Shown here: piece by piece, positions 1 through 64,000 of the stretch
How positions within the stretch are numbered: position 1 is the first letter of the stretch
Layout: the number at the start of each line of letters is the position of its first letter
Translations under genes and position numbers: made by a program
The notes under the pieces: generated by a model
What the model saw: only the letters and a program-made list of their open reading frames with translations
Databases searched by the model: none
What the model was told of the DNA's origin: nothing
Source of the DNA: a virus
Lineage: Duplodnaviria; Caudoviricetes
IMG/VR virus record: IMGVR_UViG_3300014208_000036
Location: 1-64,000 of that record
DNA length: 64,000 nt
Reading direction: 5' to 3' (one strand)

Positions 1-52
1 ACGTCCCACCGCGGTGAATCTTTCATCCCAGAAAGGGTATAAAGGTTTCAAG

Positions 53-586
53 ATGGCGATCATCAAAAACATCTCCCTTTACGATGCCGCACGAAACGAG
101 TACGTCAAGGTCGGTGAGGAGGCGACCCACGAAGGACGAGTTCTCCGGGTGTACAACCGTGATTTCCGAGCGATGTCGGATGTGTACACGTACGCCACGT
201 ACGCCGATGTGATCGAGGACAACGGTGCCGTGAAGGAGGTCATGGTCAACGCGAACTTCGAGTGCGATACCTCCGGTGGTCGAGCGATCGTGGATGCAAC
301 CGACGAGGCGATCGCCTGGAACGTGCGATGGTGCCACGAGCAATCGCAGAAGTACGAGCGCCTTGTGCACCTCAAGCAACTCGAGAAACTCGAGGAGGAG
401 CGAAATCGTCCGACCGTCGGAAAGCGAATGATCGTTGTCCGCGGACGCAAGGTTCCCGTGGGTCACCAGGGCACCGTCGCCTACATCAACCGTGAAGGAA
501 GTGTACTCGTCAAGGCCGATCACGAATGGCAGGATCGCAAGGCAGGAGGTGTTTGGGTCCCGGCAGCGTACCTCAAGGCGGTGTGA
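53..586 (+). CDS. Hypothetical early protein with C-terminal SH3/KOW-like motif
   Basis: ATG at 53 follows promoter; C-terminus VGKRMIVV...GHQGTVAYI. Confidence 0.7.
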   Translation: MAIIKNISLYDAARNEYVKVGEEATHEGRVLRVYNRDFRAMSDVYTYATYADVIEDNGAVKEVMVNANFECDTSGGRAIVDATDEAIAWNVRWCHEQSQKYERLVHLKQLEKLEEERNRPTVGKRMIVVRGRKVPVGHQGTVAYINREGSVLVKADHEWQDRKAGGVWVPAAYLKAV

Positions 587-618
587 AACTCTTCCGAAAG
601 AAGTGGTAGGATCGATCC

Positions 619-882
619 ATGCTGATCAAGAAGGAACTCCTCGTCCCCTACGACATCGTGAACGGTTCGTACCTCCTCGATGCTAAGCATCTGGTGGGGG
701 ATGATCTCTTCAAGATGCCCCGGAAGTTCGATGTTGACTTTGGGGGTGAATGGGGAATCGTCGAGTTCAAGTTCGATACCTTCACCAAGGACGATGGTGA
801 GGGGGATCCACGTTGGGAATACGTGAACGACGATGATGAGTACGCCGTCTACGTGTACCTGAAGCTTCCCGAGGGGTGTTAA
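619..882 (+). CDS. Small acidic hypothetical protein
   Basis: Leaderless ATG behind the promoter at 583. Confidence 0.75.
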   Translation: MLIKKELLVPYDIVNGSYLLDAKHLVGDDLFKMPRKFDVDFGGEWGIVEFKFDTFTKDDGEGDPRWEYVNDDDEYAVYVYLKLPEGC

Positions 883-902
883 TATCACGTGAGCCCGCGA
901 GA

Positions 903-1388
903 ATGAACCCGTACAGAGGCGAGATACAAACAACTCCGCGCCGAGCGCCCAGAGCATCGCTCCTCAGACGCCTCGGCGCCGCGTGGCGACGCGTTCCACG
1001 ACAGCTCGAATCCAGAACACTGAGGATGTCAGGAACTTTCGACGAATTGTCGACCTGGGCCGAGCGTTACAAAGCATCTCACCTGACGTTCAACCTTTCC
1101 CTCCACATGAACGTTCCATTCGATCTCCTCACAGAACGAAAGACCGCCGAACGTGGTGTGGGCGACTGGTTGAGGTACGTTCGTCTTTTTGGGCACGATA
1201 CCACGACCATCACCGCCGTGATGAACAAACGAACAGTCAGACAATTCGAGAAGGCGATCACACTGTATTACGATGTCAGACCATACCATCAATCACCGTG
1301 CATACCATCACACTGGGTCCGGTCCAATGCCCCCACGTTGACCAACATGGGCTCTTCATGCGAGGATTGTGGAATCCACCATCGATGA
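903..1388 (+). CDS. Hypothetical protein (start uncertain)
   Basis: Fills the gap between cassettes; no motif recognised. Confidence 0.5.
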   Translation: MNPYRGEIQTTPRRAPRASLLRRLGAAWRRVPRQLESRTLRMSGTFDELSTWAERYKASHLTFNLSLHMNVPFDLLTERKTAERGVGDWLRYVRLFGHDTTTITAVMNKRTVRQFEKAITLYYDVRPYHQSPCIPSHWVRSNAPTLTNMGSSCEDCGIHHR

Positions 1389-1456
1389 TATTCGTGTGCA
1401 CGTGGGGGCTGCTTTGAATTGTGCAATCGCTCGGTCCAAAGAGGTATATCTAGACC

Positions 1457-1627
1457 ATGAACATCGCCAAGAAGATCGCGAACAGGAAGTGGGACGAGAT
1501 CGCCTCTGCCACGACCCGAACCACCAACCGGTCCGGGCTTTCGAAGCCGACGAGGCGAGCGAAGCGGAAGGCGAATCGTCGGGCGATCCGTGAGGAGAAT
1601 CGTATCGCGTTCAACGACGCGGCGTGA
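1457..1627 (+). CDS. 56-aa basic hypothetical protein (not in ORF track)
   Basis: GTGCAA-N18-TATATC then ATG; MNIAKKIANRKWDEIAS...RIAFNDAA. Confidence 0.7.
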   Translation: MNIAKKIANRKWDEIASATTRTTNRSGLSKPTRRAKRKANRRAIREENRIAFNDAA

Positions 1628-1666
1628 CCGGGTGCAATGAATTCCTTCAACGAGGTATAACGAACC

Positions 1667-1927
1667 ATGATCCTCAAAAGTATCGAAGAGAAAACGACGC
1701 AGATCATGGCAAAGTTGGACGTCAAGGACCAGCAAGATCATGCCATGGTGAAATCCGACGTTCAACGTCTCCTGCGCGAGGGGTATTCGTTCCACGAAAC
1801 GTTGGAATACATGTCGACGTTCGAGGAGGTCAGCCCGGATCTCGATGAAGATGTTGCTCTGCGTCTTCGAGAGGATGTGGTCAAACGCTTCAACTTGCGT
1901 ATGAAGGTGAACCTTCAACCTCGATAA
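1667..1927 (+). CDS. Hypothetical protein
   Basis: Own promoter, leaderless ATG. Confidence 0.75.
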   Translation: MILKSIEEKTTQIMAKLDVKDQQDHAMVKSDVQRLLREGYSFHETLEYMSTFEEVSPDLDEDVALRLREDVVKRFNLRMKVNLQPR

Positions 1928-1942
1928 AGGTATATCTGGATC

Positions 1943-2246
1943 ATGAAAACGCAGGTCATCGACATCCAAAGCATCACCCCCGACATGGTCGTCCGAGCCT
2001 ACGTGGGGAAACCGGGATGCATGTGCGGGTGCAAGGGAAAGTACTACAGGAACGTCCCCGCGCCGAACGGCAACGACTCCGGGATCATCGATGCAAGGGA
2101 TGGTGACCAAGATCCTCAGGGTCCTCCAGGCGAACGAGGATCTCGTCGAGTCAGAAGAGGGTGCATTCGATGGTGAAATCATCGTCTTCGGTCCCCGCGA
2201 CGGAATCGCGAAGAAGAACTACGTCGTCTACCTTCTTCGCCCGTGA
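1943..2246 (+). pseudogene. Probable single gene broken by a +1 frameshift near 2097-2100 (GKPGCMCGCKGKY motif)
   Basis: Protein-like frame continues as MVTKILRVLQANE...YLLRP* (2100-2246) after the GGG run. Confidence 0.5.
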
Positions 2247-2284
2247 AGGTGAACCTTGACGCATCAACGTGGTAAGGTGGTCCC

Positions 2285-2596
2285 ATGCTGAATGACATGA
2301 AGTTTCCGACGCCCGTCTGGTTCATGAATCCATTGACAGGACACATTTACGAAGCGTTTCTCATCAAGGAGAGTACGATTCTCGGCGACGACCGGGTGGT
2401 CATTTACATTCCTGCTCAAGACCGCGCCGCTTACGCGGTGAAAGAACACCTGTACGATGATGAAAAAACCGCGCGTGAACGGATCAAGCGCGCCGAGCTC
2501 GAACGTAAAATCAAGGAAGGGCGTGAGGCCATCAAGGATGCGATGACGAAGCTTGGGCAGCTCGAGAACGAGCTTGCTTCATTGCTGGGACGGTGA
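2285..2596 (+). CDS. Hypothetical coiled-coil protein
   Basis: Own promoter; its TGA stop lies inside the next -35. Confidence 0.75.
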   Translation: MLNDMKFPTPVWFMNPLTGHIYEAFLIKESTILGDDRVVIYIPAQDRAAYAVKEHLYDDEKTARERIKRAELERKIKEGREAIKDAMTKLGQLENELASLLGR

Positions 2597-2628
2597 AACT
2601 TCAACCTCATTGAAGGTATAACTGGATC

Positions 2629-2982
2629 ATGGAGGCAAGGAAGCCTCCCCTGAAACGGAGAACGACCATGAACAAGCTCGCCTCGACCATCGCCGGTTTC
2701 ATCGCCCTCGCTGCCCTCGCCCTCCCGCTCGGTGTCGCCTTCGGAAACGGTGCATTCGACGGTCCCGCGGAGGACTTCGTGCGCGGGGACTTCGCCTCCT
2801 CGGCGAGCGTTCCGAGCATCCACGTGCCCCATGTGATCGTCCTCGATGATGTCATCATCCACGCCGACGCGGCGCACGAGGCGCGGACCGGTGCAAAGCC
2901 CTGCGTCGCCCGGAACGAGGGAACCCGGGACCTGGTCCAAGGATTCGGGAAGGTCCGCACCTACACGTTCTGCGGTCGGTGA
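2629..2982 (+). CDS. Predicted exported protein (signal-like segment from Met at 2668)
   Basis: MNKLASTIAGFIALAALALPLGVAFG hydrophobic stretch. Confidence 0.7.
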   Translation: MEARKPPLKRRTTMNKLASTIAGFIALAALALPLGVAFGNGAFDGPAEDFVRGDFASSASVPSIHVPHVIVLDDVIIHADAAHEARTGAKPCVARNEGTRDLVQGFGKVRTYTFCGR

Positions 2983-3014
2983 ACGATGGATGGGGGATGA
3001 GGTAAGGTGCAGCA

Positions 3015-3242
3015 ATGGACCGCGAATACCGGATCTTCATCCCCCTTCAAAGTGCCGACCCGATCGGCGGGTTCATCACCTCGTACGTCGATGCCGAGCC
3101 TGTCGACCAGGACACGATGATGGTGACAGCACGGAACAAGGGTGAAATCGACAGGTACCTGTACCACGATCTCGGCTGGTCCCGCGATGATGTCGATCTC
3201 GCCATGGATCGTATCGAGGTGGTGCAAAGGTCGATCTTCTAG
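3015..3242 (+). CDS. Hypothetical protein
   Basis: Own promoter, leaderless ATG. Confidence 0.75.
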   Translation: MDREYRIFIPLQSADPIGGFITSYVDAEPVDQDTMMVTARNKGEIDRYLYHDLGWSRDDVDLAMDRIEVVQRSIF

Positions 3243-3257
3243 GGGTATATCTGGATC

Positions 3258-3551
3258 ATGAAGAAGATTCAGCCCCGGACCCTGACCGTCGAATTCACCC
3301 CTTCAGAACTCCAGGTGATCTTCAGCGCCTTGTGTCGAGCAATTCACCTCCACGATCCGAACAATGCATTCGATCAGAACGACGAAAATCGGATGCGCAT
3401 GGAACGAAGCGTCCGTGAATGGTTCGGAAAATTGGCCTCAGAGGCAGGATACGTTTCGGATCGAAACATCAGGATGTCGGACATCACGCAACTCCTCCCG
3501 AAGAAGGAATGGGATCGTATCAAGGATTGTTACCCTTCGAAACGAAAGTAA
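3258..3551 (+). CDS. Hypothetical protein
   Basis: Own promoter, leaderless ATG. Confidence 0.75.
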   Translation: MKKIQPRTLTVEFTPSELQVIFSALCRAIHLHDPNNAFDQNDENRMRMERSVREWFGKLASEAGYVSDRNIRMSDITQLLPKKEWDRIKDCYPSKRK

Positions 3552-3612
3552 TCCGTAATCCAAACGTTGGGTGGGGGTGAAAATCCCCACCCAACCGAGG
3601 TATATCTGGATC

Positions 3613-3804
3613 ATGAAGAAGCGCTACACCGCGTACCTCCAGTTCGCCAACGACCTCACGAGCGAGGAGTACGTCGAGGAGATCGATGTCGATGCACGGA
3701 GCCTCGATGAGGCACGAAAGCTCGCGCAGGAGGAGCTCGATCGGGACTACGACGGTGGGCTCGTGATCGGTCCCGTCGTCGAGCGATTCGGTCTCTACAT
3801 GTGA
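3613..3804 (+). CDS. Hypothetical acidic protein
   Basis: ATG 12 nt after TATATC (MKKRYTAYL...). Confidence 0.75.
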   Translation: MKKRYTAYLQFANDLTSEEYVEEIDVDARSLDEARKLAQEELDRDYDGGLVIGPVVERFGLYM

Positions 3805-3836
3805 AACTCCCTGCGTAGAAAGGTTATAACCTGATC

Positions 3837-4028
3837 ATGATCGACCAACCCGCCGCCATCGTCGCCATCACCAAGAAACTCGACATGAACGTTCCGATCG
3901 TGAAGGAGTTCATGAGAACGTACACCACCTTCAAGAACGAAGGCGACAGCGACGAGGATGCCATGGAACGTGCGATCGGCCACGTCTACATGATGGGTCT
4001 GAAGGATGGGTCCCCTAGGGACCTCTAG
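3837..4028 (+). CDS. Hypothetical protein
   Basis: Own promoter, leaderless ATG. Confidence 0.75.
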   Translation: MIDQPAAIVAITKKLDMNVPIVKEFMRTYTTFKNEGDSDEDAMERAIGHVYMMGLKDGSPRDL

Positions 4029-4116
4029 AATACCTTCGAGGTCCGGATGAGGTAACCACCGTCCAACAATTGAAAGCCCTCACGTGGGTCAACGGTGGGC
4101 GGAGAACAGAGGAATC

Positions 4117-4578
4117 ATGACTGCCAAGGAAAAGGTCAAGCTGCTGGTGGGCCTCCTGGAGGAGATCAGGGACAGGAACTACCATGAGCCCGATGTGGAT
4201 TCACATCAGTACTGCCCGGACTGCGGGAACTCGCCGTACTGGAACCCTCCCCACGAGCAGGACTGCCTCGTTCCGAGGATCGCGGAAGCGCTGAGGTCGG
4301 TGAAGGAATCACCTCGAAGGAGGTATGATCGGGTCATGAAACAGATCGCGATGCTCGGAACCCCGGAACGACCCTACTGGCATTGGTCCTGCGATCGATG
4401 CGGTTTCGACGACAATCGGAACACCGACATGGCGTGCACTCAATGCGGTCGGCTCATCCAATGCGAGACCGCAGGTGGCCACGAGTGGTCTCCCGGTCAC
4501 CAGCACTGCGATGGTGGTTGCGGCACGGACCGGGAGACACTGAAGATCGATCAGGAGCATCGTCGGGAAGACTACTGA
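4117..4578 (+). CDS. Cys-rich (multiple CxxC) hypothetical protein with nested in-frame start at 4336
   Basis: CPDC, CDRC, CTQC, CDGGC motifs; SD-like AGAGGA before 4117. Confidence 0.7.
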   Translation: MTAKEKVKLLVGLLEEIRDRNYHEPDVDSHQYCPDCGNSPYWNPPHEQDCLVPRIAEALRSVKESPRRRYDRVMKQIAMLGTPERPYWHWSCDRCGFDDNRNTDMACTQCGRLIQCETAGGHEWSPGHQHCDGGCGTDRETLKIDQEHRREDY

Positions 4579-4617
4579 CGAGTGAACCTTACCCATCCGA
4601 TGAGGTAGATTCGAACC

Positions 4618-4854
4618 ATGGAAACCAGGCGACACATCCACATCATCGCGTCCGAGATCCTCAAGGATTGCACGACGCTGAACATCGCAGCGAAGGTGTA
4701 CCTGAAGGCGATGCTCTGCCTCGAGACCATCGACGATTCCTACGGTGCCGACTCGGCACGTGAAATCATCCTGTACTTCCTCTCGAACGCCGCGACGTAC
4801 CGCGGCGAAACCGCCAAACGCTTGAAGGCAGAGCTCAAGGACCACCTGAAATGA
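4618..4854 (+). CDS. Hypothetical phage protein
   Basis: Own promoter; YG.DS...IILYFLSNA.TYRGE.AKR.K.EL. Confidence 0.75.
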   Translation: METRRHIHIIASEILKDCTTLNIAAKVYLKAMLCLETIDDSYGADSAREIILYFLSNAATYRGETAKRLKAELKDHLK

Positions 4855-5093
4855 AGAAGGTCGTCATCAGAAGCCTCACGAGCCCACGTGGATGTTGGGA
4901 CGGCGAGGCGACTGAGATCCTCGTCGACGGCGAGCGTGTTGCGTTCGGCAACTACGGGGGCGAACCGGAGGACAACCTGCGCTGCAGGGACTACGATTGG
5001 GTCGAGGATGCGTTCGTCAAACTAGCGAAGGCACTGGGCGCAGAGGTCGAGCTCGTGGAGGACAACGAAGTGAATGATAACCTTCCCCTGTAG
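4851..5093 (+). CDS. Hypothetical protein
   Basis: ATGA-coupled to the upstream gene. Confidence 0.7.
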   Translation: MKKVVIRSLTSPRGCWDGEATEILVDGERVAFGNYGGEPEDNLRCRDYDWVEDAFVKLAKALGAEVELVEDNEVNDNLPL

Positions 5094-5136
5094 TAGGATC
5101 GAATCAATCAGGAAGTAAATTTTCAAACCAAAATAT

Positions 5137-5176
5137 GCGGTCGCTGGTCCAGCGGTTCGATTCCGCGGCGATCGCC
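5137..5176 (+). ncRNA. tRNA top-half (acceptor + T-arm) mini-RNA
   Basis: GCGGTCGC pairs with GCGATCGC; T-arm GCGG-TTCGATT-CCGC; 7-nt linker replaces the D and anticodon arms. Confidence 0.6.
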
Positions 5177-5216
5177 CGATGGTGAAACTTCACCCTGAAC
5201 TGAGGTAAACCTGATC

Positions 5217-5453
5217 ATGGAATACAGCCTCATCGAATGTCGCTGCTGCAGCATTGGCGGGAAGTCGTTCTGGAATCCTCGTACCGGGTCGTACGAGGCA
5301 CCCGCCCCGGGTTGGGGCAGGATCGCACGCATCGACGGTCCAGATCTCATCTGCCCCGAATGCAGGGAGGACCCTGTCGCCGCGTTGGATTCCCTGAAGC
5401 TCGACGGGTACGAGAACGCGTACATCGTCGAGTGGGGTGAACCTTCCCTCTAA
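5217..5453 (+). CDS. Small CxxC protein
   Basis: Own promoter; CRCC and CPEC motifs. Confidence 0.75.
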   Translation: MEYSLIECRCCSIGGKSFWNPRTGSYEAPAPGWGRIARIDGPDLICPECREDPVAALDSLKLDGYENAYIVEWGEPSL

Positions 5454-5472
5454 TGTGGGGTAGAACTGGATC

Positions 5473-5670
5473 ATGAAGGATTCAACGACAACCGTCTCGA
5501 TGACCTGCACCGAGGCTTCCCGGCGATTTCGGGAAGCGGCTGCGAGATGCCCGCATTACAAGGTGCACCTTCTTGCCCAGGCAGACCTTCTCCAGGGATT
5601 CGGTGACGTGGTTTTCCCTGAACACCTCAAGGAAGTCCATGCATTTGTCTTCGGTGATGAAACCCCATGA
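5473..5670 (+). CDS. Hypothetical protein
   Basis: Own promoter. Confidence 0.7.
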   Translation: MKDSTTTVSMTCTEASRRFREAAARCPHYKVHLLAQADLLQGFGDVVFPEHLKEVHAFVFGDETP

Positions 5671-5870
5671 AGCACACCGTCGTCATCACCCTCAACGGGA
5701 CACGCTTCGCCACGATGCGTGCTGAGGAAAGGTCGGGCGATGCCTCGATGGTTCGGGTCTACGTACCGGAGCTCGAGGAACTCCTCGGATTCTCCCGGTC
5801 GACCAGGACGCTCATCAGGACCGACCGACAGAACACGATCGTGTACAGGCTCAGATCGTACTCGGTGTGA
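5667..5870 (+). CDS. Hypothetical protein
   Basis: ATGA-coupled; TGA stop lies in the next -35. Confidence 0.7.
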   Translation: MKHTVVITLNGTRFATMRAEERSGDASMVRVYVPELEELLGFSRSTRTLIRTDRQNTIVYRLRSYSV

Positions 5871-5904
5871 AAACGAGCAGGTGTGTGTGAGGTATAACTA
5901 GATC

Positions 5905-6183
5905 ATGGCAAACAATCACCACGCCCACGTCTACCGCACCTGGGAAGACTTCTCCAAGGCATGGATCCCCAAGGCTCAGCGGTGGGCTCGTCGCATCTGG
6001 AACGAGCACGTTGCCAGGCACGGCAACGTCCCGTACATCACGAAGTGCTCTGTCTGCTCGGGTCGAGAACAGGATCACGAAGTTCGGCGCAAGTACGGGA
6101 ACAAGCGCGGCTTCCATCGCCCCACGAAGGTGGAGCGTGATGAGCTGCTCTCGCCCGAGGGGTGTAAACGAACTGGTGGGTGA
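5905..6183 (+). CDS. Hypothetical basic protein
   Basis: Own promoter. Confidence 0.7.
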   Translation: MANNHHAHVYRTWEDFSKAWIPKAQRWARRIWNEHVARHGNVPYITKCSVCSGREQDHEVRRKYGNKRGFHRPTKVERDELLSPEGCKRTGG

Positions 6184-6197
6184 GGTATAACAGGATC

Positions 6198-6404
6198 ATG
6201 GATAAGGAAGAACTCTCCAAGCACATCTCAAATCTGGCGTTCGACGATGACCTCAACGAGGAATTCATCGATGAGGCGAACGGGGCGAGCGAACGGTTGG
6301 TCGCGCTGCGTCGACTGTTCAGAGGACATCCCTACGAGGCGAAGTTCACGGAGATGATCGCAGCATGCGATCACATCGCGGCGACGATCGCGCAACACGT
6401 GTGA
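6198..6404 (+). CDS. Hypothetical protein
   Basis: ATG 12 nt after TATAAC. Confidence 0.75.
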   Translation: MDKEELSKHISNLAFDDDLNEEFIDEANGASERLVALRRLFRGHPYEAKFTEMIAACDHIAATIAQHV

Positions 6405-6436
6405 AAACGAACGGGTGAATGAGGTATAACTAGATC

Positions 6437-6640
6437 ATGGTCAACAAACCGATTGGTTCGAGCATGTGTTTCACCGGGGGTGCCGAGCCTTGCACCCCAA
6501 TCGTTTCGGTTGTCAAGTCCACCTATCATGGTGCCGGTCCTGGCGACCGGGCCATCCTGATCGATACAGGGGAACATGGTGGGATCGAATTGTCCGAGGA
6601 AACTCTTCAAACGATTCTTCGTTGGGTCAACGAGAGGTAG
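6437..6640 (+). CDS. Hypothetical protein
   Basis: Last cassette of the array. Confidence 0.75.
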   Translation: MVNKPIGSSMCFTGGAEPCTPIVSVVKSTYHGAGPGDRAILIDTGEHGGIELSEETLQTILRWVNER

Positions 6641-7060
6641 ATCATGAGCATGTTAAGCTCCTATGGGGGTGGATCAAGACCTTCGTGCTGCGGGCCCTCC
6701 AACAATTCATGAAGCTGCCACGGCCCGATCGGGCGGGGCCTCAAGGGGCCCCGCCGAATGACGGTCGTGAAGGGGTAGGGGCGGCCCCCTAAAAAGGCCC
6801 CCTAAATGGGGTGGGGCCCCTGGGGCTTGCAACCTTAGCGGTGAATGGCCGCTCGTGGGGGTGCCATGGATCCTACGTCACACGTCACATGATTTTTTCA
6901 CGTTCTGATCAGTCCCCTCGAAAATCCCGGGAAACTTTTCCTGATTGGACGTCCGTTCGCCAACAGTCAACAGCGCCCAAAAATCCCGGGAAATTTTCGA
7001 CGCCATGGTGATGGTGGCTGTGAACCACTGTAACCAACCGTGGTACGGTTATCGTAGGTC
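6641..7060. repeat. Non-coding spacer with GC hairpin, GGCCCCCTAAA x2 and AAAATCCCGGGAAA(C/T)TTTTC-like repeat x2
   Basis: 9-bp stem 6732-6755; near-palindromic repeats at 6921-6940 and 6980-6998. Confidence 0.7.
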
Positions 7061-7336
7061 ATGAAATTGTTGATTTTGAGTATCAATTCAAACCCACTCA
7101 GGCTCGATGAGGGGATTCCAAGGCTCGTCCCTGTGCGTTACGATCTGCTGAAGGCCAACGCCGAGGAGGCAGAACTCGAGGATCGGCTTTATGAGGCCCT
7201 CCGCCTTCTGCCTGGCGACCTTGTTCGACCTCGATTCCATGAGTACGGTTACCACGATAACCTGCAGCACCGCGGGATCGTTCTGTCGATCAACGATGGT
7301 AACTTGCTGCTCCTCTGGTCGGACGGTTGTGAATGA
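7061..7336 (+). CDS. SH3/KOW-like paralogue family member 1
   Basis: LPGDLVRPRF...RGIVLS...LLLWS. Confidence 0.75.
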   Translation: MKLLILSINSNPLRLDEGIPRLVPVRYDLLKANAEEAELEDRLYEALRLLPGDLVRPRFHEYGYHDNLQHRGIVLSINDGNLLLLWSDGCE

Positions 7337-7372
7337 TTGGGTGGACCTTCGTTCGGTAAAAGTCCAAAATAT

Positions 7373-7666
7373 ATGAAATTGCTGGTGATCCCAACCAACC
7401 CGAATTCATCCCTGATCAACTCGGGTTTATTTTCAACGGGTTGGCTGCCGATCCGTCACGATCGGGTGAAACCTACCCGCAAAGTTGATATCGTCGACTT
7501 CATCCAACGTAGAAATGAGGCCAAGGACCTACAACCCGGCGAATTGGTTCGACCACGATACCATGAATACGAACATCAGGACGACGCCGCCGCGGCCGCC
7601 TGGGGCATCGTCGTGGCGAACTACGGGGACAGGTTATTTTTCATCGTGTCGGACGAATGGTGTTGA
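7373..7666 (+). CDS. Paralogue 2
   Basis: QPGELVRPRY...WGIVVA; N-terminus MKLL shared with member 1. Confidence 0.75.
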   Translation: MKLLVIPTNPNSSLINSGLFSTGWLPIRHDRVKPTRKVDIVDFIQRRNEAKDLQPGELVRPRYHEYEHQDDAAAAAWGIVVANYGDRLFFIVSDEWC

Positions 7667-8043
7667 TGGGAGCAAACAGTATGATGTTGGTGAATTTTCC
7701 GTTGACGGTTGCCGGGATGAACGAGAGGTACGCCTTGAACCTGCACGATTACCCGATTCCCATCGGCGGGGCTCCCGATATTTCGTTCGATGAAATGATC
7801 AGGTTGATCAACGACACGTCGACGAAGGTTTTCTACGAGACCGTGGTGCCCGTCCCTGGCGAGATCGTCAGGCCGAGGTGGCACGGGAGTTCGATTAAAC
7901 GTGTTGGACGGCGCGATAGCAGGGATGCTCGAGGGATCGTCCTCGCGAACGATGGTGAACACCTGCTCGTTGGCATAACGTTGGGATGGTTCCTGTGGAG
8001 GGGTGACGCCGAAACCGTCAATCTGACGCGGTCGTACGTGTGA
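7657..8043 (+). CDS. Paralogue 3
   Basis: VPGEIVRPRW...RGIVLA. Confidence 0.75.
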   Translation: MVLMGANSMMLVNFPLTVAGMNERYALNLHDYPIPIGGAPDISFDEMIRLINDTSTKVFYETVVPVPGEIVRPRWHGSSIKRVGRRDSRDARGIVLANDGEHLLVGITLGWFLWRGDAETVNLTRSYV

Positions 8044-8083
8044 GCGTTACGTGTGAGCGCTATCGAATAATGGCTTGAACTTC

Positions 8084-8434
8084 ATGATTGAACTTAAAAC
8101 CTACATCGGTGAACCTGCCCAACCGGACCTCATGTACGATTGGCCAGTTCGTATCGATTGCCCCGTTCACCGAACGAAGAATTACTTCGCCGACCGCAGG
8201 CGCATTCTATCGGAGGATGTCCATCAATGGATCACCGAGAATCCGCCCATGCCGGGTGATTTCGTGCTCAGGAACGCATGGGTCCTAAAGAAGCTGCATG
8301 ATCGAGGTGGACGGGGTGAAGCCGACATCGCGGGCGACGATAATCAAATTGGTATCATCCTGTCCGCGGTTCCGAGTTTCATCGACGGATCGACAAAGTG
8401 TGCTTCGATCATCGTTGCCTGGAGCGGTGAATGA
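8084..8434 (+). CDS. Paralogue 4
   Basis: MPGDFVLRNAW...IGIILS...VAWS. Confidence 0.75.
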   Translation: MIELKTYIGEPAQPDLMYDWPVRIDCPVHRTKNYFADRRRILSEDVHQWITENPPMPGDFVLRNAWVLKKLHDRGGRGEADIAGDDNQIGIILSAVPSFIDGSTKCASIIVAWSGE

Positions 8435-8465
8435 GCGAGCGTGATCAAACGGGGGCTTGAACTTC

Positions 8466-8783
8466 ATGGTTGAACTTAGGGAATACACCGGTCGCCCTGA
8501 ACTCCGTGAGCTCGTGTACGACTGGCCGATTCCGATCGAATTTCCGAAGTTACGGGCGGACATCAACAACGCCGCATCTGACGGGCAAGTGCGTGAGTTG
8601 ATCATCGCAAATTCTCCCGAACCTGGAACGCTTGTCGTCAGGAACATCTGGGCATTTAGGACGCTCATCGCCGTGAGGATGATGGGTGGTGGAGATCGCT
8701 GGTTCGGGATCGTTGTCTCGAGCACTCCGTCAACATCACAAGGAACGAGTGTTTGCCTCGTTGCCTGGGGGGTTTGTGAATGA
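8466..8783 (+). CDS. Paralogue 5
   Basis: EPGTLVVRNIW...FGIVVS...VAWG; 5' DNA nearly identical to member 4. Confidence 0.75.
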   Translation: MVELREYTGRPELRELVYDWPIPIEFPKLRADINNAASDGQVRELIIANSPEPGTLVVRNIWAFRTLIAVRMMGGGDRWFGIVVSSTPSTSQGTSVCLVAWGVCE

Positions 8784-9076
8784 GGCGCATCATGGAATAC
8801 GACGTTGAATATTTCCTGTTGAAGGTCGACGCCGCGCGATTCCTGCCCGTCGCTATCGCGGACGAAGCGCGCCTCCCGGTCCTGCCACGCAACGAATTGT
8901 TCATCGATTGGTGGCGTGACAACGTTCCTGATACAGGCGAGGCGGTCATTCGGGCATGGCAATGGCAATTTTGGGTCGAGGGTACATGGAGAAATTTGAA
9001 CAACACACCCCAAATTGGGATCGTTGTTGGAAAGTCGATCGATCCAAGGTTGACGCTCACGATCGCATGGATGTGA
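8780..9076 (+). CDS. Paralogue 6
   Basis: DTGEAVIRAW...IGIVVG...IAWM. Confidence 0.75.
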   Translation: MRRIMEYDVEYFLLKVDAARFLPVAIADEARLPVLPRNELFIDWWRDNVPDTGEAVIRAWQWQFWVEGTWRNLNNTPQIGIVVGKSIDPRLTLTIAWM

Positions 9077-9104
9077 ACCAGGCTGGTGGGTACATTACCA
9101 CACA

Positions 9105-9506
9105 ATGAAGGTTATCAGCATGATTTCTCAAGAGGTTAGAATTGTCACGATCGAATTGAAGACCGTGGGAATGAGCGAGGACCTGGATTCCCAGGATTAT
9201 TACCTATTTCCCATCAGGATCGTTGATTTTCGATCGGTCGAATTTAGCAGGAGACAACAAATTGTTGAATTGAGCAATAGGAGCGATAAATGGAGCCAAT
9301 TTGCCCGATCATTTCTTCCGTACGAGCCCGGGGATCTCGTTCAACCGTACTGGTTCACGTTTTACCCAGACAGTCGTATTCGTAACTCGCAGGAGCAGTA
9401 CGTCCTGGTCGACACCTTTGGAATGTTCAATGCGATCGGTGTCATCGTTGCTTCGAACGAACACGAGATCACCGTTGCAACGATCGGAGGTTGGGGATGG
9501 TCCTGA
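9105..9506 (+). CDS. Paralogue 7
   Basis: EPGDLVQPYW...IGVIVA. Confidence 0.75.
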   Translation: MKVISMISQEVRIVTIELKTVGMSEDLDSQDYYLFPIRIVDFRSVEFSRRQQIVELSNRSDKWSQFARSFLPYEPGDLVQPYWFTFYPDSRIRNSQEQYVLVDTFGMFNAIGVIVASNEHEITVATIGGWGWS

Positions 9507-9781
9507 TCAAGGTCAAAAGGTATGCGTCCGGGCGCTTCAATGTCGACAGCCTTCCGTTCGAATATCCGAACTTGATGTCACCCATCAAGGTCTTTCCAAC
9601 ACGGGAGGAGCTAACGCAGTGTGATCTGATCAATTTTTCGCCCGGTGACCTGGTCAAACCCGCGTGGTTTATCACCTCCGACGTTGCCATGGGTGATCAG
9701 GGCGCATTCGGTATCGTCGTTTCAGTTACGCGGGGATGCATTGTGTTCGTCATCAATGACACCTGGGCGGATGAAGCATGA
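9497..9781 (+). CDS. Paralogue 8
   Basis: SPGDLVKPAW...FGIVVS. Confidence 0.75.
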   Translation: MVLIKVKRYASGRFNVDSLPFEYPNLMSPIKVFPTREELTQCDLINFSPGDLVKPAWFITSDVAMGDQGAFGIVVSVTRGCIVFVINDTWADEA

Positions 9782-10056
9782 TCATCAGCTCCGTACCCAT
9801 CACGCGGCACGGTCTATGGGGGTTTCCACTTCGCATGATCCCGATGCGACCAGATGGATCTTCAATGCACGATCGTGAAAGGCTTCGTGCATCATGGCCG
9901 AACGTTGATGAGGTCGTCGAGTTCATAACCAATCTTAATCTTAACCCCGGCGATCTTGTCGTTGGCGTGTTCGAAGGAAATAAACTCGGCATCGTCGTGG
10001 CCATCGATGACGATCGGATCGTGCTTGCTACAACCTACAATTGGGGCAAACAATGA
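9778..10056 (+). CDS. Paralogue 9
   Basis: NPGDLVVG...LGIVVA. Confidence 0.75.
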   Translation: MIISSVPITRHGLWGFPLRMIPMRPDGSSMHDRERLRASWPNVDEVVEFITNLNLNPGDLVVGVFEGNKLGIVVAIDDDRIVLATTYNWGKQ

Positions 10057-10415
10057 TCATTGTTGATTACTACTGGAACCTGCACTTCGAGCCAGGCACG
10101 GTGCAATACCTCTACAAATTATCAACATTCAGTGGTCACGTACTTGTGAACACGAGTGAGCTGCCCATTCCGATGACGTGCGACGGGTCGATCAGCGATC
10201 TGACGAAATTCGTTATCAACCATAGATGGGTGCCTGGCGAGGTGTGCAGGCTGCGGTGGGTTGATTATAACATGTACATGGAACCGGAACAACGATTGAT
10301 GATGTTTGCTGTGTATGGGCCCATTGGTGTTGTTACCTCGTTCCTGAAACAGGATGTCGCAATGCGTCTGACGATCGCATGGGCAGGGACTCCGGAGGAT
10401 CTTCGTCCAAAATGA
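10053..10415 (+). CDS. Paralogue 10
   Basis: VPGEVCRLRW...IGVVTS...IAWA. Confidence 0.75.
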   Translation: MIIVDYYWNLHFEPGTVQYLYKLSTFSGHVLVNTSELPIPMTCDGSISDLTKFVINHRWVPGEVCRLRWVDYNMYMEPEQRLMMFAVYGPIGVVTSFLKQDVAMRLTIAWAGTPEDLRPK

Positions 10416-10699
10416 TCGAAATTTTCACAATCAATCGCTCAGTGAGTGGATCGGAATTATCGTGTACAAATCAGTCAAATCGATTGATCGATAGATCACG
10501 TTGGCCCGTTCCCATGTGTTTAGCGTATGATGAATTTCATTTCAAGCTGCGGCACAGGCGTTGGGTGCCTGGTCAGCTCGTGAGAAGGCGAAGCGATGAC
10601 TATCCCATCCTGAACGATGAGGATCCGTTTGAACCGTATGGGTTTGTTGCATCGGTCGTTGATGATCAGTTGATAATATTTTGGGGATATCAACGATGA
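10412..10699 (+). CDS. Paralogue 11
   Basis: VPGQLVRRR...YGFVAS...IFWG. Confidence 0.75.
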   Translation: MIEIFTINRSVSGSELSCTNQSNRLIDRSRWPVPMCLAYDEFHFKLRHRRWVPGQLVRRRSDDYPILNDEDPFEPYGFVASVVDDQLIIFWGYQR

Positions 10700-10721
10700 G
10701 CATCGAGGTTCGTCATTACGT

Positions 10722-11045
10722 ATGCGGATTAAAAATCCCGACAAATTTGCAAATTTAAAGCTTTCCGCCGAACACCACCTTAGGTTGATACCTGCACCCG
10801 GCACGACGAAGAAGGAGAGGTCAGTAGCATCGAGAAATTTGAACGTTGATAAGTTAATCCCTGGGGTGCTTGTTGAGCCCATCTGGTTCATCTATTACCT
10901 TGATGTTTTGGCAGCAAACAATCAACACGGTGAAACTATCGGCAATTTTTACAGGTTCGTTGTTCCTGTCGGTTTCGTTGCCTCACGACACGGAAATGAC
11001 GTCGTGGTCGTTTGGTCATCGGATCCAACGGAGAGGTTCATGTGA
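10722..11045 (+). CDS. Paralogue 12
   Basis: IPGVLVEPIW...VGFVAS...VVWS. Confidence 0.75.
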   Translation: MRIKNPDKFANLKLSAEHHLRLIPAPGTTKKERSVASRNLNVDKLIPGVLVEPIWFIYYLDVLAANNQHGETIGNFYRFVVPVGFVASRHGNDVVVVWSSDPTERFM

Positions 11046-11371
11046 TATCGTTTGCGTTCGAAAATAGTAGGTATTTTAATTCACGCCTGGCAATTCCTTG
11101 TTTCGATCACAACCTGAACATTTTCAGATTCTTTCGGTGCTCCACGAGCGATCTCATTGTCGGATCGATCGTTTTTGATCAGGCCTATTTCAGGGCAATT
11201 CCTATCGAGGGAAAACACCCATGCGGACGAAGTTACTATGAAAATTACGAATTGGTGTTGAGAGGGGATCAATTCAGAACAACGATGTTTGGTATCATCG
11301 TATCGTATTCTAACACCGATGGTCCAGTGGTTGTCTGGCTGATCAATAGGAATGATACCGATGAACATTAA
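11042..11371 (+). CDS. Paralogue 13
   Basis: IVGSIVFD...FGIIVS...VVWL. Confidence 0.7.
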   Translation: MISFAFENSRYFNSRLAIPCFDHNLNIFRFFRCSTSDLIVGSIVFDQAYFRAIPIEGKHPCGRSYYENYELVLRGDQFRTTMFGIIVSYSNTDGPVVVWLINRNDTDEH

Positions 11372-11678
11372 CGTCACCTGTTACAGTCGACTGGAGATCA
11401 CCGATGAGTTGGGACCTCGGTATTTGGATGGAAGATCGATCGGTATCGCCGATAATGATGCACCCGGTACGCTTGTCACGCCTTCGGCGATGAGTTTATC
11501 ATCATGGCCGGAGGAACGTTGCATGGTTTACGTAAAAAGTAAAAAGTTGGGTGTGATCAACGCTAATGGTGGAAGGCTTAACGCATGGCAAACTATGAAT
11601 TTTGTACCCGTGGGTATCGTTGTGTCCATGAATGACACCTGCATGTACGTCGTTTGGACGACGGATAATGAACGATGA
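11352..11678 (+). CDS. Paralogue 14
   Basis: APGTLVTP...VGIVVS...VVWT. Confidence 0.75.
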   Translation: MIPMNINVTCYSRLEITDELGPRYLDGRSIGIADNDAPGTLVTPSAMSLSSWPEERCMVYVKSKKLGVINANGGRLNAWQTMNFVPVGIVVSMNDTCMYVVWTTDNER

Positions 11679-11911
11679 AATTGTTCCATTTTGAAACCTG
11701 GGATGTAAGCAGGTATCGTCACCCAGGTGTCTGTCTGTTGGTTGGTGAGGAAGAAATGTCGATCGGATCCTTATTGGTTCCACGCCCACCTTTTTCCTCA
11801 TACGCGATCGTATCACCGCCTGGTTCGAGTCTCATACACAACGCACACCTTATGTTGGTGGTCGCGAATGGTGATGGAAGGGCACACGTTTTAATGTGCA
11901 TCACCAGGTGA
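11675..11911 (+). CDS. Paralogue 15 (divergent)
   Basis: SIGSLLVPRP...LMLVVA. Confidence 0.55.
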   Translation: MKLFHFETWDVSRYRHPGVCLLVGEEEMSIGSLLVPRPPFSSYAIVSPPGSSLIHNAHLMLVVANGDGRAHVLMCITR

Positions 11912-11990
11912 TGAGTTAACGACGGCAATTTATCAAATATTTTGATGTCATCGGTGTCAAATGACGGACGGTCGTTGTACGGTTCGATGC

Positions 11991-12206
11991 ATGGCAGATT
12001 TGTACGTGCTGAGAACGTTTTACTTTGAACTGTTAAAGGGAAATGTTTGGAAAAAGACCGTTGAACTTGAAATGATTCATGCTTCCACAAGAGGCGCACA
12101 TATCGCCCATGTTGCGATAGATGAATTCAAGGCCAATGCACGAAGGCTTAACAGGAAAATTCGTAACGTTCGCGTTGAATTTAAGACGATGAAAAGAAAG
12201 CATTGA
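11991..12206 (+). CDS. Hypothetical basic protein
   Basis: Coupled to the next ORF. Confidence 0.6.
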   Translation: MADLYVLRTFYFELLKGNVWKKTVELEMIHASTRGAHIAHVAIDEFKANARRLNRKIRNVRVEFKTMKRKH

Positions 12207-12658
12207 ACATGAGCGATTTTGAAAAATTGGTTGGAAAAAAGGTCGAATCGATCATGATCAGTTCGACTTCAACGTCATTGTTGTTCTCTTGTGACGATGG
12301 GAAAATGATGCTGTTCGAGGCCGAGGGCGATTGTTGCTCGGCATCATGGTTCGCTGACATAATCAATCCGTCGTGCCTTCTCGGCCGGGTCATCACCGGT
12401 GTAAGTGACATCTCGATGAACGATGTTGTTCGTGATCTATCAAGGCTCAGAGCGCACATCGTCACAGATGATAACAGAACTGTCCATGATGTCCTGCAAT
12501 ACTGTGCGAACAGGCTGTTCACGGACGCCGGTTACTGCGATATCATCTACAGGAATGATTCTAACGGTTACTACGGCGGGTTCGTGCGCTCACCTGAAGA
12601 ATTTGAAGGAATTGATACAACACATTGGAAGCAAATTTACGACGATTGGAGCGCTTGA
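12203..12658 (+). CDS. Conserved phage hypothetical protein (GDCC...SNGYYGG type)
   Basis: EGDCCSASW and RNDSNGYYGG motifs typical of a widespread phage family. Confidence 0.7.
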   Translation: MNMSDFEKLVGKKVESIMISSTSTSLLFSCDDGKMMLFEAEGDCCSASWFADIINPSCLLGRVITGVSDISMNDVVRDLSRLRAHIVTDDNRTVHDVLQYCANRLFTDAGYCDIIYRNDSNGYYGGFVRSPEEFEGIDTTHWKQIYDDWSA

Positions 12659-12666
12659 AATTGAAT

Positions 12667-12999
12667 ATGAATAACACCGGCGGCGTCTACATCTACCTCA
12701 TCATGAAGGATGATGCATTTCACCGCGTTGATGCACCATTGCACGATAGGATCACAGCCTGCAGCGCATTCATGAACCTCGAGGCTGCCGAGGCGGAGGT
12801 TAAGCGTCTGAATGATTTGTGTCGTGAGAGCGTCAGGTATTACCTGAAAACGTCCTGGCTTTTTACTTCGGACAATTCAGCACATGAGCAGGAAATCGAA
12901 GAATTCAATGAATATCCCATCGAACACCGTGAAATATACAAACGATTGAACACCGTGATAACGTGGGTGAACAAACAAATCAGGTTAGGAAGGAAATAA
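12667..12999 (+). CDS. Hypothetical protein
   Basis: Contiguous + strand ORF. Confidence 0.6.
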   Translation: MNNTGGVYIYLIMKDDAFHRVDAPLHDRITACSAFMNLEAAEAEVKRLNDLCRESVRYYLKTSWLFTSDNSAHEQEIEEFNEYPIEHREIYKRLNTVITWVNKQIRLGRK

Positions 13000-13211
13000 T
13001 GGCGGCTAATTTTTACGGCGTTAAGTTAACCAACGGGATTGAAGAGTCGACAATCGACATTCGAATCGAGGATGCGATGAAAATCGTTCCTGGCGATCGG
13101 TTGCTTGATTCCAGCATCCATGAAAATCGTTTCCGTGATTGCATCATCAAACGTCGGGTGATACGGATGAAAGGTTCACAAATTTTGGAAGTTACATTTT
13201 ATGTCGATTGA
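12999..13211 (+). CDS. Hypothetical protein
   Basis: SD AGGA; overlaps the next gene. Confidence 0.6.
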
Positions 13212-13758
13212 AATTTACGTTAGCACGGACATTGAAACGGGTGGCCCGATTCCTGGACCAAATTCGATGCTATCATTTGGATCAGCAGCCTTTACGTTAG
13301 CTGGTCAGGTTGGACACTTCTCGGCCAACCTGCACGAACTACCGGATTCAGTGATCGACCCGGTCACCAAACGAGAATTCTGGGATAAAAATCCTGAAGC
13401 TTGGGCCGAGTGTCGAAAGGATCTTCAGAACCCAAAGGAGGTGATGGAGAATTACGTGGGTTGGCTCAACAACCTACCTGGAAAACCGGTCTTCGTGGGG
13501 TACCCAGCGTCATTTGATTTCATGTTTGTTTATTGGTATTTGATCAAATTTACGGGTCAATCACCATTTTCGTTCTCGGCGTTGGACATAAAATCGTATA
13601 CAATGGCAGTCCTCAAGACGGAATTTAGGGAAACAACGAAGAAGCGTATGCCCAAACGATGGTTTCCCAAATCAAAGCATTCGCATGTTGCCATTGAGGA
13701 TGCGATTGAACAGGGCGAGTTGTTCATGAACATTTTGAAGGAAAATGAACGATGGTGA
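13201..13758 (+). CDS. DEDDh 3'-5' exonuclease (Rv2179c/RNase AS-like)
   Basis: STDIETGG (Exo I), ASFDF (Exo II), HVAIEDA (Exo III). Confidence 0.85.
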
Positions 13759-13835
13759 TCATTTTCTTTTTGACAAGCGTTGCATTGATCGTCATGATTG
13801 ATCATACCGCAAACATCGGGAGGAAAGGACGTTGA

Positions 13836-14105
13836 GTGTTGATGATTAAACCCATGATGATGTCAGTTGATAACCACCATTATGGAATCGATGATTACGA
13901 TCCACTCGACTGGCGCAATGGACCCTCAATTGGTCGTCGAGACGATGAATTCAAGGTTTCAATTGAATTAGCTTGCGATCAAGAAGGTCTTGTTGAACTT
14001 CATCAGTTGTTCCTAGAATGGCGCGAGCGTCATGATAATAATCATACGTCACGTGCAATAATGATCGACGATGGCGTTAGAAAATTTGAAGGGAGAAAAT
14101 TTTAA
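13836..14105 (+). CDS. Hypothetical protein
   Basis: ORF with upstream GGAGG. Confidence 0.5.
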   Translation: MLMIKPMMMSVDNHHYGIDDYDPLDWRNGPSIGRRDDEFKVSIELACDQEGLVELHQLFLEWRERHDNNHTSRAIMIDDGVRKFEGRKF

Positions 14106-14629
14106 TGACACCAATGAGAAATGGACGAGAGGGCGACGGTCCCCCATCACCGAGCGTTTATTCATCAGGAAATAATAATGAAATTAAGGGTTTTCAACGA
14201 GTGATTGAAAATGATCAAAAATCATCAAGTATCATCTCGACAAATTGTTTAAGCGATGACGATGATCTTGGTCCGTACGAAGATCTCAATAGGGCTCAAG
14301 CTCATAACAAAATTCTTCAAGGACAATTATCAAATCTATCGGCTGAATGTGATGCCTGGCAGAGCCAGGCGCAACGATTCATGAAAGAACGTGATTCGGC
14401 AAGGTTGTTACTTTACGAAGTTACTTCCGACGGTCAGATCACGCTTGACTCTCTGTTGGATGCAAAATGGCAAATTCGTGAATTGTTATCAGTTGTTCGA
14501 GCCGCAGTTTCGTGGCGAGAGTTTCGGAAATGTTCAAGCCATGAAATTGAGGTAGCTCAACGCGATCATTTGAAGGATGTCGTCGATGCACTTCATCCGG
14601 ATGCTCTGGAGGAACCGAACGATGGGTGA
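14105..14629 (+). CDS. Hypothetical coiled-coil protein
   Basis: Contiguous ORF. Confidence 0.6.
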   Translation: MTPMRNGREGDGPPSPSVYSSGNNNEIKGFQRVIENDQKSSSIISTNCLSDDDDLGPYEDLNRAQAHNKILQGQLSNLSAECDAWQSQAQRFMKERDSARLLLYEVTSDGQITLDSLLDAKWQIRELLSVVRAAVSWREFRKCSSHEIEVAQRDHLKDVVDALHPDALEEPNDG

Positions 14630-15179
14630 TGAGAGAAGATTTCCGCTGCTTCGTGATTGGCGCCGGAACCGCGATGAGTCGATCCAATCAGTGCCCTGGG
14701 CGATGCTCGAGCCACACGAGGATCAGGCCCAACGGAACCATGGGCAATCGCTTGAAAGACTTGCTGAACGAGGCGGTCTCGGTGTCTGCGAGATGTTGTT
14801 CATCCTCGACAACAAACCACTCAACTTTGCCCTGGGCTCGATGACCGACACACCAGAAAAGGTGGCCGAGCTAAAACGTAGGGTTGAGTCGTTCGAAGCG
14901 GCTTCTTCAACTACGAAGTCATCGTTAAATGACCCACGAGATGCCCGCATCGATGCCCTCGAGGCCGCGCTACGCGGGTTGGTGGATGCGTTGCCGAGGT
15001 GCTTGGTCACTGCATGTTCTGCGCCTGCGACGATGGGTGATAGGGCGGACTCGATGGATGGATATTGCGAGGATTGTTTCGAGGACGGCAACGTTCCATT
15101 GCCGTGGCGTGATCAGGTGCTTGCGGCAATGACGTTAACAACACGTCGATGTGAAAGGAAATTGAATGATGAAAAATAA
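14622..15179 (+). CDS. Hypothetical protein (NHGQSLERLAERGGL motif, C-terminal CxxxxC...CxxC)
   Basis: SD GGAGG before ATG 14622. Confidence 0.7.
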   Translation: MGDERRFPLLRDWRRNRDESIQSVPWAMLEPHEDQAQRNHGQSLERLAERGGLGVCEMLFILDNKPLNFALGSMTDTPEKVAELKRRVESFEAASSTTKSSLNDPRDARIDALEAALRGLVDALPRCLVTACSAPATMGDRADSMDGYCEDCFEDGNVPLPWRDQVLAAMTLTTRRCERKLNDEK

Positions 15180-15408
15180 ATCGACGTTGGATGACATCCG
15201 CATCGTCGAGGGCATCTCTGGATTGTGGCATTATCACATCACAAACGACAGTGATGCTCGTGCAATGTGTGGGGCGTGGACCATGTCGACGTCGATCCCG
15301 TTGAGCAGGTGGCGTGTGCCATTCGGCGCTCACTTTCCGAAACGCCCAACCTGGTGCCAGGAGTGCGAAGAAAAATTGAAGGAACACGAGCTCCGCGGGA
15401 ATCATTGA
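15166..15408 (+). CDS. Small Cys/His protein
   Basis: WHYH...MCG...WCQEC. Confidence 0.65.
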   Translation: MMKNKSTLDDIRIVEGISGLWHYHITNDSDARAMCGAWTMSTSIPLSRWRVPFGAHFPKRPTWCQECEEKLKEHELRGNH

Positions 15409-15412
15409 ATTT

Positions 15413-15709
15413 ATGGGTTCAAACGACTACAGAATGTTTAGATTTGACCTTTCACTTAAGGCTGATCGTGAAAAATCAATCAAGGTTGAGCTTTCTAACA
15501 TCAGTGCCTGGCTTCCAAAATCACAAATTCAAATTTTGACGATCAAGTCAGGCATGATCACGGTTGATATACCGTACTGGCTCGCGACGGAAAGAGGATT
15601 CAATTGCGATCCAGATCATGAGGTTATTGGTGGAGGCACGGCAAAAGAATGGAGAGACGTTGGTGAGGACCCTTATGAATCTTGGGGATATGATGAAGGT
15701 GAATTTTGA
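15413..15709 (+). CDS. Hypothetical protein (WLPKSQI...IPYWLA motif)
   Basis: Small beta-barrel-like phage family motif. Confidence 0.65.
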   Translation: MGSNDYRMFRFDLSLKADREKSIKVELSNISAWLPKSQIQILTIKSGMITVDIPYWLATERGFNCDPDHEVIGGGTAKEWRDVGEDPYESWGYDEGEF

Positions 15710-15727
15710 CCACGATTGTTATGATGT

Positions 15728-16240
15728 ATGAAAATTCCTTCAAGAATAAAACGTGAAAAATTACGTGAGGTGATTCATTCAGCGACGCCCGGACCTTGGC
15801 ACGATAGTTTTTGTCATTGGGGGTCGTCAGGAATTTACAGCAAAAATGAAGCAATTCCTCCTGAACAACGTACGACGCGGTCGAGCCTCGCTGGAGGTGG
15901 CGATTTCAAACGTATCGTAAGTGATACATTGGAACCCGATGATGCTTCCGCAATCGTCGCAGCGATCAATGAATTACCGACGATTCTGAATGCATTGGAT
16001 ATCGTGGAAAATGACCGTCTGTTGCTAGCACGAGCATTATTGCTCGCCGCAGAACGATTCGATTGTGGTGACAATTCGTGCGTGTTCAAGGCAAACGGGA
16101 AAGGTGGGATGCGGACGAACGGCGGCTGCCGATGCATGGGAAAAGGTTCAACGAATGAGAAGTTGGAGATCGTTAATCTCGCCATGAGAATTGTTAAAGA
16201 AGTGGATGATGAAATAGATGAACGTCTAACGAAATTATAA
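15728..16240 (+). CDS. Hypothetical protein (ATPGPW, Ead/Ea22-like N-terminus; CGDNSC...TNGGCRC C-terminus)
   Basis: Motifs seen in the translation. Confidence 0.65.
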   Translation: MKIPSRIKREKLREVIHSATPGPWHDSFCHWGSSGIYSKNEAIPPEQRTTRSSLAGGGDFKRIVSDTLEPDDASAIVAAINELPTILNALDIVENDRLLLARALLLAAERFDCGDNSCVFKANGKGGMRTNGGCRCMGKGSTNEKLEIVNLAMRIVKEVDDEIDERLTKL

Positions 16241-16246
16241 CGCGTC

Positions 16247-16474
16247 ATGGCAAAGAAAAAATTCATTGAACTTCGCAAAAAAATTGATGCTTCACGGCGT
16301 GAGAAATCACGTGATCTTGCTGAACTTATTTTGCGTCGTGATGATCTTGTGACCTCTACAGGTTATACTGTCGATGAAGTTCGAAGTAAGTTGAAAAATG
16401 GTGAAATAACTGAAACGGTTCAAATTTGCAATTTATTGATGATCGATTCATTGGTGAAGCTTTATGAAAAATGA
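16247..16474 (+). CDS. Hypothetical protein
   Basis: Contiguous ORF. Confidence 0.6.
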   Translation: MAKKKFIELRKKIDASRREKSRDLAELILRRDDLVTSTGYTVDEVRSKLKNGEITETVQICNLLMIDSLVKLYEK

Positions 16475-16536
16475 ATAATTGATGCCGTTGGTGTGAAATT
16501 GACACCCAATAAATGATATTCTGAGTATGGAGAACC

Positions 16537-17124
16537 ATGAATCTTCCTATCAAGAAAATTCTCAGGACGGTCGGATGCCTCGGTGCCATCATTTCGGGTG
16601 CATTGTTTGAGGGTGGATGCCTTGGGCTCGAGGAGGGCGAAACCGTCTATTACATGGTCGACGATCCGGAGCATGTTCTCGATGAACAGGATCATGATGC
16701 AATTCGTGATGCATTCGACATCTGGTCCGAAGGGATCGGATCGGATCGGATTACGTTCAAGCAAACGAATCAAAAGGGTCCGGATGTTCTGATCGTGATT
16801 AGAACAGTTACGTTGCACGAACTCCTGACCGAACATGATGGTCGTATCGGAGAAACAACGCTTGATCCGTGGGCTCGAGGTGGTGGAGTTCTCGCACCGA
16901 ATGATGTCAATCATGAATTGATGAAACACGTTGTTGCTCACGAAATTGGGCATGCCCTCGGATGTTCGCACCTGGAATTTGGTGACTTGATGGCTGAAAT
17001 GGTCGACACTCGTGATCCTGTCATTCACCTGACGTGTGCTGATGCGATGGAATATTGTCGTGTGAATGATTGTGGTTACGATGGACCGCTCCCCGCATGT
17101 GAAAGTGATTTGAATGAGGATTGA
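16537..17124 (+). CDS. Matrixin-like (M10-type) zinc metallopeptidase, probably exported/lipoprotein
   Basis: HEIGHALGCSH zinc motif followed by Met-turn (DLM); N-terminal hydrophobic segment; promoter at 16493. Confidence 0.85.
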   Translation: MNLPIKKILRTVGCLGAIISGALFEGGCLGLEEGETVYYMVDDPEHVLDEQDHDAIRDAFDIWSEGIGSDRITFKQTNQKGPDVLIVIRTVTLHELLTEHDGRIGETTLDPWARGGGVLAPNDVNHELMKHVVAHEIGHALGCSHLEFGDLMAEMVDTRDPVIHLTCADAMEYCRVNDCGYDGPLPACESDLNED

Positions 17125-17389
17125 TACCGTTGCGTGGTTGTCGTTAAGGCCGATAATCGATCAATTATCGTCATCAGGACCATTTGAGATCAATCCGCAA
17201 TTGATCATTTCGTTGCATAACGTTGGTTACGACGTCGCAATAACCAGGATCATGATTCCAGAGAAGGGCGTGAAGGTTGTGTTACTTGTCACCGATGAAG
17301 GTGGAATAGCAACGACCTCACGTGTGAAAACGATCAGACGAAAATCATCAAAAACGTTGAAAAAAATTCAAACAACGCAGGAAACGTAG
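17114..17389 (+). CDS. Hypothetical protein
   Basis: Contiguous ORF. Confidence 0.6.
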   Translation: MRIDTVAWLSLRPIIDQLSSSGPFEINPQLIISLHNVGYDVAITRIMIPEKGVKVVLLVTDEGGIATTSRVKTIRRKSSKTLKKIQTTQET

Positions 17390-17755
17390 ATGAAGCCCTA
17401 TCAGCACGCAAAAAATTCCGCACGAAAATGGGGTGGCAATCCTGAGGATTACCAGGCCGTCCATGATTTTTTCGATTCCTCGAAGGCATCGCTCGCTGAC
17501 ATGAGACATCGAGCGTTGTTGCACTCTTCGTTCGGAATTTTCCTCGTGGAAAGAGTTTTCGGCACCACGATCACAAATTCCGAAGGTCGGAAGATTTCGG
17601 TGCGTGATATTGGCGAGGATCATGTCATCGAGGATCTTGGCTTTATTCCAACCGTTGAAAAATGGTTGAGAAATATGAACGAGGAACCATGGATGGCTGG
17701 TTACGAACGTGGTTCAAGTAAAGATAAAACGAAAAAATTCATCCCAATTGATTGA
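17390..17755 (+). CDS. Conserved phage protein (DUF6915-like)
   Basis: HAKNSARKWGG...HDFFDSSK...RHRALLHSSFGIF...HVIEDLG. Confidence 0.75.
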   Translation: MKPYQHAKNSARKWGGNPEDYQAVHDFFDSSKASLADMRHRALLHSSFGIFLVERVFGTTITNSEGRKISVRDIGEDHVIEDLGFIPTVEKWLRNMNEEPWMAGYERGSSKDKTKKFIPID

Positions 17756-17767
17756 AAGGAAAAGAAA

Positions 17768-18241
17768 ATGGATAAAAACGCCGCCGCAATGACGAAGATT
17801 GAAGAACTCATCGCACTGAAGAAAAGGTACGAAAATGAGCTGAAAATGAACTCTCAAGCTGCGATGAACGAGGTTTTCAAGAAATTTTTTGATGATAACC
17901 CAAACGTTCTAGCATTTTACTGGACGCAGTACACGCCGTACTTCAACGATGGCGAGGCTTGTGAATTCTCCGTGGGTGAATTCATGTTTTCGACCGTTGA
18001 TAATTTGGACGTCGATGTTGATGAAGAGATCGACGATATGAATTTCCACAGCACGTACGCACCCAAGGTTTCAAAAAACAAGGATGTTCAGGCGTTGGCT
18101 GCGACGGCTGAGAATATATCAAAATTCGAGCGATACATTAAAACCGCGGGGGATGATATCTTCCTTGCGTGCTTTGGTGATCACGCTCGTGTAATTGCGA
18201 CCAGGGAAGGATTTTCAGTGGATGAGTGTGAGCATGACTGA
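17768..18241 (+). CDS. Conserved partner of the DUF6915-like gene
   Basis: WTQYTPYFNDGEACEFSV motif. Confidence 0.7.
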   Translation: MDKNAAAMTKIEELIALKKRYENELKMNSQAAMNEVFKKFFDDNPNVLAFYWTQYTPYFNDGEACEFSVGEFMFSTVDNLDVDVDEEIDDMNFHSTYAPKVSKNKDVQALAATAENISKFERYIKTAGDDIFLACFGDHARVIATREGFSVDECEHD

Positions 18242-18401
18242 TCAACGTAAACGACGAAAAATTCGTCATGAAAAATCATCCCTTGAAAAGGACGCTCAAC
18301 GCATGATCCGTGCATTGCATCGTCTTCGCATCGTGGGTATCTCTCGCGGCGAAGCGAAGCGTCTTTGCGTCATTCAACGTGACGTTCGAGCGCCTACTTA
18401 G
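18234..18401 (+). CDS. Small basic protein
   Basis: MTDQRKRRK... Confidence 0.5.
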   Translation: MTDQRKRRKIRHEKSSLEKDAQRMIRALHRLRIVGISRGEAKRLCVIQRDVRAPT

Positions 18402-18405
18402 ATAA

Positions 18406-18747
18406 ATGAACGAATTAGTTGACGTATCGATCGATCAGGTGAATGTTCCTTGGTACTACATTGTTATTGCGATTGCTGTTTGTGCCGCGCTCATTGAACA
18501 CGGTCTCACGATGATGTTTTCAAAGTGGGAACGTGAATTGAAGGGACCACAATGGCTTGACGTCGTCGGTAGCGTCGGTGGACTTGTTTTAGCATCGATT
18601 GTCGGAGGGCTCGTGGGAATGGTGATTTGGAACGGTGTGCTCGGCGCTGTCGTCGGATTCTCAGGAGCCTGCGGTTCATCGCTTATCATGACGATGGTCC
18701 GTGCTAGGTTGGGTCTAGGAAAGAAATCATTGAAGGAAGATGAATGA
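18406..18747 (+). CDS. Multi-pass membrane protein, holin-like
   Basis: About 3 hydrophobic segments, basic C-terminal tail; CTACTTA-N5-ATG upstream. Confidence 0.55.
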   Translation: MNELVDVSIDQVNVPWYYIVIAIAVCAALIEHGLTMMFSKWERELKGPQWLDVVGSVGGLVLASIVGGLVGMVIWNGVLGAVVGFSGACGSSLIMTMVRARLGLGKKSLKEDE

Positions 18748-18750
18748 TTC

Positions 18751-19059
18751 ATGGCAGGGAACTTCTACCGTGAAGAAATTCTCTGTTGCCTTGAAGAAGC
18801 TCCCGACGGTTGGGGTTGGATAGGTTACCTCGCCGTTGATAAAAAGCACCCACTCTATCGAAATTTGTTCGTTGAATTGACGTCCGCAACGTTGCATCAC
18901 GTCAAAAGATCAACGGGAAGTTTGACATGGGATGCACTTTGGTGGTTCAAATTTGACGATGATCGTTGCTCGAATGAATGGAAAACATTCAATCGCTTGA
19001 AGGATGTCGCAGATGAACTCAACGTGATATTGAACACAAATACTCCACCGAAGATGTAA
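18751..19059 (+). CDS. Hypothetical protein
   Basis: Contiguous ORF. Confidence 0.6.
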   Translation: MAGNFYREEILCCLEEAPDGWGWIGYLAVDKKHPLYRNLFVELTSATLHHVKRSTGSLTWDALWWFKFDDDRCSNEWKTFNRLKDVADELNVILNTNTPPKM

Positions 19060-19061
19060 AC

Positions 19062-19343
19062 ATGATGAAGTGCAGCGTGGGGGATGTGAAAAGAATTATC
19101 AGGGAATCATTTGTTCCTTGGATCGTTCGAGGTGGCTCGAGCCTTCTCGTGAAGGACGTTAACGATACCGAAGGTTGGAGAATCGAAATCACGCCCAAGG
19201 TTTTATATTTCAACGAAGAAGAGATCGTTGAGCGCCCGAAAAAGTCAAGGAAAGGTGCGAAGAAAAAATCATGGGTCTTCAGGAAGGATGATAAGTTGTA
19301 CCTTGTCGATGATTTTCAGTTCTTTTCTCGAGGTGATGCGTGA
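19062..19343 (+). CDS. Hypothetical protein with MxxxxxxKRIIRE N-terminus
   Basis: MMKCSVGDVKRIIRES. Confidence 0.65.
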   Translation: MMKCSVGDVKRIIRESFVPWIVRGGSSLLVKDVNDTEGWRIEITPKVLYFNEEEIVERPKKSRKGAKKKSWVFRKDDKLYLVDDFQFFSRGDA

Positions 19344-19753
19344 TGCCGACGAGCGAGGCAAAAAATGCAAGAACGATTCAGTACGTTAAACAACAGATTC
19401 GAAAAATGGTTGGGACGATTCCAGTCGATGATCGAACCAGTGGAACGATATCGACAAATTTAAGATCTTTGTTTGAAGATCTTGCTGATAGGGGAATAAT
19501 AAACGACGGTGTTCTCGCCGAGATACGTACCTCAAATGACGAGTTAATCTCCATCGAACAGATTCTGTTCGATGGGAACGAAAAAATCGTTCCAGGATCA
19601 ATATTTGAGGATGGATTTGTAATTTCTGTCGTCGGAAATGAATGCGTCATCGTTAAACCTCCCGCAAAAAGGTTGATGATCAAGGCATGCGTAAAACCTT
19701 TGTTTCCAATAGATCGGCTAGTCTTTCAAGTTAAGGTCGACGGTCGTCTATAA
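19340..19753 (+). CDS. Hypothetical protein
   Basis: Contiguous ORF. Confidence 0.6.
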   Translation: MMPTSEAKNARTIQYVKQQIRKMVGTIPVDDRTSGTISTNLRSLFEDLADRGIINDGVLAEIRTSNDELISIEQILFDGNEKIVPGSIFEDGFVISVVGNECVIVKPPAKRLMIKACVKPLFPIDRLVFQVKVDGRL

Positions 19754-19791
19754 CGGTGTAATGCGCAGCCTGTATGTGGTACTGTTGAGCA

Positions 19792-20694
19792 ATGGACGCA
19801 ATCGAGGTGATCGAACTGTGCTTGATGATCGCTAACAAAGGGTTGCCCAAATCAATCCCGATCGAACGATCATTTAGCGTGGGTGAGTTTCAACAACTTT
19901 GGAGGGGTGAGAAAACGCTCGTTCGTCCGTTGCTTGATGGAATTCTATGCGCGGAGTTCGTTGGCGATGGCCTCGAAGCGCTTCTGAGAACCGGTGCCAT
20001 GGAATCTCTGTTTCCGGAGATCAGCGCATTGAAATCAATGGGTGATTTCGGTGGAATTCATAAGGATGTTTGGGAACACACGAAAGGTGTTGTGTCAAAC
20101 ATTGAGCCCGATATCGAACTTCGATGGGCTGCATTGCTGCACGATCTCGGAAAGGTAAAGACGAGAAGGATCATCAACAAGAAGGTTACATTTCACAACC
20201 ACGATATCGTCGGGGAGAGGATCGTTAATTCGATGGACGCTCGTACGAAATTGTTCGATGGCGATCGTGCATTAAAATCGACGGTTACTAACCTCGTAAG
20301 ATTTCATCTTCGACCTGCAGCGTACAAGCCGTCATGGACCGATTCCGGTGTCCGTCGGCTCGTCGCGGACGTTGGTGGTATCGAGGGAATGGATAAACTT
20401 CTTAAACTTGCTACGTCCGATATGACGACCAAGGATTTGAACAAGCGCGATAAAATGAGGAAGCGCATCAATGAACTTGGTGATCGTGTTCTACATGTTG
20501 TTGGGAAGGATAATGCACCAAAACTTCCAAAAGGAACGATGGGCGCAATTATTGTTGCATCTTCGCAGGCACCCGGAGCTTGGGTCAATCAACTCAGGGG
20601 TCATCTGGAAGAAATGCTCAAGGATGGAAAGATCCCTGTTGGACTTTCGTGTGATGAATACGTTCTCCTTGCGAAGGAATTGAAACTTTACTGA
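19792..20694 (+). CDS. HD-domain protein resembling the C-terminal part of CCA-adding enzyme/poly(A) polymerase, without the nucleotidyltransferase head
   Basis: DVWEHT...WAALLHDLGK...FHNHD.VG...LVRFHLRP...DLATSD; promoter GTGTAA-N18-TACTGT at 19756. Confidence 0.8.
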   Translation: MDAIEVIELCLMIANKGLPKSIPIERSFSVGEFQQLWRGEKTLVRPLLDGILCAEFVGDGLEALLRTGAMESLFPEISALKSMGDFGGIHKDVWEHTKGVVSNIEPDIELRWAALLHDLGKVKTRRIINKKVTFHNHDIVGERIVNSMDARTKLFDGDRALKSTVTNLVRFHLRPAAYKPSWTDSGVRRLVADVGGIEGMDKLLKLATSDMTTKDLNKRDKMRKRINELGDRVLHVVGKDNAPKLPKGTMGAIIVASSQAPGAWVNQLRGHLEEMLKDGKIPVGLSCDEYVLLAKELKLY

Positions 20695-20721
20695 GCAACA
20701 TAAACATAGTACGATCGTGCA

Positions 20722-20919
20722 ATGAGAAAATTCATTGCGTCCATTCTAGTACTTCTATCGCTTTCATCTTGCCTGCACGATCCGTACTCACCCCCAACGG
20801 GATACGTTCGTGATGATTTGTTTTGCTGGCATAAGGACGATGGTCCCAATTCCAATTGGAAGGCCATCGGTCCGTCCCGATCATGCCCCAGAAACACCCC
20901 ACTGGGAACGGTTGAATGA
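20722..20919 (+). CDS. Small lipoprotein
   Basis: Lipobox LSSC. Confidence 0.65.
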   Translation: MRKFIASILVLLSLSSCLHDPYSPPTGYVRDDLFCWHKDDGPNSNWKAIGPSRSCPRNTPLGTVE

Positions 20920-21437
20920 GACGGCTGATCTCCATTCTTCTGTTGATGATCATCGCCGGTTGTTCTCCCACGTGGAAAATTCCAGCAACGAGCTTTAGTC
21001 AACCGAGCACGATGATTGTTTGCGTTGATGTTCAACAGGATTCATTACAATCAATATCAGATGCCATTGACGATTGGAACACAGCGTTGACATCGTGGAA
21101 AAAACTTGAATTGCAGGTCGGATCTGTAGGCGATCCAAGCTGTTCAATTTCAATTGAGGATGTTGATCGCCTACCTGTTGATGATCCCGATGCGATCGCA
21201 TTAACAAATGGTCTCGGCGGAAATAGAATCTACCTCCTTAAAGGCTCGTATGAGATGAACGCTCGTACGGTTGTTTCACATGAACTTGGTCATGTTTTTG
21301 GAGCGCAGCACGTGAATGGAACGCTCATGTCGTCACGATCAGGAGGTGCTAGAAAAAGTTGCCCAGATGTTACAACGATGGCTCAGGTTGCAGCGTACAA
21401 CGATCTAAATCTTGAAACACTTTCGTGGTGCTATTAA
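20916..21437 (+). CDS. Matrixin-like zinc metallopeptidase lipoprotein
   Basis: Lipobox IAGC; HELGHVFGAQH + TLM Met-turn. Confidence 0.85.
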   Translation: MRRLISILLLMIIAGCSPTWKIPATSFSQPSTMIVCVDVQQDSLQSISDAIDDWNTALTSWKKLELQVGSVGDPSCSISIEDVDRLPVDDPDAIALTNGLGGNRIYLLKGSYEMNARTVVSHELGHVFGAQHVNGTLMSSRSGGARKSCPDVTTMAQVAAYNDLNLETLSWCY

Positions 21438-21441
21438 CGGT

Positions 21442-21678
21442 ATGAAAAGGATACGATTAAATCGTTTATCATCAATCTTGAACGTGAGGGAATTTCACCC
21501 TGGAATGATGTTGTTGTTCAATAACAATCATTTCAGCACTGTTGGTACGGTGCTTTCATACATCGGTGAAGATATCACGGTAGTTTGGGGAGAAAATGCC
21601 GTCAAACAATTGACAACCTATCATGCGCCACACCTAAATCCTGAAACGATTTTCATCGTTCAATTCACTGATACTTAA
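21442..21678 (+). CDS. Dispersed SH3/KOW-like family member
   Basis: HPGMMLL...VGTVLS...TVVWG. Confidence 0.65.
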   Translation: MKRIRLNRLSSILNVREFHPGMMLLFNNNHFSTVGTVLSYIGEDITVVWGENAVKQLTTYHAPHLNPETIFIVQFTDT

Positions 21679-21685
21679 TGTCATG
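21671..21685 (+). promoter_or_regulatory. Candidate late promoter ATACTTA-N5-ATG
   Basis: ATACTTAATGTCATG is identical at 24719; the same spacing occurs at 18394 and 38566. Confidence 0.55.
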
Positions 21686-22063
21686 AAAATGACGTTATTT
21701 GAACTTAGATCGATCGTTAGGAATGCAATTCACGAAGAGTCTTGGGTGCCATCACGATGGATGCCGGACGATGGTGGACCGGCTGATGATGAAGATTTAA
21801 TGAGGATGGACGATGATTTTGGATCGATCGACGAGGTTGATTTGGATCCATCAAACAACCCTGGCAGACCAGCAGATCCGTACGAATATCTTGGGATGCA
21901 TCCTGCTCCAACTGCCGCAATGTCGCATCCTTATGCCACAGGTGGTGGAAGCGCCGCGCCAGGATCATACCCGGCATCGGGTGGAGATTCAGGAGGTGAC
22001 GGATCATTCACGAGCACGGATTCTGGTGATTCCGTCGAAGATGAACAAGAGCCACTCGAGTGA
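21683..22063 (+). CDS. Acidic low-complexity protein with MKxTLxxLRxIxxxxIxE N-terminus
   Basis: MKMTLFELRSIVRNAIHEE. Confidence 0.7.
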   Translation: MKMTLFELRSIVRNAIHEESWVPSRWMPDDGGPADDEDLMRMDDDFGSIDEVDLDPSNNPGRPADPYEYLGMHPAPTAAMSHPYATGGGSAAPGSYPASGGDSGGDGSFTSTDSGDSVEDEQEPLE

Positions 22064-22143
22064 TCATTGGGTGACCCTTGAATATTTGGTGAACCATGTA
22101 ATAGAATCCTTGGTACGCGATTTTCGATTAAATCAAGGAACAG

Positions 22144-22539
22144 ATGGGAAAGAAAAAGAAAAAATCCGGCAAGGATCGAACTCGATTCAAATTGAAACGC
22201 ACCGATGCGATTCGATCGATCGTTGAAACTGACAATACATTCAAATTGATCGATGATTTGTGGGTTGGGAAGTGCATACATTGCGGCACAAAACTCGTCG
22301 TTGTTGATGGAACCTGGTGCACGAGCGCCACGATCGAGCACATCATGCCGATCTGCGCCGGAGGGGATGACGATGTTAGAAACATTGCCTTAGCATGCTC
22401 AAATTGCAACTCTGAAAAGGGCATTCGCCATGATCAAAAAAATCTCGACGCGAGAGCAAAAACGATCATCGCAAAATTAAAGGCGATCAGGCTCATCGAC
22501 AGATGGCGTGACGGACCCGATGGAAATATTGTCACATGA
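22144..22539 (+). CDS. HNH endonuclease
   Basis: CIHCG...TIEHIMP...GG...NIALACSNCNSEKG. Confidence 0.85.
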   Translation: MGKKKKKSGKDRTRFKLKRTDAIRSIVETDNTFKLIDDLWVGKCIHCGTKLVVVDGTWCTSATIEHIMPICAGGDDDVRNIALACSNCNSEKGIRHDQKNLDARAKTIIAKLKAIRLIDRWRDGPDGNIVT

Positions 22540-22853
22540 ACAATTGTTCGATCGATGAATTAACGTCATATTTTGATGACGTCCGGGATTTTACTAATTT
22601 GGTCGCAATCGATGATTCCATCACCATTGGTTCACTTATCGTGCTAAAACCTACGTATTGGTGGTTTCTATTGGATCCGATTGATTTGAAACCACTACAC
22701 GCTCCGGAGCGACGCTCCGGGGCTTGCACAAAAATACTTCTTGTGCTCGCCGAGCAAGTCGAAAACATGCTCGACGTTGCGTACGTAGGTGATGAAGGTA
22801 CGGTTAAATTTAAGACGAATGTTGGAAAGAGTGCTTTCATGCATGTGAAATAA
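22536..22853 (+). CDS. Hypothetical protein (SH3-like IGSLIV motif)
   Basis: ATGA-coupled. Confidence 0.6.
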   Translation: MNNCSIDELTSYFDDVRDFTNLVAIDDSITIGSLIVLKPTYWWFLLDPIDLKPLHAPERRSGACTKILLVLAEQVENMLDVAYVGDEGTVKFKTNVGKSAFMHVK

Positions 22854-22876
22854 GTTGTGAGTTCCTACGTATAGAC

Positions 22877-23134
22877 GTGGAACAATCACGGCATCTTTCG
22901 ATAGGTGATTTAGTCTTTGGATTGGAGGAGGATGTTGTATTAAAAATTGGTGCGATAGTGCATGTTTTTGAGCATAGCGTTCAATGCAGTTCGAATGGTT
23001 GCAACGATAAGGCGATCATCATTTGGGCATCACCAACAATAATTTCTGTGTGTTGTCATTGTGAATTCATCGCTCCGATCAGCAAACTTGACAAAATAAA
23101 TCGCATACCGCAAAAAAAGTGTGTACAATACTAA
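22877..23134 (+). CDS. Hypothetical protein (SH3-like IGDLVF...IGAIVHV...IIWA)
   Basis: Motif in translation. Confidence 0.55.
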   Translation: MEQSRHLSIGDLVFGLEEDVVLKIGAIVHVFEHSVQCSSNGCNDKAIIIWASPTIISVCCHCEFIAPISKLDKINRIPQKKCVQY

Positions 23135-23150
23135 CGTAGTAGGATACTGT
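23121..23150 (+). promoter_or_regulatory. Promoter for tRNA cluster 1
   Basis: GTGTAC-N18-TACTGT. Confidence 0.6.
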
Positions 23151-23164
23151 ATCCTTACCATCGA

Positions 23165-23238
23165 GGAACAGTGGCTCAGTTGGTTAGGGCGTCACCCTGA
23201 TAAGGTGAAGGTCACTGGTTCAAATCCAGTCTGTTCCA
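23165..23238 (+). tRNA. tRNA-Ile(GAT)
   Basis: GGAACAG/CTGTTCC; loop CTGATAA; TTCAAAT. Confidence 0.95.
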
Positions 23239-23407
23239 CCTCGAAAATCGAGAACGAAAATGTACCGTAATAAAACGCAGATCAAACAAGATAATTGGCA
23301 ACCTGCCAAGGCGTATAATAACGCCTGATGCGTGAGAGAAATCATCTCGCGCATGGTCCGAGATGATTGAACGGTGAAGAAGAAAACCTACCAATCCTCG
23401 GATGAAC

Positions 23408-23488
23408 GTAGTGGTAGTCCCGTAGGGTGCGGGGGCTCGCTGTAAACGAGTTATTCAATTCCAGTAAGTTCGACTCTTACCCACTACA
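23408..23488 (+). tRNA. tRNA-Tyr(GTA)
   Basis: GTAGTGG/CCACTAC; loop CTGTAAA; long variable region. Confidence 0.8.
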
Positions 23489-23537
23489 CCGAACAATTAA
23501 AATTGTTCATGTTCATTGAAATTTCTACGTTCTTTTT

Positions 23538-23607
23538 GTTCCTCTAATTTAAGGGAGAATTGTCATCGTAATGATGATGGGCGCTGGTTAGAACCCGGCG
23601 GGGAACA
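23538..23607 (+). tRNA. Degenerate tRNA-like gene (Thr CGT-like, 6-nt loop)
   Basis: GTTCCTC/GGGGAAC; T-loop TTAGAAC; loop TCGTAA. Confidence 0.45.
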
Positions 23608-23616
23608 CGAACGCAT

Positions 23617-23688
23617 TCCGGTTTCGTTCAATTGGTAGGACGTCGTGCTGTTTACACGATCATCTGGGTTCGAATCCTGGCACCGGAG
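23617..23688 (+). tRNA. tRNA-Asn(GTT)
   Basis: Loop CTGTTTA; full cloverleaf. Confidence 0.85.
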
Positions 23689-23708
23689 CTGTCACAAGGA
23701 AGGCATTT

Positions 23709-24057
23709 ATGTTGAAGGAGAGATCCTGATTTTCTTTGTTTTCGAATCTTTGTTGAGGATCAATTCACGGATTCGGAGCATTTCATACACTACAAGAGAC
23801 TCACATCGAAGGGAAAACCAACGATTGAAATTCTTGATGTTAGTTCCGCGATACCACGAAGTTTTAAACTGAAGCAAACTGCCTCGACGGTAGTTCATGT
23901 TCGATTCAACTTTGAACATGTTGCTGATTTCACGAGCAAAAAACTCGCAAAAGAATTTTTGAATGAACTCTTTACTGAAAAACTTCCATTTGAAGCATCT
24001 TCATCCTTCAGAAAGGAAATGATCGTTGCCTTTGAAGGCATCATCAAACTTCTTTGA
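23709..24057 (+). pseudogene. Frameshifted ORF (SD+ATG, then 113 open codons in the +1 frame)
   Basis: AAGGAAGG...ATG TTG; the long frame 23716-24057 has no early start codon. Confidence 0.4.
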
Positions 24058-24125
24058 AGAACACGTTTTATCGTTTGACGTGTTGATACGAAACGATCGG
24101 TTTCCGACACCGGAGAGTCGGACAT

Positions 24126-24200
24126 TCGCGCATAGCTTAGTGGTAGAGCAGCCCGCTGTTAACGGGCCGGTCCTAGGTTCGAATCCTAGTGTGCGAGCCA
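24126..24200 (+). tRNA. tRNA-Asn(GTT)
   Basis: Canonical, CCA encoded. Confidence 0.95.
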
Positions 24201-24257
24201 TCGTAGTAACAATGGGATATTGATTTTGAACCAATATTTACGTGAACCGATGATTTC

Positions 24258-24331
24258 GATCCATGGTGTTAACGGTACAAACATACTCGGTTCTTACCCG
24301 ATGAGATTTGGGTTCAAATCCCAATGGATCG
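24258..24331 (+). tRNA. tRNA-Lys(CTT)
   Basis: GATCCAT/ATGGATC; loop TTCTTAC. Confidence 0.85.
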
Positions 24332-24334
24332 ACT

Positions 24335-24491
24335 GCTCACGTAGTTTAATGGAAAAGCACAGTGCATTGATGATCTCGAGTAAACATCGATGACGTTCAA
24401 CGAATGTTATTCTAGACGATAGTCGTTGGATGTAGTGCGAAGAACGTCTCCCAGTGGGGAGATGGAGCAGGTTCGATTCCTGCCGAGAGCG
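24335..24491 (+). ncRNA. tRNA-like RNA with an ~85-nt hairpin inserted in the D-loop and a non-canonical anticodon loop
   Basis: GCTCACG/CGAGAGC acceptor, GTTT/GAAC D-stem, TCTCC/GGAGA stem, GCAGG-TTCGATT-CCTGC. Confidence 0.6.
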
Positions 24492-24569
24492 CTTCATCGA
24501 TCTCACTGATTCGGATTGTTCCAAGGCCGATCAGGATGCGACTTGGGCCGTTTGAGATCGATGATTTTT

Positions 24570-24641
24570 GGGTCCGTAATTCAAGCGGAAGAAACCTGCC
24601 TTTTAAGCAGGCACGTGGGGTTTCGATTACCTCCGGACCCA
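24570..24641 (+). tRNA. tRNA-Lys(TTT)
   Basis: GGGTCCG/CGGACCC; loop CTTTTAA. Confidence 0.85.
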
Positions 24642-24642
24642 C

Positions 24643-24719
24643 TGCGGACGAGTGACGTGGCTTCACACAAGGCTCATAATCTTGTAACGACAGGGTTCGA
24701 TTCCCCGTGTCCGCTACCA
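24643..24719 (+). tRNA. tRNA-Met(CAT), initiator-like 1:72 mismatch
   Basis: Loop CTCATAA; T1:T72, A73, CCA. Confidence 0.8.
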
Positions 24720-24730
24720 TACTTAATGTC

Positions 24731-25492
24731 ATGCATCGCATCACGTTAGGCAAACTACGATCGCTCATCGCTGAATCACTCTTTTTAACGGAAGGGCCTG
24801 TAGGCGTTGATGGTGCAAAGCAGGTCATGGCGAAGTTTCCAAAAGGAATGGCGAAACTTGGTATTAAACCTGAAATGATCAAGGGTTTGAAACCGCTTGG
24901 TACGGGTACACGTGGAACAGCCTTTCAACTTCCGGACGGAAATGTCCTGAAGATCACGAATGATCAAAGTGAAGCTGAAGCTGCTTCAATGATCGTTGGA
25001 ACTGAGGCAAAGAATCTCGTGAAGATCCACAACGTTTGGCAGTTTGGTGATACGGGTTTCTTCGGCGTCCTGCAGGAAAAACTTGAATCATTGCCTGACG
25101 ATGAAGCCAAAAAATTCAATAATGCATTGATCGCAACTGGTCTTCCAATCTGGATTGCAAAATCAGGCGGTGAATGGTCGAATGCGAAGGAACTCACGAA
25201 GGAACACGTCAAAGGACAAATCAAGAAGAAATTTGGTGGAAACTTCACATCGGACGAAGCGAAAGCATACGTTCAAGACGTCAACCAAAAATGGAACATG
25301 CTCGTTTCAGAGTATGGTTTGCGTGATCTCTTCAATACCCTCACAAAATTGGGGATCAATTTCCATGATTACCATGCAGGAAATATCATGCGTAGATCGG
25401 ATGGAACGCTCGTGTTAATCGATCTCGGCATGTCAAAAATCAAAGGCTCACCAAAGGTTGGAATGATGAATCAAGCGGTGAACAATGCTTGA
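24731..25492 (+). CDS. Protein kinase-like fold enzyme (Ser/Thr or RIO/APH-like)
   Basis: LGTGTRGTAF Gly loop, VLKIT, HDYHAGNIM, VLIDLG; N-terminus MHRITLGKLRSLIAES. Confidence 0.85.
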   Translation: MHRITLGKLRSLIAESLFLTEGPVGVDGAKQVMAKFPKGMAKLGIKPEMIKGLKPLGTGTRGTAFQLPDGNVLKITNDQSEAEAASMIVGTEAKNLVKIHNVWQFGDTGFFGVLQEKLESLPDDEAKKFNNALIATGLPIWIAKSGGEWSNAKELTKEHVKGQIKKKFGGNFTSDEAKAYVQDVNQKWNMLVSEYGLRDLFNTLTKLGINFHDYHAGNIMRRSDGTLVLIDLGMSKIKGSPKVGMMNQAVNNA

Positions 25493-25526
25493 TGGGTAGG
25501 GTATAGTGTAGATTGAAACGTTAATT

Positions 25527-25599
25527 GGGGCTGTAACTCAATTGGAAGAGTGCTAGCTTTGCAAGCTGGAAGTTAAGGGTTCGAGTCCCTTCAGCTCCA
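25527..25599 (+). tRNA. tRNA-Ala(TGC)
   Basis: Canonical; loop TTTGCAA. Confidence 0.95.
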
Positions 25600-25668
25600 C
25601 TGGATTTCCACCATTATGTAAGGCGCCGACGTCACAGTGACGTGACAGCAGGAGAGACTGCGACAATT

Positions 25669-25741
25669 GCTTCCATGTGCATCTGGGTATGCAGCGCCGC
25701 TGTCTACGGCGTGAGGCTCGGTTCGATTCCGGCTGGGAGCG
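25669..25741 (+). tRNA. tRNA-Asp(GTC)
   Basis: GCTTCCA/TGGGAGC; loop CTGTCTA. Confidence 0.85.
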
Positions 25742-25930
25742 CAAGGAGAAAGCCCTGGGTTCAATCCCCAGTAGACAAAAAATCCTCAGGAGACTGAAAT
25801 AGCAGTGATACTACTGACCTTCTACGAACACATGCGATGGCCAAAGCAGATGTTCATTAGAAGAACGAGAGCGCTCTCGTAGGTAAGTCACCCGGGTGTT
25901 TATGGTGTAATGGAAGCACATCTCCCCATT

Positions 25931-26002
25931 GGATGCGTGGACCACAGGAGGTCACCTGATTGTCTATCAGGCTTTACGCGGGTTCGAATCCCGTCGCGTC
26001 CG
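25931..26002 (+). tRNA. tRNA-Asp(GTC)
   Basis: GGATGCG/CGCGTCC; loop TTGTCTA. Confidence 0.85.
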
Positions 26003-26101
26003 CGTCGACCAAGTACACGGTCCCCTACCGCTTAGCGGCGGTCCGTGCGCCTGCCAAGAATCGCCTGAGAAACGATTATTGGGGGCAAATGAGGGGCCAA
26101 T

Positions 26102-26173
26102 AGAAGCGTCATTCAGCGGCTAGGATGCGGGTTTCCAACTCCCGTCACGTCGGTTCGAGTCCGACCGCTTCTG
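26102..26173 (+). tRNA. tRNA-Trp(CCA)
   Basis: AGAAGCG/CGCTTCT; loop TTCCAAC. Confidence 0.8.
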
Positions 26174-26176
26174 CGA

Positions 26177-26380
26177 ATGTTTAAGATAAAATTCCACGAT
26201 TTCCCAGGTGATATTCCAATTGATACGAAGATAGCTTTACTCGAAAAAAAGCAGACGCTGTCAACGAAAAAACAAGCGAAGACTTTCAGAAAAATCGTCT
26301 TTTCAAGGACGAAGGCTGTCCTGAAGGAACGAGCTCGTAAGGAGATTTTGATCGAAATGCTTGATTTGGATCGAATCTAG
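26177..26380 (+). CDS. Hypothetical basic protein
   Basis: ORF between tRNAs. Confidence 0.55.
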   Translation: MFKIKFHDFPGDIPIDTKIALLEKKQTLSTKKQAKTFRKIVFSRTKAVLKERARKEILIEMLDLDRI

Positions 26381-26388
26381 TTGATAAC

Positions 26389-26459
26389 CGCGAGTCGGCG
26401 CGTCGACGCAATGTGTTCATGAACGTTGTGTGTAGGTTCAAATCCTACGCTCGCGACCA
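26389..26459 (+). tRNA. Atypical tRNA(CAT) with reduced D-arm
   Basis: CGCGAGT/GCTCGCG-A-CCA; T-arm GTAGG/CCTAC; loop TTCATGA. Confidence 0.6.
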
Positions 26460-26461
26460 AC

Positions 26462-26534
26462 GGGGATGTAGTACAGAGGATTAGTGCGCCAGGTTCTGAC
26501 CCTGGAAACGTGTGTTCGATTCCCACCATCCCTA
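26462..26534 (+). tRNA. tRNA-Gln(CTG)
   Basis: Loop TTCTGAC. Confidence 0.9.
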
Positions 26535-26554
26535 CAAAGAACGTAGAATATCAT

Positions 26555-26629
26555 GCGCTGTTAGCACAGAGGTTGGTGCATTGGGCTTTGAACCCGAGGA
26601 CCTTCGTTCGAATCGAAGACGGCGTACCA
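26555..26629 (+). tRNA. tRNA-Gln(TTG)
   Basis: Loop CTTTGAA; CCA encoded. Confidence 0.9.
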
Positions 26630-26787
26630 CAGCGAATTTAGCTGTGTATAGATGCTACACAGGTAGTATCATAAAATTGATGGAACAATTACTTCAAACT
26701 TCATTGAAGTGGTGATTTGTTGCATACGAACAGGTACGATCGACTGTTCGTTCAATGTTCCGATGCTCGATCGATAAAAAAGTGAAA

Positions 26788-27102
26788 ATGGCAAAGAATC
26801 GTTTTCGAGTTGATTCCAGTCGGTATGAATCCGTTGACGTTGTGCATCCTGAAATGCAGGATATTGATTCGCTCGCTATCCTAACGGATGATGAGCTCGG
26901 TGCTCGTGCACGAACGCTTGAAGGTGAACGAACTTCCATGCTTGTCGAGCAGGCACGTGAGGCGAATGTCATTCCTTGGGAGGTTGAAATTGCATACGTG
27001 CGGCGAGAGCAGCAGATCAGGAAGCTTCGTCGTGATGCTCACGAGGCATACCTGGAAAGGTTGCAGACCCAACGTTCTGCGAAGAGCGGGAGATCCAACT
27101 GA
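26788..27102 (+). CDS. Hypothetical protein
   Basis: MAKNRFRV...; coupled to the sigma gene. Confidence 0.7.
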   Translation: MAKNRFRVDSSRYESVDVVHPEMQDIDSLAILTDDELGARARTLEGERTSMLVEQAREANVIPWEVEIAYVRREQQIRKLRRDAHEAYLERLQTQRSAKSGRSN

Positions 27103-27974
27103 TGATCGATCGATCGTTAAAGGTCGATCGATCGAGGAAGGAAAGCTCGAAGCACGTTGCGATCGATACGTACCTAACTTCACTTCAAAAAATTCCGCAA
27201 CTCAAACATGCTGAACTCGTTTCATTGTTTGAAAAATACGTCGCAGGTCGTAAACAGATCGAGGATGATGTTTATGAACGAACGCCGGAGGCAGACCGCA
27301 TCAGGAAAAAACTGATTGAGTCAAATCTTCGGCTCGTTGTTTCGATCGCAAAGCAATACAAGGTTGGAAATATCTCGCTTGAGGATTTGATTCAAGAGGG
27401 AAATATCGGCCTTATGAAGGCTATCGAACGATTCGATCATGAAAAAGGATTCAGATTTTCCACGTATGCAACGTGGTGGATCAAGCAATCGATCGGACAA
27501 TTTCTCCTGAAAAACAAGAGGATGATCAGGTTGCCTGCTCATGCGGCGACGATTCAAAGGAAATTGATTCAAGCAACAGAGGAATTCAAGGAGCAAACGG
27601 GAACGATTCCCACAAATGAAGAATTAACGGAGATCCTCGGCGCTTCAGAGGTCGTTGTTAACGCAACGATTCATTCGAACAAAAACATCGTATCGTTGAA
27701 CGATACGTGCGGGCGTTCTGATGGATCGGACGGAAATACCTACGAAAATAGGATCGTCGATGATCGACCTGGTGTTGATCCGTTTGATAACGTTCTCGAA
27801 AAGCAACTGATCGATGTGGTCAGTGAGGTTCTCAGCACGCTTTCGCCGAAGGAATCAGCAGTTCTCAGGTTGAGATTCGGGCTCGTCGATGATTGTATCG
27901 ATCAGGAATCGTATCCAATCACAGTCAATGAACTTGAAGCGCTGAAATCTGGCGAAGGCATGCAGGATCCATGA
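27102..27974 (+). CDS. Sigma70-family RNA polymerase sigma factor (group 1/2-like) lacking the region 4.2 HTH
   Basis: NLRLVVSIAKQY, EDLIQEGNIGLMKAIERFD...FSTYATWWIKQSI, region 3, LSPKESAVLRLRFGL, then a divergent tail. Confidence 0.9.
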   Translation: MIDRSLKVDRSRKESSKHVAIDTYLTSLQKIPQLKHAELVSLFEKYVAGRKQIEDDVYERTPEADRIRKKLIESNLRLVVSIAKQYKVGNISLEDLIQEGNIGLMKAIERFDHEKGFRFSTYATWWIKQSIGQFLLKNKRMIRLPAHAATIQRKLIQATEEFKEQTGTIPTNEELTEILGASEVVVNATIHSNKNIVSLNDTCGRSDGSDGNTYENRIVDDRPGVDPFDNVLEKQLIDVVSEVLSTLSPKESAVLRLRFGLVDDCIDQESYPITVNELEALKSGEGMQDP

Positions 27975-28240
27975 TTACGATGTTTGGTTGTTTGATGACC
28001 TGCGCAATGATTGCGATGCAAATCGCATCGCTTTTGTTGATTGTTTACATTGCAACAAAAGCTCACGAACTTTGCACGGAAAAGAAAGCGGCTTCAACAC
28101 CTGAACCTTCAAAACGATCGGGTGTTGAAGCCGTTAAAGGCCTCGCAACGAGGCTTGATGAATTGCACACAACAAGGTTAGCACCGAAGGTTAGGAACGT
28201 TTGGAATGTCGAAGAAAAGAACAACGATCGCGACGAGTGA
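27971..28240 (+). CDS. Small membrane-anchored protein
   Basis: N-terminal hydrophobic helix. Confidence 0.65.
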   Translation: MITMFGCLMTCAMIAMQIASLLLIVYIATKAHELCTEKKAASTPEPSKRSGVEAVKGLATRLDELHTTRLAPKVRNVWNVEEKNNDRDE

Positions 28241-28445
28241 TCATAGACCTATTTTCGTGTATGATCGAACAACGCAAATGACAAAACCGTTGTTCATTGT
28301 CTACGATGTCAACCTCGTTGGATTGATCATCGATCGGTGCTTTTCAAGCATCGCAGAACAACTCCACGTATCAACGTTCAAACTCCATCCCTAGCACCGA
28401 GTGCGATGCAATGGCATTCAGTGAAACCAACAAATCAACAAGGAA

Positions 28446-28733
28446 ATGATGAGTAAAGAATACAGTACGGTCACCGCCGATGATGGCGTTAATTACCGCG
28501 AAATTGCGGAAACGATGACATTGCTCGGATTTAAGATGAATCATTCGTCGGCACGCAATAACGTGATTCGAATCATGGAAAAATTTGTAAAAGCGATCAT
28601 TGATGAAAAATTGATCGATGATCAGGAAAAAATTACCGCCATCGCTCGATCATCATCATTTCAATCAGCATTGTCCATTATGCTTCAAACGATCGAAATG
28701 GGCCGACGCGATAAGCGAAAGTCGCATAGGTAG
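28446..28733 (+). CDS. Stand-alone HTH protein resembling sigma region 4
   Basis: VNYREIAETM...GFKMNHSSARNNVIRIMEKF. Confidence 0.65.
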   Translation: MMSKEYSTVTADDGVNYREIAETMTLLGFKMNHSSARNNVIRIMEKFVKAIIDEKLIDDQEKITAIARSSSFQSALSIMLQTIEMGRRDKRKSHR

Positions 28734-28737
28734 AAAC

Positions 28738-29163
28738 ATGAAAATTAAGATGAAAAATCAACCAAGACTTCGACTTGCTGATTTGTTACGACGCAGAAAA
28801 ATGTCATTGACACGATTTATGTCCGAATTTGGCATTACCACGTACGCGGAATTGGTCGATAAATCAACGCGTATCGGTGTTGTTGCTCCAGCACAGCATG
28901 AATTTGATGCTTTAGGATTGGAGGTTGTGAACGATCCAATGAACGGTGTTATCGTTGTTGGTCCACAGGAATCGCCAGATGACGAGTGTCCTCCACCCGG
29001 CTGGCAACCGAGCGAGGAAGATCTTTCTCGAATGGAGAGCGCTCCCATGTACGATCCAGATGCACACATGGGTGGTGAACAGGAAGAAATTGCCGGCAAA
29101 CAAATATTGAGCGAATTGAAGAAGAAATCTTCAAGAAAATCAAAGAAGGGTTCCGATGTCTGA
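28738..29163 (+). CDS. Hypothetical protein
   Basis: MKIKMKNQPRLRL... Confidence 0.65.
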   Translation: MKIKMKNQPRLRLADLLRRRKMSLTRFMSEFGITTYAELVDKSTRIGVVAPAQHEFDALGLEVVNDPMNGVIVVGPQESPDDECPPPGWQPSEEDLSRMESAPMYDPDAHMGGEQEEIAGKQILSELKKKSSRKSKKGSDV

Positions 29164-29464
29164 GGAACGATTTCCGCGATTGCGCATGATTGATGTTGAA
29201 CCCCGTCGACAAAAAAAGCAAAATGATGGAAGGCATCATCGAAATGATGAATTTTCGGACATTGTTTCCATCGTTAAAAACAGGTGTTCACAAGCGTACG
29301 AAAAAGGTAGAAAAGAGGGCGTCCTCGTCGCCGCGGATGTAATTGAGATCATTGTGAATAGACTCCGTGAAGTTCAAGTTGGTAAATCATTGACAGTTGA
29401 GGAAGTTATTTCCGACGCCGAGTCATCGATTCATGAACTACGTAACACGATCAAACGTACGTAA
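29156..29464 (+). CDS. Hypothetical protein
   Basis: Contiguous ORF. Confidence 0.6.
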   Translation: MSEERFPRLRMIDVEPRRQKKQNDGRHHRNDEFSDIVSIVKNRCSQAYEKGRKEGVLVAADVIEIIVNRLREVQVGKSLTVEEVISDAESSIHELRNTIKRT

Positions 29465-29475
29465 TACGTATTTGG

Positions 29476-29859
29476 GTGATGATCGTCATCCCAAAATTTG
29501 ATGCGTGGGTGAGGGATTCATTGAACATCGTTGACGATCCACTTCTCAAGGAATACATCGTAGGCGTTCTTCTTGACGTTGTAAATTCAAAAATTTCCGT
29601 TGATGAGTCATTGACGTTAATGTTGATCGATGGAATCGATAAGCGTAATTTTTCGCTTCTACAACGGACAGGGGATGCAGCGTTGTGGAACATGATCATG
29701 TTTCCTACGACCAACTTTGAGGTAGCGCGCAACGTTGGTAGAACCGCATACAAGAATTGTCACGTGATACTGAACGGTTCATTTAAGTTGTACGAAGTAT
29801 TATCCTGCGACCTGGTGGATATCACGAGAACGGTTCGACAAGCCATCGTAATACGCTAA
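29476..29859 (+). CDS. Hypothetical protein
   Basis: Contiguous ORF. Confidence 0.6.
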   Translation: MMIVIPKFDAWVRDSLNIVDDPLLKEYIVGVLLDVVNSKISVDESLTLMLIDGIDKRNFSLLQRTGDAALWNMIMFPTTNFEVARNVGRTAYKNCHVILNGSFKLYEVLSCDLVDITRTVRQAIVIR

Positions 29860-29904
29860 GCGAGGTTGTGCAACGCGCAGCCAGCCATGGTATAGTTGTC
29901 GTAT

Positions 29905-30186
29905 ATGGCATACTACGGTTTTAAACCAAATCCGAAGCAGCTTGTGATCAACAAGGCAATGAGTGTTTTCGGGCGCGAAGCCAAGATCAAGGTTACGGGA
30001 GCGAGGCTAACGCCCATCGAGTGCAAGGTTTCGACCCTGCCCGATGATAGCTATCATGTTGAGTGCATCGTCGACGGACAGGTTGTTGGCCAGTCCAACT
30101 CCAGAAATTGGCGAAATGCATACAAGCAGCTTGCGGAAAAAATTGGTGCGTTGAAATCTCAAAATGTGCAAGGCCCTACGCTGTAG
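29905..30186 (+). CDS. Hypothetical protein
   Basis: Promoter GTGCAA-N17-TATAGT at 29868. Confidence 0.65.
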   Translation: MAYYGFKPNPKQLVINKAMSVFGREAKIKVTGARLTPIECKVSTLPDDSYHVECIVDGQVVGQSNSRNWRNAYKQLAEKIGALKSQNVQGPTL

Positions 30187-30246
30187 TGGTATAAAGGGTC
30201 AAGTTACCAAGTAACGAAAAGAAAGTGAACGGAGAAAAGAACCAAA

Positions 30247-31371
30247 ATGTCCAGCATGACCATCAAGACCTTTGTCAATGTCGCCAAGCGACTTCCCGCC
30301 GACACGAGCATCCTGATCAGGGGCGCTCACGGTATCGGAAAGAGTCAGATCGTGAGGCAAATTGCGGAGCAACTCCGCAGTTTGATGAACCTCGCTGAGC
30401 TGCCAGTCATCGATCGACGACTCTCACAGATGAGTGAGGGTGATGTCGTCGGTCTTCCTTCGACGGACGGAAACGTCACCCGATTCAATCCTCCGGATTG
30501 GTACAAGAAGGCCTGTGTCGAGCCTTGCATCCTTTTTCTCGATGAGCTCAACAGGGCGACGCCCGAGGTGATGCAGGCAGCGTTCCAGATCGTTCTCGAT
30601 CGCGAGCTGAATGGGCACAGGCTTCACCCGCAGACCAGGGTGTTCTCCGCTGTGAACGCTTCGGCTGCATACACCGTCAACGAAATCGATCCGGCACTGC
30701 TCGATCGTTTTTGGACGATCGATCTCGATCCAGATCGTGATGATTGGCTCGCATGGGCGCGTGAGAGCGGAATCGCCGATTGTATCATCGAGTTCCACAG
30801 CGTCAATTCGAACTGGCTCGACACGCCAAAGAACGTTGAATCGAACGTTGTTGCTCCCTCACGAAGGTCGTGGGAGCGTCTCAGCAAGGCATTGGTTGCT
30901 GAGGAACTGGCTGAAAAGCCCGATGATAACCTCTTTTATTCGATTTGCATCGGATATGTCGGCACGGAAGCGTCGATCGCATTCACGCAATTCTGCAAGA
31001 CGATCGACAACCGTTTCTCCGGAAAGGATATCATCAACGACTACGATTCCGTCAGGAAGAAGGTCCTGCGTGGAAACAGCATCAGCATCATGAATGCTGC
31101 ATGCGATTACGTTGCTGAGTACCTTCTCACGCTCGACAAGGTTACTCCTGAGCAGGGAGAGAACCTCAGGAAGTTCTTCAACGATGTTCCCAAGGAGCTG
31201 CGGCTCAACACCTGGGGCAAGGTCGTGAAGCACGGTGTTCAGAAGCTTGACCTTGCGGCGAGCATCCACGAATACGTTGTCGATGCCCTGCTCGAGGTCT
31301 TCGGTACGAAGCGAGGAGCTGCGGGTGTCGGGATGGTCCCCATCATCCCCGACATCTTCAACAAGAAGTGA
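30247..31371 (+). CDS. MoxR-like AAA+ ATPase
   Basis: GAHGIGKS Walker A, LFLDELNRA Walker B, SAVN sensor, DPALLDRF; promoter at 30166. Confidence 0.9.
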   Translation: MSSMTIKTFVNVAKRLPADTSILIRGAHGIGKSQIVRQIAEQLRSLMNLAELPVIDRRLSQMSEGDVVGLPSTDGNVTRFNPPDWYKKACVEPCILFLDELNRATPEVMQAAFQIVLDRELNGHRLHPQTRVFSAVNASAAYTVNEIDPALLDRFWTIDLDPDRDDWLAWARESGIADCIIEFHSVNSNWLDTPKNVESNVVAPSRRSWERLSKALVAEELAEKPDDNLFYSICIGYVGTEASIAFTQFCKTIDNRFSGKDIINDYDSVRKKVLRGNSISIMNAACDYVAEYLLTLDKVTPEQGENLRKFFNDVPKELRLNTWGKVVKHGVQKLDLAASIHEYVVDALLEVFGTKRGAAGVGMVPIIPDIFNKK

Positions 31372-31378
31372 GTTTGAG

Positions 31379-31411
31379 GGCGACCACCTACTTACGTAGG
31401 TGGTCGCCTTT
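31379..31411 (+). terminator. Perfect 13-bp hairpin (terminator or translational control)
   Basis: GGCGACCACCTAC-TTAC-GTAGGTGGTCGCC-TTT. Confidence 0.65.
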
Positions 31412-31882
31412 GATGAAATCATCTGGAAAAATAAATCGCTCGCCAGGCATCAAAAAAGATCAAAGTGTGGTAGGAGCGATGTTGGACGCCTCAAAAGGGA
31501 ATTCGATGCGATCGATTCAATCGAAAAGGTTGTCGAGCATTGCAAATCACTGAACTTGAGAATCAAGTTCACCAACGAACCCGATGGTTCAATTTACTTC
31601 GAGTCGAGCATCATCTCGATAAATTCAAGGTTGAACCCTATCAGACAATTGAACGTTATTCTCCATGAACTCGGTCATTTCAACGTTGAATCGAAAAATA
31701 TCCTATGCGATCATCTATCGAACAGCATCGATTCGGTTCACAATGAACTGAATGCATGGGTTGAGGGCATGTCGATAGCACGGTCGTTGAAGATCAACAT
31801 TGATGCAACAGCGTATGAACGTGATCGTACCATGTACGTTAAAACGTACATGAAATCAGCGCTTCGAAGGAAAAAACCGTGA
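31400..31882 (+). CDS. ImmA/IrrE-like zinc metallopeptidase
   Basis: ILHELGHF...NELNAW. Confidence 0.7.
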   Translation: MVAFDEIIWKNKSLARHQKRSKCGRSDVGRLKREFDAIDSIEKVVEHCKSLNLRIKFTNEPDGSIYFESSIISINSRLNPIRQLNVILHELGHFNVESKNILCDHLSNSIDSVHNELNAWVEGMSIARSLKINIDATAYERDRTMYVKTYMKSALRRKKP

Positions 31883-32328
31883 GCAAACATCCTCAACTTT
31901 TGTACGTCAACGGAGCATCGATGACACCTCCGGATGAGGTTACGATGGCTCTTGTGAAGATTTTGATGATCGAAGAAGGATTGATTCCAATCGATTTTCA
32001 AACGCAGGCAATTCATTGTTTCAACTATTCGATCTTCTGCCAGAATCTTGGAAAGTCGTTGTCGGATCCAGCGAACAAGAAACGTCGACGGAAGTTCAGG
32101 AAATTGTGGCGGGCATGCATGAAGCATGATATCGAGATCATGCTACAAACCCGAGGAAAACCTGCGGTCGACAATCCAGAAATTTTTAGGACGATCCGAC
32201 ATGATGTGGAGGTAAGGTACGGTCTTGGAAAGGCGTCAAGGAACGCCAATCACATTCGTTTCATCGCAGTCGTCTCTTTCCTACTTGAAAAAGCATTGAA
32301 CGTAACCGGAAAAGGAGTCACCGAATGA
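31879..32328 (+). CDS. Hypothetical protein
   Basis: Contiguous ORF. Confidence 0.6.
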   Translation: MSKHPQLLYVNGASMTPPDEVTMALVKILMIEEGLIPIDFQTQAIHCFNYSIFCQNLGKSLSDPANKKRRRKFRKLWRACMKHDIEIMLQTRGKPAVDNPEIFRTIRHDVEVRYGLGKASRNANHIRFIAVVSFLLEKALNVTGKGVTE

Positions 32329-32491
32329 TTCGATTATGATTGATTGTGATTGATAATTTTATTGTGGGAGTTGAACTTTGCTAGGTGAAACCCATTGAAA
32401 AATGGTTAGTAACCTTTTTTCGTTCTGTGAACTTTTATGCGTTACCATGATACGATGTACCATCGGTCGGACGTTGAAGGTGTAGGTACAT

Positions 32492-32959
32492 ATGCGGACA
32501 AAAATCACCTGGACGGGTGGGACGCCTCCCATAAAACATCGCAAAAATTCAACTCGTAAGTCGAACAAGGACACAAATAAAAAAATGAACAGTTTCATCC
32601 CCTACGTTGGGAAAACCTTTTACCCAATCGATGAAGCCAGGGTTGAACTGGTCAAACCCGTCCCAGGGATGTTGTTCTCAGCGAAGCAATGTTTTGAAAT
32701 GATACATACGGATGCTGCGCTCCGGATGATTCGATCGAATATCCATGAACACCCGTATTTTTATGTACGGCCGTGCTCAAATGTGAGAGCAAGGGAAAAA
32801 ATCGTAGAACTTGGTGATCCTGTCATCTTCCTATACGAAGAACACATGAAGGAATTTGATCAGGGAATCGTGTTGAATGTCGTGAGACACGTTTTTCTTA
32901 CGAGCGGGATGAAGGTATGCATCATCACAAACATGGACGCATTGATGCTCGTGCAATGA
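32492..32959 (+). CDS. Hypothetical protein
   Basis: Start uncertain (possibly 32585). Confidence 0.55.
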   Translation: MRTKITWTGGTPPIKHRKNSTRKSNKDTNKKMNSFIPYVGKTFYPIDEARVELVKPVPGMLFSAKQCFEMIHTDAALRMIRSNIHEHPYFYVRPCSNVRAREKIVELGDPVIFLYEEHMKEFDQGIVLNVVRHVFLTSGMKVCIITNMDALMLVQ

Positions 32960-33229
32960 GTGCAAATTGTGGCATATCAATGGTATGCTTTTGGAATGGG
33001 CGATGTCGTAAAATTTTCTGATTACGTTGATGAATGGAAGGAGCTTTTTAAGCTAGATTCCTTATCGTCAACGCTGTACGTATACGGGAATAAAAAGACA
33101 GGATCGATCGAGGTGGTTCAAATTGATGATGAGATGAAATCAATTAGGACCTTGATCGATGAGCCGGATGCTCGTTTCATAATTGAGGCATTATGCCTTC
33201 ACCGTGGCATCGAGTTTAATCGCTTTTGA
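32960..33229 (+). CDS. Hypothetical protein
   Basis: Likely start MGDVVKF. Confidence 0.55.
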   Translation: MQIVAYQWYAFGMGDVVKFSDYVDEWKELFKLDSLSSTLYVYGNKKTGSIEVVQIDDEMKSIRTLIDEPDARFIIEALCLHRGIEFNRF

Positions 33230-33315
33230 CGAATTGTGTTTTCCATTAAAGGCCGCGGGAAATTTTCTCAATTGACACGTGATGTTTCGGTGCAGTCACC
33301 GATAAAAGGTATAAA

Positions 33316-34038
33316 ATGAACGAAGAAAAATCAGTGTTTAACATCCTTGATGAGCTTGAGTCCACCGCCGGGTCCAACGCAAAGAAGGAAATCCTGTTCA
33401 AGAATCGTCACAATGAACTTCTAAAAAAAGTTTTCATCGCGGCGTGCGATCCTTACACCGTTTACTACGTGAACAAGTTCAAGATGCCCGTTTCAAAAGA
33501 CGAACAGTCTGACGACAACATCCTGGATTATTTTTGTGACGTGGTGCTTCCGCCTTTGTCATCGAGGACTATGACCGGAAATGACGCGAAGCAGTGGGTC
33601 ACCGATGCCTTCGAAAGGATGAACGAAAATCAGCAGAAATGGTGCCTCCGCATTCTCCTGAAAAATCTTAGGGTTGGTGTTCAAGAATCAACATTGAACA
33701 AGGTTTGGCCTGGGCTTGTTAAAAGCTTCGCGGTCGCGCTCGCGACGACCGTGAAGAGTGAGTTCGTGAAAGGTGAAGGGATCAGGATCCTCGATAACGT
33801 CGAATATCCGGTTCGTTGTGAACCGAAGCTCGATGGATTGCGTTGCATCGCTGTGAAGCAAGATGGCGTCGTGACGTTATTTACACGTAACGGTACTGTC
33901 CTTGAATCATCCGCCTTACAGTCAATTAAAGAAACGTTGGAAAAACTTCCATATGATAATATTGTCTTAGATGGTGAACTTTTGGACGATGATCTTACAT
34001 GGAATAGCACAATTTCAGCAGCTATGAAAAAGAGTTAA
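33316..34038 (+). CDS. ATP-dependent DNA ligase, N-terminal half
   Basis: Motif I EPKLDG, FTRNG, motif III LDGEL; TAA at 34036. Confidence 0.9.
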   Translation: MNEEKSVFNILDELESTAGSNAKKEILFKNRHNELLKKVFIAACDPYTVYYVNKFKMPVSKDEQSDDNILDYFCDVVLPPLSSRTMTGNDAKQWVTDAFERMNENQQKWCLRILLKNLRVGVQESTLNKVWPGLVKSFAVALATTVKSEFVKGEGIRILDNVEYPVRCEPKLDGLRCIAVKQDGVVTLFTRNGTVLESSALQSIKETLEKLPYDNIVLDGELLDDDLTWNSTISAAMKKS

Positions 34039-34080
34039 AGATCATACCAAACGTGACTTACTAGTTATAGTACGCATTCT

Positions 34081-34821
34081 ATGACAATATTTCACGTATA
34101 CGTTGATTGGACAGATGAAAAATGTCCTAGACCATTTTATGTTGGAAAAGGAAATGAATTTCGTATTCAACATTACGTAAGAAACAAAAAACACAAATTT
34201 ATAAGAAAGACACTTGGAATACAACGAAAAATTGTATTTTCATCCACTAATGAAAAAGAGTGTTTTCAAAAAGAAATTGAGTTGATTTCAAAATATCATA
34301 CGTTTTACATAGATGATCTTGCTGACAAAGAAATTGTTTGTAATTTTACTAAAGGTGGAGATGGAACGACAGGTTGGATTCCAACTACTACTCAAAGAGA
34401 AAATATTGCTAAAGGCATCAAAAAAGCGTATGAAAAAAATCCTGAATTGGGGAAATTGATATCCGATAAGGCAAAAATTCGGATGAGCGACCCAAATTTC
34501 CGTGCGAAAATTTCACAAAAAATAAAAGATGCGTTGGCGTTAATGCCAGAAGATAAAAAGCGTGAAATGCATCAAAAATCAGCAGTTTCGAATAGAGGGA
34601 AAATCTCTCCACAAAGAGGCTCAAATTCGTGGAGAACAACGCTTAATGACGTTCTTGTAAGACAAATCAAGAACGAATATAATGATTTACGAAAAAATCA
34701 CAAAAAGACTAAAACTGTAAAATTACTTTGTGAAAAACATAATCAAACATATAATGTGATTTACAAGATCGTATCTAATGTAACGTGGAAACATATCGAG
34801 GTAACAAATAATGACAATTGA
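34081..34821 (+). CDS. GIY-YIG-type homing endonuclease with NUMOD-like repeats
   Basis: FHVYVD...FYVGKG..FRI...N.TKGGDG; AT-rich relative to flanks. Confidence 0.8.
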   Translation: MTIFHVYVDWTDEKCPRPFYVGKGNEFRIQHYVRNKKHKFIRKTLGIQRKIVFSSTNEKECFQKEIELISKYHTFYIDDLADKEIVCNFTKGGDGTTGWIPTTTQRENIAKGIKKAYEKNPELGKLISDKAKIRMSDPNFRAKISQKIKDALALMPEDKKREMHQKSAVSNRGKISPQRGSNSWRTTLNDVLVRQIKNEYNDLRKNHKKTKTVKLLCEKHNQTYNVIYKIVSNVTWKHIEVTNNDN

Positions 34822-35440
34822 ACTTAACGTATTCGATGGAATGCTCCTCAAGGATTGGGTTGAACAGACGCCGCACATGATGTACGGTGCACGAACGGAG
34901 TTCGTGAGAATTGTTCTTTCCGACATCAAGGCAACGAACATCAAGCAGGTTGACCACGTCGTCGTAAATTCCGAGGCCGAATTGAAGAATTTCTTTTCAA
35001 AGTGCATGGATGAAGGATTCGAAGGTATCATGTTGAAGACGATGGATTCGTACTACGAATTCAAGCGCTCTGATAACATCAGGAAGCTTAAGCCCTGCGT
35101 TACGTACGAAGGCGTCGTCGTTTCGTGCTACGATGGTCGTCGAGGAACCAAGCGTGAAGGTACGTTCGGAGGGATGGAAATCCTGCTTCCGAACGGTGTT
35201 ATCACCCGTCTTGGAAGCGGATTCAACGATGCAATTCGAGCCGACGTTCAATTGGAAGGTTACGATGCGTACGTTGGTAGGATCGTTGAAATTGAAGCTC
35301 AACCAGATCCATTGACAGCTGATGGATTGAGCGTCGATGGAAAGGCAAGGTTCCCAGTGTTTTGCAGGTTTAGAAGTCCTGCTGACGTCGATAGTAAGGT
35401 TGTTGATGCGTACGATGCGTACGTGAAAGGTTCAAGATGA
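34811..35440 (+). CDS. ATP-dependent DNA ligase, C-terminal half
   Basis: Motif IIIa LNVFD, IV EGIMLK, V KLK, OB fold GSGF, VI RFPVF. Confidence 0.9.
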   Translation: MTIELNVFDGMLLKDWVEQTPHMMYGARTEFVRIVLSDIKATNIKQVDHVVVNSEAELKNFFSKCMDEGFEGIMLKTMDSYYEFKRSDNIRKLKPCVTYEGVVVSCYDGRRGTKREGTFGGMEILLPNGVITRLGSGFNDAIRADVQLEGYDAYVGRIVEIEAQPDPLTADGLSVDGKARFPVFCRFRSPADVDSKVVDAYDAYVKGSR

Positions 35441-35775
35441 TTCTCTGGAAATTCAAGGAAAAACTTGAAACCCGAGGTGAGTCATATCCCTGCCGGGCGT
35501 TCAGATGGGTGATTGAAACAAATGCTTGGAAGAACGGTTCACGTGTAGTCTGGTCGTTCGGCCTGGTCAATCAACGCCAATCCAGAGATTCAACGGAATG
35601 GCGCAGTTCGCATACGCTAGCGTACGAAATTACCGTCACAAACAAACTGTCGTGGGGATCTGAACATTTTTGGTATGATGGTCCACATTGTTCGTTCTCG
35701 ATCGGTCCCATCACGTTTTCATGGGGCGACCTTCCATGGGGAGATCACTGTAGAAAGTGCTATAACGATGATTGA
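35437..35775 (+). CDS. Hypothetical Trp-rich protein
   Basis: ATGA-coupled. Confidence 0.65.
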   Translation: MILWKFKEKLETRGESYPCRAFRWVIETNAWKNGSRVVWSFGLVNQRQSRDSTEWRSSHTLAYEITVTNKLSWGSEHFWYDGPHCSFSIGPITFSWGDLPWGDHCRKCYNDD

Positions 35776-36016
35776 TGATATCGTCTACTATTGTGATAGC
35801 AAGAGGCACCTCGTGTGCACGCCCTACACGGTCGAGAATCTCCATCGTATGGCAACTGATCTGGGAATAAAGCGTTGTTGGTTTCATAGCGGTGCATCGT
35901 ACCCTCATTACGATATTCCCAAACGAAGGATCAATGAGATCACTGAGAAATGTACGCTTGTAAGTTCATATGTGATACTTTCGATTGTAAAGGAAGTGTC
36001 AACCGATGCTCGTTAA
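35768..36016 (+). CDS. DUF4031-like protein
   Basis: HLV...LHRMA..LGIKRCWFH...HYDIP. Confidence 0.75.
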   Translation: MIDDIVYYCDSKRHLVCTPYTVENLHRMATDLGIKRCWFHSGASYPHYDIPKRRINEITEKCTLVSSYVILSIVKEVSTDAR

Positions 36017-36054
36017 TTGTGCAAATTTCCACCCAAGGATGGTAAATCTAGACC

Positions 36055-37401
36055 ATGTTCAAGCCACTCGAAAATTGTGATTATCAGTACCACAAGTACC
36101 TGGTAAGCTTCTTGAATGATTGTCCCTTTTATGCGACGCTATCGCAGCACTGTCGGTACGTATTGACCAACGATATTCCTACCGCTGCTGTCGGGTACGA
36201 TGTTGCGAATGATTCCATCACGATGGGACTCAATCCTGAATTCTGCCTTGCGCAGGAAGACTCGCAGATGAAGGGTCTGCTGAAGCATGAGTTCAATCAC
36301 ATCACGTTTGGGCATCTTTCCTCACGTAAACCGAGTGATACGAGCCTGTTCAAGCTCTGGAACATTGCAACTGACTGTGCGAACAACTCTTTGATTGAGG
36401 AGGAAGCAAACAACAGCTCGAACGTGAAGAAGCTTCCTGATTGTGTGATCGTTCCTGGACGTCGTTCGGTGATGTCGAAGGAAAAACTCGACAAGATGAG
36501 TGAGCAGGAACGTGAGGCTCATACGAAGTTTGCTGATATCATCGCTGGGCTTCCGAAGCTCGAAACTTCGGAGTACTACTTCTACAAGATCTACGAAAAA
36601 ATCAAGGATGACCCTTCGTTCGGTGGATTGAACGGTCAGGGAAATTTCGAAATTTCATTCGAACCCGGTGGTGGTGACGGCTCGCTCGACAGCCATGAAT
36701 TTTGGGGAAATATTCCTGAAGAACAGCGAGAATTCATCGAGCAAAAAATCAAGCAGGCTGTGGCCGAAGCTGTGAAGACTGCCGATCGTCAATCCAACGG
36801 TTGGGGTAACATTCCATCGCACGTCGTTGCCGAGATTCGTCGATCGGTGACGCAGACGATCAACTGGAGAACGATTCTTCGACAGTTCGTTGGTTCGATC
36901 TCCCGTGGGGCTCGAACCTCATCGATCAAGAGGATCAATCGACGGTATCCGTACATTCATCCAGGTACGAAGCGTGGTTACCAGACTAAGCTTCTCATCG
37001 CGATCGATCAATCGGGATCGGTTGATGATTCGATGCTCGGAACCTTCTTTGCCGAGCTCGACTCCTTGACGAAAAAGGTCGATGTTTCAATTCTTCCGTT
37101 CGATTGCGAGGCGAGTGAGAGTGAAATCATCGAGTGGAAGAAGGGTTCGAAGCTCGATCTCAAAAGGACGAGAATGGGTGGAACTGATTTCAACGCGCCT
37201 TCGCGGATCTTCAATGATCAGAAGAATAGAAATCGTTGGGATGGAATGCTCATCATGACAGACGGATGCGCCGGAGCCCCCGAGGCCGTACGTAAGAAGA
37301 GAGGTTGGGTCTTGGGTAAGGGTTGTAAGCTTGAATTTCCTTCGTCGGAACTCATCATCAATGTCGGTGACGAAGGCAATATGACCGGTGCCTGGCGCTG
37401 A
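36055..37401 (+). CDS. DUF2201-like metallopeptidase + VWA domain protein (MoxR partner)
   Basis: LLKHEFNHI; AIDQSGS MIDAS; GGTDF; MTDG; promoter GTGCAA-N18-TAAATC-TAGACC-ATG. Confidence 0.9.
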   Translation: MFKPLENCDYQYHKYLVSFLNDCPFYATLSQHCRYVLTNDIPTAAVGYDVANDSITMGLNPEFCLAQEDSQMKGLLKHEFNHITFGHLSSRKPSDTSLFKLWNIATDCANNSLIEEEANNSSNVKKLPDCVIVPGRRSVMSKEKLDKMSEQEREAHTKFADIIAGLPKLETSEYYFYKIYEKIKDDPSFGGLNGQGNFEISFEPGGGDGSLDSHEFWGNIPEEQREFIEQKIKQAVAEAVKTADRQSNGWGNIPSHVVAEIRRSVTQTINWRTILRQFVGSISRGARTSSIKRINRRYPYIHPGTKRGYQTKLLIAIDQSGSVDDSMLGTFFAELDSLTKKVDVSILPFDCEASESEIIEWKKGSKLDLKRTRMGGTDFNAPSRIFNDQKNRNRWDGMLIMTDGCAGAPEAVRKKRGWVLGKGCKLEFPSSELIINVGDEGNMTGAWR

Positions 37402-37646
37402 TGTGGTTTTTGATTCCCATCGTTGTCCTACTTCTGCTCGCTGTATTTAGTCGTAACGGATACCTTGCTGTGATGTTGTTCTTCATCGCGCCTCTCATGG
37501 GATTGCTCTTGGGAGGCGCGGTGTGGGCGGCGGCGGCACTATTTGTTGGTGAACTAATAACGATCACGGCATTTGTATCATTCGTGATTTTTGCAATGGT
37601 CCTTTTTCAGGGTTACGTCATCAAAGAACATCTAGAAAGGGTTTAA
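37401..37646 (+). CDS. Small membrane protein
   Basis: Almost entirely hydrophobic. Confidence 0.7.
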   Translation: MWFLIPIVVLLLLAVFSRNGYLAVMLFFIAPLMGLLLGGAVWAAAALFVGELITITAFVSFVIFAMVLFQGYVIKEHLERV

Positions 37647-37648
37647 TT

Positions 37649-37918
37649 ATGAACGATAATGAACGTCTACGTGACCAGATCATGAGCATCAAGATGAAAT
37701 TGATGATTCCGATTTTTTACATGCTAGCGATCATCGTCGCAATTGTGCTATCGATCTTTGTTGATCCATCGTTGGGTTTGGCGGTTTACATCACGACGTT
37801 GTCACTGTGGGGTTCAGCGCGGATCATCACTGAGTGTGCTGAATCGGTTCTTGTTTTCTTCGCCGTAAAAGAGCTTGAAAAGACTGATCCGCGGCTGAAC
37901 GATAGTAACGATGAGTGA
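37649..37918 (+). CDS. Small membrane protein
   Basis: Two hydrophobic segments. Confidence 0.7.
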   Translation: MNDNERLRDQIMSIKMKLMIPIFYMLAIIVAIVLSIFVDPSLGLAVYITTLSLWGSARIITECAESVLVFFAVKELEKTDPRLNDSNDE

Positions 37919-37939
37919 TGTCTATTTATCGCAGGATAG

Positions 37940-38140
37940 ATGTTTGTTAACGTTGGTGATCTTGTCGTTTTAAAGAACTTCTACACGGGGTTTAGCTTAA
38001 CAACCGATGCTGGGTTCCGTGATTTTACTGCTGATGATGTTGGAATAGTGTTGAAGGTTGGCAGCCTTGATGTGACGATCGTGTCATCAAGGTTAATGTA
38101 CGGATCATTGCCTAAAGCAACATTGAAAAGATTGACCTGA
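37940..38140 (+). CDS. Minimal SH3/KOW-like protein
   Basis: VGDLVVL...VGIVLKV. Confidence 0.65.
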   Translation: MFVNVGDLVVLKNFYTGFSLTTDAGFRDFTADDVGIVLKVGSLDVTIVSSRLMYGSLPKATLKRLT

Positions 38141-38143
38141 ACA

Positions 38144-38530
38144 ATGACAGCACCTCCTTCAACAAAACCTGGTGGAACAGCCCCTTGGTACATGCCTACG
38201 TTGGATGATCTTGATTGGTGTGATGGTTCAACGAGCATCGAACCTGAGCCACCAGCCATCGTTTCGCCCAAGCCCGTTCCAGGTAGCATGAAACTCCTCA
38301 TTGAGGACATGTATGAACCGTTATTTCTTTCCGCAACGTGGTCGATCGTTGTGAAATTAAACGGTCGTGTCGTTGAAAGATCGCTAACACAGGATCAAAC
38401 GCACAAAAAGGCTGATGTTGATTCATATGCAAAATCATACATCTGGTCCAACAAAACATTTCTCCAGGGAATCGGCGTTGATGTTGTTGATGTGTACGTG
38501 AAACACGGTGGAAATGCTAGGGATTTGTAG
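38144..38530 (+). CDS. Hypothetical protein
   Basis: Contiguous ORF. Confidence 0.6.
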   Translation: MTAPPSTKPGGTAPWYMPTLDDLDWCDGSTSIEPEPPAIVSPKPVPGSMKLLIEDMYEPLFLSATWSIVVKLNGRVVERSLTQDQTHKKADVDSYAKSYIWSNKTFLQGIGVDVVDVYVKHGGNARDL

Positions 38531-38577
38531 CTAAAACGACAGGTTAAAAATCAACTGCGTCATGCATACTTATGTGC

Positions 38578-39357
38578 ATGACGCAGTTGTGCATTTCAAC
38601 CCCAGAAAATCATATTTCAGCGGAAGAATTTATTGAAAATGTGAAGGGCAAGGATTTTTTTGAGCGTGAGAAGATTGTTGAGGAGATGTTGCTCAGCGGT
38701 AACGTTCCATCGTGGATGCGAACATTTGTCGATGTTAAATTCACCGTGCCAGGATTCGTTGCAAATTCTGTGGTTCAACGTGAGGTTGTCATAAAAGTGT
38801 TGCCGGATTATCTCACGATCGGGACCGATGAATCACACCTACGATATCCTCTGTCACCGCTTGCCTCACAGAGAATTGCTGATGCATGGAATTGTCTCCT
38901 ACCCACAACTAAATTGGTCACTCTCGTGTGGCACGCGGGGGCAAAGGTTGCCCCTCACCCGTGGGGCCCGCCTTATGATGCATCCATGCACTCGCTCGAT
39001 AGGTTTGTTGCACATAACAAATTGGTCGATGATGACCTTGCTAAGCATGATATTTTGCCAGGGATGTTCGTCGTTGGTCACAAAAAGGATGTCGTGATCA
39101 CAAACAGGCTTGTTTCAAGGCCGAAGCAGGTCGCAATATTCGGTTGGCATCAATTGAATGGAAAGGCGATTCAACCATTAAGTCTCATCCATGAAAACAC
39201 GTATGCTGATTACAGTCACGGAACAAGATTGATATCACAAATATGCACCATCGATGGCATTGAATTCAAGCTAGACGAACTTCTTTGCGATAAAACATGG
39301 GGGAAACAATTTTCCGACGAGGGTCAAATGAAGACCGTCCGTCAACCGGGCGTTTGA
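38578..39357 (+). CDS. Conserved enzyme-like protein of unknown function
   Basis: PDYL.IG, GHKKDVV, IFGWH, HENTYADYSHG.RLI; ATACTTA-N5-ATG. Confidence 0.7.
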   Translation: MTQLCISTPENHISAEEFIENVKGKDFFEREKIVEEMLLSGNVPSWMRTFVDVKFTVPGFVANSVVQREVVIKVLPDYLTIGTDESHLRYPLSPLASQRIADAWNCLLPTTKLVTLVWHAGAKVAPHPWGPPYDASMHSLDRFVAHNKLVDDDLAKHDILPGMFVVGHKKDVVITNRLVSRPKQVAIFGWHQLNGKAIQPLSLIHENTYADYSHGTRLISQICTIDGIEFKLDELLCDKTWGKQFSDEGQMKTVRQPGV

Positions 39358-39431
39358 TTCAAAGCACGTACGTTAATCATAACATTTACCAGGACGACAA
39401 CTTCATACGTTACCATATATAGATTATACAC

Positions 39432-40229
39432 GTGGGACTGCGTAACAAAGTAAATAAAGATGGATTTATTTCAAAGGAGATACCTGGTATTGAATCCAAA
39501 TTTTACATAGATGAACAAGTCCACATAAACCATCTAGCACCGGAAAGCGGAAATCAGTCAATTTCCGTGAATTCTGATGGTGCCCTTATCGCAGAAGAGA
39601 GCACAACGTTCACATCATTGTCTAGCTCTTTTACGCTTGTTTCAAGTTCATTTATTGCGCTATCTAGCTCTTTTTTGTTGCTTTCATCTAGCGTTGATGA
39701 CATCAATGAAATGCCGCAGGTTGTCCACACTGTTAGCGGTTCATTGTCGTGGGGAGTTGCAAACATTCTTACAGGTTCAGCTTCCGCAATGTCAATCCCA
39801 CTTGTTTCAGCGGGACCCGGAAGATGGCTTGAAGTTATAAACACGATGGTTGATACGACGGCAATCCTCACCCGAAGTGGATCTGATATCGTCGTTAATG
39901 GCACAACGGGGACAACATATAATCTACCCGCAGGCGCGGCCGTCGTGATCCGGGCCGCCGCGACCGGGACGAACGTCTACATCGAGCACGGCGGCAGCGG
40001 CGGTGGCGCAGCGGTCGCGAGCACGGCCTACGCAGCATCGGTCACGCTATCGATAGCGGCGTCTCGCGCACATGACATCGGGCTTCTTACGGGAGATATC
40101 TCGATCGATGCGTCCGGGCTCGCGAGCTCCGACGCACTCGTTACCGTCCGTGTGCAGAACGACGGGGGTAGACGCGTTTCTTGGGCGTCGAAGTTCGTGT
40201 TTCAGCCCGGAGACGAGGAGGCCGCGTAG
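39432..40229 (+). CDS. Tail-fibre-like protein, chimeric with the GC-rich island
   Basis: Ser/Thr/Gly-rich; composition switch near 39930; TAG is followed by in-frame continuation. Confidence 0.65.
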   Translation: MGLRNKVNKDGFISKEIPGIESKFYIDEQVHINHLAPESGNQSISVNSDGALIAEESTTFTSLSSSFTLVSSSFIALSSSFLLLSSSVDDINEMPQVVHTVSGSLSWGVANILTGSASAMSIPLVSAGPGRWLEVINTMVDTTAILTRSGSDIVVNGTTGTTYNLPAGAAVVIRAAATGTNVYIEHGGSGGGAAVASTAYAASVTLSIAASRAHDIGLLTGDISIDASGLASSDALVTVRVQNDGGRRVSWASKFVFQPGDEEAA

Positions 40230-40232
40230 GGC

Positions 40233-41618
40233 GTGTACGACGTTACCACGTGGACATTCCGCGACAACGGGACCACGCTCGAGTGTGTCTCTAGGCAAGT
40301 TCGATCGGCGATGACACCAGCCGATGCAACGGGCGCGGCCGTGTGGCTATCGGCGCGCACGCAGGTATCGGTTTCGTCATGGGAGGACCAGGTCGGGGCT
40401 AACGACGCTGCGCAGGCTACGGCCGGCAATCAGCCCACGTCGACGACCTACCACGGCTCGCCGTGCCTCACGTTCGACGGATCTAACGACTACATGTCCA
40501 ACCCGGTCAGCATGGCGGACGGGGCGAAGTGGCTAGCCGTGTCGTTCAAGCTGAACGCTGTACCTGGCGCGTCGTCGTTCAAGAGCCTCGTTCGCATGCT
40601 TGGGAGTTCAGGCAAATTCGTTGAATTGCTGGCAATGAACTTCGGCGGATACAAGTCGCTCTCGTTCCTTGCTGATTTCTCGGCGGCGGGCGGGTCTGCC
40701 GTTGGCGTGGACCTCCCGCTGGACCTGGCCCCTCATGTCGTGATTGTGCAGTATCTCGGCGGCACGAACACGAACCCAGATCAATACCATCTTTGGGTTG
40801 ATGGCACATGGAGAACGCCTCGGGCTAGCTCTACGATCAACGCAGAGGCGAGCGCCATCGGTGCCATTGGCGGGCGCGCCACGAGCGTGCCGGCCACGAG
40901 TTCCAACGCGTCAGTGTCGATGTTCGACGTCAGCGCCGGACTCGGCACGCTCACGCATCGCGACGCGGATAGGATCGCCGCGCAACTACTGCGAGGACAG
41001 GGCCGCAGATCCACACTCGGCCCGCAGATCGTGTGTGACGGCAACAGCCTTACATACGGGTTCGGCGCGGGCTACCTGGATGCCAGCGGGTATCTGAACG
41101 GCTACCCATACCAACTCGCAACGACGAAGCTTGGCGGCGAGTCTCGATGGAACCTGGTGAACCTCGGGGTTAACGGCCAGACTACGGCGCAAATGGTAAC
41201 GGACTTCGACTCTCAGGTCGCCCCCCTTTACAATCCGCTCCGACCTCGCAACGTGCTCGTGTGCTGGGAGATCGGGAACCACATATACGGAGGGGCTACG
41301 GCGGACGACGCAATGGGCTCCGTCATCGACTATTGCGAGCGCGGGCGCAGGACTGGCTTCGAGGTACTCGTCGCCAACTGTTCCGCGCGTAGCGATATTA
41401 CGGCAGGTGTCGAGACCATTCGGACCACCGTCAATACGTACCTCTCCGCCACGTGGTCGTCGTTCGCGGATGGGCTAATCGACTTCGATGGGGATGCTCG
41501 ATTGGTGACGCCATTGACCGATGGTGTGCATTTCGACGCGACTCAATATGGGTATGTGGCCGAGGACGTGCACACTGTGCTCGCTCGCATGCTCGGGAAA
41601 GCATACGTGCCGGCATGA
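40233..41618 (+). CDS. LamG/ConA-like lectin domain + SGNH(GDSL) hydrolase
   Basis: GDSL-like DGNSLT, NLGVNG, EIGNH, DGVH; LTFDGSNDYM...WHVV-type lectin segment. Confidence 0.8.
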   Translation: MYDVTTWTFRDNGTTLECVSRQVRSAMTPADATGAAVWLSARTQVSVSSWEDQVGANDAAQATAGNQPTSTTYHGSPCLTFDGSNDYMSNPVSMADGAKWLAVSFKLNAVPGASSFKSLVRMLGSSGKFVELLAMNFGGYKSLSFLADFSAAGGSAVGVDLPLDLAPHVVIVQYLGGTNTNPDQYHLWVDGTWRTPRASSTINAEASAIGAIGGRATSVPATSSNASVSMFDVSAGLGTLTHRDADRIAAQLLRGQGRRSTLGPQIVCDGNSLTYGFGAGYLDASGYLNGYPYQLATTKLGGESRWNLVNLGVNGQTTAQMVTDFDSQVAPLYNPLRPRNVLVCWEIGNHIYGGATADDAMGSVIDYCERGRRTGFEVLVANCSARSDITAGVETIRTTVNTYLSATWSSFADGLIDFDGDARLVTPLTDGVHFDATQYGYVAEDVHTVLARMLGKAYVPA

Positions 41619-41707
41619 CCCAGCGCCAGCCCCCGCAGCTCATCGGCCTCGGCCCTGACTCGACTCCATGTAGTAACTACAAATATGTTTAAACAAGAGA
41701 ACATTTT

Positions 41708-41737
41708 GTGTACACTATTCTCTTGACGTGGTATACT
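41708..41737 (+). promoter_or_regulatory. Promoter for tRNA cluster 2
   Basis: GTGTAC-N18-TATACT. Confidence 0.65.
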
Positions 41738-41747
41738 TGTATTATCT

Positions 41748-41820
41748 GGTCCCATCGTCTAGTGGCTTAGGACTTTTCGTTCTCAGCGAAAAAACGTGAG
41801 TTCGACTCTCATTGGGATCA
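41748..41820 (+). tRNA. tRNA-Glu(CTC)
   Basis: Loop TTCTCAG. Confidence 0.9.
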
Positions 41821-42009
41821 CTTTTAAACGAGTTTCAACAATGAAAATGTTCATAACAGGCACAGAAAAGTTCGGACGCTCTGAAGAGCGCGTCGTAGGA
41901 CTTACATGCCTGCCAAGTTCATTAACGTTGCCGTTTAGAAGGCCACGTCCCCATAGAGGGTGAAAGTGGCGAGCCGGAAAGAGACATCCGGTGGAAATAA
42001 GAAGATAAC

Positions 42010-42621
42010 GTGGAATGTGAATCTTGTCATCAAGGGCATAATGCTAATTACGGTAGCGGGCGTTTCTGTAATGTTAGATGTGCTCGATCGTTTTCAACAA
42101 AGTCAAAACGAAAGGAAATAAATGAACGTGTTAGCAAGACTTTGACTAAAGCCAATGTTAACATAAAATTATGTCTTGAATGCTTAAATGAATTTCAAGC
42201 TCGTAGGAATCAACGTTGTTGTAGTATGAGTTGTTCTAGAAAATATCGTTATCGAGATGTCGAAAAACGACAAGTTCTGATAGAACAGCTTTTAAAAGTT
42301 CGGAAACCATGGAAATCTCGTAAAGCTCTAACACCGTCATTTCCAGAGCAATGCATCATGCAATGGCTCGATGAGTTAAATTTCACATATGAACGTGAAA
42401 TGCCATTTCAGAAATGGTTTATCGATTTTGTAATACACGATAAAAAAATCGCAATAGAAGTTGATGGTAGACAACACGGTTATCCAGAACAGCAAAGACG
42501 TGATCGAGAAAAAGATGAAGCATTAATTAAAGATGGTTGGCAAGTAATTCGAATTAGTTGGAAACGATTAACAAAACAATCACGTTTAAATATCATTAAC
42601 ATACTTCGGGCTATAGCGTAA
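42010..42621 (+). CDS. Zn-finger + DUF559/Vsr-like endonuclease
   Basis: CESC...FCNVRC; FIDFV...IAIEVDG.QH...D..KD..L...GW.VIRI. Confidence 0.85.
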   Translation: MECESCHQGHNANYGSGRFCNVRCARSFSTKSKRKEINERVSKTLTKANVNIKLCLECLNEFQARRNQRCCSMSCSRKYRYRDVEKRQVLIEQLLKVRKPWKSRKALTPSFPEQCIMQWLDELNFTYEREMPFQKWFIDFVIHDKKIAIEVDGRQHGYPEQQRRDREKDEALIKDGWQVIRISWKRLTKQSRLNIINILRAIA

Positions 42622-42679
42622 CCTGGTAGCGCGCGTACTTTGGGCGTACGTGGTTTCAGTTCAAATCTGAATAGCCCGA
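42607..42679 (+). tRNA. tRNA-Pro(TGG)
   Basis: Loop TTTGGGC; overlaps the stop of the upstream ORF. Confidence 0.9.
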
Positions 42680-42729
42680 CGAATCGCAGGGAGAAATTCC
42701 TGTTTGTTCCTTGAAAATCTACGTTCTTT

Positions 42730-42802
42730 CGATGGGTAGTTTAGCGGCAAAAACACCTGCATGACTCGCAGGTGATCGTGGGTTCGAGTCCCACCCTATC
42801 GA
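42730..42802 (+). tRNA. tRNA-Val(GAC), atypical loop
   Basis: CCTGC-ATGACTC-GCAGG. Confidence 0.8.
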
Positions 42803-42803
42803 C

Positions 42804-42875
42804 CGGCGATTAGCTCAGTGGTAGAGCACTGCGTTTACACCGCGGGTGTCAGGGGTTCAAGTCCCTTATCGCCGA
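42804..42875 (+). tRNA. tRNA-Val(TAC)
   Basis: Canonical. Confidence 0.95.
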
Positions 42876-42880
42876 CGAAT

Positions 42881-42957
42881 GCCAACGATGCTCGTAAGGA
42901 CAGAGTTCTTGCCCCGTAAGCAAGATTGAGCGAGTTCGAATCTCGTCGTTGGCTCCA
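42881..42957 (+). tRNA. tRNA-Thr(CGT), C33
   Basis: Loop CCCGTAA; CCA. Confidence 0.85.
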
Positions 42958-43036
42958 GACCTGTCGGGCGGGTGCAGCCGCAGGTGCTTCACAAGAGAAT
43001 CATATCGATCTGATCAACCAACTACTGTACCTTCAA

Positions 43037-43110
43037 CGGGGAATATTTCAATTTGGCTAGAATACGTGCTCCGGAAGCATGTGATATCGGTTCAAATCCG
43101 GTTTCCCCGA
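43037..43110 (+). tRNA. tRNA-Pro(CGG), C33/A37
   Basis: Loop TCCGGAA. Confidence 0.85.
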
Positions 43111-43140
43111 CCGACAAGCACTTAAGGTGATTGTTATAAT

Positions 43141-43215
43141 CTAGGATTACGTTAGCGGCTAAACTCCGGGCTCTGGAAGCCTGTGACGGTGGTTCGAGTC
43201 CACCATCCTAGACCA
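43141..43215 (+). tRNA. tRNA-Pro(TGG), C33/A37
   Basis: Loop TCTGGAA; CCA. Confidence 0.85.
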
Positions 43216-43228
43216 ATTCGCTAGAAAT

Positions 43229-43300
43229 CCCGTGTTAACTGAGATGGATTAGTGGCCGTCTGAAGAGCGGCATAGGTTGGTTCGATACCAACACACGGGG
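43229..43300 (+). tRNA. tRNA-Phe(GAA)
   Basis: Loop CTGAAGA. Confidence 0.85.
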
Positions 43301-43304
43301 CAAC

Positions 43305-43376
43305 GTCGAGGAACGCAAATGATGCGCGGAACGTCTGCAAAACGTTTGTTAGCGGGTTCAAATCCTGCCCTCGACT
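43305..43376 (+). tRNA. tRNA-Cys(GCA)
   Basis: Loop CTGCAAA; U73. Confidence 0.9.
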
Positions 43377-43392
43377 CAATCCACGAGTAAAC

Positions 43393-43476
43393 AAGATCAT
43401 GGCGGAATAGGCATACGCTGTCCATTTAAACTGGACTGTGCGCAAGCATGTGTTGGTTCGAATCCAACTGATAGAG
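43393..43476 (+). tRNA. tRNA-Leu(TAA) with weak (4-bp) acceptor, possible pseudogene
   Basis: Loop TTTAAAC; long V-arm. Confidence 0.6.
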
Positions 43477-43488
43477 TTGAAAGTTGAT

Positions 43489-43561
43489 GCCGGTTGGGTA
43501 TGCGTGGGAAAACACGATCCTGGTACGATCGAAATGACGGGTTCGACACCCGTAACCGGCT
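43489..43561 (+). tRNA. tRNA-Thr(GGT)
   Basis: Loop CTGGTAC. Confidence 0.9.
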
Positions 43562-43619
43562 CAAGGTGTAAAAGACGTTCATCCAATGGTAGTATTTGTT
43601 ACATCCTGGACATGAGACG

Positions 43620-44081
43620 ATGACGAAAAAACTTAATATTTCTGATGAAGAATTTTTGCAATTTGCACATCAAGCTAGATCATTATCAGATCTAATTCGT
43701 TTGTTATCACTTAACACAGGAGGTGGTACGTATAGACGAGTTTTGTCACGTATGCTTCAATTGGGAATTGATGTGCGTAATCGTGGATCAAAAGGTGCTA
43801 CTCGTGACTTTTCACGAACTGTCTTTCAAACCAAAGACATCCTTGAAGGAAAACATCCTCAGTTTCAAACTAACCATCTCAAACAACGTCTATTAAAAGA
43901 AAGAGTCATAGAAAATAAGTGTGACTTGTGTCAGTTGGGCGCTGTTTGGAATGGCGTTAAACTCGTTTTAGAGCTTGATCATGTCGATGGTAATAGACAT
44001 AATCACAAAAGAGATAATTTGAGGTTGTTGTGCCCGAATTGTCATAGTCAGACAAAAACGTACAAAAACAAGACACGGTAA
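43620..44081 (+). CDS. HNH homing endonuclease
   Basis: CDLC...LELDHVDGNRHN...NLRLLCPNCHSQT; promoter at 43566. Confidence 0.9.
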   Translation: MTKKLNISDEEFLQFAHQARSLSDLIRLLSLNTGGGTYRRVLSRMLQLGIDVRNRGSKGATRDFSRTVFQTKDILEGKHPQFQTNHLKQRLLKERVIENKCDLCQLGAVWNGVKLVLELDHVDGNRHNHKRDNLRLLCPNCHSQTKTYKNKTR

Positions 44082-44085
44082 ACAT

Positions 44086-44167
44086 GGCCCTCTGATGGAA
44101 TGGCAGACATAGTGCACTTAAAATGCGCGGCCTAACAAGCATACGAGTTCGAATCTCGTGGGGGCTA
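44086..44167 (+). tRNA. tRNA-Leu(TAA)
   Basis: Loop CTTAAAA; long V-arm. Confidence 0.9.
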
Positions 44168-44203
44168 CTAAGTGATGTTCAATAGTCTTAAACATGATTT
44201 AAT

Positions 44204-44286
44204 GCTGGTGTCGCATAGTGGCAGTGCAGCAGCCTTGTAAGCTGCCGAGGTAACACTCATCGGGGGTTCGATTCCCTTCACCAGCT
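44204..44286 (+). tRNA. tRNA-Thr(TGT) with long variable arm
   Basis: Loop CTTGTAA; V-arm GAG-GTAACA-CTC. Confidence 0.8.
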
Positions 44287-44325
44287 CAAAATTGTACATT
44301 CACATTCATCAGTTTAAGATGACGC

Positions 44326-44844
44326 ATGTCATTGCTCAAGATCATCATCTGTTCGCTTGTATTGTCATTCGGTTCAACGCCTAACATGTGCGTAACTGAA
44401 TTGAAGGAGAAGAAGGTTCGAACACCGATCGCTCAGGATGAATTGTACGTTGTCTTGACGGATGCACATGTGAATGTGTTTGGTTATGAACCTTCGAAAA
44501 ATCGAGCCTCGATGGCTTGGGCCCAGGTTGCATTCGAAAATGGCAGGGGCGACCAGGTTTTTAATCACAACCTCGGAAACATCGGTTCAAATCCGATCGT
44601 TCCGAAGCGACCGTACTACGTTATCTCCGGTCATCGCTTTCGAAGCCTTGAAACTTTCAATGACGGTGCGGAGCTTTACTGGATCACGTTAGAATCTAGG
44701 TGTGGTTCAACGTTGAATTTTTTTGATTCTGGTGATCCTGTCTCAGCAAGCTCGGCATTAAATCGATGTGGATATTATCGAGCCGACGTTGATCATTACA
44801 CAAAGAATTTATCTTCCTTGTTCTTTGAACGATTGATGAATTGA
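44326..44844 (+). CDS. Exported glucosaminidase/lysozyme-like peptidoglycan hydrolase (GH73-like)
   Basis: Signal peptide; WAQVAFENG...NHNLGNI...FRSLETFNDG...GYY. Confidence 0.6.
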   Translation: MSLLKIIICSLVLSFGSTPNMCVTELKEKKVRTPIAQDELYVVLTDAHVNVFGYEPSKNRASMAWAQVAFENGRGDQVFNHNLGNIGSNPIVPKRPYYVISGHRFRSLETFNDGAELYWITLESRCGSTLNFFDSGDPVSASSALNRCGYYRADVDHYTKNLSSLFFERLMN

Positions 44845-44893
44845 TTTTCTAGCAGCGGTGTAACCAACCCTCAACCTAAGGTAATACTTTGTT

Positions 44894-44995
44894 ATGAAGG
44901 AAAAAATTCTGCTTGCAACGATTGGTTTGGTTTTGTTCGGTGGGATGCTTCTCTACAAGAAGGTGTACGATGGGATGCATCACCCAACTGAGTGA
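44894..44995 (+). CDS. 33-aa membrane peptide
   Basis: Promoter GTGTAA-N18-TAATAC, leaderless ATG; single TM. Confidence 0.55.
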   Translation: MKEKILLATIGLVLFGGMLLYKKVYDGMHHPTE

Positions 44996-45010
44996 GAACG
45001 AAGGTGTTGT

Positions 45011-45088
45011 GGTGTCGTAGGTGTAATTGGTACGCACGGTTGACTGTGAATCAGCAGGATGAGGGTTCGAATCCCCGACGACACACCA
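45011..45088 (+). tRNA. tRNA-His(GTG)
   Basis: G-1; loop CTGTGAA; CCA. Confidence 0.9.
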
Positions 45089-45247
45089 TTCAATTCAAGT
45101 AAATATCGAATGTGGCATATCATTTTGATATAAATTTTGTCTAGCCATATTCGATGACATATTAAACTATGTCAGTTGAACGATTCGAACGTACGATAGA
45201 ATCATTCATCTTACTATGAAACAGTTGAACGAATTGAATTTGAAATT

Positions 45248-45324
45248 GGCCCGGTCGTCTAACGGTACAGGACCCCTGATTTTCAGTCAGGTTTATGAGG
45301 GTTCGAATCCCTTCCGGGTCGCCA
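45248..45324 (+). tRNA. tRNA-Glu(TTC)
   Basis: Loop TTTTCAG; CCA. Confidence 0.95.
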
Positions 45325-45329
45325 AATAT

Positions 45330-45416
45330 GTCATCGTGCTGGAACTGGTATACAGGACACGTTGAGAGCGTGTTGCGAAATTAAGTAGCATGTGGGTTCG
45401 ACCCCCACCGATGGCA
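45330..45416 (+). tRNA. tRNA-Leu(GAG)
   Basis: Loop TTGAGAG; long V-arm. Confidence 0.9.
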
Positions 45417-45446
45417 CAAATTCTGTTCCGAAGCATAGATAATTCT

Positions 45447-45818
45447 ATGATCAGGAAATTCAAGAATTTCATCATTGCATCGATGGTAACAGTTTCAATG
45501 CTCCTTTGGCCGTCTCGGGCATTCTCGGGCCCTGAGAGAGGGACCTTAATTGATGTGAGGGTGTTACAGGGTTCTCAAATAATCAAATATTCTGATGTCA
45601 ACGTGAGACCGGATCAGCCGGTACAATTCTGGGTTTCTAGTTCGGATGATATCCTGTGCGTCCTTTCATACAAGGATGATCTTGGCAAGGAATGGGTTTT
45701 CGACCATCGCTCCGGTAAGGTATGCAACATGCAGATCGTTCCAAAACGTTCCCAATTAAGCCTGTCGGTGACGAACTTGACGAACGTCGAGGAAAAAATT
45801 GTGACCGTCATTCAATGA
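45447..45818 (+). CDS. Exported protein
   Basis: Signal peptide ...SRAFS. Confidence 0.65.
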   Translation: MIRKFKNFIIASMVTVSMLLWPSRAFSGPERGTLIDVRVLQGSQIIKYSDVNVRPDQPVQFWVSSSDDILCVLSYKDDLGKEWVFDHRSGKVCNMQIVPKRSQLSLSVTNLTNVEEKIVTVIQ

Positions 45819-45823
45819 CAAAT

Positions 45824-45898
45824 ATCCCCGTAGCATCAATGGACTAGAGTGCCTCGCTACGAACGAGGAGGTTGCAGGTTCGAATCCTGCCGGGGATG
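45824..45898 (+). tRNA. tRNA-Arg(ACG)
   Basis: Loop CTACGAA. Confidence 0.9.
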
Positions 45899-46005
45899 CC
45901 GAATTTAGTAACCTTTGTCAGGAGGCGTCAATAATCTAAAGCGGGTGTAAAACACTGCGCTGTTAATGAATACGGGTTCGAGTCCGTAGGTGAAAAATTC
46001 ATAAT

Positions 46006-46087
46006 GCACTCGTGGTGGAATTGGTAGACACGCCGGGTTTAGGTTCCGGTGCTGCAAAGCGTGGGGGTTCGAGTCCCTCCGAGTGTA
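46006..46087 (+). tRNA. tRNA-Leu(TAG)
   Basis: Loop TTTAGGT. Confidence 0.95.
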
Positions 46088-46097
46088 CAAGAGTCAG

Positions 46098-46170
46098 GCT
46101 GGTTAAGCCGAACGGTGAGGCAGGTCTTTCATACGGACTGCGACGATGGGTTCGAATCCCTCAACCAGCA
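46098..46170 (+). tRNA. tRNA(CAT), Met or Ile2
   Basis: GCTGGTT/AACCAGC; loop TTCATAC. Confidence 0.8.
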
Positions 46171-46178
46171 CAAATCAT

Positions 46179-46257
46179 GCCCCGGTATCGGACGGGTCTT
46201 CTAAGCCTGAGCACCGTAGTTGGATCGACGGGGGTTCGAATCCCTCCCGGGGTGCCA
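46179..46257 (+). tRNA. D-armless tRNA-Arg(TCT) with 20-nt variable region
   Basis: GCCCCGG/CCGGGGT-G-CCA; loop CTTCTAA. Confidence 0.7.
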
Positions 46258-46267
46258 ACGAGTCGTT

Positions 46268-46714
46268 ATGCAAACAAAGATCTGTTCATTCGATGGTGAA
46301 TTTTCGTTTCTTTCGAATTTTTTTGAATCATCGATCAGGGTCGATGGTGAAAAATATCCCACAGTTGAACACGCGTACCAGGCATCAAAAACGTTCGATC
46401 CTTGGCAACGAAGGTTGATAAGGGAAGCGCCCACACCGGGAAAGGCAAAACGTCTTGGAAAAACAGTCAAGAAAAGGGACGATTGGGATGACATAAGGAT
46501 CGGTGTCATGGAGTCTTTGCTACGTGACAAATTCTCAAGCCCATTTTTAGCGCAAATGCTCATTGCAACCGATGACGCTACATTGATCGAAGGAAATACA
46601 TGGGGTGATACATTTTGGGGCGTTTGTGGTGGAACAGGTGAGAATATGCTTGGAAAACTTTTGATGCAAATTCGAAGTGATCTGATCGTTGATCAGGCGT
46701 CAAACGATGAATAA
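46268..46714 (+). CDS. NADAR family protein (YbiA-like)
   Basis: FLSNF...YPTVEHAYQA.K...AKRLG...W...LIEGNTWGDTFWG...G.NMLGKLLM. Confidence 0.9.
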   Translation: MQTKICSFDGEFSFLSNFFESSIRVDGEKYPTVEHAYQASKTFDPWQRRLIREAPTPGKAKRLGKTVKKRDDWDDIRIGVMESLLRDKFSSPFLAQMLIATDDATLIEGNTWGDTFWGVCGGTGENMLGKLLMQIRSDLIVDQASNDE

Positions 46715-46723
46715 GGTGTTGGC

Positions 46724-46930
46724 ATGTGGACATGCGTGGCCTTATTGACATTATTGGGTGCCTTAAGCATTGAACCAAATCGAAAATCGACCGATCAAAG
46801 TGTTTGTCAAACGATCCACGATCGTGATGATAGAAATTTTTGTCGTGCAGTTGTAACTGGTAATAAAACTTGGTGTGAATTCATTCAGGATAAACGAACA
46901 AAGGAACTTTGCAGGGTAAAATCAAGATGA
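46724..46930 (+). CDS. Small exported Cys-rich protein
   Basis: C..I.D.D.R..C repeats. Confidence 0.6.
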   Translation: MWTCVALLTLLGALSIEPNRKSTDQSVCQTIHDRDDRNFCRAVVTGNKTWCEFIQDKRTKELCRVKSR

Positions 46931-47211
46931 GTAATGCACAGCGACCGCAGTTGAATTTTTCGGGTTCCGCAAGAATTATTTTCATGTATGACATTGTCAA
47001 AAATGATTTTGAGGCGGCAATGCGTGATCTCGACCTGGTTATGATCACATCGATCAAGTCGATGAAGTTTGTTACAACGGATGCTGTTGTCAAGTTTATC
47101 AACGACCTTGACAAAGGTCGGCAAATCGTTGAAGCAGCGATAATTCAGAAACGTGATGTAGAGTTATTCGTTGATGTACGTGGTTCTGCACCTTTAGCTC
47201 AGTGGATTTAG
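46927..47211 (+). CDS. Hypothetical protein whose 3' end overlaps tRNA-Arg
   Basis: Stop TAG lies inside the tRNA D-loop. Confidence 0.6.
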   Translation: MSNAQRPQLNFSGSARIIFMYDIVKNDFEAAMRDLDLVMITSIKSMKFVTTDAVVKFINDLDKGRQIVEAAIIQKRDVELFVDVRGSAPLAQWI

Positions 47212-47262
47212 AGCGACCGCCTTCGAAGCGGTTGGTCGGGGGTTCGAGTCCTTCAAGGTGCG
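47188..47262 (+). tRNA. tRNA-Arg(TCG)
   Basis: Loop CTTCGAA. Confidence 0.95.
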
Positions 47263-47264
47263 CA

Positions 47265-47423
47265 ATGAAATTATTCATTTTCATGTCAACCTTGATTCTT
47301 TCCTCATGCTACGGAGCGTGGGATATACCGGCGACGCCGCTTCATGATGAATGCTCGAACACAACATCAGTTGGTTACATTTACGTATATCCATGTAAGA
47401 TGAACGGAAATATTCAAAAATGA
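47265..47423 (+). CDS. Small lipoprotein
   Basis: Lipobox LSSC. Confidence 0.55.
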   Translation: MKLFIFMSTLILSSCYGAWDIPATPLHDECSNTTSVGYIYVYPCKMNGNIQK

Positions 47424-47803
47424 ACGTGAAGCAGGTGATCGTGGTCCGTAAGGATTTAAACATGAGGAAGGGAAAAATCGCCGCGCAGGTTGCACACGCA
47501 GCGATGAAATTCATCTTTGATGGAAATGTTGCGTCAAAATTGGATGAAATTTACGTAAAGCTATCGAAGGCTGAGACGAAGTGGGCTCGAGAAGGTTTCA
47601 CAAAGATCGTTGTTTCCGTTGATTCCGAACAGGAGCTCTTGGACCTTTGCGAATCAGCACGAAGGAACAAGGTTGCATCGTACAAAATTATCGATTCAGG
47701 TCGAACTGAGTTCGATAACGTTCCTACATTGACATGCGCCTCGTTCGGCCCAGATGATGAAAATCTCTTGGACAAGGTAACCGGGCATTTAAAGTTACTT
47801 TAA
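47420..47803 (+). CDS. Peptidyl-tRNA hydrolase, Pth2 (archaeal/eukaryote-type) family
   Basis: KQVIVVRKDLNMRKGKIAAQVAHA...KIVV...IIDSGRTE...T...FGP. Confidence 0.9.
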   Translation: MNVKQVIVVRKDLNMRKGKIAAQVAHAAMKFIFDGNVASKLDEIYVKLSKAETKWAREGFTKIVVSVDSEQELLDLCESARRNKVASYKIIDSGRTEFDNVPTLTCASFGPDDENLLDKVTGHLKLL

Positions 47804-47840
47804 TTGTGCAAAATTTACGTACGTATGGTATTTCATGATC

Positions 47841-48146
47841 ATGAAGTACGTAATTCTACTCACCGGTCTCTTCATGATTGGTTGCAATGATGAAAGATTC
47901 GTGGATGAATCATACGATCAGCAGGAAACATTTGAAGCGCAGGATCCGCCGAGCTTCGATGATCATGATGAAGTTCTTCATGAATCATGCGTGATGACAC
48001 AAACGCTTGGTGAAGGTGATCTTGTAATTCAGGTTCCTGTTCCTTGTGAACCTGGCCTCATCGATAGGGGTCGACCTTCGGAGAATCCTATCGATGACCA
48101 TGATGAAATCATCAACGATCAGAAAGAATTTACGTTTGACACTTGA
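47841..48146 (+). CDS. Lipoprotein
   Basis: Lipobox MIGC; promoter at 47806. Confidence 0.65.
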   Translation: MKYVILLTGLFMIGCNDERFVDESYDQQETFEAQDPPSFDDHDEVLHESCVMTQTLGEGDLVIQVPVPCEPGLIDRGRPSENPIDDHDEIINDQKEFTFDT

Positions 48147-48148
48147 AT

Positions 48149-48234
48149 GGAACAGTGCGCGAGAAGGCTTAAGCGACAAGTTTGCTAAACTTGAGGGTGT
48201 AAAAGCTCCGTGAGTTCGAATCTCACCTGTTCCG
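48149..48234 (+). tRNA. tRNA-Ser(GCT)
   Basis: Loop TTGCTAA; long V-arm. Confidence 0.95.
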
Positions 48235-48290
48235 CTAAGATCATGCATTATCCATCGTGTAAAAACGATGTATACTTAGAGGTAATTATT

Positions 48291-48377
48291 GGAAGGTTTG
48301 GGCATTGGAAGGCCCACCGGTCTTGAAAACCGACGTAGGTGATGAGCCTACTGCAAGTTCGACTCTTGCACCTTCCG
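48291..48377 (+). tRNA. tRNA-Ser(TGA)
   Basis: Loop CTTGAAA. Confidence 0.95.
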
Positions 48378-48379
48378 CC

Positions 48380-48467
48380 GATATTACGTGGCTGAGTGGA
48401 TTAAGGCGGCCCGCAAGGGGCGAGGGGCATTGCCCCTCCACGGTGTTCGAATCCCGTCGTAATATCG
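48380..48467 (+). ncRNA. Type-II tRNA-like RNA whose anticodon loop is replaced by a GCAA tetraloop
   Basis: GATATTACG/CGTAATATC, Ser-like D-loop, CCC-GCAA-GGG, 7-bp V-arm, TTCGAAT. Confidence 0.65.
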
Positions 48468-48714
48468 ATCTTGAAAAGTATGTGTTACTTTTGCACAAAA
48501 GATGATATATTTAAGGTTGTTGATCATCGATCTCTCGACGTAAGACGAAAGCGAGCGCTTGAGTTGAAGGCACTCCTAGCGAACGTCAAGGAAGGTGAAA
48601 CCTGTCAAACTGGTAACACGATCGTTGAAAGAATCAAAGAGGAACAGTACGAACTTTCAAAAAATTTGTGATGAATAAGATAATTTTCAATATCCAAATT
48701 TTGGATGTTAAAAT

Positions 48715-48786
48715 GCAATTGTAATTCAGTGGTAGAATGTCGCGTTGCCAACGCGAATGTCGAGGGTTCGAACCCCTCCGATTGCT
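48715..48786 (+). tRNA. tRNA-Gly(GCC)
   Basis: Loop TTGCCAA. Confidence 0.95.
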
Positions 48787-48798
48787 CAGATAAAATTC

Positions 48799-49443
48799 AT
48801 GTATCATTACGTGTATAAGATCAAAAATCTTGTGAATGGTAAAATTTACGTTGGGAAACATTCAACTAACGATCTTGACGATGGTTACATGGGTAGTGGA
48901 AAACTCATAGCGAAGGCTATCGCTAAGCACGGAATCGAAAATTTTCAAAAAGAAATCATTAAAATGTTTTCCTCCTCTGAGGAGGCTTTTGAATTTGAAC
49001 ATAATTTCGTTAATGAAGAGTTCATTATCAGAACTGACACCTATAACTTGATTGTCGGTGGTGATGGATTTTTTGCGATCAATTCAAATGAGAATCTTCG
49101 TAAAGCGAAAAATAGAAAAGCTGCGTTAGCAATGAACATTATAACTTGGGCTGATCCTGAGTTTAGAAAACGAAAGAGTGCTGCATTAATTGCACAAACG
49201 AAAAAGTTATTTGCTGAAGGAAAGTTAGTCGCTCCAGACTGGACAGGAAAATTTCATTCTGAAGAATCAAAAGTGAAAATTGGTTTAGCGAATTCATTGC
49301 ATCAACGTGGTGAAAAGAATTCGCAATTTGGAACCATTTGGATTACAAATGATGTTGAAAAATGTTCAAAACGAATCAATAAAAATGAAATAGATGATTA
49401 CGTTAAGTTAGGTTGGCGCCGCGGACGGAAAATGAAGTGGTAG
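48799..49443 (+). CDS. GIY-YIG (Seg-like) homing endonuclease
   Basis: YVYKIKNLVNGKIYVGKH...YMGSG; NUMOD3-like HSEESKVKI. Confidence 0.9.
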   Translation: MYHYVYKIKNLVNGKIYVGKHSTNDLDDGYMGSGKLIAKAIAKHGIENFQKEIIKMFSSSEEAFEFEHNFVNEEFIIRTDTYNLIVGGDGFFAINSNENLRKAKNRKAALAMNIITWADPEFRKRKSAALIAQTKKLFAEGKLVAPDWTGKFHSEESKVKIGLANSLHQRGEKNSQFGTIWITNDVEKCSKRINKNEIDDYVKLGWRRGRKMKW

Positions 49444-49452
49444 TTTAATCAT

Positions 49453-49526
49453 GCGAGATTGGCATATTGGTTGTGCCTCGCCCTTCCAAGGCGATCAACG
49501 CAGTTCGATTCTGCGATCTCGCTCCA
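49453..49526 (+). tRNA. tRNA-Gly(TCC)
   Basis: Loop CTTCCAA; CCA. Confidence 0.95.
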
Positions 49527-49531
49527 CGTTT

Positions 49532-49619
49532 GGAAAGATGACCGAGGGGTTTATGGTATCTGTCTCGAAAACAGAAGGGTGTAAAAGCTCCGCGGGTTCG
49601 AATCCCGCTCTTTCCTCCA
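49532..49619 (+). tRNA. tRNA-Ser(CGA)
   Basis: Loop CTCGAAA; CCA. Confidence 0.95.
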
Positions 49620-49620
49620 T

Positions 49621-49700
49621 GCCATCATGGTGAAATTGGTATACACGCTGCACTCAAAATGCGGTACGAAAGTTTGTGGGTTCGAGTCCCTCTGATGGCA
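49621..49700 (+). tRNA. tRNA-Leu(CAA)
   Basis: Loop CTCAAAA. Confidence 0.9.
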
Positions 49701-49703
49701 CCG

Positions 49704-50003
49704 ATGACGTTTGAAGTAGAGGATCAAAAACGACTTGTGGTTCACTTTAAGAAGGAACCATTCGATGTTTACATCGGTAGGGGTTCCTATTGGGGAAATC
49801 CTTTCTCCGAAAAAAGTGGAACAAAGGCGATCGTAAAGGTTGATTCTAGGGAAGAAGCGATCGCTATGTACCGTGAATGGTTGTTGACGCAACCTGACAT
49901 GCTAGCTCGAGCCCGGCAAGAATTGAAAGGTAAGATCCTTGGGTGTTGGTGCTATCCAAAACCATGTCATGGAGATGTTCTCGTAGAATTGGTGAATGTG
50001 TAA
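49704..50003 (+). CDS. DUF4326 family protein
   Basis: VVH...DVYIGRGS.WGNPF...ELKGK.LGCWC.PKPCHGDVL. Confidence 0.9.
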   Translation: MTFEVEDQKRLVVHFKKEPFDVYIGRGSYWGNPFSEKSGTKAIVKVDSREEAIAMYREWLLTQPDMLARARQELKGKILGCWCYPKPCHGDVLVELVNV

Positions 50004-50033
50004 AAAGAACGTAGATTTGCTTAATGTAATAAT

Positions 50034-50107
50034 GGGACATTAACTCAATTGGTCAGAGTAGCGGGCTCATAACTCGTTTGTTGAAGGTTCGAGTCCTTCA
50101 TGTCCTA
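50034..50107 (+). tRNA. tRNA-Ile2(CAT)
   Basis: GCGGG-CTCATAA-CTCGT; immediately upstream of tilS. Confidence 0.85.
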
Positions 50108-50130
50108 CAAAATTTTGCATTTGTGATAAA

Positions 50131-50763
50131 ATGCTCCATCAATTGATCAACATTCCACGCGACGAACATTTTTATGTTGCTTGTTCTGGAGGCGTTGATA
50201 GCATGGCTATTGCTTCGTTCTACAAATTAGGGAACAAGAAATTTACGTTGGCGTATTTCAATCATGGAACGCAGCAAGCAAATTCCATGGAAAAACACGT
50301 TCTAGAATGGGGCATGAAAAATGATGTTCCCGTTGTTGTGGGTACGATCAATGATGCGAGAACCCTTGGAAAGGGACATTCACCCGAGGAATATTTTAGA
50401 ACCTGCAGGTACGAATGGTTCGATAAATTGCCCGTGAGTAGTATCGTCACCTGTCATCATTTGAACGATGTTGCGGAAACGTGGATTTTTTCCAACTTGC
50501 ATGGTGAAGCAAAATTAATTGCCTCCCGGCGTGGACGTTTTTTGCGACCCTTCTTGACGACTCCGAAGGAAAATCTCACCGAGTGGTGTCTAAGGCACGG
50601 TGTTGATTGGGTCGAGGATCGATCAAATGACGACCTGAACATCCCTAGGAACTTGATTCGTCACGTGATCCTGCCTCAGTCGTTGAAAATCAATCCAGGC
50701 CTGTTGAAGGTTTTGAGGAAAAAATTGTTAGCACGGGAGAAAAACATCAATGGCAACGGATGA
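50131..50763 (+). CDS. tilS: tRNA(Ile)-lysidine synthase, catalytic PP-loop domain only
   Basis: ACSGGVDS, FNHG, RYEWF, TCHHLNDVAET, RPFL, EDRSN...RNLIRH. Confidence 0.9.
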   Translation: MLHQLINIPRDEHFYVACSGGVDSMAIASFYKLGNKKFTLAYFNHGTQQANSMEKHVLEWGMKNDVPVVVGTINDARTLGKGHSPEEYFRTCRYEWFDKLPVSSIVTCHHLNDVAETWIFSNLHGEAKLIASRRGRFLRPFLTTPKENLTEWCLRHGVDWVEDRSNDDLNIPRNLIRHVILPQSLKINPGLLKVLRKKLLAREKNINGNG

Positions 50764-51103
50764 TGATATTTTTAAGGAGCTCGTCGCGGTCATCGCTGCT
50801 CAGGACAAGGTGTTAACGTCGCAACAACGGTACATTGAATTGATCGCCATGCATGTGGCGGTGATTTCAAAGTTGCTTCATCGTGTTGTTAACAAGTGTA
50901 CGTTCCCCGCCTGCGACAATCCGGCAACGGTTTCAATCGAGAGAGTTTCAACAAACGTTTGTGATCATCATGCTGCCGTTTATGTTCACGGCAACGTTTG
51001 CACCGAGAGCGATGTTATCGATCATCCCGATGCAAAGGAAATTCGGATTCTTGATGATTTTCTCAACACGCTTGATGCGTCAAAAGAACCCACCATGCAG
51101 TGA
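50750..51103 (+). CDS. Hypothetical protein with CxxxxC...CxxH motif
   Basis: Contiguous ORF. Confidence 0.6.
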   Translation: MATDDDIFKELVAVIAAQDKVLTSQQRYIELIAMHVAVISKLLHRVVNKCTFPACDNPATVSIERVSTNVCDHHAAVYVHGNVCTESDVIDHPDAKEIRILDDFLNTLDASKEPTMQ

Positions 51104-51124
51104 ATATTCATCATTCAAGATGAT

Positions 51125-52366
51125 ATGATCAGCATCATGGAACCGTTAGTTGTTTCCTTCCTCAGGAATCGTAGTTTTGATGATCTCGAGGCCGATCATG
51201 GTGTTTGCGCTCGATTGTCGAAGTGCGGGCGAAAGGTTTCGCTTAACTATGATCAACTTCTCGTGAAGAACGGCGATCCTGTCGCTGAACAGTGCAGGGG
51301 TCTGATCGTTCTTCTCGATGAAGTCATCGATCCGTCCACCTCTTGGAAAGCTAAGTCGCCAGGTAACGTTACGGTCATCGCATGGCCAATGAATCGATTT
51401 TACAACTTTGGTGATCATTCGGGTGCGAATGTTGATTGGTCCGATAAGAACTTAAGGGTGTACGAAAAACTCGATGGCACGATGATCGTTCTTTATTGGG
51501 ATCCGTCTTCTTCGCGGTGGTGCGTCGCCACGAGGGGCGTCCCCGACGCCGATGTTCCGATCTCAAGCAACGATCTTGAACTTCAGACGATGACGTTCTC
51601 CGAACTGTTCTTCAGGGCCCTACGTGAAACACGTGAAGCGGAACAGGATCGTCCATTGGGATGGGAACCAGACGGTTTCGATGAAATTGTTCACCTGAAC
51701 AAGGATCTTACGTACGTTTTCGAATTAACATCGCAGTACAACAAGGTCGTTGTTCATTACGAAGCTCCTCGGGTTACGTTGCTGGCCGCGCGTCACACGA
51801 CCTCGGGCCATGAAATTTCCATCGAAGAACTTCGCATTCAACACGTTCAACGACCTGTATCCTGGCAGCTCAATGAACCGTCAGCCATCTTTGCGTTCGT
51901 TGACTCCGCTGATCCTTCGAAGCTCGAAGGTTGCGTTGTGATCGATTCAAAGTTCAATCGCTTGAAGATCAAGAATAAGGCATGGGTTCTCGCTTCACGT
52001 ACGAAGGATCGAATCATGTGCTCAAGGCGAGCGATCATCGAATCGATCATTGCAGGTACGATCGATGACGTAATTCCACTTTTGAGCGACGAAATTGCAT
52101 CGAAGGTTTGCGACCTTCGTGGAAAGGTTGCATCATTGTTCAGGATCGTTGATTCGACGTTCCATGAATTCCATGCACATGCTGGCAATGATCGTAAAGC
52201 ATTTGCTCAGCTCGTGAAGTGTTCCGATCTTCGATGGAAGCAACCTTTCTTCCAACTGTACGACGGCCGAGCTGATTCGACGTCCGAGTGGGCTGAGAAG
52301 GCGGTAAAAGGCGGAACGATGACATCCAGTACCCTCGAGAATATTCTACGAGCCGTGGATAATTAA
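51125..52366 (+). CDS. T4 Rnl1-like RNA ligase
   Basis: WPMNRFYN, motif I EKLDGT, VATRG, FELTS, motif IV EGCVV, motif V KIKN. Confidence 0.85.
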   Translation: MISIMEPLVVSFLRNRSFDDLEADHGVCARLSKCGRKVSLNYDQLLVKNGDPVAEQCRGLIVLLDEVIDPSTSWKAKSPGNVTVIAWPMNRFYNFGDHSGANVDWSDKNLRVYEKLDGTMIVLYWDPSSSRWCVATRGVPDADVPISSNDLELQTMTFSELFFRALRETREAEQDRPLGWEPDGFDEIVHLNKDLTYVFELTSQYNKVVVHYEAPRVTLLAARHTTSGHEISIEELRIQHVQRPVSWQLNEPSAIFAFVDSADPSKLEGCVVIDSKFNRLKIKNKAWVLASRTKDRIMCSRRAIIESIIAGTIDDVIPLLSDEIASKVCDLRGKVASLFRIVDSTFHEFHAHAGNDRKAFAQLVKCSDLRWKQPFFQLYDGRADSTSEWAEKAVKGGTMTSSTLENILRAVDN

Positions 52367-52588
52367 AACCTTACCTCACGGTTCAATTATTCTCGTTGTC
52401 AGGATGGGCTTAATACGTATTACAAGCGAGGTCTAAATTGATTATTGTCGTTGATCTTTGTGGTGATTCGGGTACGCTCGTTGATGTGCACGTTGATGAA
52501 CAAGTCGATTAGGATGATTGTCAAAAATTTGACGAAATCAACATTCCAGAACCTGAATTGCAGCTCGTTCTGAACGATTGATTTTTTA

Positions 52589-52858
52589 TCATTGTGTTGA
52601 GTAGTACGTGGAGATGATCGTGATGTCCGTCGGATCACCTCCACCACCTGGATACGCCGTGTTTACGGAATTCCCTGTCCAATAAACGAAGCTATTCAGG
52701 CTGCTTTTCCAACCTCTGAAAACGTAGGTTGCAACGTTGATGTACGTTGTGACCGTTGTCGTTTCCTGTGGAACTCGATTTACAGCAGGAATTGCAACGA
52801 TTGTTGAACTATTTATCGTTACTGATCCTGCCTGATCATTTGAGTTATAATCAGCCAT
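52589..52858 (-). CDS. Small virion-associated protein (probable)
   Basis: MADYNSND...; Thr-rich; in the structural operon. Confidence 0.55.
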   Translation of the reverse strand: MADYNSNDQAGSVTINSSTIVAIPAVNRVPQETTTVTTYINVATYVFRGWKSSLNSFVYWTGNSVNTAYPGGGGDPTDITIISTYYSTQ

Positions 52859-52860
52859 TG

Positions 52861-53811
52861 TCAGAATGCTGGCGTCGATGAGCCATCCCAAGGTAGTCGA
52901 ATATCGTTCACGCTCCACCAATCATTTGCCGTTGAAACGGTGAATCTATCGCCGAGAGCGCGCACCTTACCATTCCAACGAACCATTGTTGAGATTCCCT
53001 TCCAACCCGTTGGTGCTGTCGCGCTAGATCTTCTACAATAGATAAGTGGAAAACCTTCATCCTTTATCGAGAATGGATTTGTTCCGACGCCGCCGGTGCC
53101 GACGTCAGGAAAATATGTAAAACCAGCGCCGCTGGTCACCATCGCGGCGGCGACAGCAACGTAGGATGAGCTTAGAAAGCCTAATATCCCATTGGTAGTT
53201 CCAGCAGTTGCTGATTCGGTGTAAAGATTTGTGTACACGGCCGTTGTTTGATACAATCTTATGAACGAATATGCGTCAGTATCCAATGAGTCATTTCCAA
53301 TCACCGGATCCATCACAAATACGCCGTTAACTGTTCCGGCAGGTGTGTACGCTACGTGATACGATCCGTATGGGCTAGCGTTGTTGGCGCAATATTGCCC
53401 CCGGTACGTATTGTCAGTTGTGAACCATTGGACAAATGATGGGGCGGCATCAGAACCTCCTCCTACAATGAGCGTTTCATCGGTCGCGGACGGAGTCTGT
53501 GTTGCCGACGGAGATCCACCTGTGAATTTTGCCGATTGTGAGTATTTTACCCTCCATTGAAGATTGCTCGCGGTCGATCTCTGAATCGTAAATTCTCTCG
53601 TTCCAGCAGGATCCTGCAATCTTACCCAGGCTGAGTTGTTAGCTAAACCACCAGCACCCGAAGCACCTGATGTTACCTGAGCAGCGGCCCGTGTCGTTCC
53701 ATCTGATGAATCCTGCTGTGTCCATCCAGCTGTTTTCAAAACAGATATGTAATTCCACATGTGAACGGCACCCGTTGCCGGTAGTTGATTTACTGTGAAT
53801 ACGTATGCCAT
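52861..53811 (-). CDS. Virion/tail-associated protein
   Basis: SD AAGGA; Gly/Thr/Ser-rich beta sequence. Confidence 0.65.
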   Translation of the reverse strand: MAYVFTVNQLPATGAVHMWNYISVLKTAGWTQQDSSDGTTRAAAQVTSGASGAGGLANNSAWVRLQDPAGTREFTIQRSTASNLQWRVKYSQSAKFTGGSPSATQTPSATDETLIVGGGSDAAPSFVQWFTTDNTYRGQYCANNASPYGSYHVAYTPAGTVNGVFVMDPVIGNDSLDTDAYSFIRLYQTTAVYTNLYTESATAGTTNGILGFLSSSYVAVAAAMVTSGAGFTYFPDVGTGGVGTNPFSIKDEGFPLIYCRRSSATAPTGWKGISTMVRWNGKVRALGDRFTVSTANDWWSVNDIRLPWDGSSTPAF

Positions 53812-53821
53812 GTTATTTTCC

Positions 53822-55621
53822 TTATGTTATGTATGGTGAATAAACAATATCAAGCCTGGCGTTCCTACACGCTACTGTGCTTGCCGTAGATCCTGAGACC
53901 GTTCGCCACAATCTTGCCTCGATTATTCCAGACCCGGTCACAGCATTAAATACTGATGTCAAGTTTACAGAAACCTGCGTCATCGTTGGGTTAGAAGATG
54001 ACATCGTTGAATTTGTGATAATCGCGGGCGGATATGCAAAGATTCCGTTCACATCGTAAAGATCAACGGCGGCGGACATGTTTAATTCCGTTGTCGTTGT
54101 ATCGAGAATTGCACGCCAATTATACGATATTGGCACGCCAATTGCAGTTACGGTCTGAGGTGAGAAATAAATTGCACCCAATGATGTTTTGTTTAAGACG
54201 TGTGAGGTATTTGATGTGACCGCACCTGCAAGGAAAGGACTCGTGAAGATCGCTGCCTGACCTGATGTAGATTCTATCACTAACCTCGCGCTTCTGCACG
54301 TTACGCTGCTTGTCAACGATCCTGAAACAGTTCGCCAAAGACGAGCTTCGAAAATTCCAGATCCGGTGATGTTCGAAAACGTTGTCGTTAGATCAACTTC
54401 GACCTGAGCCATCGTTTGATTCGATGAAGAAATTGCAGAATTTGCTACGATCGCCGGTGGGTAAGCGACGGCACCATTAACATCGTACAAATCAACTGAA
54501 GCCGACATGTTCGGTTCAGTACTCATAACGTCAAGGATAGCTCTCCAATAAATTCGTTTAATGCTGCCCGTAATTGCGCTGTACACGCTTGGGTTGTAAT
54601 AAAATGCGCCGATCGAAAGTTTATCAGAAGCGTGTGCAGTGTTTGTTGTTTGCTTTCCAGCTAAGGCATAAAATTCATATACGGGTGACACAGATGCTGT
54701 CACCGCCGATATAACGACTTGACCGTTTGATTGAGAGGCAATCGTGATATTACCGCCTGCAACTAGATACGATCCTCCAGAACTTAATTGTTGTAATGAA
54801 CCTGATAAACCGCCCGTTGCAACGACAGGACCTGTGAATCTCGTTCCCGAAACGGTTGCAACGATATTATCGTTGATGCTCAACGTTGCGGCGGCTCCTG
54901 CACCCGCGTCGCTTAGCAGTATACCTGTGCCGGCGGTGAGTACCCTTTCATTTGGTAACGATCCGGTTGCACCCATCGTTACGTACGACGCAGAGACGTC
55001 AGTACCTGATTGTGATGATATTACAACTGTAGATCCCGCACCATTATCGGTTATCGAAATTCCCGAACCGGCCGTTAATACCCTTTCGTTCGTTAACGTT
55101 GCATCGGTGCTTAACGTTACGTATGTTGCAGTCGTCGGAGCTCCTCCACCCCCACCTCCGGATGAAATTTTTTGCCAGCTCGACCCTCCCCAATACAGAA
55201 TGATAGATTCATATGCTGTTGAAAATGTCGTTGACGTTAAGCCATCGATCAGAATTCCAGAAATCGATGATTGAATTGTCATCGTGGTGACGGCCGCATT
55301 TCCATCAACATCTTTTATGATGTGCAATTCACCAATTTTTGACGCCCTGGGCAATCTAATCGTTGCGGTTGAAGGGGATGTTGAGTCAACGGTTACGTTC
55401 GTGATCGTTACGTTCGATGAGACATCGACGATGGCAGTGTTATCACGATTGAGTTCAAGCGTCTCGAGTGCGACGGCTAATCGTCCTTTAAGGAGGAGTT
55501 CCGCTGGAATCCCTGTCGTACCTATTTGCGTATCAACGGGGATTGCAATTCGTTTCGTTTTGTTAGTGTTGTTATCCTTGACAACAATGAACAACGATTT
55601 TTCAGCACTTCCCTTGATCAT
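53822..55621 (-). CDS. Tail-fibre-like protein with internal repeats and duplicated C-terminal domain
   Basis: NERVLTAG x2; WRAILD...VDLYDVNG...YPPAI...EARLWRTVSGS x2. Confidence 0.75.
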   Translation of the reverse strand: MIKGSAEKSLFIVVKDNNTNKTKRIAIPVDTQIGTTGIPAELLLKGRLAVALETLELNRDNTAIVDVSSNVTITNVTVDSTSPSTATIRLPRASKIGELHIIKDVDGNAAVTTMTIQSSISGILIDGLTSTTFSTAYESIILYWGGSSWQKISSGGGGGGAPTTATYVTLSTDATLTNERVLTAGSGISITDNGAGSTVVISSQSGTDVSASYVTMGATGSLPNERVLTAGTGILLSDAGAGAAATLSINDNIVATVSGTRFTGPVVATGGLSGSLQQLSSGGSYLVAGGNITIASQSNGQVVISAVTASVSPVYEFYALAGKQTTNTAHASDKLSIGAFYYNPSVYSAITGSIKRIYWRAILDVMSTEPNMSASVDLYDVNGAVAYPPAIVANSAISSSNQTMAQVEVDLTTTFSNITGSGIFEARLWRTVSGSLTSSVTCRSARLVIESTSGQAAIFTSPFLAGAVTSNTSHVLNKTSLGAIYFSPQTVTAIGVPISYNWRAILDTTTTELNMSAAVDLYDVNGIFAYPPAIITNSTMSSSNPTMTQVSVNLTSVFNAVTGSGIIEARLWRTVSGSTASTVACRNARLDIVYSPYIT

Positions 55622-55633
55622 TAATTCACCCGA

Positions 55634-58600
55634 TCACAATGACGCCTGTGAGTCGAACGTAATTATGCTAGAATTCAACGTATCGATATTAATGTCGTTT
55701 CTATTTCTTGCAATGCCATCAAAGTATGGAAGTGATGACGTTGCCTCAAAACTAAGATTTGATGACCAGGTATTTTCTGGATTTGTTACCTTTCCGTCAA
55801 AATCGATAAACTTTGCAATCACAACTGATGATCCAACACCTTCTTTTACCTGATCTTTCGTTGTAGAGTCGGGCGTTAAATAAAATTTCGATATTTGTCT
55901 TTGCTCCAACATGTCACGTATTTGACCGTATCGATTTGTTCTGAAGTATGATTTACTGTACGTTGGTAATCCGCTCAAAATTCCGTACTTCCAACCACGT
56001 GATATCGGCCCATGAACAAATCTGAATACCGTATCAGCACTCTGATATGCGGTTGCATACGATCTGACATTTGGAAAATTATTCGCGCCTAACGTTATTC
56101 CAGATGAATCAAGTGATGCCGGGCTATATGTTTTATGATCACCGAATCCGAATAAAACCTTTGAAACATCGACAGTTGACATTGATCCTGTTGTTGAATT
56201 GATTCTATCTGAATACAGATCGAGAACGCCTTCAATTGTTGAATCGCTGTCAATGTCATAATGTGAAAATATTCCGACGATCAACCCATCAACTTTTCTT
56301 GTCGGTATGTAACTTCCAGAATTAAGCGCTATGTCGGCCTTTAGTTTTGCGTTGTATGAATTTTTGATATCTTTTTGCCTGTTTGCAGATGCGTAATGTG
56401 GTTCAAATGGAAATGCATTTTGCCAACGTGAATTGCACGTTGCATTAAACGTATCATCCGTTAGTTTCAAATTTAAGTAAATAACACCAAATGATCCCGT
56501 GCTTCCGAACGATCCGATACTCCAAGGGATATTTGCGTAATTTACTGGTATGCTGATGTATTTTTGATCGGCTGCTAACACTTCGCTGATCGATGGCGGC
56601 ATTGAATCCCAATAACGTTCGATTGAATCAACATATTGAGATATTCCCAACATTCCTGATCGTTCCCACCATGGTTGTGAATTGTACGAAACGCCATCTG
56701 AGCCCGACGATGGAGATCCGTACGATCTTGCGTTATTTTTGCTAAATGCGCGTTTTCTGTTATCTGATACGACGATTGTCTTTGTTCCACTTGAATTATC
56801 AATGAGAAACATCGAACCAGTCATGTACGCATCAAAGATGCTACCGGAAAGTTCTGTTCCATAGAAACTCTCAATTTGATCAAAAATAGGATCATCACCA
56901 ATGACCTCATGAATTGAATTTGTTACGGTACGTTGTTCAAGCGTATCATGTTTTTCAACGCCTGCAACCAGCGTGCTGCCATACATCGTTAAATTAATTG
57001 CGCCCGTTAAAAGTGAAACATCGTGCGAAATTGTTCCTGATGGAAGTCCGGATGAATATGAAAAAGGTCTTGTTTTTGATATTGCAACGATCAATTTATC
57101 GCCAGGTAGCAACATGTACGGCGACTGTGCAAATGACAGCAACGGAATGGCTGCTTCTAATTTTGCATATTCAGATGTGATGATTGCTGTTTCATATGAA
57201 CTTGGCATTACGCCACCTGATATGAACGTTGCGTAATTTAATGCGTTTAACGTACCATTTGCGCCTGAGACATAAAACGGGTTCTTCACCCGATTCAATG
57301 TTGTTGCGTTTAAAGTTGTGAATTCATTTCCAAAAACACTTCTTGGTGATTGAACAAATCCTGATTTTGATCTTCCAAAATTACTCACCTGAGCAATTCT
57401 CGTGCAAATTAGTCCGGTGCCACCGGCACCACCAGCCCCAATTGTTCCGCTATCAAAGGTGACGTATTCAGAATTTAATATGTCATAAATTCCAGACGTT
57501 GTTGATGGTGATGTCGTTGTTGTAGGCGTCAACATCTCTAACCACGCAATGATGCCATTTGAAACTTGAGCTTCGCATCTTACAGTAACTGAACCAGTCA
57601 TGTAATATCCAACTGTCGAACTTGACATAGGCATGACAATGGCACCTGGTTTAGCACCGTGACCTATGAATCCATTTGTTGAGAATTGTGAAGCGCTTCT
57701 GCCTGAAACATCCACGTAGTTTCTTAATTTTACTGGATCGCCTACATCAAATGCATGTGTAATAGTTCCCGTTAATATAAGATCTCTTATCGTTCCTTCG
57801 CTGGTAACAGTTTGTCTGAACAACGATACGGTCAATCCTGGGCCTAAAAATTCAAACGTTGAATATTGCCAACCCGTAGAACCGTTGTCAACGATCGGTG
57901 TAAATGCTGTCGTATTGTCCTGGAACCAACCATCTCCGAACGCAATTGGTATCTCAAATATTGCTTTTTCAATTATGAATGGTTGTTGAATATCAACTGT
58001 TACTAATTCGTCATTAGATGCAAAATATTGTTGATTTACTGTTACACTTTTTGAAAAAAACGTATTAAGTGCTAGGTTAACATTTGTTGTGGTCGCGTTC
58101 GCACCAATTAGCTGATCGCTAGAATTTGTTCTAACGCTGGGAGAAGTTCTCGCCTTAGACCCTGATGAAATGAAATTTCCAATCGGCCCGAATGCCTTGC
58201 TATCTTCAGCGATATTGTAATTTATTTCGCTGACACCAGGCAAGAACGAAATATCACCATTCGTATTATTGCTGGGAATTGCATCATTGTCATCCAGCAG
58301 ATACGTGCTATTTAATGGTACACCCCACGAACCAGATCTTTGGTTGTAGTAATAAATTGCTGACGCTGTTGGCATCATTCGGCAATTTACGTTAATAGGA
58401 AAAGATAGTTTTAGTTTTGTTTTTGACTTAAGAGGTTGCTTTAAATTCAATCCAAACTGTGTTATGCTGGATCCAGAAATAAAAAAATCGTCGGATACGT
58501 TTGCGGGATCATTTTCATATAATGATGATTCGTTAAATGCCGTTTTTTCATTCATCGGCTCATTTGAATGAATGAACGAATCATCAATTGTGCCATAGGG

Positions 58601-59842
58601 CGTTGTGCCAACGAATAACGTGTCTTCATTAAATAAATCATGAATTTCAGACGCTAATGTTCCAGGCTCTCCGTAAAATCTATGAAGATTTGTTGGGTAG
58701 TTAACGTTGTTCATCGAACCAGTTGTTGTAAACAACAATGTTTTTCGATCATCAAATGTTAATTTGTTACGATTGCGCCTATTTGCACCGATCTTATTCC
58801 TATCTGCAAATGTTTGTCGTTTATCACGTAAACGTAGTTCATTACGAGGCAGTACTTTTTTTCTATTGACCGGTGGTGCAAAAATATATGAACAACCTAC
58901 GTTGTTAAGCGCTGGCCAATGCAAACTTGATGATAACGTAACATTATAGTACGTTGAAAATGGGCCTAACGTATCTACGTACGAAGATGTGTAAATAGCA
59001 CCGCCTAATGCATACTGTTGCCTATCATTATCGTGCTGACCAAGGCCATATGAAAAATCACGGAAACGTGTAGCACCTTTGATAACCCCAATCGTCGAAC
59101 CTATGGTCGCAACTGAGCTATCCTGTGATGTATTTCGTTTGATGTTTAGGGGATCTCTTGCCCCATAATTGAACTCAATTCTTCCATTTTCATTTAAAAC
59201 GACCTCGTAACGAAGATGTTTGTCATCCACAAACGTTGAAAGAAACGTATTCCATCGAACCACTAACCTACGTCCGTATTTGCCTTTATCGTAAGCGTAT
59301 CGAACAGCGTATTCATTTTCATTTACCTTGTAATACGATGGTTCTAAGCCGCTTGAAATTCGTTCTTTTTTCTTGCTTGGTATCGTTGATGCACTGGTAC
59401 CGGTGCCGGTGATGAACGTATTTGACGCGATTGCTATTTGACTATTACAATACCAAGGTGCTAAAACAACGTGACTTCCGGTGAACGTTGTTCTTAATCT
59501 TGCTGGTGTCGCAACTGAAGGTGAGATATTCGATGATGTAAATGTTCCCAACGACGGATCGACAAGCGCCATCCAACCATTCGTTGCAACAACGAATTTT
59601 TTATATGTTATTTGATCAAATTCAAACTCAAATCCAATATCAAGGATGTCAGAAATTGCGCCTGTGTGGTAACTGATTCCTGGCGACATGGGAGCAGTTT
59701 CTAATGACGCAGGACCAGCTGGAAAGAATGCCTTCGGAGGAGTATTTGACAGACCTGAATCTTCGGAAAGAACACGAGTTAGCGTGTAGTCCTCAAAAAT
59801 TTTCGTTGGTTGCGCTCGTAATTCTTTTGATGTTCCGAACAT
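55634..59842 (-). CDS. Large virion structural protein (1402 aa)
   Basis: Long S/T/G-rich ORF; N-terminal nidogen/NIDO-like F.FEF...VATNGW...LAPWY segment. Confidence 0.7.
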   Translation of the reverse strand: MFGTSKELRAQPTKIFEDYTLTRVLSEDSGLSNTPPKAFFPAGPASLETAPMSPGISYHTGAISDILDIGFEFEFDQITYKKFVVATNGWMALVDPSLGTFTSSNISPSVATPARLRTTFTGSHVVLAPWYCNSQIAIASNTFITGTGTSASTIPSKKKERISSGLEPSYYKVNENEYAVRYAYDKGKYGRRLVVRWNTFLSTFVDDKHLRYEVVLNENGRIEFNYGARDPLNIKRNTSQDSSVATIGSTIGVIKGATRFRDFSYGLGQHDNDRQQYALGGAIYTSSYVDTLGPFSTYYNVTLSSSLHWPALNNVGCSYIFAPPVNRKKVLPRNELRLRDKRQTFADRNKIGANRRNRNKLTFDDRKTLLFTTTGSMNNVNYPTNLHRFYGEPGTLASEIHDLFNEDTLFVGTTPYGTIDDSFIHSNEPMNEKTAFNESSLYENDPANVSDDFFISGSSITQFGLNLKQPLKSKTKLKLSFPINVNCRMMPTASAIYYYNQRSGSWGVPLNSTYLLDDNDAIPSNNTNGDISFLPGVSEINYNIAEDSKAFGPIGNFISSGSKARTSPSVRTNSSDQLIGANATTTNVNLALNTFFSKSVTVNQQYFASNDELVTVDIQQPFIIEKAIFEIPIAFGDGWFQDNTTAFTPIVDNGSTGWQYSTFEFLGPGLTVSLFRQTVTSEGTIRDLILTGTITHAFDVGDPVKLRNYVDVSGRSASQFSTNGFIGHGAKPGAIVMPMSSSTVGYYMTGSVTVRCEAQVSNGIIAWLEMLTPTTTTSPSTTSGIYDILNSEYVTFDSGTIGAGGAGGTGLICTRIAQVSNFGRSKSGFVQSPRSVFGNEFTTLNATTLNRVKNPFYVSGANGTLNALNYATFISGGVMPSSYETAIITSEYAKLEAAIPLLSFAQSPYMLLPGDKLIVAISKTRPFSYSSGLPSGTISHDVSLLTGAINLTMYGSTLVAGVEKHDTLEQRTVTNSIHEVIGDDPIFDQIESFYGTELSGSIFDAYMTGSMFLIDNSSGTKTIVVSDNRKRAFSKNNARSYGSPSSGSDGVSYNSQPWWERSGMLGISQYVDSIERYWDSMPPSISEVLAADQKYISIPVNYANIPWSIGSFGSTGSFGVIYLNLKLTDDTFNATCNSRWQNAFPFEPHYASANRQKDIKNSYNAKLKADIALNSGSYIPTRKVDGLIVGIFSHYDIDSDSTIEGVLDLYSDRINSTTGSMSTVDVSKVLFGFGDHKTYSPASLDSSGITLGANNFPNVRSYATAYQSADTVFRFVHGPISRGWKYGILSGLPTYSKSYFRTNRYGQIRDMLEQRQISKFYLTPDSTTKDQVKEGVGSSVVIAKFIDFDGKVTNPENTWSSNLSFEATSSLPYFDGIARNRNDINIDTLNSSIITFDSQASL

Positions 59843-60696
59843 TAGTAAGTCATCCCTCCAAACGCAATTGAATCGGTTCCAATCTTACCAGTTGTATCAA
59901 ACGTCCAGCCGCAGGTAGCACTTCGTTGCGAGGAATTCAAGTAATTTTCAGTTGAACCTGTCATCATGCTTAATGCGGCAATCATGTTGGAATCATAAAC
60001 AGTTGACGATGTTGTGTTGCACAACAATCTTTGATCAGAAAATGGTGTGATTAAAACTCTTTCAACGTAGATCAACGTGTCGGCAGGAATTGAATTATTC
60101 ACGAGATCGATTTCATCAACATGAGAAATTCCACCATATGTTGTGGAATTTTCATAAATTGTGACAACGTTATCGGTTGAATTCGTTCTATCTGTATTTC
60201 CATTTCCAAATTCACCTTTTAAACCGAGTGGATCAAAAACAATGTCGATATTTTTATATGCCGACCTGGAACGAATCGTGAATGGTTCGGCTACACCGTC
60301 AACTACGTAATTTACCGGTATGTTTGTTGAGGTTGTGACCGTTGGAATGTTTAACGTTCCCGTTAATTGAGGTAAACTTAAGTCATATACATTTGGATAC
60401 TTTTTAAGTTCAAATTTACTGATATCATCAAATTGTGTCGTGTCGCGGAATGAACTTCCTTGTCCAAACGTTGATCGATGCAACCGATGCATCGGTTCAC
60501 CAGAATGAATTTTAAACATTCCAGCATCAAAGTGGGTGATGTTCGTTATTTCAACGCCTTGTCTGTATGCATCAATTTCACTTGTTGATATTGACGACGT
60601 ATTGACCAGCGTCGGGTTTTCTATAATTTCACGCGACGGACCCTCGTCGAAGAACGTAGTTTCAACCTTATTTCTGAAGAAATCATTAATGAACAT
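59842..60696 (-). CDS. Virion structural protein (probable)
   Basis: Coupled within the operon. Confidence 0.65.
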   Translation of the reverse strand: MFINDFFRNKVETTFFDEGPSREIIENPTLVNTSSISTSEIDAYRQGVEITNITHFDAGMFKIHSGEPMHRLHRSTFGQGSSFRDTTQFDDISKFELKKYPNVYDLSLPQLTGTLNIPTVTTSTNIPVNYVVDGVAEPFTIRSRSAYKNIDIVFDPLGLKGEFGNGNTDRTNSTDNVVTIYENSTTYGGISHVDEIDLVNNSIPADTLIYVERVLITPFSDQRLLCNTTSSTVYDSNMIAALSMMTGSTENYLNSSQRSATCGWTFDTTGKIGTDSIAFGGMTY

Positions 60697-60697
60697 A

Positions 60698-63600
60698 TCA
60701 ATACTTACGTGCTGTTCCGGTGATCAATTGTAAGTAGATAGTATCCTTCAATGATGGACGATTGTTTTCTCTAACATACGTTTCAACAAATTGATACTGT
60801 AATTTGTGTCTTTCAAGCATATGAGATTCAATCGTAAAATGAGTTCCTCTGAACTTTGTTTTTCTTGGTACCAATTGTTCAATGAATGTTCCTATTGACA
60901 TATCGAACCAACGATAAAATTCAAAAAATGCCTTGAAATTAAGTTTTTCCTTGATTCTGTTAAAGTAAAGATCCCTTAACACTTCTAAGTCAGGGTAATC
61001 AGCTGAGAATAATAGTTCAGGTGAACCTAGGGAGTTATTCATGCTATCGAGCGTTGAAAACATTGTTATGATGTCTCTGTTTAATGCATCAACCAGCGAA
61101 AAATCAATAGAAAATCTTGCATCATCCGTTGGTTCTTCGCTCTTTACAAGTTCATACACAGGCGCCGCAGAAGCATGTGGCGTTGAATCAATCAATGATT
61201 GTTTGTTGAAACTTCTTATTCTAATTTTTTCGTTTGTCGACGCTTCATCAAAGTATGGTGAAATGTAGCTGTAGTCAAAAATCTCAGGTTTAATTGATTT
61301 ATCGTCGATGGTAAATCCACTACCGGAAAAATGAAAACCATTCTCACTTAAATCTATGAAGGTTAAGCTGCCATCTGTGCTTGCTGAGAGCTCTGTTTGC
61401 TTGACAAATGTTTCAAGTCTCAATCTCTCGAATGATCCTGTTTTGCTTGTTACGTAGTTGTAATTTGTGCTAGGTTCACTAACACCAGCAGAGCGATAAT
61501 TTAGAACGTGCTCCTTCCATTCATCTTCTGACAGAGCTTTTGACCAAAATCGTAAATTCGAGACGCTTCCATTGAAATCAGTCACCCTTGATTCTGTTGA
61601 AATCGTTGAATCATTCAAATAATAACTTCCCGTTGAAATTGTTTGATTTTGTCCTACGACTAAAAATGATCCCGATGAACTTAATGTTGATTTCTTTCTG
61701 AATGCGTTATCCTCACCTGATGGACACTCATTAAAAAATGATGATGTCGAAATGTAATTTTCTAATTCACCGGCTGTTTGATTGCTAACACGCAAAAAAT
61801 ACGATGATGAAATTATTGAATCTATGGAATCATTCCTCTCACAACCGAATGATACGCTCCATTTTTGTGAATCAAAAAATGCTCCGTCAGGTAAACTCAT
61901 TGTCATAAACAACGTAGGTGATGAAGCAGTCGTACCTGGGCGGCAATACAACATTAATTTTGGATCGATCGATGATGAAACGATAAGGAGATTTGCAACC
62001 AGTCCAAATGAACTTGATAATGTTCCTGTGACGCACAACCTAACCAAACTTTGTGTAGCACTCGTCATGAGCGATCGTTGAATTGGGTTGTATTTGTACG
62101 TTGCTTCTAACGACCACGATCCTGACGTTAACAGACCGTCATCAACATTGTTTGAAATTCCGTGCGGCGGAAATAATGTTTGCTGTGTGAAAGTACCAGC
62201 TTGTGTTGGATAGCCAACCTCGATACGTGAAGCTGACAGGAATGGTGAGACAGCTAACGATGATGTTATGAATTCTACCATTGAGCCGATATCACGTTTA
62301 GATTCACGTGAGTTATCGAGTTGTTTAACGGTTGGTCCTCCAAATTCTCTTATTCTTAGACTGTTGTCTGGGTCGATACCAACAGCTCTGAGAAATGACT
62401 TGATACTGTGCTGCGTTCCCTTTGATCTGATTACGTCTGGTATATTGATCAGAACTCGTCTTAGAATTTCGTTCTGAACGTATTTCAATGAATGTTCATT
62501 TGTGCTGATTTCCTTATCAACATTTTCTGCCAACGAATACTGTTCGACCGTTGAATCGTTAAACATCGGTGGAAGATTAAATCCATAATGCTTAACAAGA
62601 TCATGCAAGAAATTATCAGGTGCACTATCGTATCGATCGTACGTAACGGTTCGTAGCGTGCTGAATGAATCAGCATATAATTTCATCTCATCAAAAAATT
62701 TCGCCCAAATGTACAACAACGATAGTACGACCTGAACATCACCTAGTTGACCTTCACCAGGAATTCCTTCACCACCGTATGCATTTCCACCGTCACCGCC
62801 CGGTTCAGAAAATCCATCAAAAAGAGCACCATCAAGAAGATAGTGTTGAGGAACCAACCTTGTTATGAGGTTCATATTTGCGGCATCGTACACAGTTGCT
62901 GATGCCAATAGTTCGACGTTCAAATCGATAACATCTAGATATCCCGGGAATAGAACTGGTACGGTTTCATCCTTTTCATAAATCATTAACGATGATTCAT
63001 CCAAGGCTGCATCCTGTCTAAGGCTAGAAGTTATTGAACCTGTTGCATCCAAACCAGCGTACGTTAGAAAATTTGTTATCGTTGAATGAAGCGAATTTCC
63101 TGAACTATCGATCACTATCGCATTGACCTGTTCGTTAGCATTTGATGATAAACGCTCAGGTTCATTAAATTTGTAATAAAGCTTTAATTCATCCGTAGAA
63201 TAGATGCTTTTTGCGGCATATTGCAGTTGCTGTTCAACAGTACGAGTTTCATGAAAAACCCTAAACTCATCGATGCTAGCGGAGAGCGTTTGAGTTGGTG
63301 TTCTTGTTGTAGCACCTAAAACAATTGTCGTTCCACTTCCTATCAGGAAATTTGTTCCATTGATTCCAAGATCCCCAAAGACTGTCTTATTTGTTGAGGT
63401 TGCAATTCTTACGGAATTTTTGAAAAATTCAAGATAATGAACCCCTTCGTCCTTGTTTAATGTCAAGCACACATGATTAAAAGAGCCCTTTGAAAGAGGC
63501 GCTTCAACAAACAAATTTGAAGAACCAGAAACAACACTAAAAACCGAATCTATGGATGACGTTGATGATGTAGGAAGCAGATGGAATGCGAATCCATTGA

Positions 63601-63979
63601 GCGTTCCAGATAACATTTGGAAAACTGTTTGTGTTCCAAGCGTTTGTTCTGCTGGCACGTAAATTTGAAATTCGACGCTTAACGATAGATCTTGAGGATT
63701 CAATATCGATTCACCTGTTTTATTTTTTGATAATTCAGGGTACAATGATCCTGCGATATCTTTTACAACGATATAGCTACCGTACGAAGGTCCAGTTTCA
63801 GAGAGAGCACTTCCGGTAAAATGTAGTTGACCATGATATTTTGGAAATTGATCAAATATCCAACGTTCATAACCAGTCAAATTATCGAAGTAAAGTTCGA
63901 CTTCTTCCTGCGTTCCATCGAACGGAAATCCATTGATTACATTTTCAAAAGCAATGTTTACCTTTGCTTCTGCGGACAT
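60698..63979 (-). CDS. Large baseplate/tail protein with two LamG-like domains (probably 5'-truncated by the window edge)
   Basis: FNHVCLT...IDEFRVF; SLEATY...VSNLRFWSKAL; wedge-like LFEFYRWFD...GIVIESH-type C-terminus. Confidence 0.75.
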   Translation of the reverse strand: MSAEAKVNIAFENVINGFPFDGTQEEVELYFDNLTGYERWIFDQFPKYHGQLHFTGSALSETGPSYGSYIVVKDIAGSLYPELSKNKTGESILNPQDLSLSVEFQIYVPAEQTLGTQTVFQMLSGTLNGFAFHLLPTSSTSSIDSVFSVVSGSSNLFVEAPLSKGSFNHVCLTLNKDEGVHYLEFFKNSVRIATSTNKTVFGDLGINGTNFLIGSGTTIVLGATTRTPTQTLSASIDEFRVFHETRTVEQQLQYAAKSIYSTDELKLYYKFNEPERLSSNANEQVNAIVIDSSGNSLHSTITNFLTYAGLDATGSITSSLRQDAALDESSLMIYEKDETVPVLFPGYLDVIDLNVELLASATVYDAANMNLITRLVPQHYLLDGALFDGFSEPGGDGGNAYGGEGIPGEGQLGDVQVVLSLLYIWAKFFDEMKLYADSFSTLRTVTYDRYDSAPDNFLHDLVKHYGFNLPPMFNDSTVEQYSLAENVDKEISTNEHSLKYVQNEILRRVLINIPDVIRSKGTQHSIKSFLRAVGIDPDNSLRIREFGGPTVKQLDNSRESKRDIGSMVEFITSSLAVSPFLSASRIEVGYPTQAGTFTQQTLFPPHGISNNVDDGLLTSGSWSLEATYKYNPIQRSLMTSATQSLVRLCVTGTLSSSFGLVANLLIVSSSIDPKLMLYCRPGTTASSPTLFMTMSLPDGAFFDSQKWSVSFGCERNDSIDSIISSSYFLRVSNQTAGELENYISTSSFFNECPSGEDNAFRKKSTLSSSGSFLVVGQNQTISTGSYYLNDSTISTESRVTDFNGSVSNLRFWSKALSEDEWKEHVLNYRSAGVSEPSTNYNYVTSKTGSFERLRLETFVKQTELSASTDGSLTFIDLSENGFHFSGSGFTIDDKSIKPEIFDYSYISPYFDEASTNEKIRIRSFNKQSLIDSTPHASAAPVYELVKSEEPTDDARFSIDFSLVDALNRDIITMFSTLDSMNNSLGSPELLFSADYPDLEVLRDLYFNRIKEKLNFKAFFEFYRWFDMSIGTFIEQLVPRKTKFRGTHFTIESHMLERHKLQYQFVETYVRENNRPSLKDTIYLQLITGTARKY

Positions 63980-64000
63980 AAAAAATGTGTGATTTTCAAA

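What the first reader, a model, noticed from the sequence alone, without database searches (positions are those of the whole stretch)
5070..5181. A promoter cassette with no protein gene, expressing a 40-nt tRNA 'top-half' minihelix
Seen: the cassette has the standard GTGAAT-N18-TAGGAT promoter, but AATC replaces ATG at the expected start. An AT-rich 31-nt leader follows, then GCGGTCGC-TGGTCCA-GCGG-TTCGATT-CCGC-G-GCGATCGC-C: an 8-bp acceptor-like stem plus a canonical T-loop, with no D or anticodon arm. The next promoter begins 6 nt later. Known: RNase P, CCA-adding enzyme and EF-Tu mainly recognise the acceptor/T-arm minihelix. Inference: an early-expressed RNA decoy or regulator of tRNA-sensing or tRNA-modifying host or defence proteins, treated as an interchangeable 'gene' in the early array.
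Basis: partly seen in the sequence, partly recalled or inferred. Interest (0 to 1): 0.76.

Follow-up and report, generated by a model that had tools for sequence, protein, structure and literature searches.

The report
Deleted tRNA-like gene behind early promoter
The 40-base tRNA "top half" behind an early phage promoter is real, but it is what a recent 46-base deletion left of an odd 86-base tRNA-like gene that a sister phage still carries whole, so it is more likely a fresh remnant than a purpose-built decoy RNA.

Summary
A consensus early promoter (5070-5099) is followed by AAT where eight sister cassettes have a leaderless ATG. A 31-nt AT-rich leader follows, then a 40-nt hairpin (5137-5176) with an 8-bp acceptor-like stem and a canonical T-loop.

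A sister phage lineage (L004/L016), about 92% identical here, has the same promoter and leader at the same site. Its element is 46 nt longer: an 86-nt class-II tRNA-like gene that ARAGORN calls tRNA-Leu(GAG) and Rfam scores below threshold.

The window's form is that gene minus 46 nt, removed between two GCGG words (D-loop and T-stem). The "linker" TGGTCCA is U8, G9, the 5' D-stem strand and A14. The rest is identical between lineages, so the deletion is recent and no covariation can be read.

The short form is not an assembly error. It is abundant in two groundwater metagenomes from different studies, beside the long form.

Most likely it is a young tRNA-gene remnant that is still transcribed and probably still trimmed by tRNA-processing enzymes. 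A retained top-half function (processing signal or decoy) is not excluded.

Earlier notes of this scan describe conserved top-half minihelices in other phages and one deletion-scar case. This locus fits the scar type.

The parts
4851..5093 (+). Upstream early gene (80 aa, P0001). Its TAG stop (5091-5093) abuts the -10 box of the RNA cassette.
   Evidence: ORF list and translation. A 95%-identical homologue (P0003) lies in the sister lineage L004.
5070..5099 (+). Early promoter, GTGAAT-N18-TAGGAT.
   Evidence: It matches the repeated cassette promoter and is identical in L004 and L016. The same promoter type with a leaderless ATG recurs in distant relatives G001 and G002. A generic sigma-70 scan does not call it.
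5106..5136 (+). Inferred transcript start (AAT in the place of ATG), followed by a 31-nt AT-rich 5' leader.
   Evidence: The start is inferred by analogy with eight cassettes where ATG lies 6 nt after the -10 box. There is one substitution against L004, at 5126.
5137..5176 (+). The tRNA top-half hairpin. In tRNA numbering: G-1 (5137), acceptor 1-7 (5138-5144), U8, G9, D-stem 5' strand and A14 (5145-5151). Then the T-arm (5151-5167, with an A49.G65 mismatch), acceptor 66-72 (5168-5174), C73 (5175) and C74 (5176).
   Evidence: Numbering is fixed by alignment to the 86-nt gene of L004 and its ARAGORN cloverleaf. Fold.
5152..5155 (+). Deletion junction. A single GCGG stands where the long form has two GCGG words 46 nt apart (D-loop G15-G18 and T-stem 50-53).
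   Evidence: Alignment A1. A Logan contig of the long form splits on the window at 5155/5152 with 42 unaligned letters plus 4 shared letters.
5175..5178 (+). C73-C74-C75-G: the discriminator plus an encoded CC, with no terminal A.
   Evidence: Several bona fide tRNA genes of this phage have the same N73-CC-G(A) trailer.
5182..5216 (+). The next cassette promoter (GTGAAA-N18-TAAACC), followed by the leaderless ATG of the 78-aa gene at 5217-5453 (P0002).
   Evidence: The -10 box is TAGAAC in L004 and has lost one base in the window lineage.

Best explanation
The element is the stump of a stand-alone early RNA gene.

The ancestor, still present in the sister lineage, was an 86-nt class-II tRNA-like gene with its own leaderless-type early promoter and a 31-nt leader. 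In the window's lineage a 46-bp deletion between two GCGG words (slippage or microhomology recombination) fused the D-loop to the T-stem. It removed the 3' D-stem strand, the anticodon arm, the variable arm and C49.

What is left folds as the acceptor/T-arm coaxial stack, so the 'minihelix' is a by-product of where the two GCGG words happened to lie.

Shown: the homology, the junction, the intact promoter, and the reality and abundance of the short allele.

Inferred: it is still transcribed from about 5106. RNase P and 3' trimming or CCA completion probably still act on it, because the acceptor/T-arm stack with N73-CC is a known minimal substrate. It can no longer decode, and it has no function that was selected in this form.
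For: (1) The orthologous site in L004 has the same promoter and leader, with one substitution, and a 46-nt longer element. ARAGORN folds that element as a cloverleaf, tRNA-Leu(GAG). L016, from another metagenome, has the same long form.

(2) Every nucleotide of the short form is accounted for by the long form minus 46 nt between GCGG repeats. The long form has a perfect 5-bp T-stem (CGCGG/CCGCG), and the deletion replaces C49 with A14, giving the A.G mismatch seen in the window.

(3) An insertion creating a D-stem partner, anticodon arm, variable arm and C49 at once is implausible, so the deletion is the derived state.

(4) There are no substitutions in the retained 40 nt. A block at about 4944-5197 has only 3 substitutions against 7% overall, and it includes coding DNA. 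This fits a recently shared tract rather than RNA-specific constraint.

(5) In contrast, the true tRNA-Lys(UUU) at the head of the same array differs between the lineages by several compensatory pairs.

(6) No homologue of the element exists in the family's distant relatives G001 and G002, so it is a recent, dispensable acquisition.

(7) The 46-nt indel is not a multiple of three, so no ORF is conserved across it.
Against: The short-form lineage is not rare. Contig depth is 128 against 5.6 for the long form in run X1, and 236 against 216 in run X2 from another study. So the loss costs little, or the needed part was kept.

The parent gene's lower half is already aberrant: no nucleotide 26, a C.U mismatch in the anticodon stem, C33, and a best Rfam clan score of only 17.6 bits. 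Its top half and tertiary-core nucleotides are perfect. This would fit a gene whose function always lay in the top half.

The promoter and leader are untouched. Earlier notes of this scan (unchecked here) describe conserved top-half minihelices in other phages.
Confidence: 0.62

Rival explanations
1. The top half is the working part. The parent RNA never served as a decoder. It acted through its acceptor/T-arm, either as an RNase P/RNase Z cutting signal that punctuates read-through early transcripts (t-element-like), or as a decoy or ligand for tRNA-binding host or defence proteins or synthetases. It carries G-1:C73 and G3.U70. Under this reading the deletion is neutral or even a streamlining.
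For: The short allele is abundant in two studies. The parent's lower half is aberrant while its top half and core are perfect. The hairpin keeps a 12/13-bp coaxial stack, a canonical T-loop and N73-CC.

Minihelices are substrates of RNase P, AlaRS, HisRS and EF-Tu (PMC11221534, PMC9976931). G-1:C73 and G3.U70 occur in none of the phage's 39 tRNAs except G3.U70 in tRNA-Ala. No terminators separate the cassettes, so read-through transcripts would meet this element. t-elements are a precedent (PMC1920247).
Against: There is no covariation and no second independent short copy. Only one lineage has it, and the change is very recent. No homologue exists in the related jumbo phages G001 and G002, which have the same promoter arrays. 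The flanking genes have their own promoters, so punctuation is not obviously needed. The phage's own tRNA-His has A73, which makes a C73-based His identity in this host doubtful.
Confidence: 0.3
2. The hairpin is a transcription terminator or attenuator for the upstream early genes.
For: It is a GC-rich stable hairpin (-19.6 kcal/mol) lying between two genes.
Against: It has no U-run, and the terminator scan finds nothing in 4800-5500. It lies downstream of a promoter rather than upstream of one. It is homologous to a cloverleaf gene. Its T-loop and acceptor features are tRNA-specific.
Confidence: 0.03
3. The short form is an assembly or sequencing artefact (a collapsed repeat).
For: The junction lies in a 4-nt repeat, and both alleles occur in the same samples.
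Against: The short form is present in the IMG/VR record and in an independent JGI contig that is identical over 11.4 kb. It is also in Logan contigs of two runs from different studies, at depths 128 and 236. A 4-nt repeat cannot collapse an assembly graph built on 31-mers.
Confidence: 0.02
4. The cassette encodes a micro-peptide: either the 16-aa ORF from ATG 5135, or a 30-aa frame from 5106 or 5119 using a non-ATG start.
For: Open frames exist (read).
Against: The leaderless position holds AAT. There is no Shine-Dalgarno sequence at a usable distance from ATG 5135. The 46-nt indel shifts every frame between the two lineages.
Confidence: 0.01

Closest known systems
Phage-encoded tRNA genes and truncated tRNA gene fragments or pseudogenes (for example PMC9897764 on partial tRNA genes in prokaryotes)
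   Same: It derives from a cloverleaf-type gene in a phage that carries about 40-60 tRNAs. It has lost the parts needed for decoding and is missed by tRNA finders.
   Different: Common fragments are 3' or 5' halves left at integration sites. This one is an internal deletion that leaves both acceptor strands and the T-arm, so it still folds as a closed minihelix. It also keeps its own consensus early promoter.
Synthetic tRNA minihelices (acceptor/T-arm stacks) used as substrates of RNase P, AlaRS, HisRS and EF-Tu (PMC11221534; PMC9976931)
   Same: The architecture is the same: a 12-13-bp coaxial acceptor/T stack with a T-loop and N73-CC. It carries G3.U70 (alanine determinant) and G-1:C73 (bacterial histidine determinant) by sequence.
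   Different: It is natural, and it has a 6-7-nt bulge (U8, G9, D-stem strand, A14) and an A49.G65 mismatch at the junction. No processing or charging has been tested.
t-elements of plant mitochondria (Forner et al. 2007, PMC1920247)
   Same: It is a tRNA-like structure inside a transcription unit that could direct RNase P or RNase Z cleavage and define mRNA ends.
   Different: t-elements are conserved and their cleavage sites have been mapped. Here there are no RNA data and no conservation of the short form, and the neighbouring genes have their own promoters.
Bacterial tRNA-His and tRNA-Sec (8-bp acceptor stem, 8/5 geometry)
   Same: Both the long and short forms can pair G-1 with C73, giving an 8-bp acceptor helix. 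The best Rfam clan hit of the long form is tRNA-Sec (17.6 bits).
   Different: The anticodon is neither GUG nor UCA. The score is far below the gathering threshold of 47. The phage's own tRNA-His has A73.

Membership tests
Canonical tRNA gene | A cloverleaf with a D-arm and an anticodon arm, detected by ARAGORN or Rfam RF00005 at threshold | tested here: not met
   The window element gets no ARAGORN call and no Rfam hit even at E<=10. The long form in L004 is called by ARAGORN, but its best Rfam clan score is 17.6 bits, below threshold.
tRNA-gene remnant by internal deletion | A full-length homologue at the orthologous site in a close relative | tested here: met
   L004 and L016 carry the 86-nt form between the same flanking genes, with the same promoter and leader.
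tRNA-gene remnant by internal deletion | A clean junction explained by a deletion mechanism, with loss of essential parts | tested here: met
   46 nt are missing between two GCGG words. The D-stem 3' strand, the anticodon arm, the variable arm and C49 are lost.
Conserved tRNA-like minihelix or processing element (t-element-like) | An acceptor stem plus T-arm without an anticodon arm, lying within a transcription unit | tested here: met
   Sequence and fold. No terminator is found between the cassettes.
Conserved tRNA-like minihelix or processing element (t-element-like) | The minihelix form is conserved among relatives, with compensatory changes | tested here: not met
   The only relative has the long form. 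There are no substitutions in the retained stems, and no copy in G001 or G002.
Conserved tRNA-like minihelix or processing element (t-element-like) | RNA ends mapped at the element | not testable with these tools
   No RNA run is listed as a holder. All runs that were laid are DNA contigs.
Intrinsic terminator | A GC-rich hairpin followed by a U-run | tested here: not met
   Zero terminator-like sites in 4800-5500. The tail reads CCGATGG.
Histidine- or alanine-accepting minihelix | The G-1:C73 pair and the G3.U70 pair in the acceptor helix | tested here: met
   Read from the sequence, with numbering fixed by the long form. These pairs are rare among the phage's tRNAs. The identity rules come from PMC9976931.
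Histidine- or alanine-accepting minihelix | Actual aminoacylation, with correct 5' processing that leaves G-1 | not testable with these tools
   This needs RNase P, HisRS and AlaRS assays.

The most novel reading that the evidence does not exclude
The parent is a non-decoding, early-expressed tRNA mimic whose working part is the acceptor/T-arm, carrying His-type G-1:C73 and Ala-type G3.U70 marks. The window's lineage is then a natural minimisation that keeps this function. It would act either as a processing handle for early transcripts or as a chargeable decoy for tRNA-binding host or defence proteins. The locus would catch the birth of a phage 'minihelix element' from a tRNA gene by a single microhomology deletion.
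Probability: 0.2. Interest if true: 0.7.

Novelty: new member of a known kind. Interest (0 to 1): 0.36.

Why it matters
As it stands, this is a well-documented case of a tRNA-like gene being cut down to its top half by one small deletion. Both alleles coexist in the same groundwater communities.

It cautions against reading isolated tRNA minihelices as designed decoys without looking at relatives.

It also offers a natural long/short allele pair. That pair could be used to test whether the acceptor/T-arm alone is enough for whatever early-expressed tRNA-like RNAs do in jumbo phages. It also suggests one route by which the conserved minihelix elements noted elsewhere in this scan could arise.

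Tried and rejected
- **Reference phage searches.** Near, distant and protein searches against the reference phage collection gave nothing for the region or for a 599-aa protein.
- **Exact-pattern scans of IMG/VR** for the minihelix found nothing; the window's own record is masked.
- **Relatives of the flanking proteins.** P0001 has 52-55% homologues only in unrelated phage contexts with no such element. P0002 has only weak zinc-ribbon-like hits.
- **Metagenome and genome pattern hits** L015, L017 and L018 are chance matches in non-tRNA DNA, so no bacterial source tRNA was found.
- **Rfam** at E<=10 on 5000-5300 gave no hit.
- **BLAST of the long form against phages** gave T-arm matches only.
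- **Long form against G001, G002 and the rest of G000** (blastn-short and nhmmer): no homologue.
- **Two minihelix-like hits from my T-arm scan were rejected.** G001 13133 is the variable arm plus T-arm of a class-II tRNA-like gene. G002 227300 is a palindromic hairpin.
- **Expression.** No RNA holder was listed for the stretch.
- **Run coverage.** Runs X3 and X4 cover only 4646-4942 and say nothing about the element.
- **Generic sigma-70 scan** does not call the cassette promoters. Their reality rests on recurrence and fixed spacing to the ATG.
- **Micro-ORF readings** were rejected because the 46-nt indel shifts the frame.

Full report
**Context.** The window is the first 64 kb of an 88.8-kb IMG/VR phage record that CheckV rates 23% complete. 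It carries 39 ARAGORN tRNAs at 23-50 kb. Its first 8-9 kb are richer in GC (55-58%) than the rest (37-50%, apart from one 59% bin at 40-42 kb).

Two complete or near-complete jumbo phage records are distant relatives: G001 (369 kb, with terminal repeats) and G002 (340 kb). Their large proteins are 34-55% identical to the window's. They carry about 58 tRNA calls plus a tmRNA, and their cassette arrays use the same promoter type. The reference phage collection has no match.

**The observation.**
- GTGAAT-N18-TAGGAT lies at 5070-5099.
- The loose promoter pattern is enriched: 16 hits against 6.3 +/- 2.3 in shuffles.
- In eight cassettes the ATG lies exactly 6 nt after the -10 box, which implies leaderless mRNAs. 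Here AAT stands at that place, 5106.
- A 31-nt AT-rich stretch follows, then the 40-nt hairpin at 5137-5176. Its minimum-energy fold is the 8-bp stem plus 4-bp T-stem structure, holding 83% of the ensemble.
- The next promoter starts at 5182, so the gap is 5 nt.
- Neither ARAGORN nor Rfam calls the element.

**Relatives of the locus.** The upstream 80-aa protein has one close homologue, at 95% identity. Its contig, L004, comes from a JGI groundwater-type metagenome and carries the same array at 88-96% DNA identity with mosaic cassettes.

L006 holds the downstream protein. It is 100% identical to the window over 11.4 kb, so it is the same genome and not independent.

Alignment of the intergenic region shows that L004 has the same promoter, the same leader (one A/G change) and the same downstream sequence. 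The difference is 46 extra nucleotides inside the hairpin.

A metagenome pattern scan found a second contig with the long form. This is L016, from another project, and it is 99.9% identical to L004.

**What the long form is.** ARAGORN folds L004:6288-6373 as an 86-nt class-II cloverleaf, tRNA-Leu(GAG).

Its canonical features:
- a 7-bp acceptor stem (C1-G72 to C7-G66, with G3.U70);
- U8, and a 4-bp D-stem;
- a D-loop with A14, G15, G18G19 and A21;
- a short variable arm, and C48;
- a perfect 5-bp T-stem (CGCGG/CCGCG) with T-loop TTCGATT;
- C73 followed by CC.

The base before position 1 is G, which pairs with C73.

Its lower half is abnormal. There is no nucleotide 26, the anticodon stem has a C.U mismatch, and position 33 is C. 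The best Rfam clan hit is tRNA-Sec at 17.6 bits (E 0.44), far below threshold.

Among the phage's 39 tRNAs none has C73. G3.U70 occurs only in tRNA-Ala. G-1 occurs only in tRNA-His (which has A73) and in one tRNA-Met. The N73-CC-G(A) trailer is shared with several true tRNA genes of the phage.

**How the short form arose.** The long form contains GCGG twice: in the D-loop (G15-G18) and in the T-stem (positions 50-53), 46 nt apart. The window has one GCGG.

The 7-nt "linker" TGGTCCA is therefore U8, G9, the 5' D-stem strand and A14. A14 now sits opposite G65, which explains the 4-bp T-stem with an A.G mismatch.

An insertion that simultaneously created a D-stem partner, an anticodon arm, a variable arm and C49 is not credible. 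The short form is therefore the derived state, produced by a microhomology deletion.

**Is the short allele real, and how common is it?** Logan contigs of two groundwater runs from different studies carry the short form with no differences, at depth 128 in X1 and 236 in X2.
- In X1, a 391-nt contig at depth 5.6 splits on the window at 5155/5152. It has 42 unaligned letters plus the 4 shared letters, which is the 46-nt long form.
- In X2, a contig with the sister lineage's substitutions has depth 216.

So both alleles coexist, and the short-form lineage is successful.

**Age and selection.** Over 1.16 kb the two lineages differ at 7% of sites. The block at about 4944-5197 has only three substitutions. 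It includes the 3' end of the upstream gene, and the assembler merged both lineages there.

This looks like a recently shared tract, not RNA-specific constraint. The retained 40 nt show no change, so covariation cannot be assessed.

The true tRNA-Lys(UUU) at the head of the same array offers a contrast. It is cut by the window's first base, and it differs between the lineages by several compensatory pairs in the D and anticodon stems. That is what a selected tRNA looks like.

No homologue of the long or short element exists in G001, G002 or elsewhere in this genome.

**Mechanism.** The promoter is intact, so transcription from about 5106 is expected (inferred).

The acceptor/T-arm stack with N73-CC is a known minimal substrate for bacterial RNase P. 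Minihelices are also accepted by AlaRS, HisRS and EF-Tu (PMC11221534; PMC9976931). The transcript is therefore probably still cut at the 5' side of the helix and trimmed at the 3' side, releasing a roughly 40-43-nt RNA and a downstream RNA that runs into gene 5217 (inferred).

It cannot decode. Whether this residual processing or the released RNA matters to the phage is open.

The main rival is that the parent never decoded and worked through its top half, as a t-element-like cutting signal (PMC1920247) or as a decoy. Three things keep this rival alive: the aberrant lower half of the parent, the abundance of the short allele, and unchecked notes of this scan on conserved minihelices in other phages. 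Against it stand the absence of any conservation signal and the absence of the element from the related jumbo phages.

Terminator, artefact and micro-peptide readings are rejected.

It is a new member of a known kind (truncated tRNA-like gene). Its useful twist is a natural long/short allele pair under an early promoter.

Noticed in passing
window 1-13; L006:720-794; L004:520-594: A canonical tRNA-Lys(UUU) sits at the head of the early array and is cut by the window's first base. The two lineages differ in it by several compensatory pairs in the D and anticodon stems. In the window lineage a low-GC HNH-type endonuclease gene is inserted just upstream of it (about L006:330-719).
   Followed up: partly
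L004:6287-6373 (also L016:2349-2435, minus strand): The intact parent gene combines a GAG anticodon and class-II shape with C73, a G-1:C73 pair and G3.U70. It also has C33 and lacks nucleotide 26. It may be a mischarged or non-decoding tRNA-like RNA with its own early promoter.
   Followed up: partly
window 5182-5216: The -10 box of the next cassette reads TAAACC in the window lineage and TAGAAC in L004, a one-base loss. Gene 5217 may therefore depend more on read-through from the 5070 promoter in the short-form lineage.
   Followed up: no
window 26389-26458: A 67-nt tRNA-like element that ARAGORN misses lies between tRNA-Trp and tRNA-Gln. It has a 7-bp acceptor stem, a perfect T-arm and an encoded ACCA, but no normal D or anticodon arms.
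   Followed up: no
window 43396-43472; G001 about 13105-13215 (minus strand): A class-II tRNA-like gene lies between tRNA-Cys and tRNA-Thr. Rfam scores it 34.9 bits and ARAGORN misses it. A recognisable homologue sits in the same slot of the distant relative G001, so this one is conserved.
   Followed up: partly
window 24335-24491 and 46179-46254: Two more tRNA hits found by Rfam only. The first spans 157 nt, which suggests a tRNA with a roughly 80-nt insertion.
   Followed up: no
window 45012-45088: The phage tRNA-His has an encoded G-1 but A73, not the usual bacterial C73. This may hint at the host's HisRS type.
   Followed up: no
G001 336639-336792; G002 51217-51369: The related jumbo phages each carry a tandem pair of tRNA-like genes with odd anticodon-loop lengths (ARAGORN 'tRNA-???'). 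Each genome also has a tmRNA.
   Followed up: no
window 1-9000 against 10000-64000: The early cassette array has 55-58% GC in its first 8 kb, while later bins are mostly 37-50%. The cassettes are mosaic between lineages, and a 57-nt junction sequence recurs at different cassettes (L004:7367-7423 matches window 2614-2670).
   Followed up: partly

Follow-up and report, generated by a model that had tools for sequence, protein, structure and literature searches.

A phage ATP-dependent DNA ligase gene divided by a free-standing homing endonuclease gene, probably encoding a two-chain enzyme

When a mobile endonuclease gene settles inside the gene of an enzyme that seals DNA, is the enzyme lost, is it restored by splicing, or does it go on working in two pieces? 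The question is raised by positions 33316 to 35440 of the window analysed here, a stretch of 64,000 nucleotides at the start of IMG/VR record IMGVR_UViG_3300014208_000036, from a virus of the Caudoviricetes, where the two halves of a DNA ligase stand on either side of an endonuclease gene. Such an arrangement is known as "genes in pieces" from nrdA-a, mobE and nrdA-b of phage Aeh1 (Friedrich et al. 2007 PNAS, as cited in PMC2988022).

The locus consists of three genes, all on the + strand. The upstream part of the ligase, the N-half (33316-34038), encodes 240 amino acids comprising the DNA-binding domain and the first part of the nucleotidyltransferase domain, as assigned from the ORF and from Pfam, PHROG and PDB profile matches. 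It includes motif I (KLDG, with K171) and motif III (DGE, residues 219-221) and ends at a TAA stop (34036-34038). A spacer of 42 nt (34039-34080), with a second in-frame stop (TGA, 34054-34056), leads to the endonuclease gene (34081-34821), which encodes 246 amino acids in the frame of the N-half. The C-half (34811-35440, 209 amino acids) holds the remainder of the nucleotidyltransferase domain and the OB fold, with motifs IIIa (FD), IV (EGIMLK), V (LKPC/K) and VI (RFPVxxRxR). It has its own ATG, reads in a frame other than that of the N-half and overlaps the end of the endonuclease ORF by 11 nt; 9 nt before this ATG lies a Shine-Dalgarno-like GAGGT motif (34797-34801), placed within the conserved last codons of the endonuclease (WKHIEV). 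An earlier, sequence-only reading of the window had described the N-half with its two motifs and terminal TAA, the short spacer with its second stop, and the C-half starting at its own ATG in another frame, overlapping the endonuclease stop and carrying the later motifs; ORF coordinates, Pfam and a motif check agree with all of this. A predicted hairpin at about 34051-34097 encloses the start codon of the endonuclease gene, with a weak fold z of -2.06.

The two ORFs match consecutive parts of one ligase. In Pfam, the N-half matches DNA_ligase_A_N (31.9 bits) and positions 13-81 of DNA_ligase_A_M, and the C-half matches positions 130-204 of DNA_ligase_A_M and DNA_ligase_OB_2 (29.9 bits); DNA_ligase_A_M is above the Pfam cut-off in each half. 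The same division is seen in PHROG 114, of which the N-half covers positions 85-316 and the C-half 327-512, and in solved ligases: the N-half profile aligns to residues 6-226 of 6rar and 21-239 of T4 ligase 6dt1, and the C-half profile to residues 242-430 of 6rar. The nucleotidyltransferase motifs are all kept, divided between the two ORFs (K171-L-D-G and D219-G-E; F248-D, E311-G-x-M-x-K and K332-x-K334), and together with the OB fold with motif VI and the DNA-binding domain they place the protein with the ligases of the T4 gp30 / 6rar-like class. It departs from a single-polypeptide ATP-dependent ligase in having two ORFs in different frames, with stops and a 741-nt gene between them. Of 124 columns that show no variation among 20 intact ligases, the window ligase keeps 115. 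Of the nine that have changed, four fall in the cassette tail or the junction described below, and all split alleles lack an invariant DD that the intact ligases have where the insertion lies. On a tree of the ligase core, no terminal branch in its clade is longer than that of the window ligase (0.95).

Where exactly is the protein cut? The break lies in the loop between motifs III and IIIa of the nucleotidyltransferase domain and corresponds to residues 234-245 of an intact relative, a loop for which the predicted model has a pLDDT of about 66; T4 ligase is longer there by about 58 residues. The sequence-only reading had the ligase split "through its active site", which overstates the case: the cut falls in a low-confidence loop and breaks no structural element. 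Across alleles the N-half ends in KKS, KKK or KGR, and the C-half starts 0-10 residues before the FD strand, with no sequence common to the cassette types. In the aligned split alleles no conserved extensions or interaction peptides were seen on the broken ends.

The middle gene was identified by fold comparison only: neither the Pfam scan nor a PDB sequence profile search identified the endonuclease, and the Pfam GIY-YIG model, over threshold nowhere in the window protein, matched one relative only (E 0.022). The AF2 model (pLDDT 81.8 overall, 86-95 in the N-terminal domain) gave a Foldseek result whose top 14 rows were all GIY-YIG proteins, and VIA-align placed I-TevI (1mk0) best (Z 9.3, rmsd 2.5 A, 84 of 97 residues), with PD-T4-3 and UvrC GIY-YIG domains next. 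Residues Y7, Y20, G22, R28, H38, E65 and N88 are invariant in 22 endonuclease relatives and stand in the expected order. The GIY-YIG nuclease domain (residues 1-95) is followed by a helical, possibly NUMOD3-like linker and a putative C-terminal helix-turn-helix at about 182-235; NUMOD3 itself matches six distant relatives and gives no match in the window protein, and residues 182-235 resemble helix-turn-helix and homeodomain folds at Z 4-6 only. The protein shares with I-TevI, of the T4 td intron, the nuclease fold and, as far as the putative modules go, the order of linker and helix-turn-helix. I-TevI is intron-encoded, whereas the window endonuclease is free-standing, and the two are 11-12% identical. 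The earlier assignment of a free-standing GIY-YIG homing endonuclease is therefore borne out by the fold; its activity, and the ligase gene as its target, are presumed by us. Two sigma-70-like promoter matches lie in the 3′ part of the gene (34655-34683 and 34728-34755) and are no commoner than in shuffled sequence.

Base composition sets the insert apart and shows how far it reaches into the ligase. At position ~33880, some 160 nt before the N-half stop, GC drops from a level of about 0.50 to one of about 0.32, and it is back at 0.48 at ~34820; GC3 stands at 60% in the core of the N-half and 52% in the C-half, against 27% in the last 165 nt of the N-half and 24% in the endonuclease gene. The AT-rich tail of the N-half (33880-34038, left edge approximate) encodes ligase sequence, including motif III, with a 2-aa insertion (ESSA) and the string DGELL...TWNST. 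These tail indels occur in seven of seven split loci and in all 17 further N-halves, and in none of 20 intact relatives. A tail that is AT-rich like the endonuclease gene and carries shared, split-only indels marks co-conversion, as the sequence-only reading had supposed, with a length of about 160 nt in place of its ~120. The endonuclease also looks mobile: the gene is absent from 44 relatives on viral contigs, its distribution is polyphyletic and it travels with a split-specific exon tail. On the ligase core tree the split alleles force at least three changes, and a single split clade is rejected (AU test, p 3.8e-61). The identity matrices of ligase core and homing endonuclease gene (HEG) are discordant as well, the window being 63% identical to L048 in the core and 39% in the HEG, and 40% and 59%, respectively, to L054.

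How widespread, then, is the divided gene? A single intact, in-frame ligase of 441-476 amino acids, and no endonuclease gene, is present in each of the 44 viral-contig relatives (51-65% identity). Wider collections yielded at least 17 further N-halves of 236-246 amino acids, ending at the same residue, and the order N-half, HEG, C-half was found in six fetched contigs (L048, L049, L052, L054, L055 and L056). The split alleles, about 20 in total and diverged, all keep both ORFs and all catalytic motifs; their endonucleases are homologous (35-76% identity), and a GAGGT or GGAGG motif with an ATG stands before the C-half in all seven split loci. Of the metagenome alleles sampled, the best 80 of 350 relatives, about 5% are split. 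Three alleles have lost the endonuclease gene or most of it and are still split, with both ORFs open: L105, in which a stop and a 47-nt spacer keeping AAGGT and the ATG are left without any insert; L093, with an internal-deletion remnant of the endonuclease gene; and a P0012 contig, with 46 nt between the halves. These alleles suggest that the split form is stable beyond endonuclease loss. The sequence-only reading had known of no such ligase, and the uniqueness which this implied does not hold, because at least 17 further, diverged ligase alleles are interrupted by the same cassette at the same position and because phage T5 already has a two-gene, NAD-dependent ligase (ligA/ligB). When the region was compared by blastn with the isolate phage collection, no match was obtained, and a C-half pattern scan of the viral contigs likewise found nothing; C-halves were recovered from loci found by their N-halves. 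Three possible split ligases were set aside, each without an endonuclease insertion: that of Ochrobactrum ORM_20 is an intact gene, that of SPO1L1 is a probable frameshift and that of RsoM2USA is a 428-aa ORF.

Several explanations could account for a ligase gene in this state. The source is a metagenome and the composition shifts sharply at the insert, as might be expected if an endonuclease gene had been joined into the ligase by misassembly. The stretch 33316-35440, however, recurs with 0 mismatches in two further, separate assemblies (JGI 3300037810 and a 300-kb ENA contig, ERZ27249449 k141_1495229), which makes misassembly unlikely, and the same layout is found in the six diverged contigs from other samples; we regard an artefact as scarcely credible. 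Hardly more probable is removal of the insert, as an intron from the RNA or as a split intein from the protein, which would restore a one-chain ligase. Homing endonuclease genes often lie in group I introns, and fractured genes with split inteins include a DNA ligase locus (PMC2677866), but here neither element is detectable. A search of Rfam over 33000-36000 gave no family on either strand at E<=1, and a Pfam scan gave no intein family at E<=0.1. Ligase homology reaches to within a few codons of both ORF ends, and across alleles the flanking spacers measure 5-57 nt on the upstream side and from -29 to +62 nt on the downstream side; in the window the endonuclease ORF is flanked by 42 nt upstream and none downstream, with ligase exon homology up to both ends. 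The halves sum to 449 amino acids, against 441-476 in intact relatives, leaving no room for intein blocks, and the residue after the C-half methionine is T, A or W, so that no conserved nucleophile is present. L105 retains its stop, spacer and ATG where there is no insert to be spliced. The earlier exclusion of intron and intein was thus well founded. Ribosomal bypass of the T4 gene 60 type was also considered, as L049 and L105 have ATC before the stop and ATC again three codons into the C-half, and was rejected: the codon pair is not conserved (AGT/ATT in the window, AAG/ATT in L052), and a gap of 780 nt is implausible.

The more serious alternative is that a recent endonuclease insertion inactivated the ligase, that the halves are pseudogene pieces which have yet to decay, and that the ligase of the host or another one of the phage is used. 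A phage may do without its own ligase if that of the host is sufficient, as in T7 and T4. The window cassette keeps its own composition (GC3 of 24-27% against 52-60%), so the insertion looks recent, and the intact halves of the window taken alone are weak evidence for function. The long terminal branch and the low share of split alleles in the metagenome sample also fit decay. No second DNA ligase was found in the 88.8-kb record of the window, which is 23% complete, and this incompleteness leaves room for one and counts against the two-chain reading. In the pair L054/L060, dS is 0.46 in the endonuclease gene and 1.12 in the flanking ligase, so part of the purifying selection on the core (omega of the N-half in this pair, 0.056) may predate each insertion. 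The tail, however, occurs only in split alleles, and there pN/pS is 0.02-0.11 at pS 0.5-0.8, a sign of strong purifying selection; these values come from close pairs alone, as dN/dS is saturated in most split pairs (pS 0.7-0.8). Against inactivation stand also the open ORFs and full set of catalytic motifs in about 20 diverged split alleles, the start signal of the C-half, conserved by the cassette, and the alleles without an endonuclease gene, which retain that signal and both halves. In each of three relatives of at least 91% completeness (369, 340 and 309 kb) there is a single ATP-dependent ligase and no NAD-dependent one. We therefore consider inactivation unlikely, and a ligase that works as two chains, with its active site assembled in trans, is in our judgement the probable state of this gene, as far as comparison of sequences can tell. 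With fairly good confidence, too, we take it for a natural two-subunit ATP-dependent ligase whose pocket comes from two chains held by the split fold only, with no clasp peptides, which outlives its endonuclease gene and for which the DD loop is dispensable once cut.

The two-chain ligase probably arose as follows. A mobile cassette would have entered the only ATP-dependent ligase gene of an uncultured jumbo phage, at the loop that separates motifs III and IIIa of the nucleotidyltransferase domain. This cassette would bring about 50 codons of a donor ligase exon with a stop at their end, then an I-TevI-like GIY-YIG homing endonuclease gene, then a Shine-Dalgarno motif and ATG by which the downstream half is restarted. 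During co-infection the endonuclease would cut intact ligase alleles, and repair would copy the cassette together with the flanking exon. The ligase would then be made as two polypeptides, without RNA or protein splicing. We infer that these associate, through the split nucleotidyltransferase fold, and are active together, at a composite adenylation site to which one chain would contribute K171 and motif III, and the other chain motifs IIIa, IV, V and VI.

With the ATP-dependent DNA ligase, the known genes-in-pieces phenomenon gains a new host gene: its halves of 240 and 209 amino acids jointly correspond to an intact ligase, with stops after the first and GAGGT and an ATG before the second, and in the literature searched we found no published case of an ATP-dependent DNA ligase split by an endonuclease gene. 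The closest parallel is Aeh1 nrdA, where likewise a free-standing endonuclease gene lies in the conserved catalytic region of a DNA-metabolism enzyme, neither intron nor intein is present, each half has its own translation, relatives carry the gene undivided and the active site is composite (here as predicted from the genes). The Aeh1 host gene encodes a ribonucleotide reductase and mobE is an HNH endonuclease, whereas here the host gene encodes a ligase and the endonuclease is GIY-YIG. The Aeh1 halves assemble via interaction peptides derived from the element (Crona et al. 2011, PMC3045599), and for Aeh1 activity was shown; the ligase halves have the intact length and no conserved extension, and their joint activity is proposed. 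Phage T5 likewise encodes its ligase in two adjacent genes, ligA and ligB (NC_005859; PMC3326045), but that ligase is NAD-dependent, no endonuclease gene lies between the two, and the division appears to fall between domains and not inside the nucleotidyltransferase domain (InterPro notes in NC_005859). Fractured genes from metagenomes, one DNA ligase locus among them (Dassa et al. 2009, PMC2677866), also have a free-standing endonuclease, in some cases GIY-YIG, between the two parts of a phage gene for DNA metabolism; there each part bears a piece of a split intein and protein trans-splicing unites the products, whereas the window halves have no intein sequence.

The ligase would thus be added to the few essential phage enzymes that are known or proposed to function as separate pieces once a homing endonuclease gene has inserted, so far ribonucleotide reductase, DNA polymerase and topoisomerase. 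The series of alleles from metagenomes is unusually complete, comprising intact alleles, alleles invaded by two cassette types, a portable exon tail, and alleles still split after decay of the endonuclease, so that the life cycle of the element and its lasting effect on protein architecture become directly testable. A natural split ligase with a defined break in the loop between motifs III and IIIa could, moreover, guide the engineering of split-ligase reporters. Also close to the ligase case are the T4 topoisomerase genes 39 and 60 with mobA and, in Aeromonas phages 25 and 44RR, the split gene 43 (43A/43B) (PMC2988022), where a replication enzyme, though a different one, is made as two chains beside a seg or mob endonuclease gene. 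The 44RR split has an untranslated spacer only, which parallels L105 and the P0012 contig, and the direction of events is clearer for the ligase, because its alleles without an endonuclease gene keep the last codons of that gene or an internal-deletion remnant of it.

The ATP-dependent DNA ligase of the window is encoded in two ORFs on the + strand with an endonuclease gene between them. In Pfam, DNA_ligase_A_N falls in the N-half (33316-34038, 240 aa) and DNA_ligase_OB_2 in the C-half (34811-35440, 209 aa), while DNA_ligase_A_M is shared between them, with positions 13-81 in the former and 130-204 in the latter; PHROG 114 (ATP-dependent DNA ligase) is likewise divided, with positions 85-316 in the first ORF and 327-512 in the third. 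The middle ORF (34081-34821, + strand, 246 aa) had no match in a Pfam scan. The TAA of the N-half is followed by a 42-nt spacer containing a further in-frame stop (TGA), the C-half ATG lies in another frame inside the last 11 nt of the middle ORF, and GC content falls from ~0.50 to ~0.32 near 33880 before going back up at ~34820. The sequence-only reading had described this arrangement accurately, and the endonuclease-split ligase it had seen there is confirmed. Misassembly, which it had raised as a concern, is unlikely to explain the locus: the N-half protein is also encoded on contigs of different JGI and ENA assemblies, and both of the contigs retrieved match the window without a difference across the entire ligase/endonuclease stretch. 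Downstream lie DUF4031 (35675-36016) and a DUF2201/VWA-like gene (36055-37401); the split ligase of contig L048 also has DUF4031 after it, and the neighbourhood is therefore conserved.

As that reading had held, the interruption shows neither an intron nor an intein. An Rfam search of the locus returned nothing at E<=1 and exon homology extends up to both ligase ORF ends, which makes a group I intron very unlikely, and the ligase halves leave no extra residues for intein blocks. The uninterrupted form is seen in relatives on viral contigs (51-65% identity, from jumbo phages up to 369 kb), where 44/44 have an intact in-frame single ligase of 441-476 aa and 0/44 have the endonuclease gene. When the halves are aligned to intact relatives, the N-half ends '...WNSTISAAMKKS' at its stop codon and the C-half begins 'MTIELNVFD', at a junction that reads 'WNESASVLMSxKxKKDDSNIFYNVFD' in intact ligases; this places the cut after motif III (DGE) and before motif IIIa (FD). 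Together the halves have 449 aa. The structural model of an intact relative has a loop of lowered confidence (234-245) at the cut, preceded by helix 226-233 and followed by strand 246-254. Profiles of the halves cover residues 6-226 and 242-430 of the solved ligase 6rar, and T4 ligase has ~58 extra residues at the cut site in a profile alignment. As modelled, the cut site is a variable surface loop, and the strands and catalytic motifs of the nucleotidyltransferase domain come from both chains. At the exact insertion site, a 'DD' pair (D241-D242 in the ligase alignment A4) is invariant in 20 intact ligases and lost in all split alleles.

Residues Y7, Y20, G22, R28, H38, E65 and N88 are invariant in the endonuclease alignment (22 relatives). 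The AlphaFold model (pLDDT 81.8; 86-95 in the beta-beta-alpha-alpha-beta-alpha N-domain) has only GIY-YIG domains as its best Foldseek matches, and its top VIA-align match is the catalytic domain of I-TevI (Z 9.3, rmsd 2.5 A, 84/97 residues). Residues 182-235 resemble helix-turn-helix modules (Z 4-6), and NUMOD3 is present in distant relatives. The invariant residues, model matches and NUMOD3 relatives together predict an I-TevI-like free-standing GIY-YIG homing endonuclease. Fifteen relatives were found at 49-62% identity, and relatives are under purifying selection (omega 0.07-0.23). Most end in '...KH[IV]EV' followed by a stop that the window has lost (34797-34821); the window ORF is longer by 5 to 6 residues (TNNDN), which creates its 11-nt overlap with the C-half start. 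A weakly supported predicted RNA hairpin (34051-34097; z = -2.06, 4/200 shuffles as stable) encloses the endonuclease start codon in the window, for which no Shine-Dalgarno motif is evident. Translational down-regulation has been reported for T4 endonuclease genes, and the hairpin may, by analogy, act likewise. A spacer motif, TTCCAAT...GGTGGTG...TTATATG, precedes the endonuclease genes of four related contigs (L049:2410-2458, L052:2944-3000, L054:2960-3000, L055:1604-1660) and is absent from the 42-nt window spacer; a role as promoter or regulatory element of the cassette is possible. On contig L117 (Ga0187776_10092125), a distant relative (398-913; 33% identity over residues 3-153) precedes a ligase N-terminus that looks normal, so the family also occupies intergenic sites beside the ligase gene.

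The interpretation offered by the sequence-only reading is largely right, but the uniqueness it implied fails, since the same split recurs in other alleles. A length-restricted protein search found at least 17 distinct other N-halves (236-246 aa, 44-62% identity) that all stop at one and the same residue, and the order N-half, endonuclease, C-half was present in 6/6 contigs fetched (L048, L049, L052, L054, L055, L056). JGI metagenome loci for the best 80 of 350 relatives comprise 74 intact, 4 split and 2 cut off by contig ends. The last ~45 N-half codons, or tail, carry features found in all split alleles and in no intact allele, namely a 2-aa insertion (S-[SP]-[AG]) and DGE[LM]L, and fall into two types (DxDGTWNST...KK and ANGNWNDT...KGR). 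In a tree of the ligase core, from which tail and junction were left out, the split alleles are scattered among the intact ones at three or more well-supported positions, and a single clade is rejected (p-AU 3.8e-61). Ligase similarity does not predict endonuclease similarity: the window shares 63% core and 39% endonuclease identity with L048, as against 40% and 59% with L054. GC3 in the window is 27% in the tail, 24% in the endonuclease gene and 60% in the N-core. Homing by the endonuclease would copy the upstream exon along with the cassette, and a tail that is shared and AT-rich like the endonuclease gene is, on sequence grounds, a signature of such co-conversion; it suggests a cleavage site upstream of the insertion point. 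The cassette is mobile, and well documented as such.

To judge from its sequence, the two-piece ligase quite probably works. The window keeps 115/124 columns invariant in 20 intact ligases, of which intact controls lose 0-5; of the 9 changes in the window, 4 fall at the junction or in the cassette tail. In every allele the conserved cassette-end codons (WKH[IV]EV) place GAGGT or GGAGG 5-12 nt upstream of the C-half start codon, and the C-half start region is predicted to be unstructured. Judged by synonymous sites, the endonuclease genes are younger than the ligase around them, so much of the constraint on the ligase core may predate each insertion, and the window insertion looks recent. Because the tail is confined to split alleles, it diverged in the split state; between close split alleles its pN/pS is 0.02-0.11 at pS 0.5-0.8, and the entire N-half has an omega of 0.056 between L054 and L060. 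Three alleles without a full endonuclease gene are still split, with both ORFs open: in L105:3001-4376 (JGI Ga0114966_10001528) the spacer is 47 nt long and preserves only the last endonuclease codons, AAGGT and the ATG; L093:907-2321 (Ga0181337_1001875) retains an internal-deletion remnant of ~150 nt; and in the P0012 contig the ligase ORFs are 46 nt apart. Of the near-complete relatives, 3/3 have a single ATP-dependent ligase and none that is NAD-dependent, and no second ligase was found in the 88.8-kb IMG/VR record containing the window, which is rated 23% complete.

By analogy, the mechanism matches the 'genes in pieces' made by free-standing endonucleases, as in Aeh1 nrdA/mobE, Aeromonas phage gene 43 and the T4 topoisomerase with mobA (PMC2988022). 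The spacer-only split form of gene 43 in phage 44RR (PMC2988022) is paralleled by L105 and L093, where the endonuclease gene is deleted or reduced. For Aeh1, PMC3045599 describes clasp peptides derived from the element, whereas none were seen in the window ligase. Phage T5 also makes a ligase from two genes, but that enzyme is NAD-dependent, and fractured genes include a ligase with a split intein (PMC2677866). No endonuclease-split ATP-dependent ligase was found in the literature searched; this split is an added case of a known mechanism. On the 300-kb contig of the same phage, ~8.7 kb past the ligase (L063:18695-19306, roughly window 42010-42620), a gene is called whose product has DUF559 / MTES_1575 (Vsr-like endonuclease) domains; it is not called on the JGI contig L062 and is possibly a further mobile nuclease gene of the window phage.
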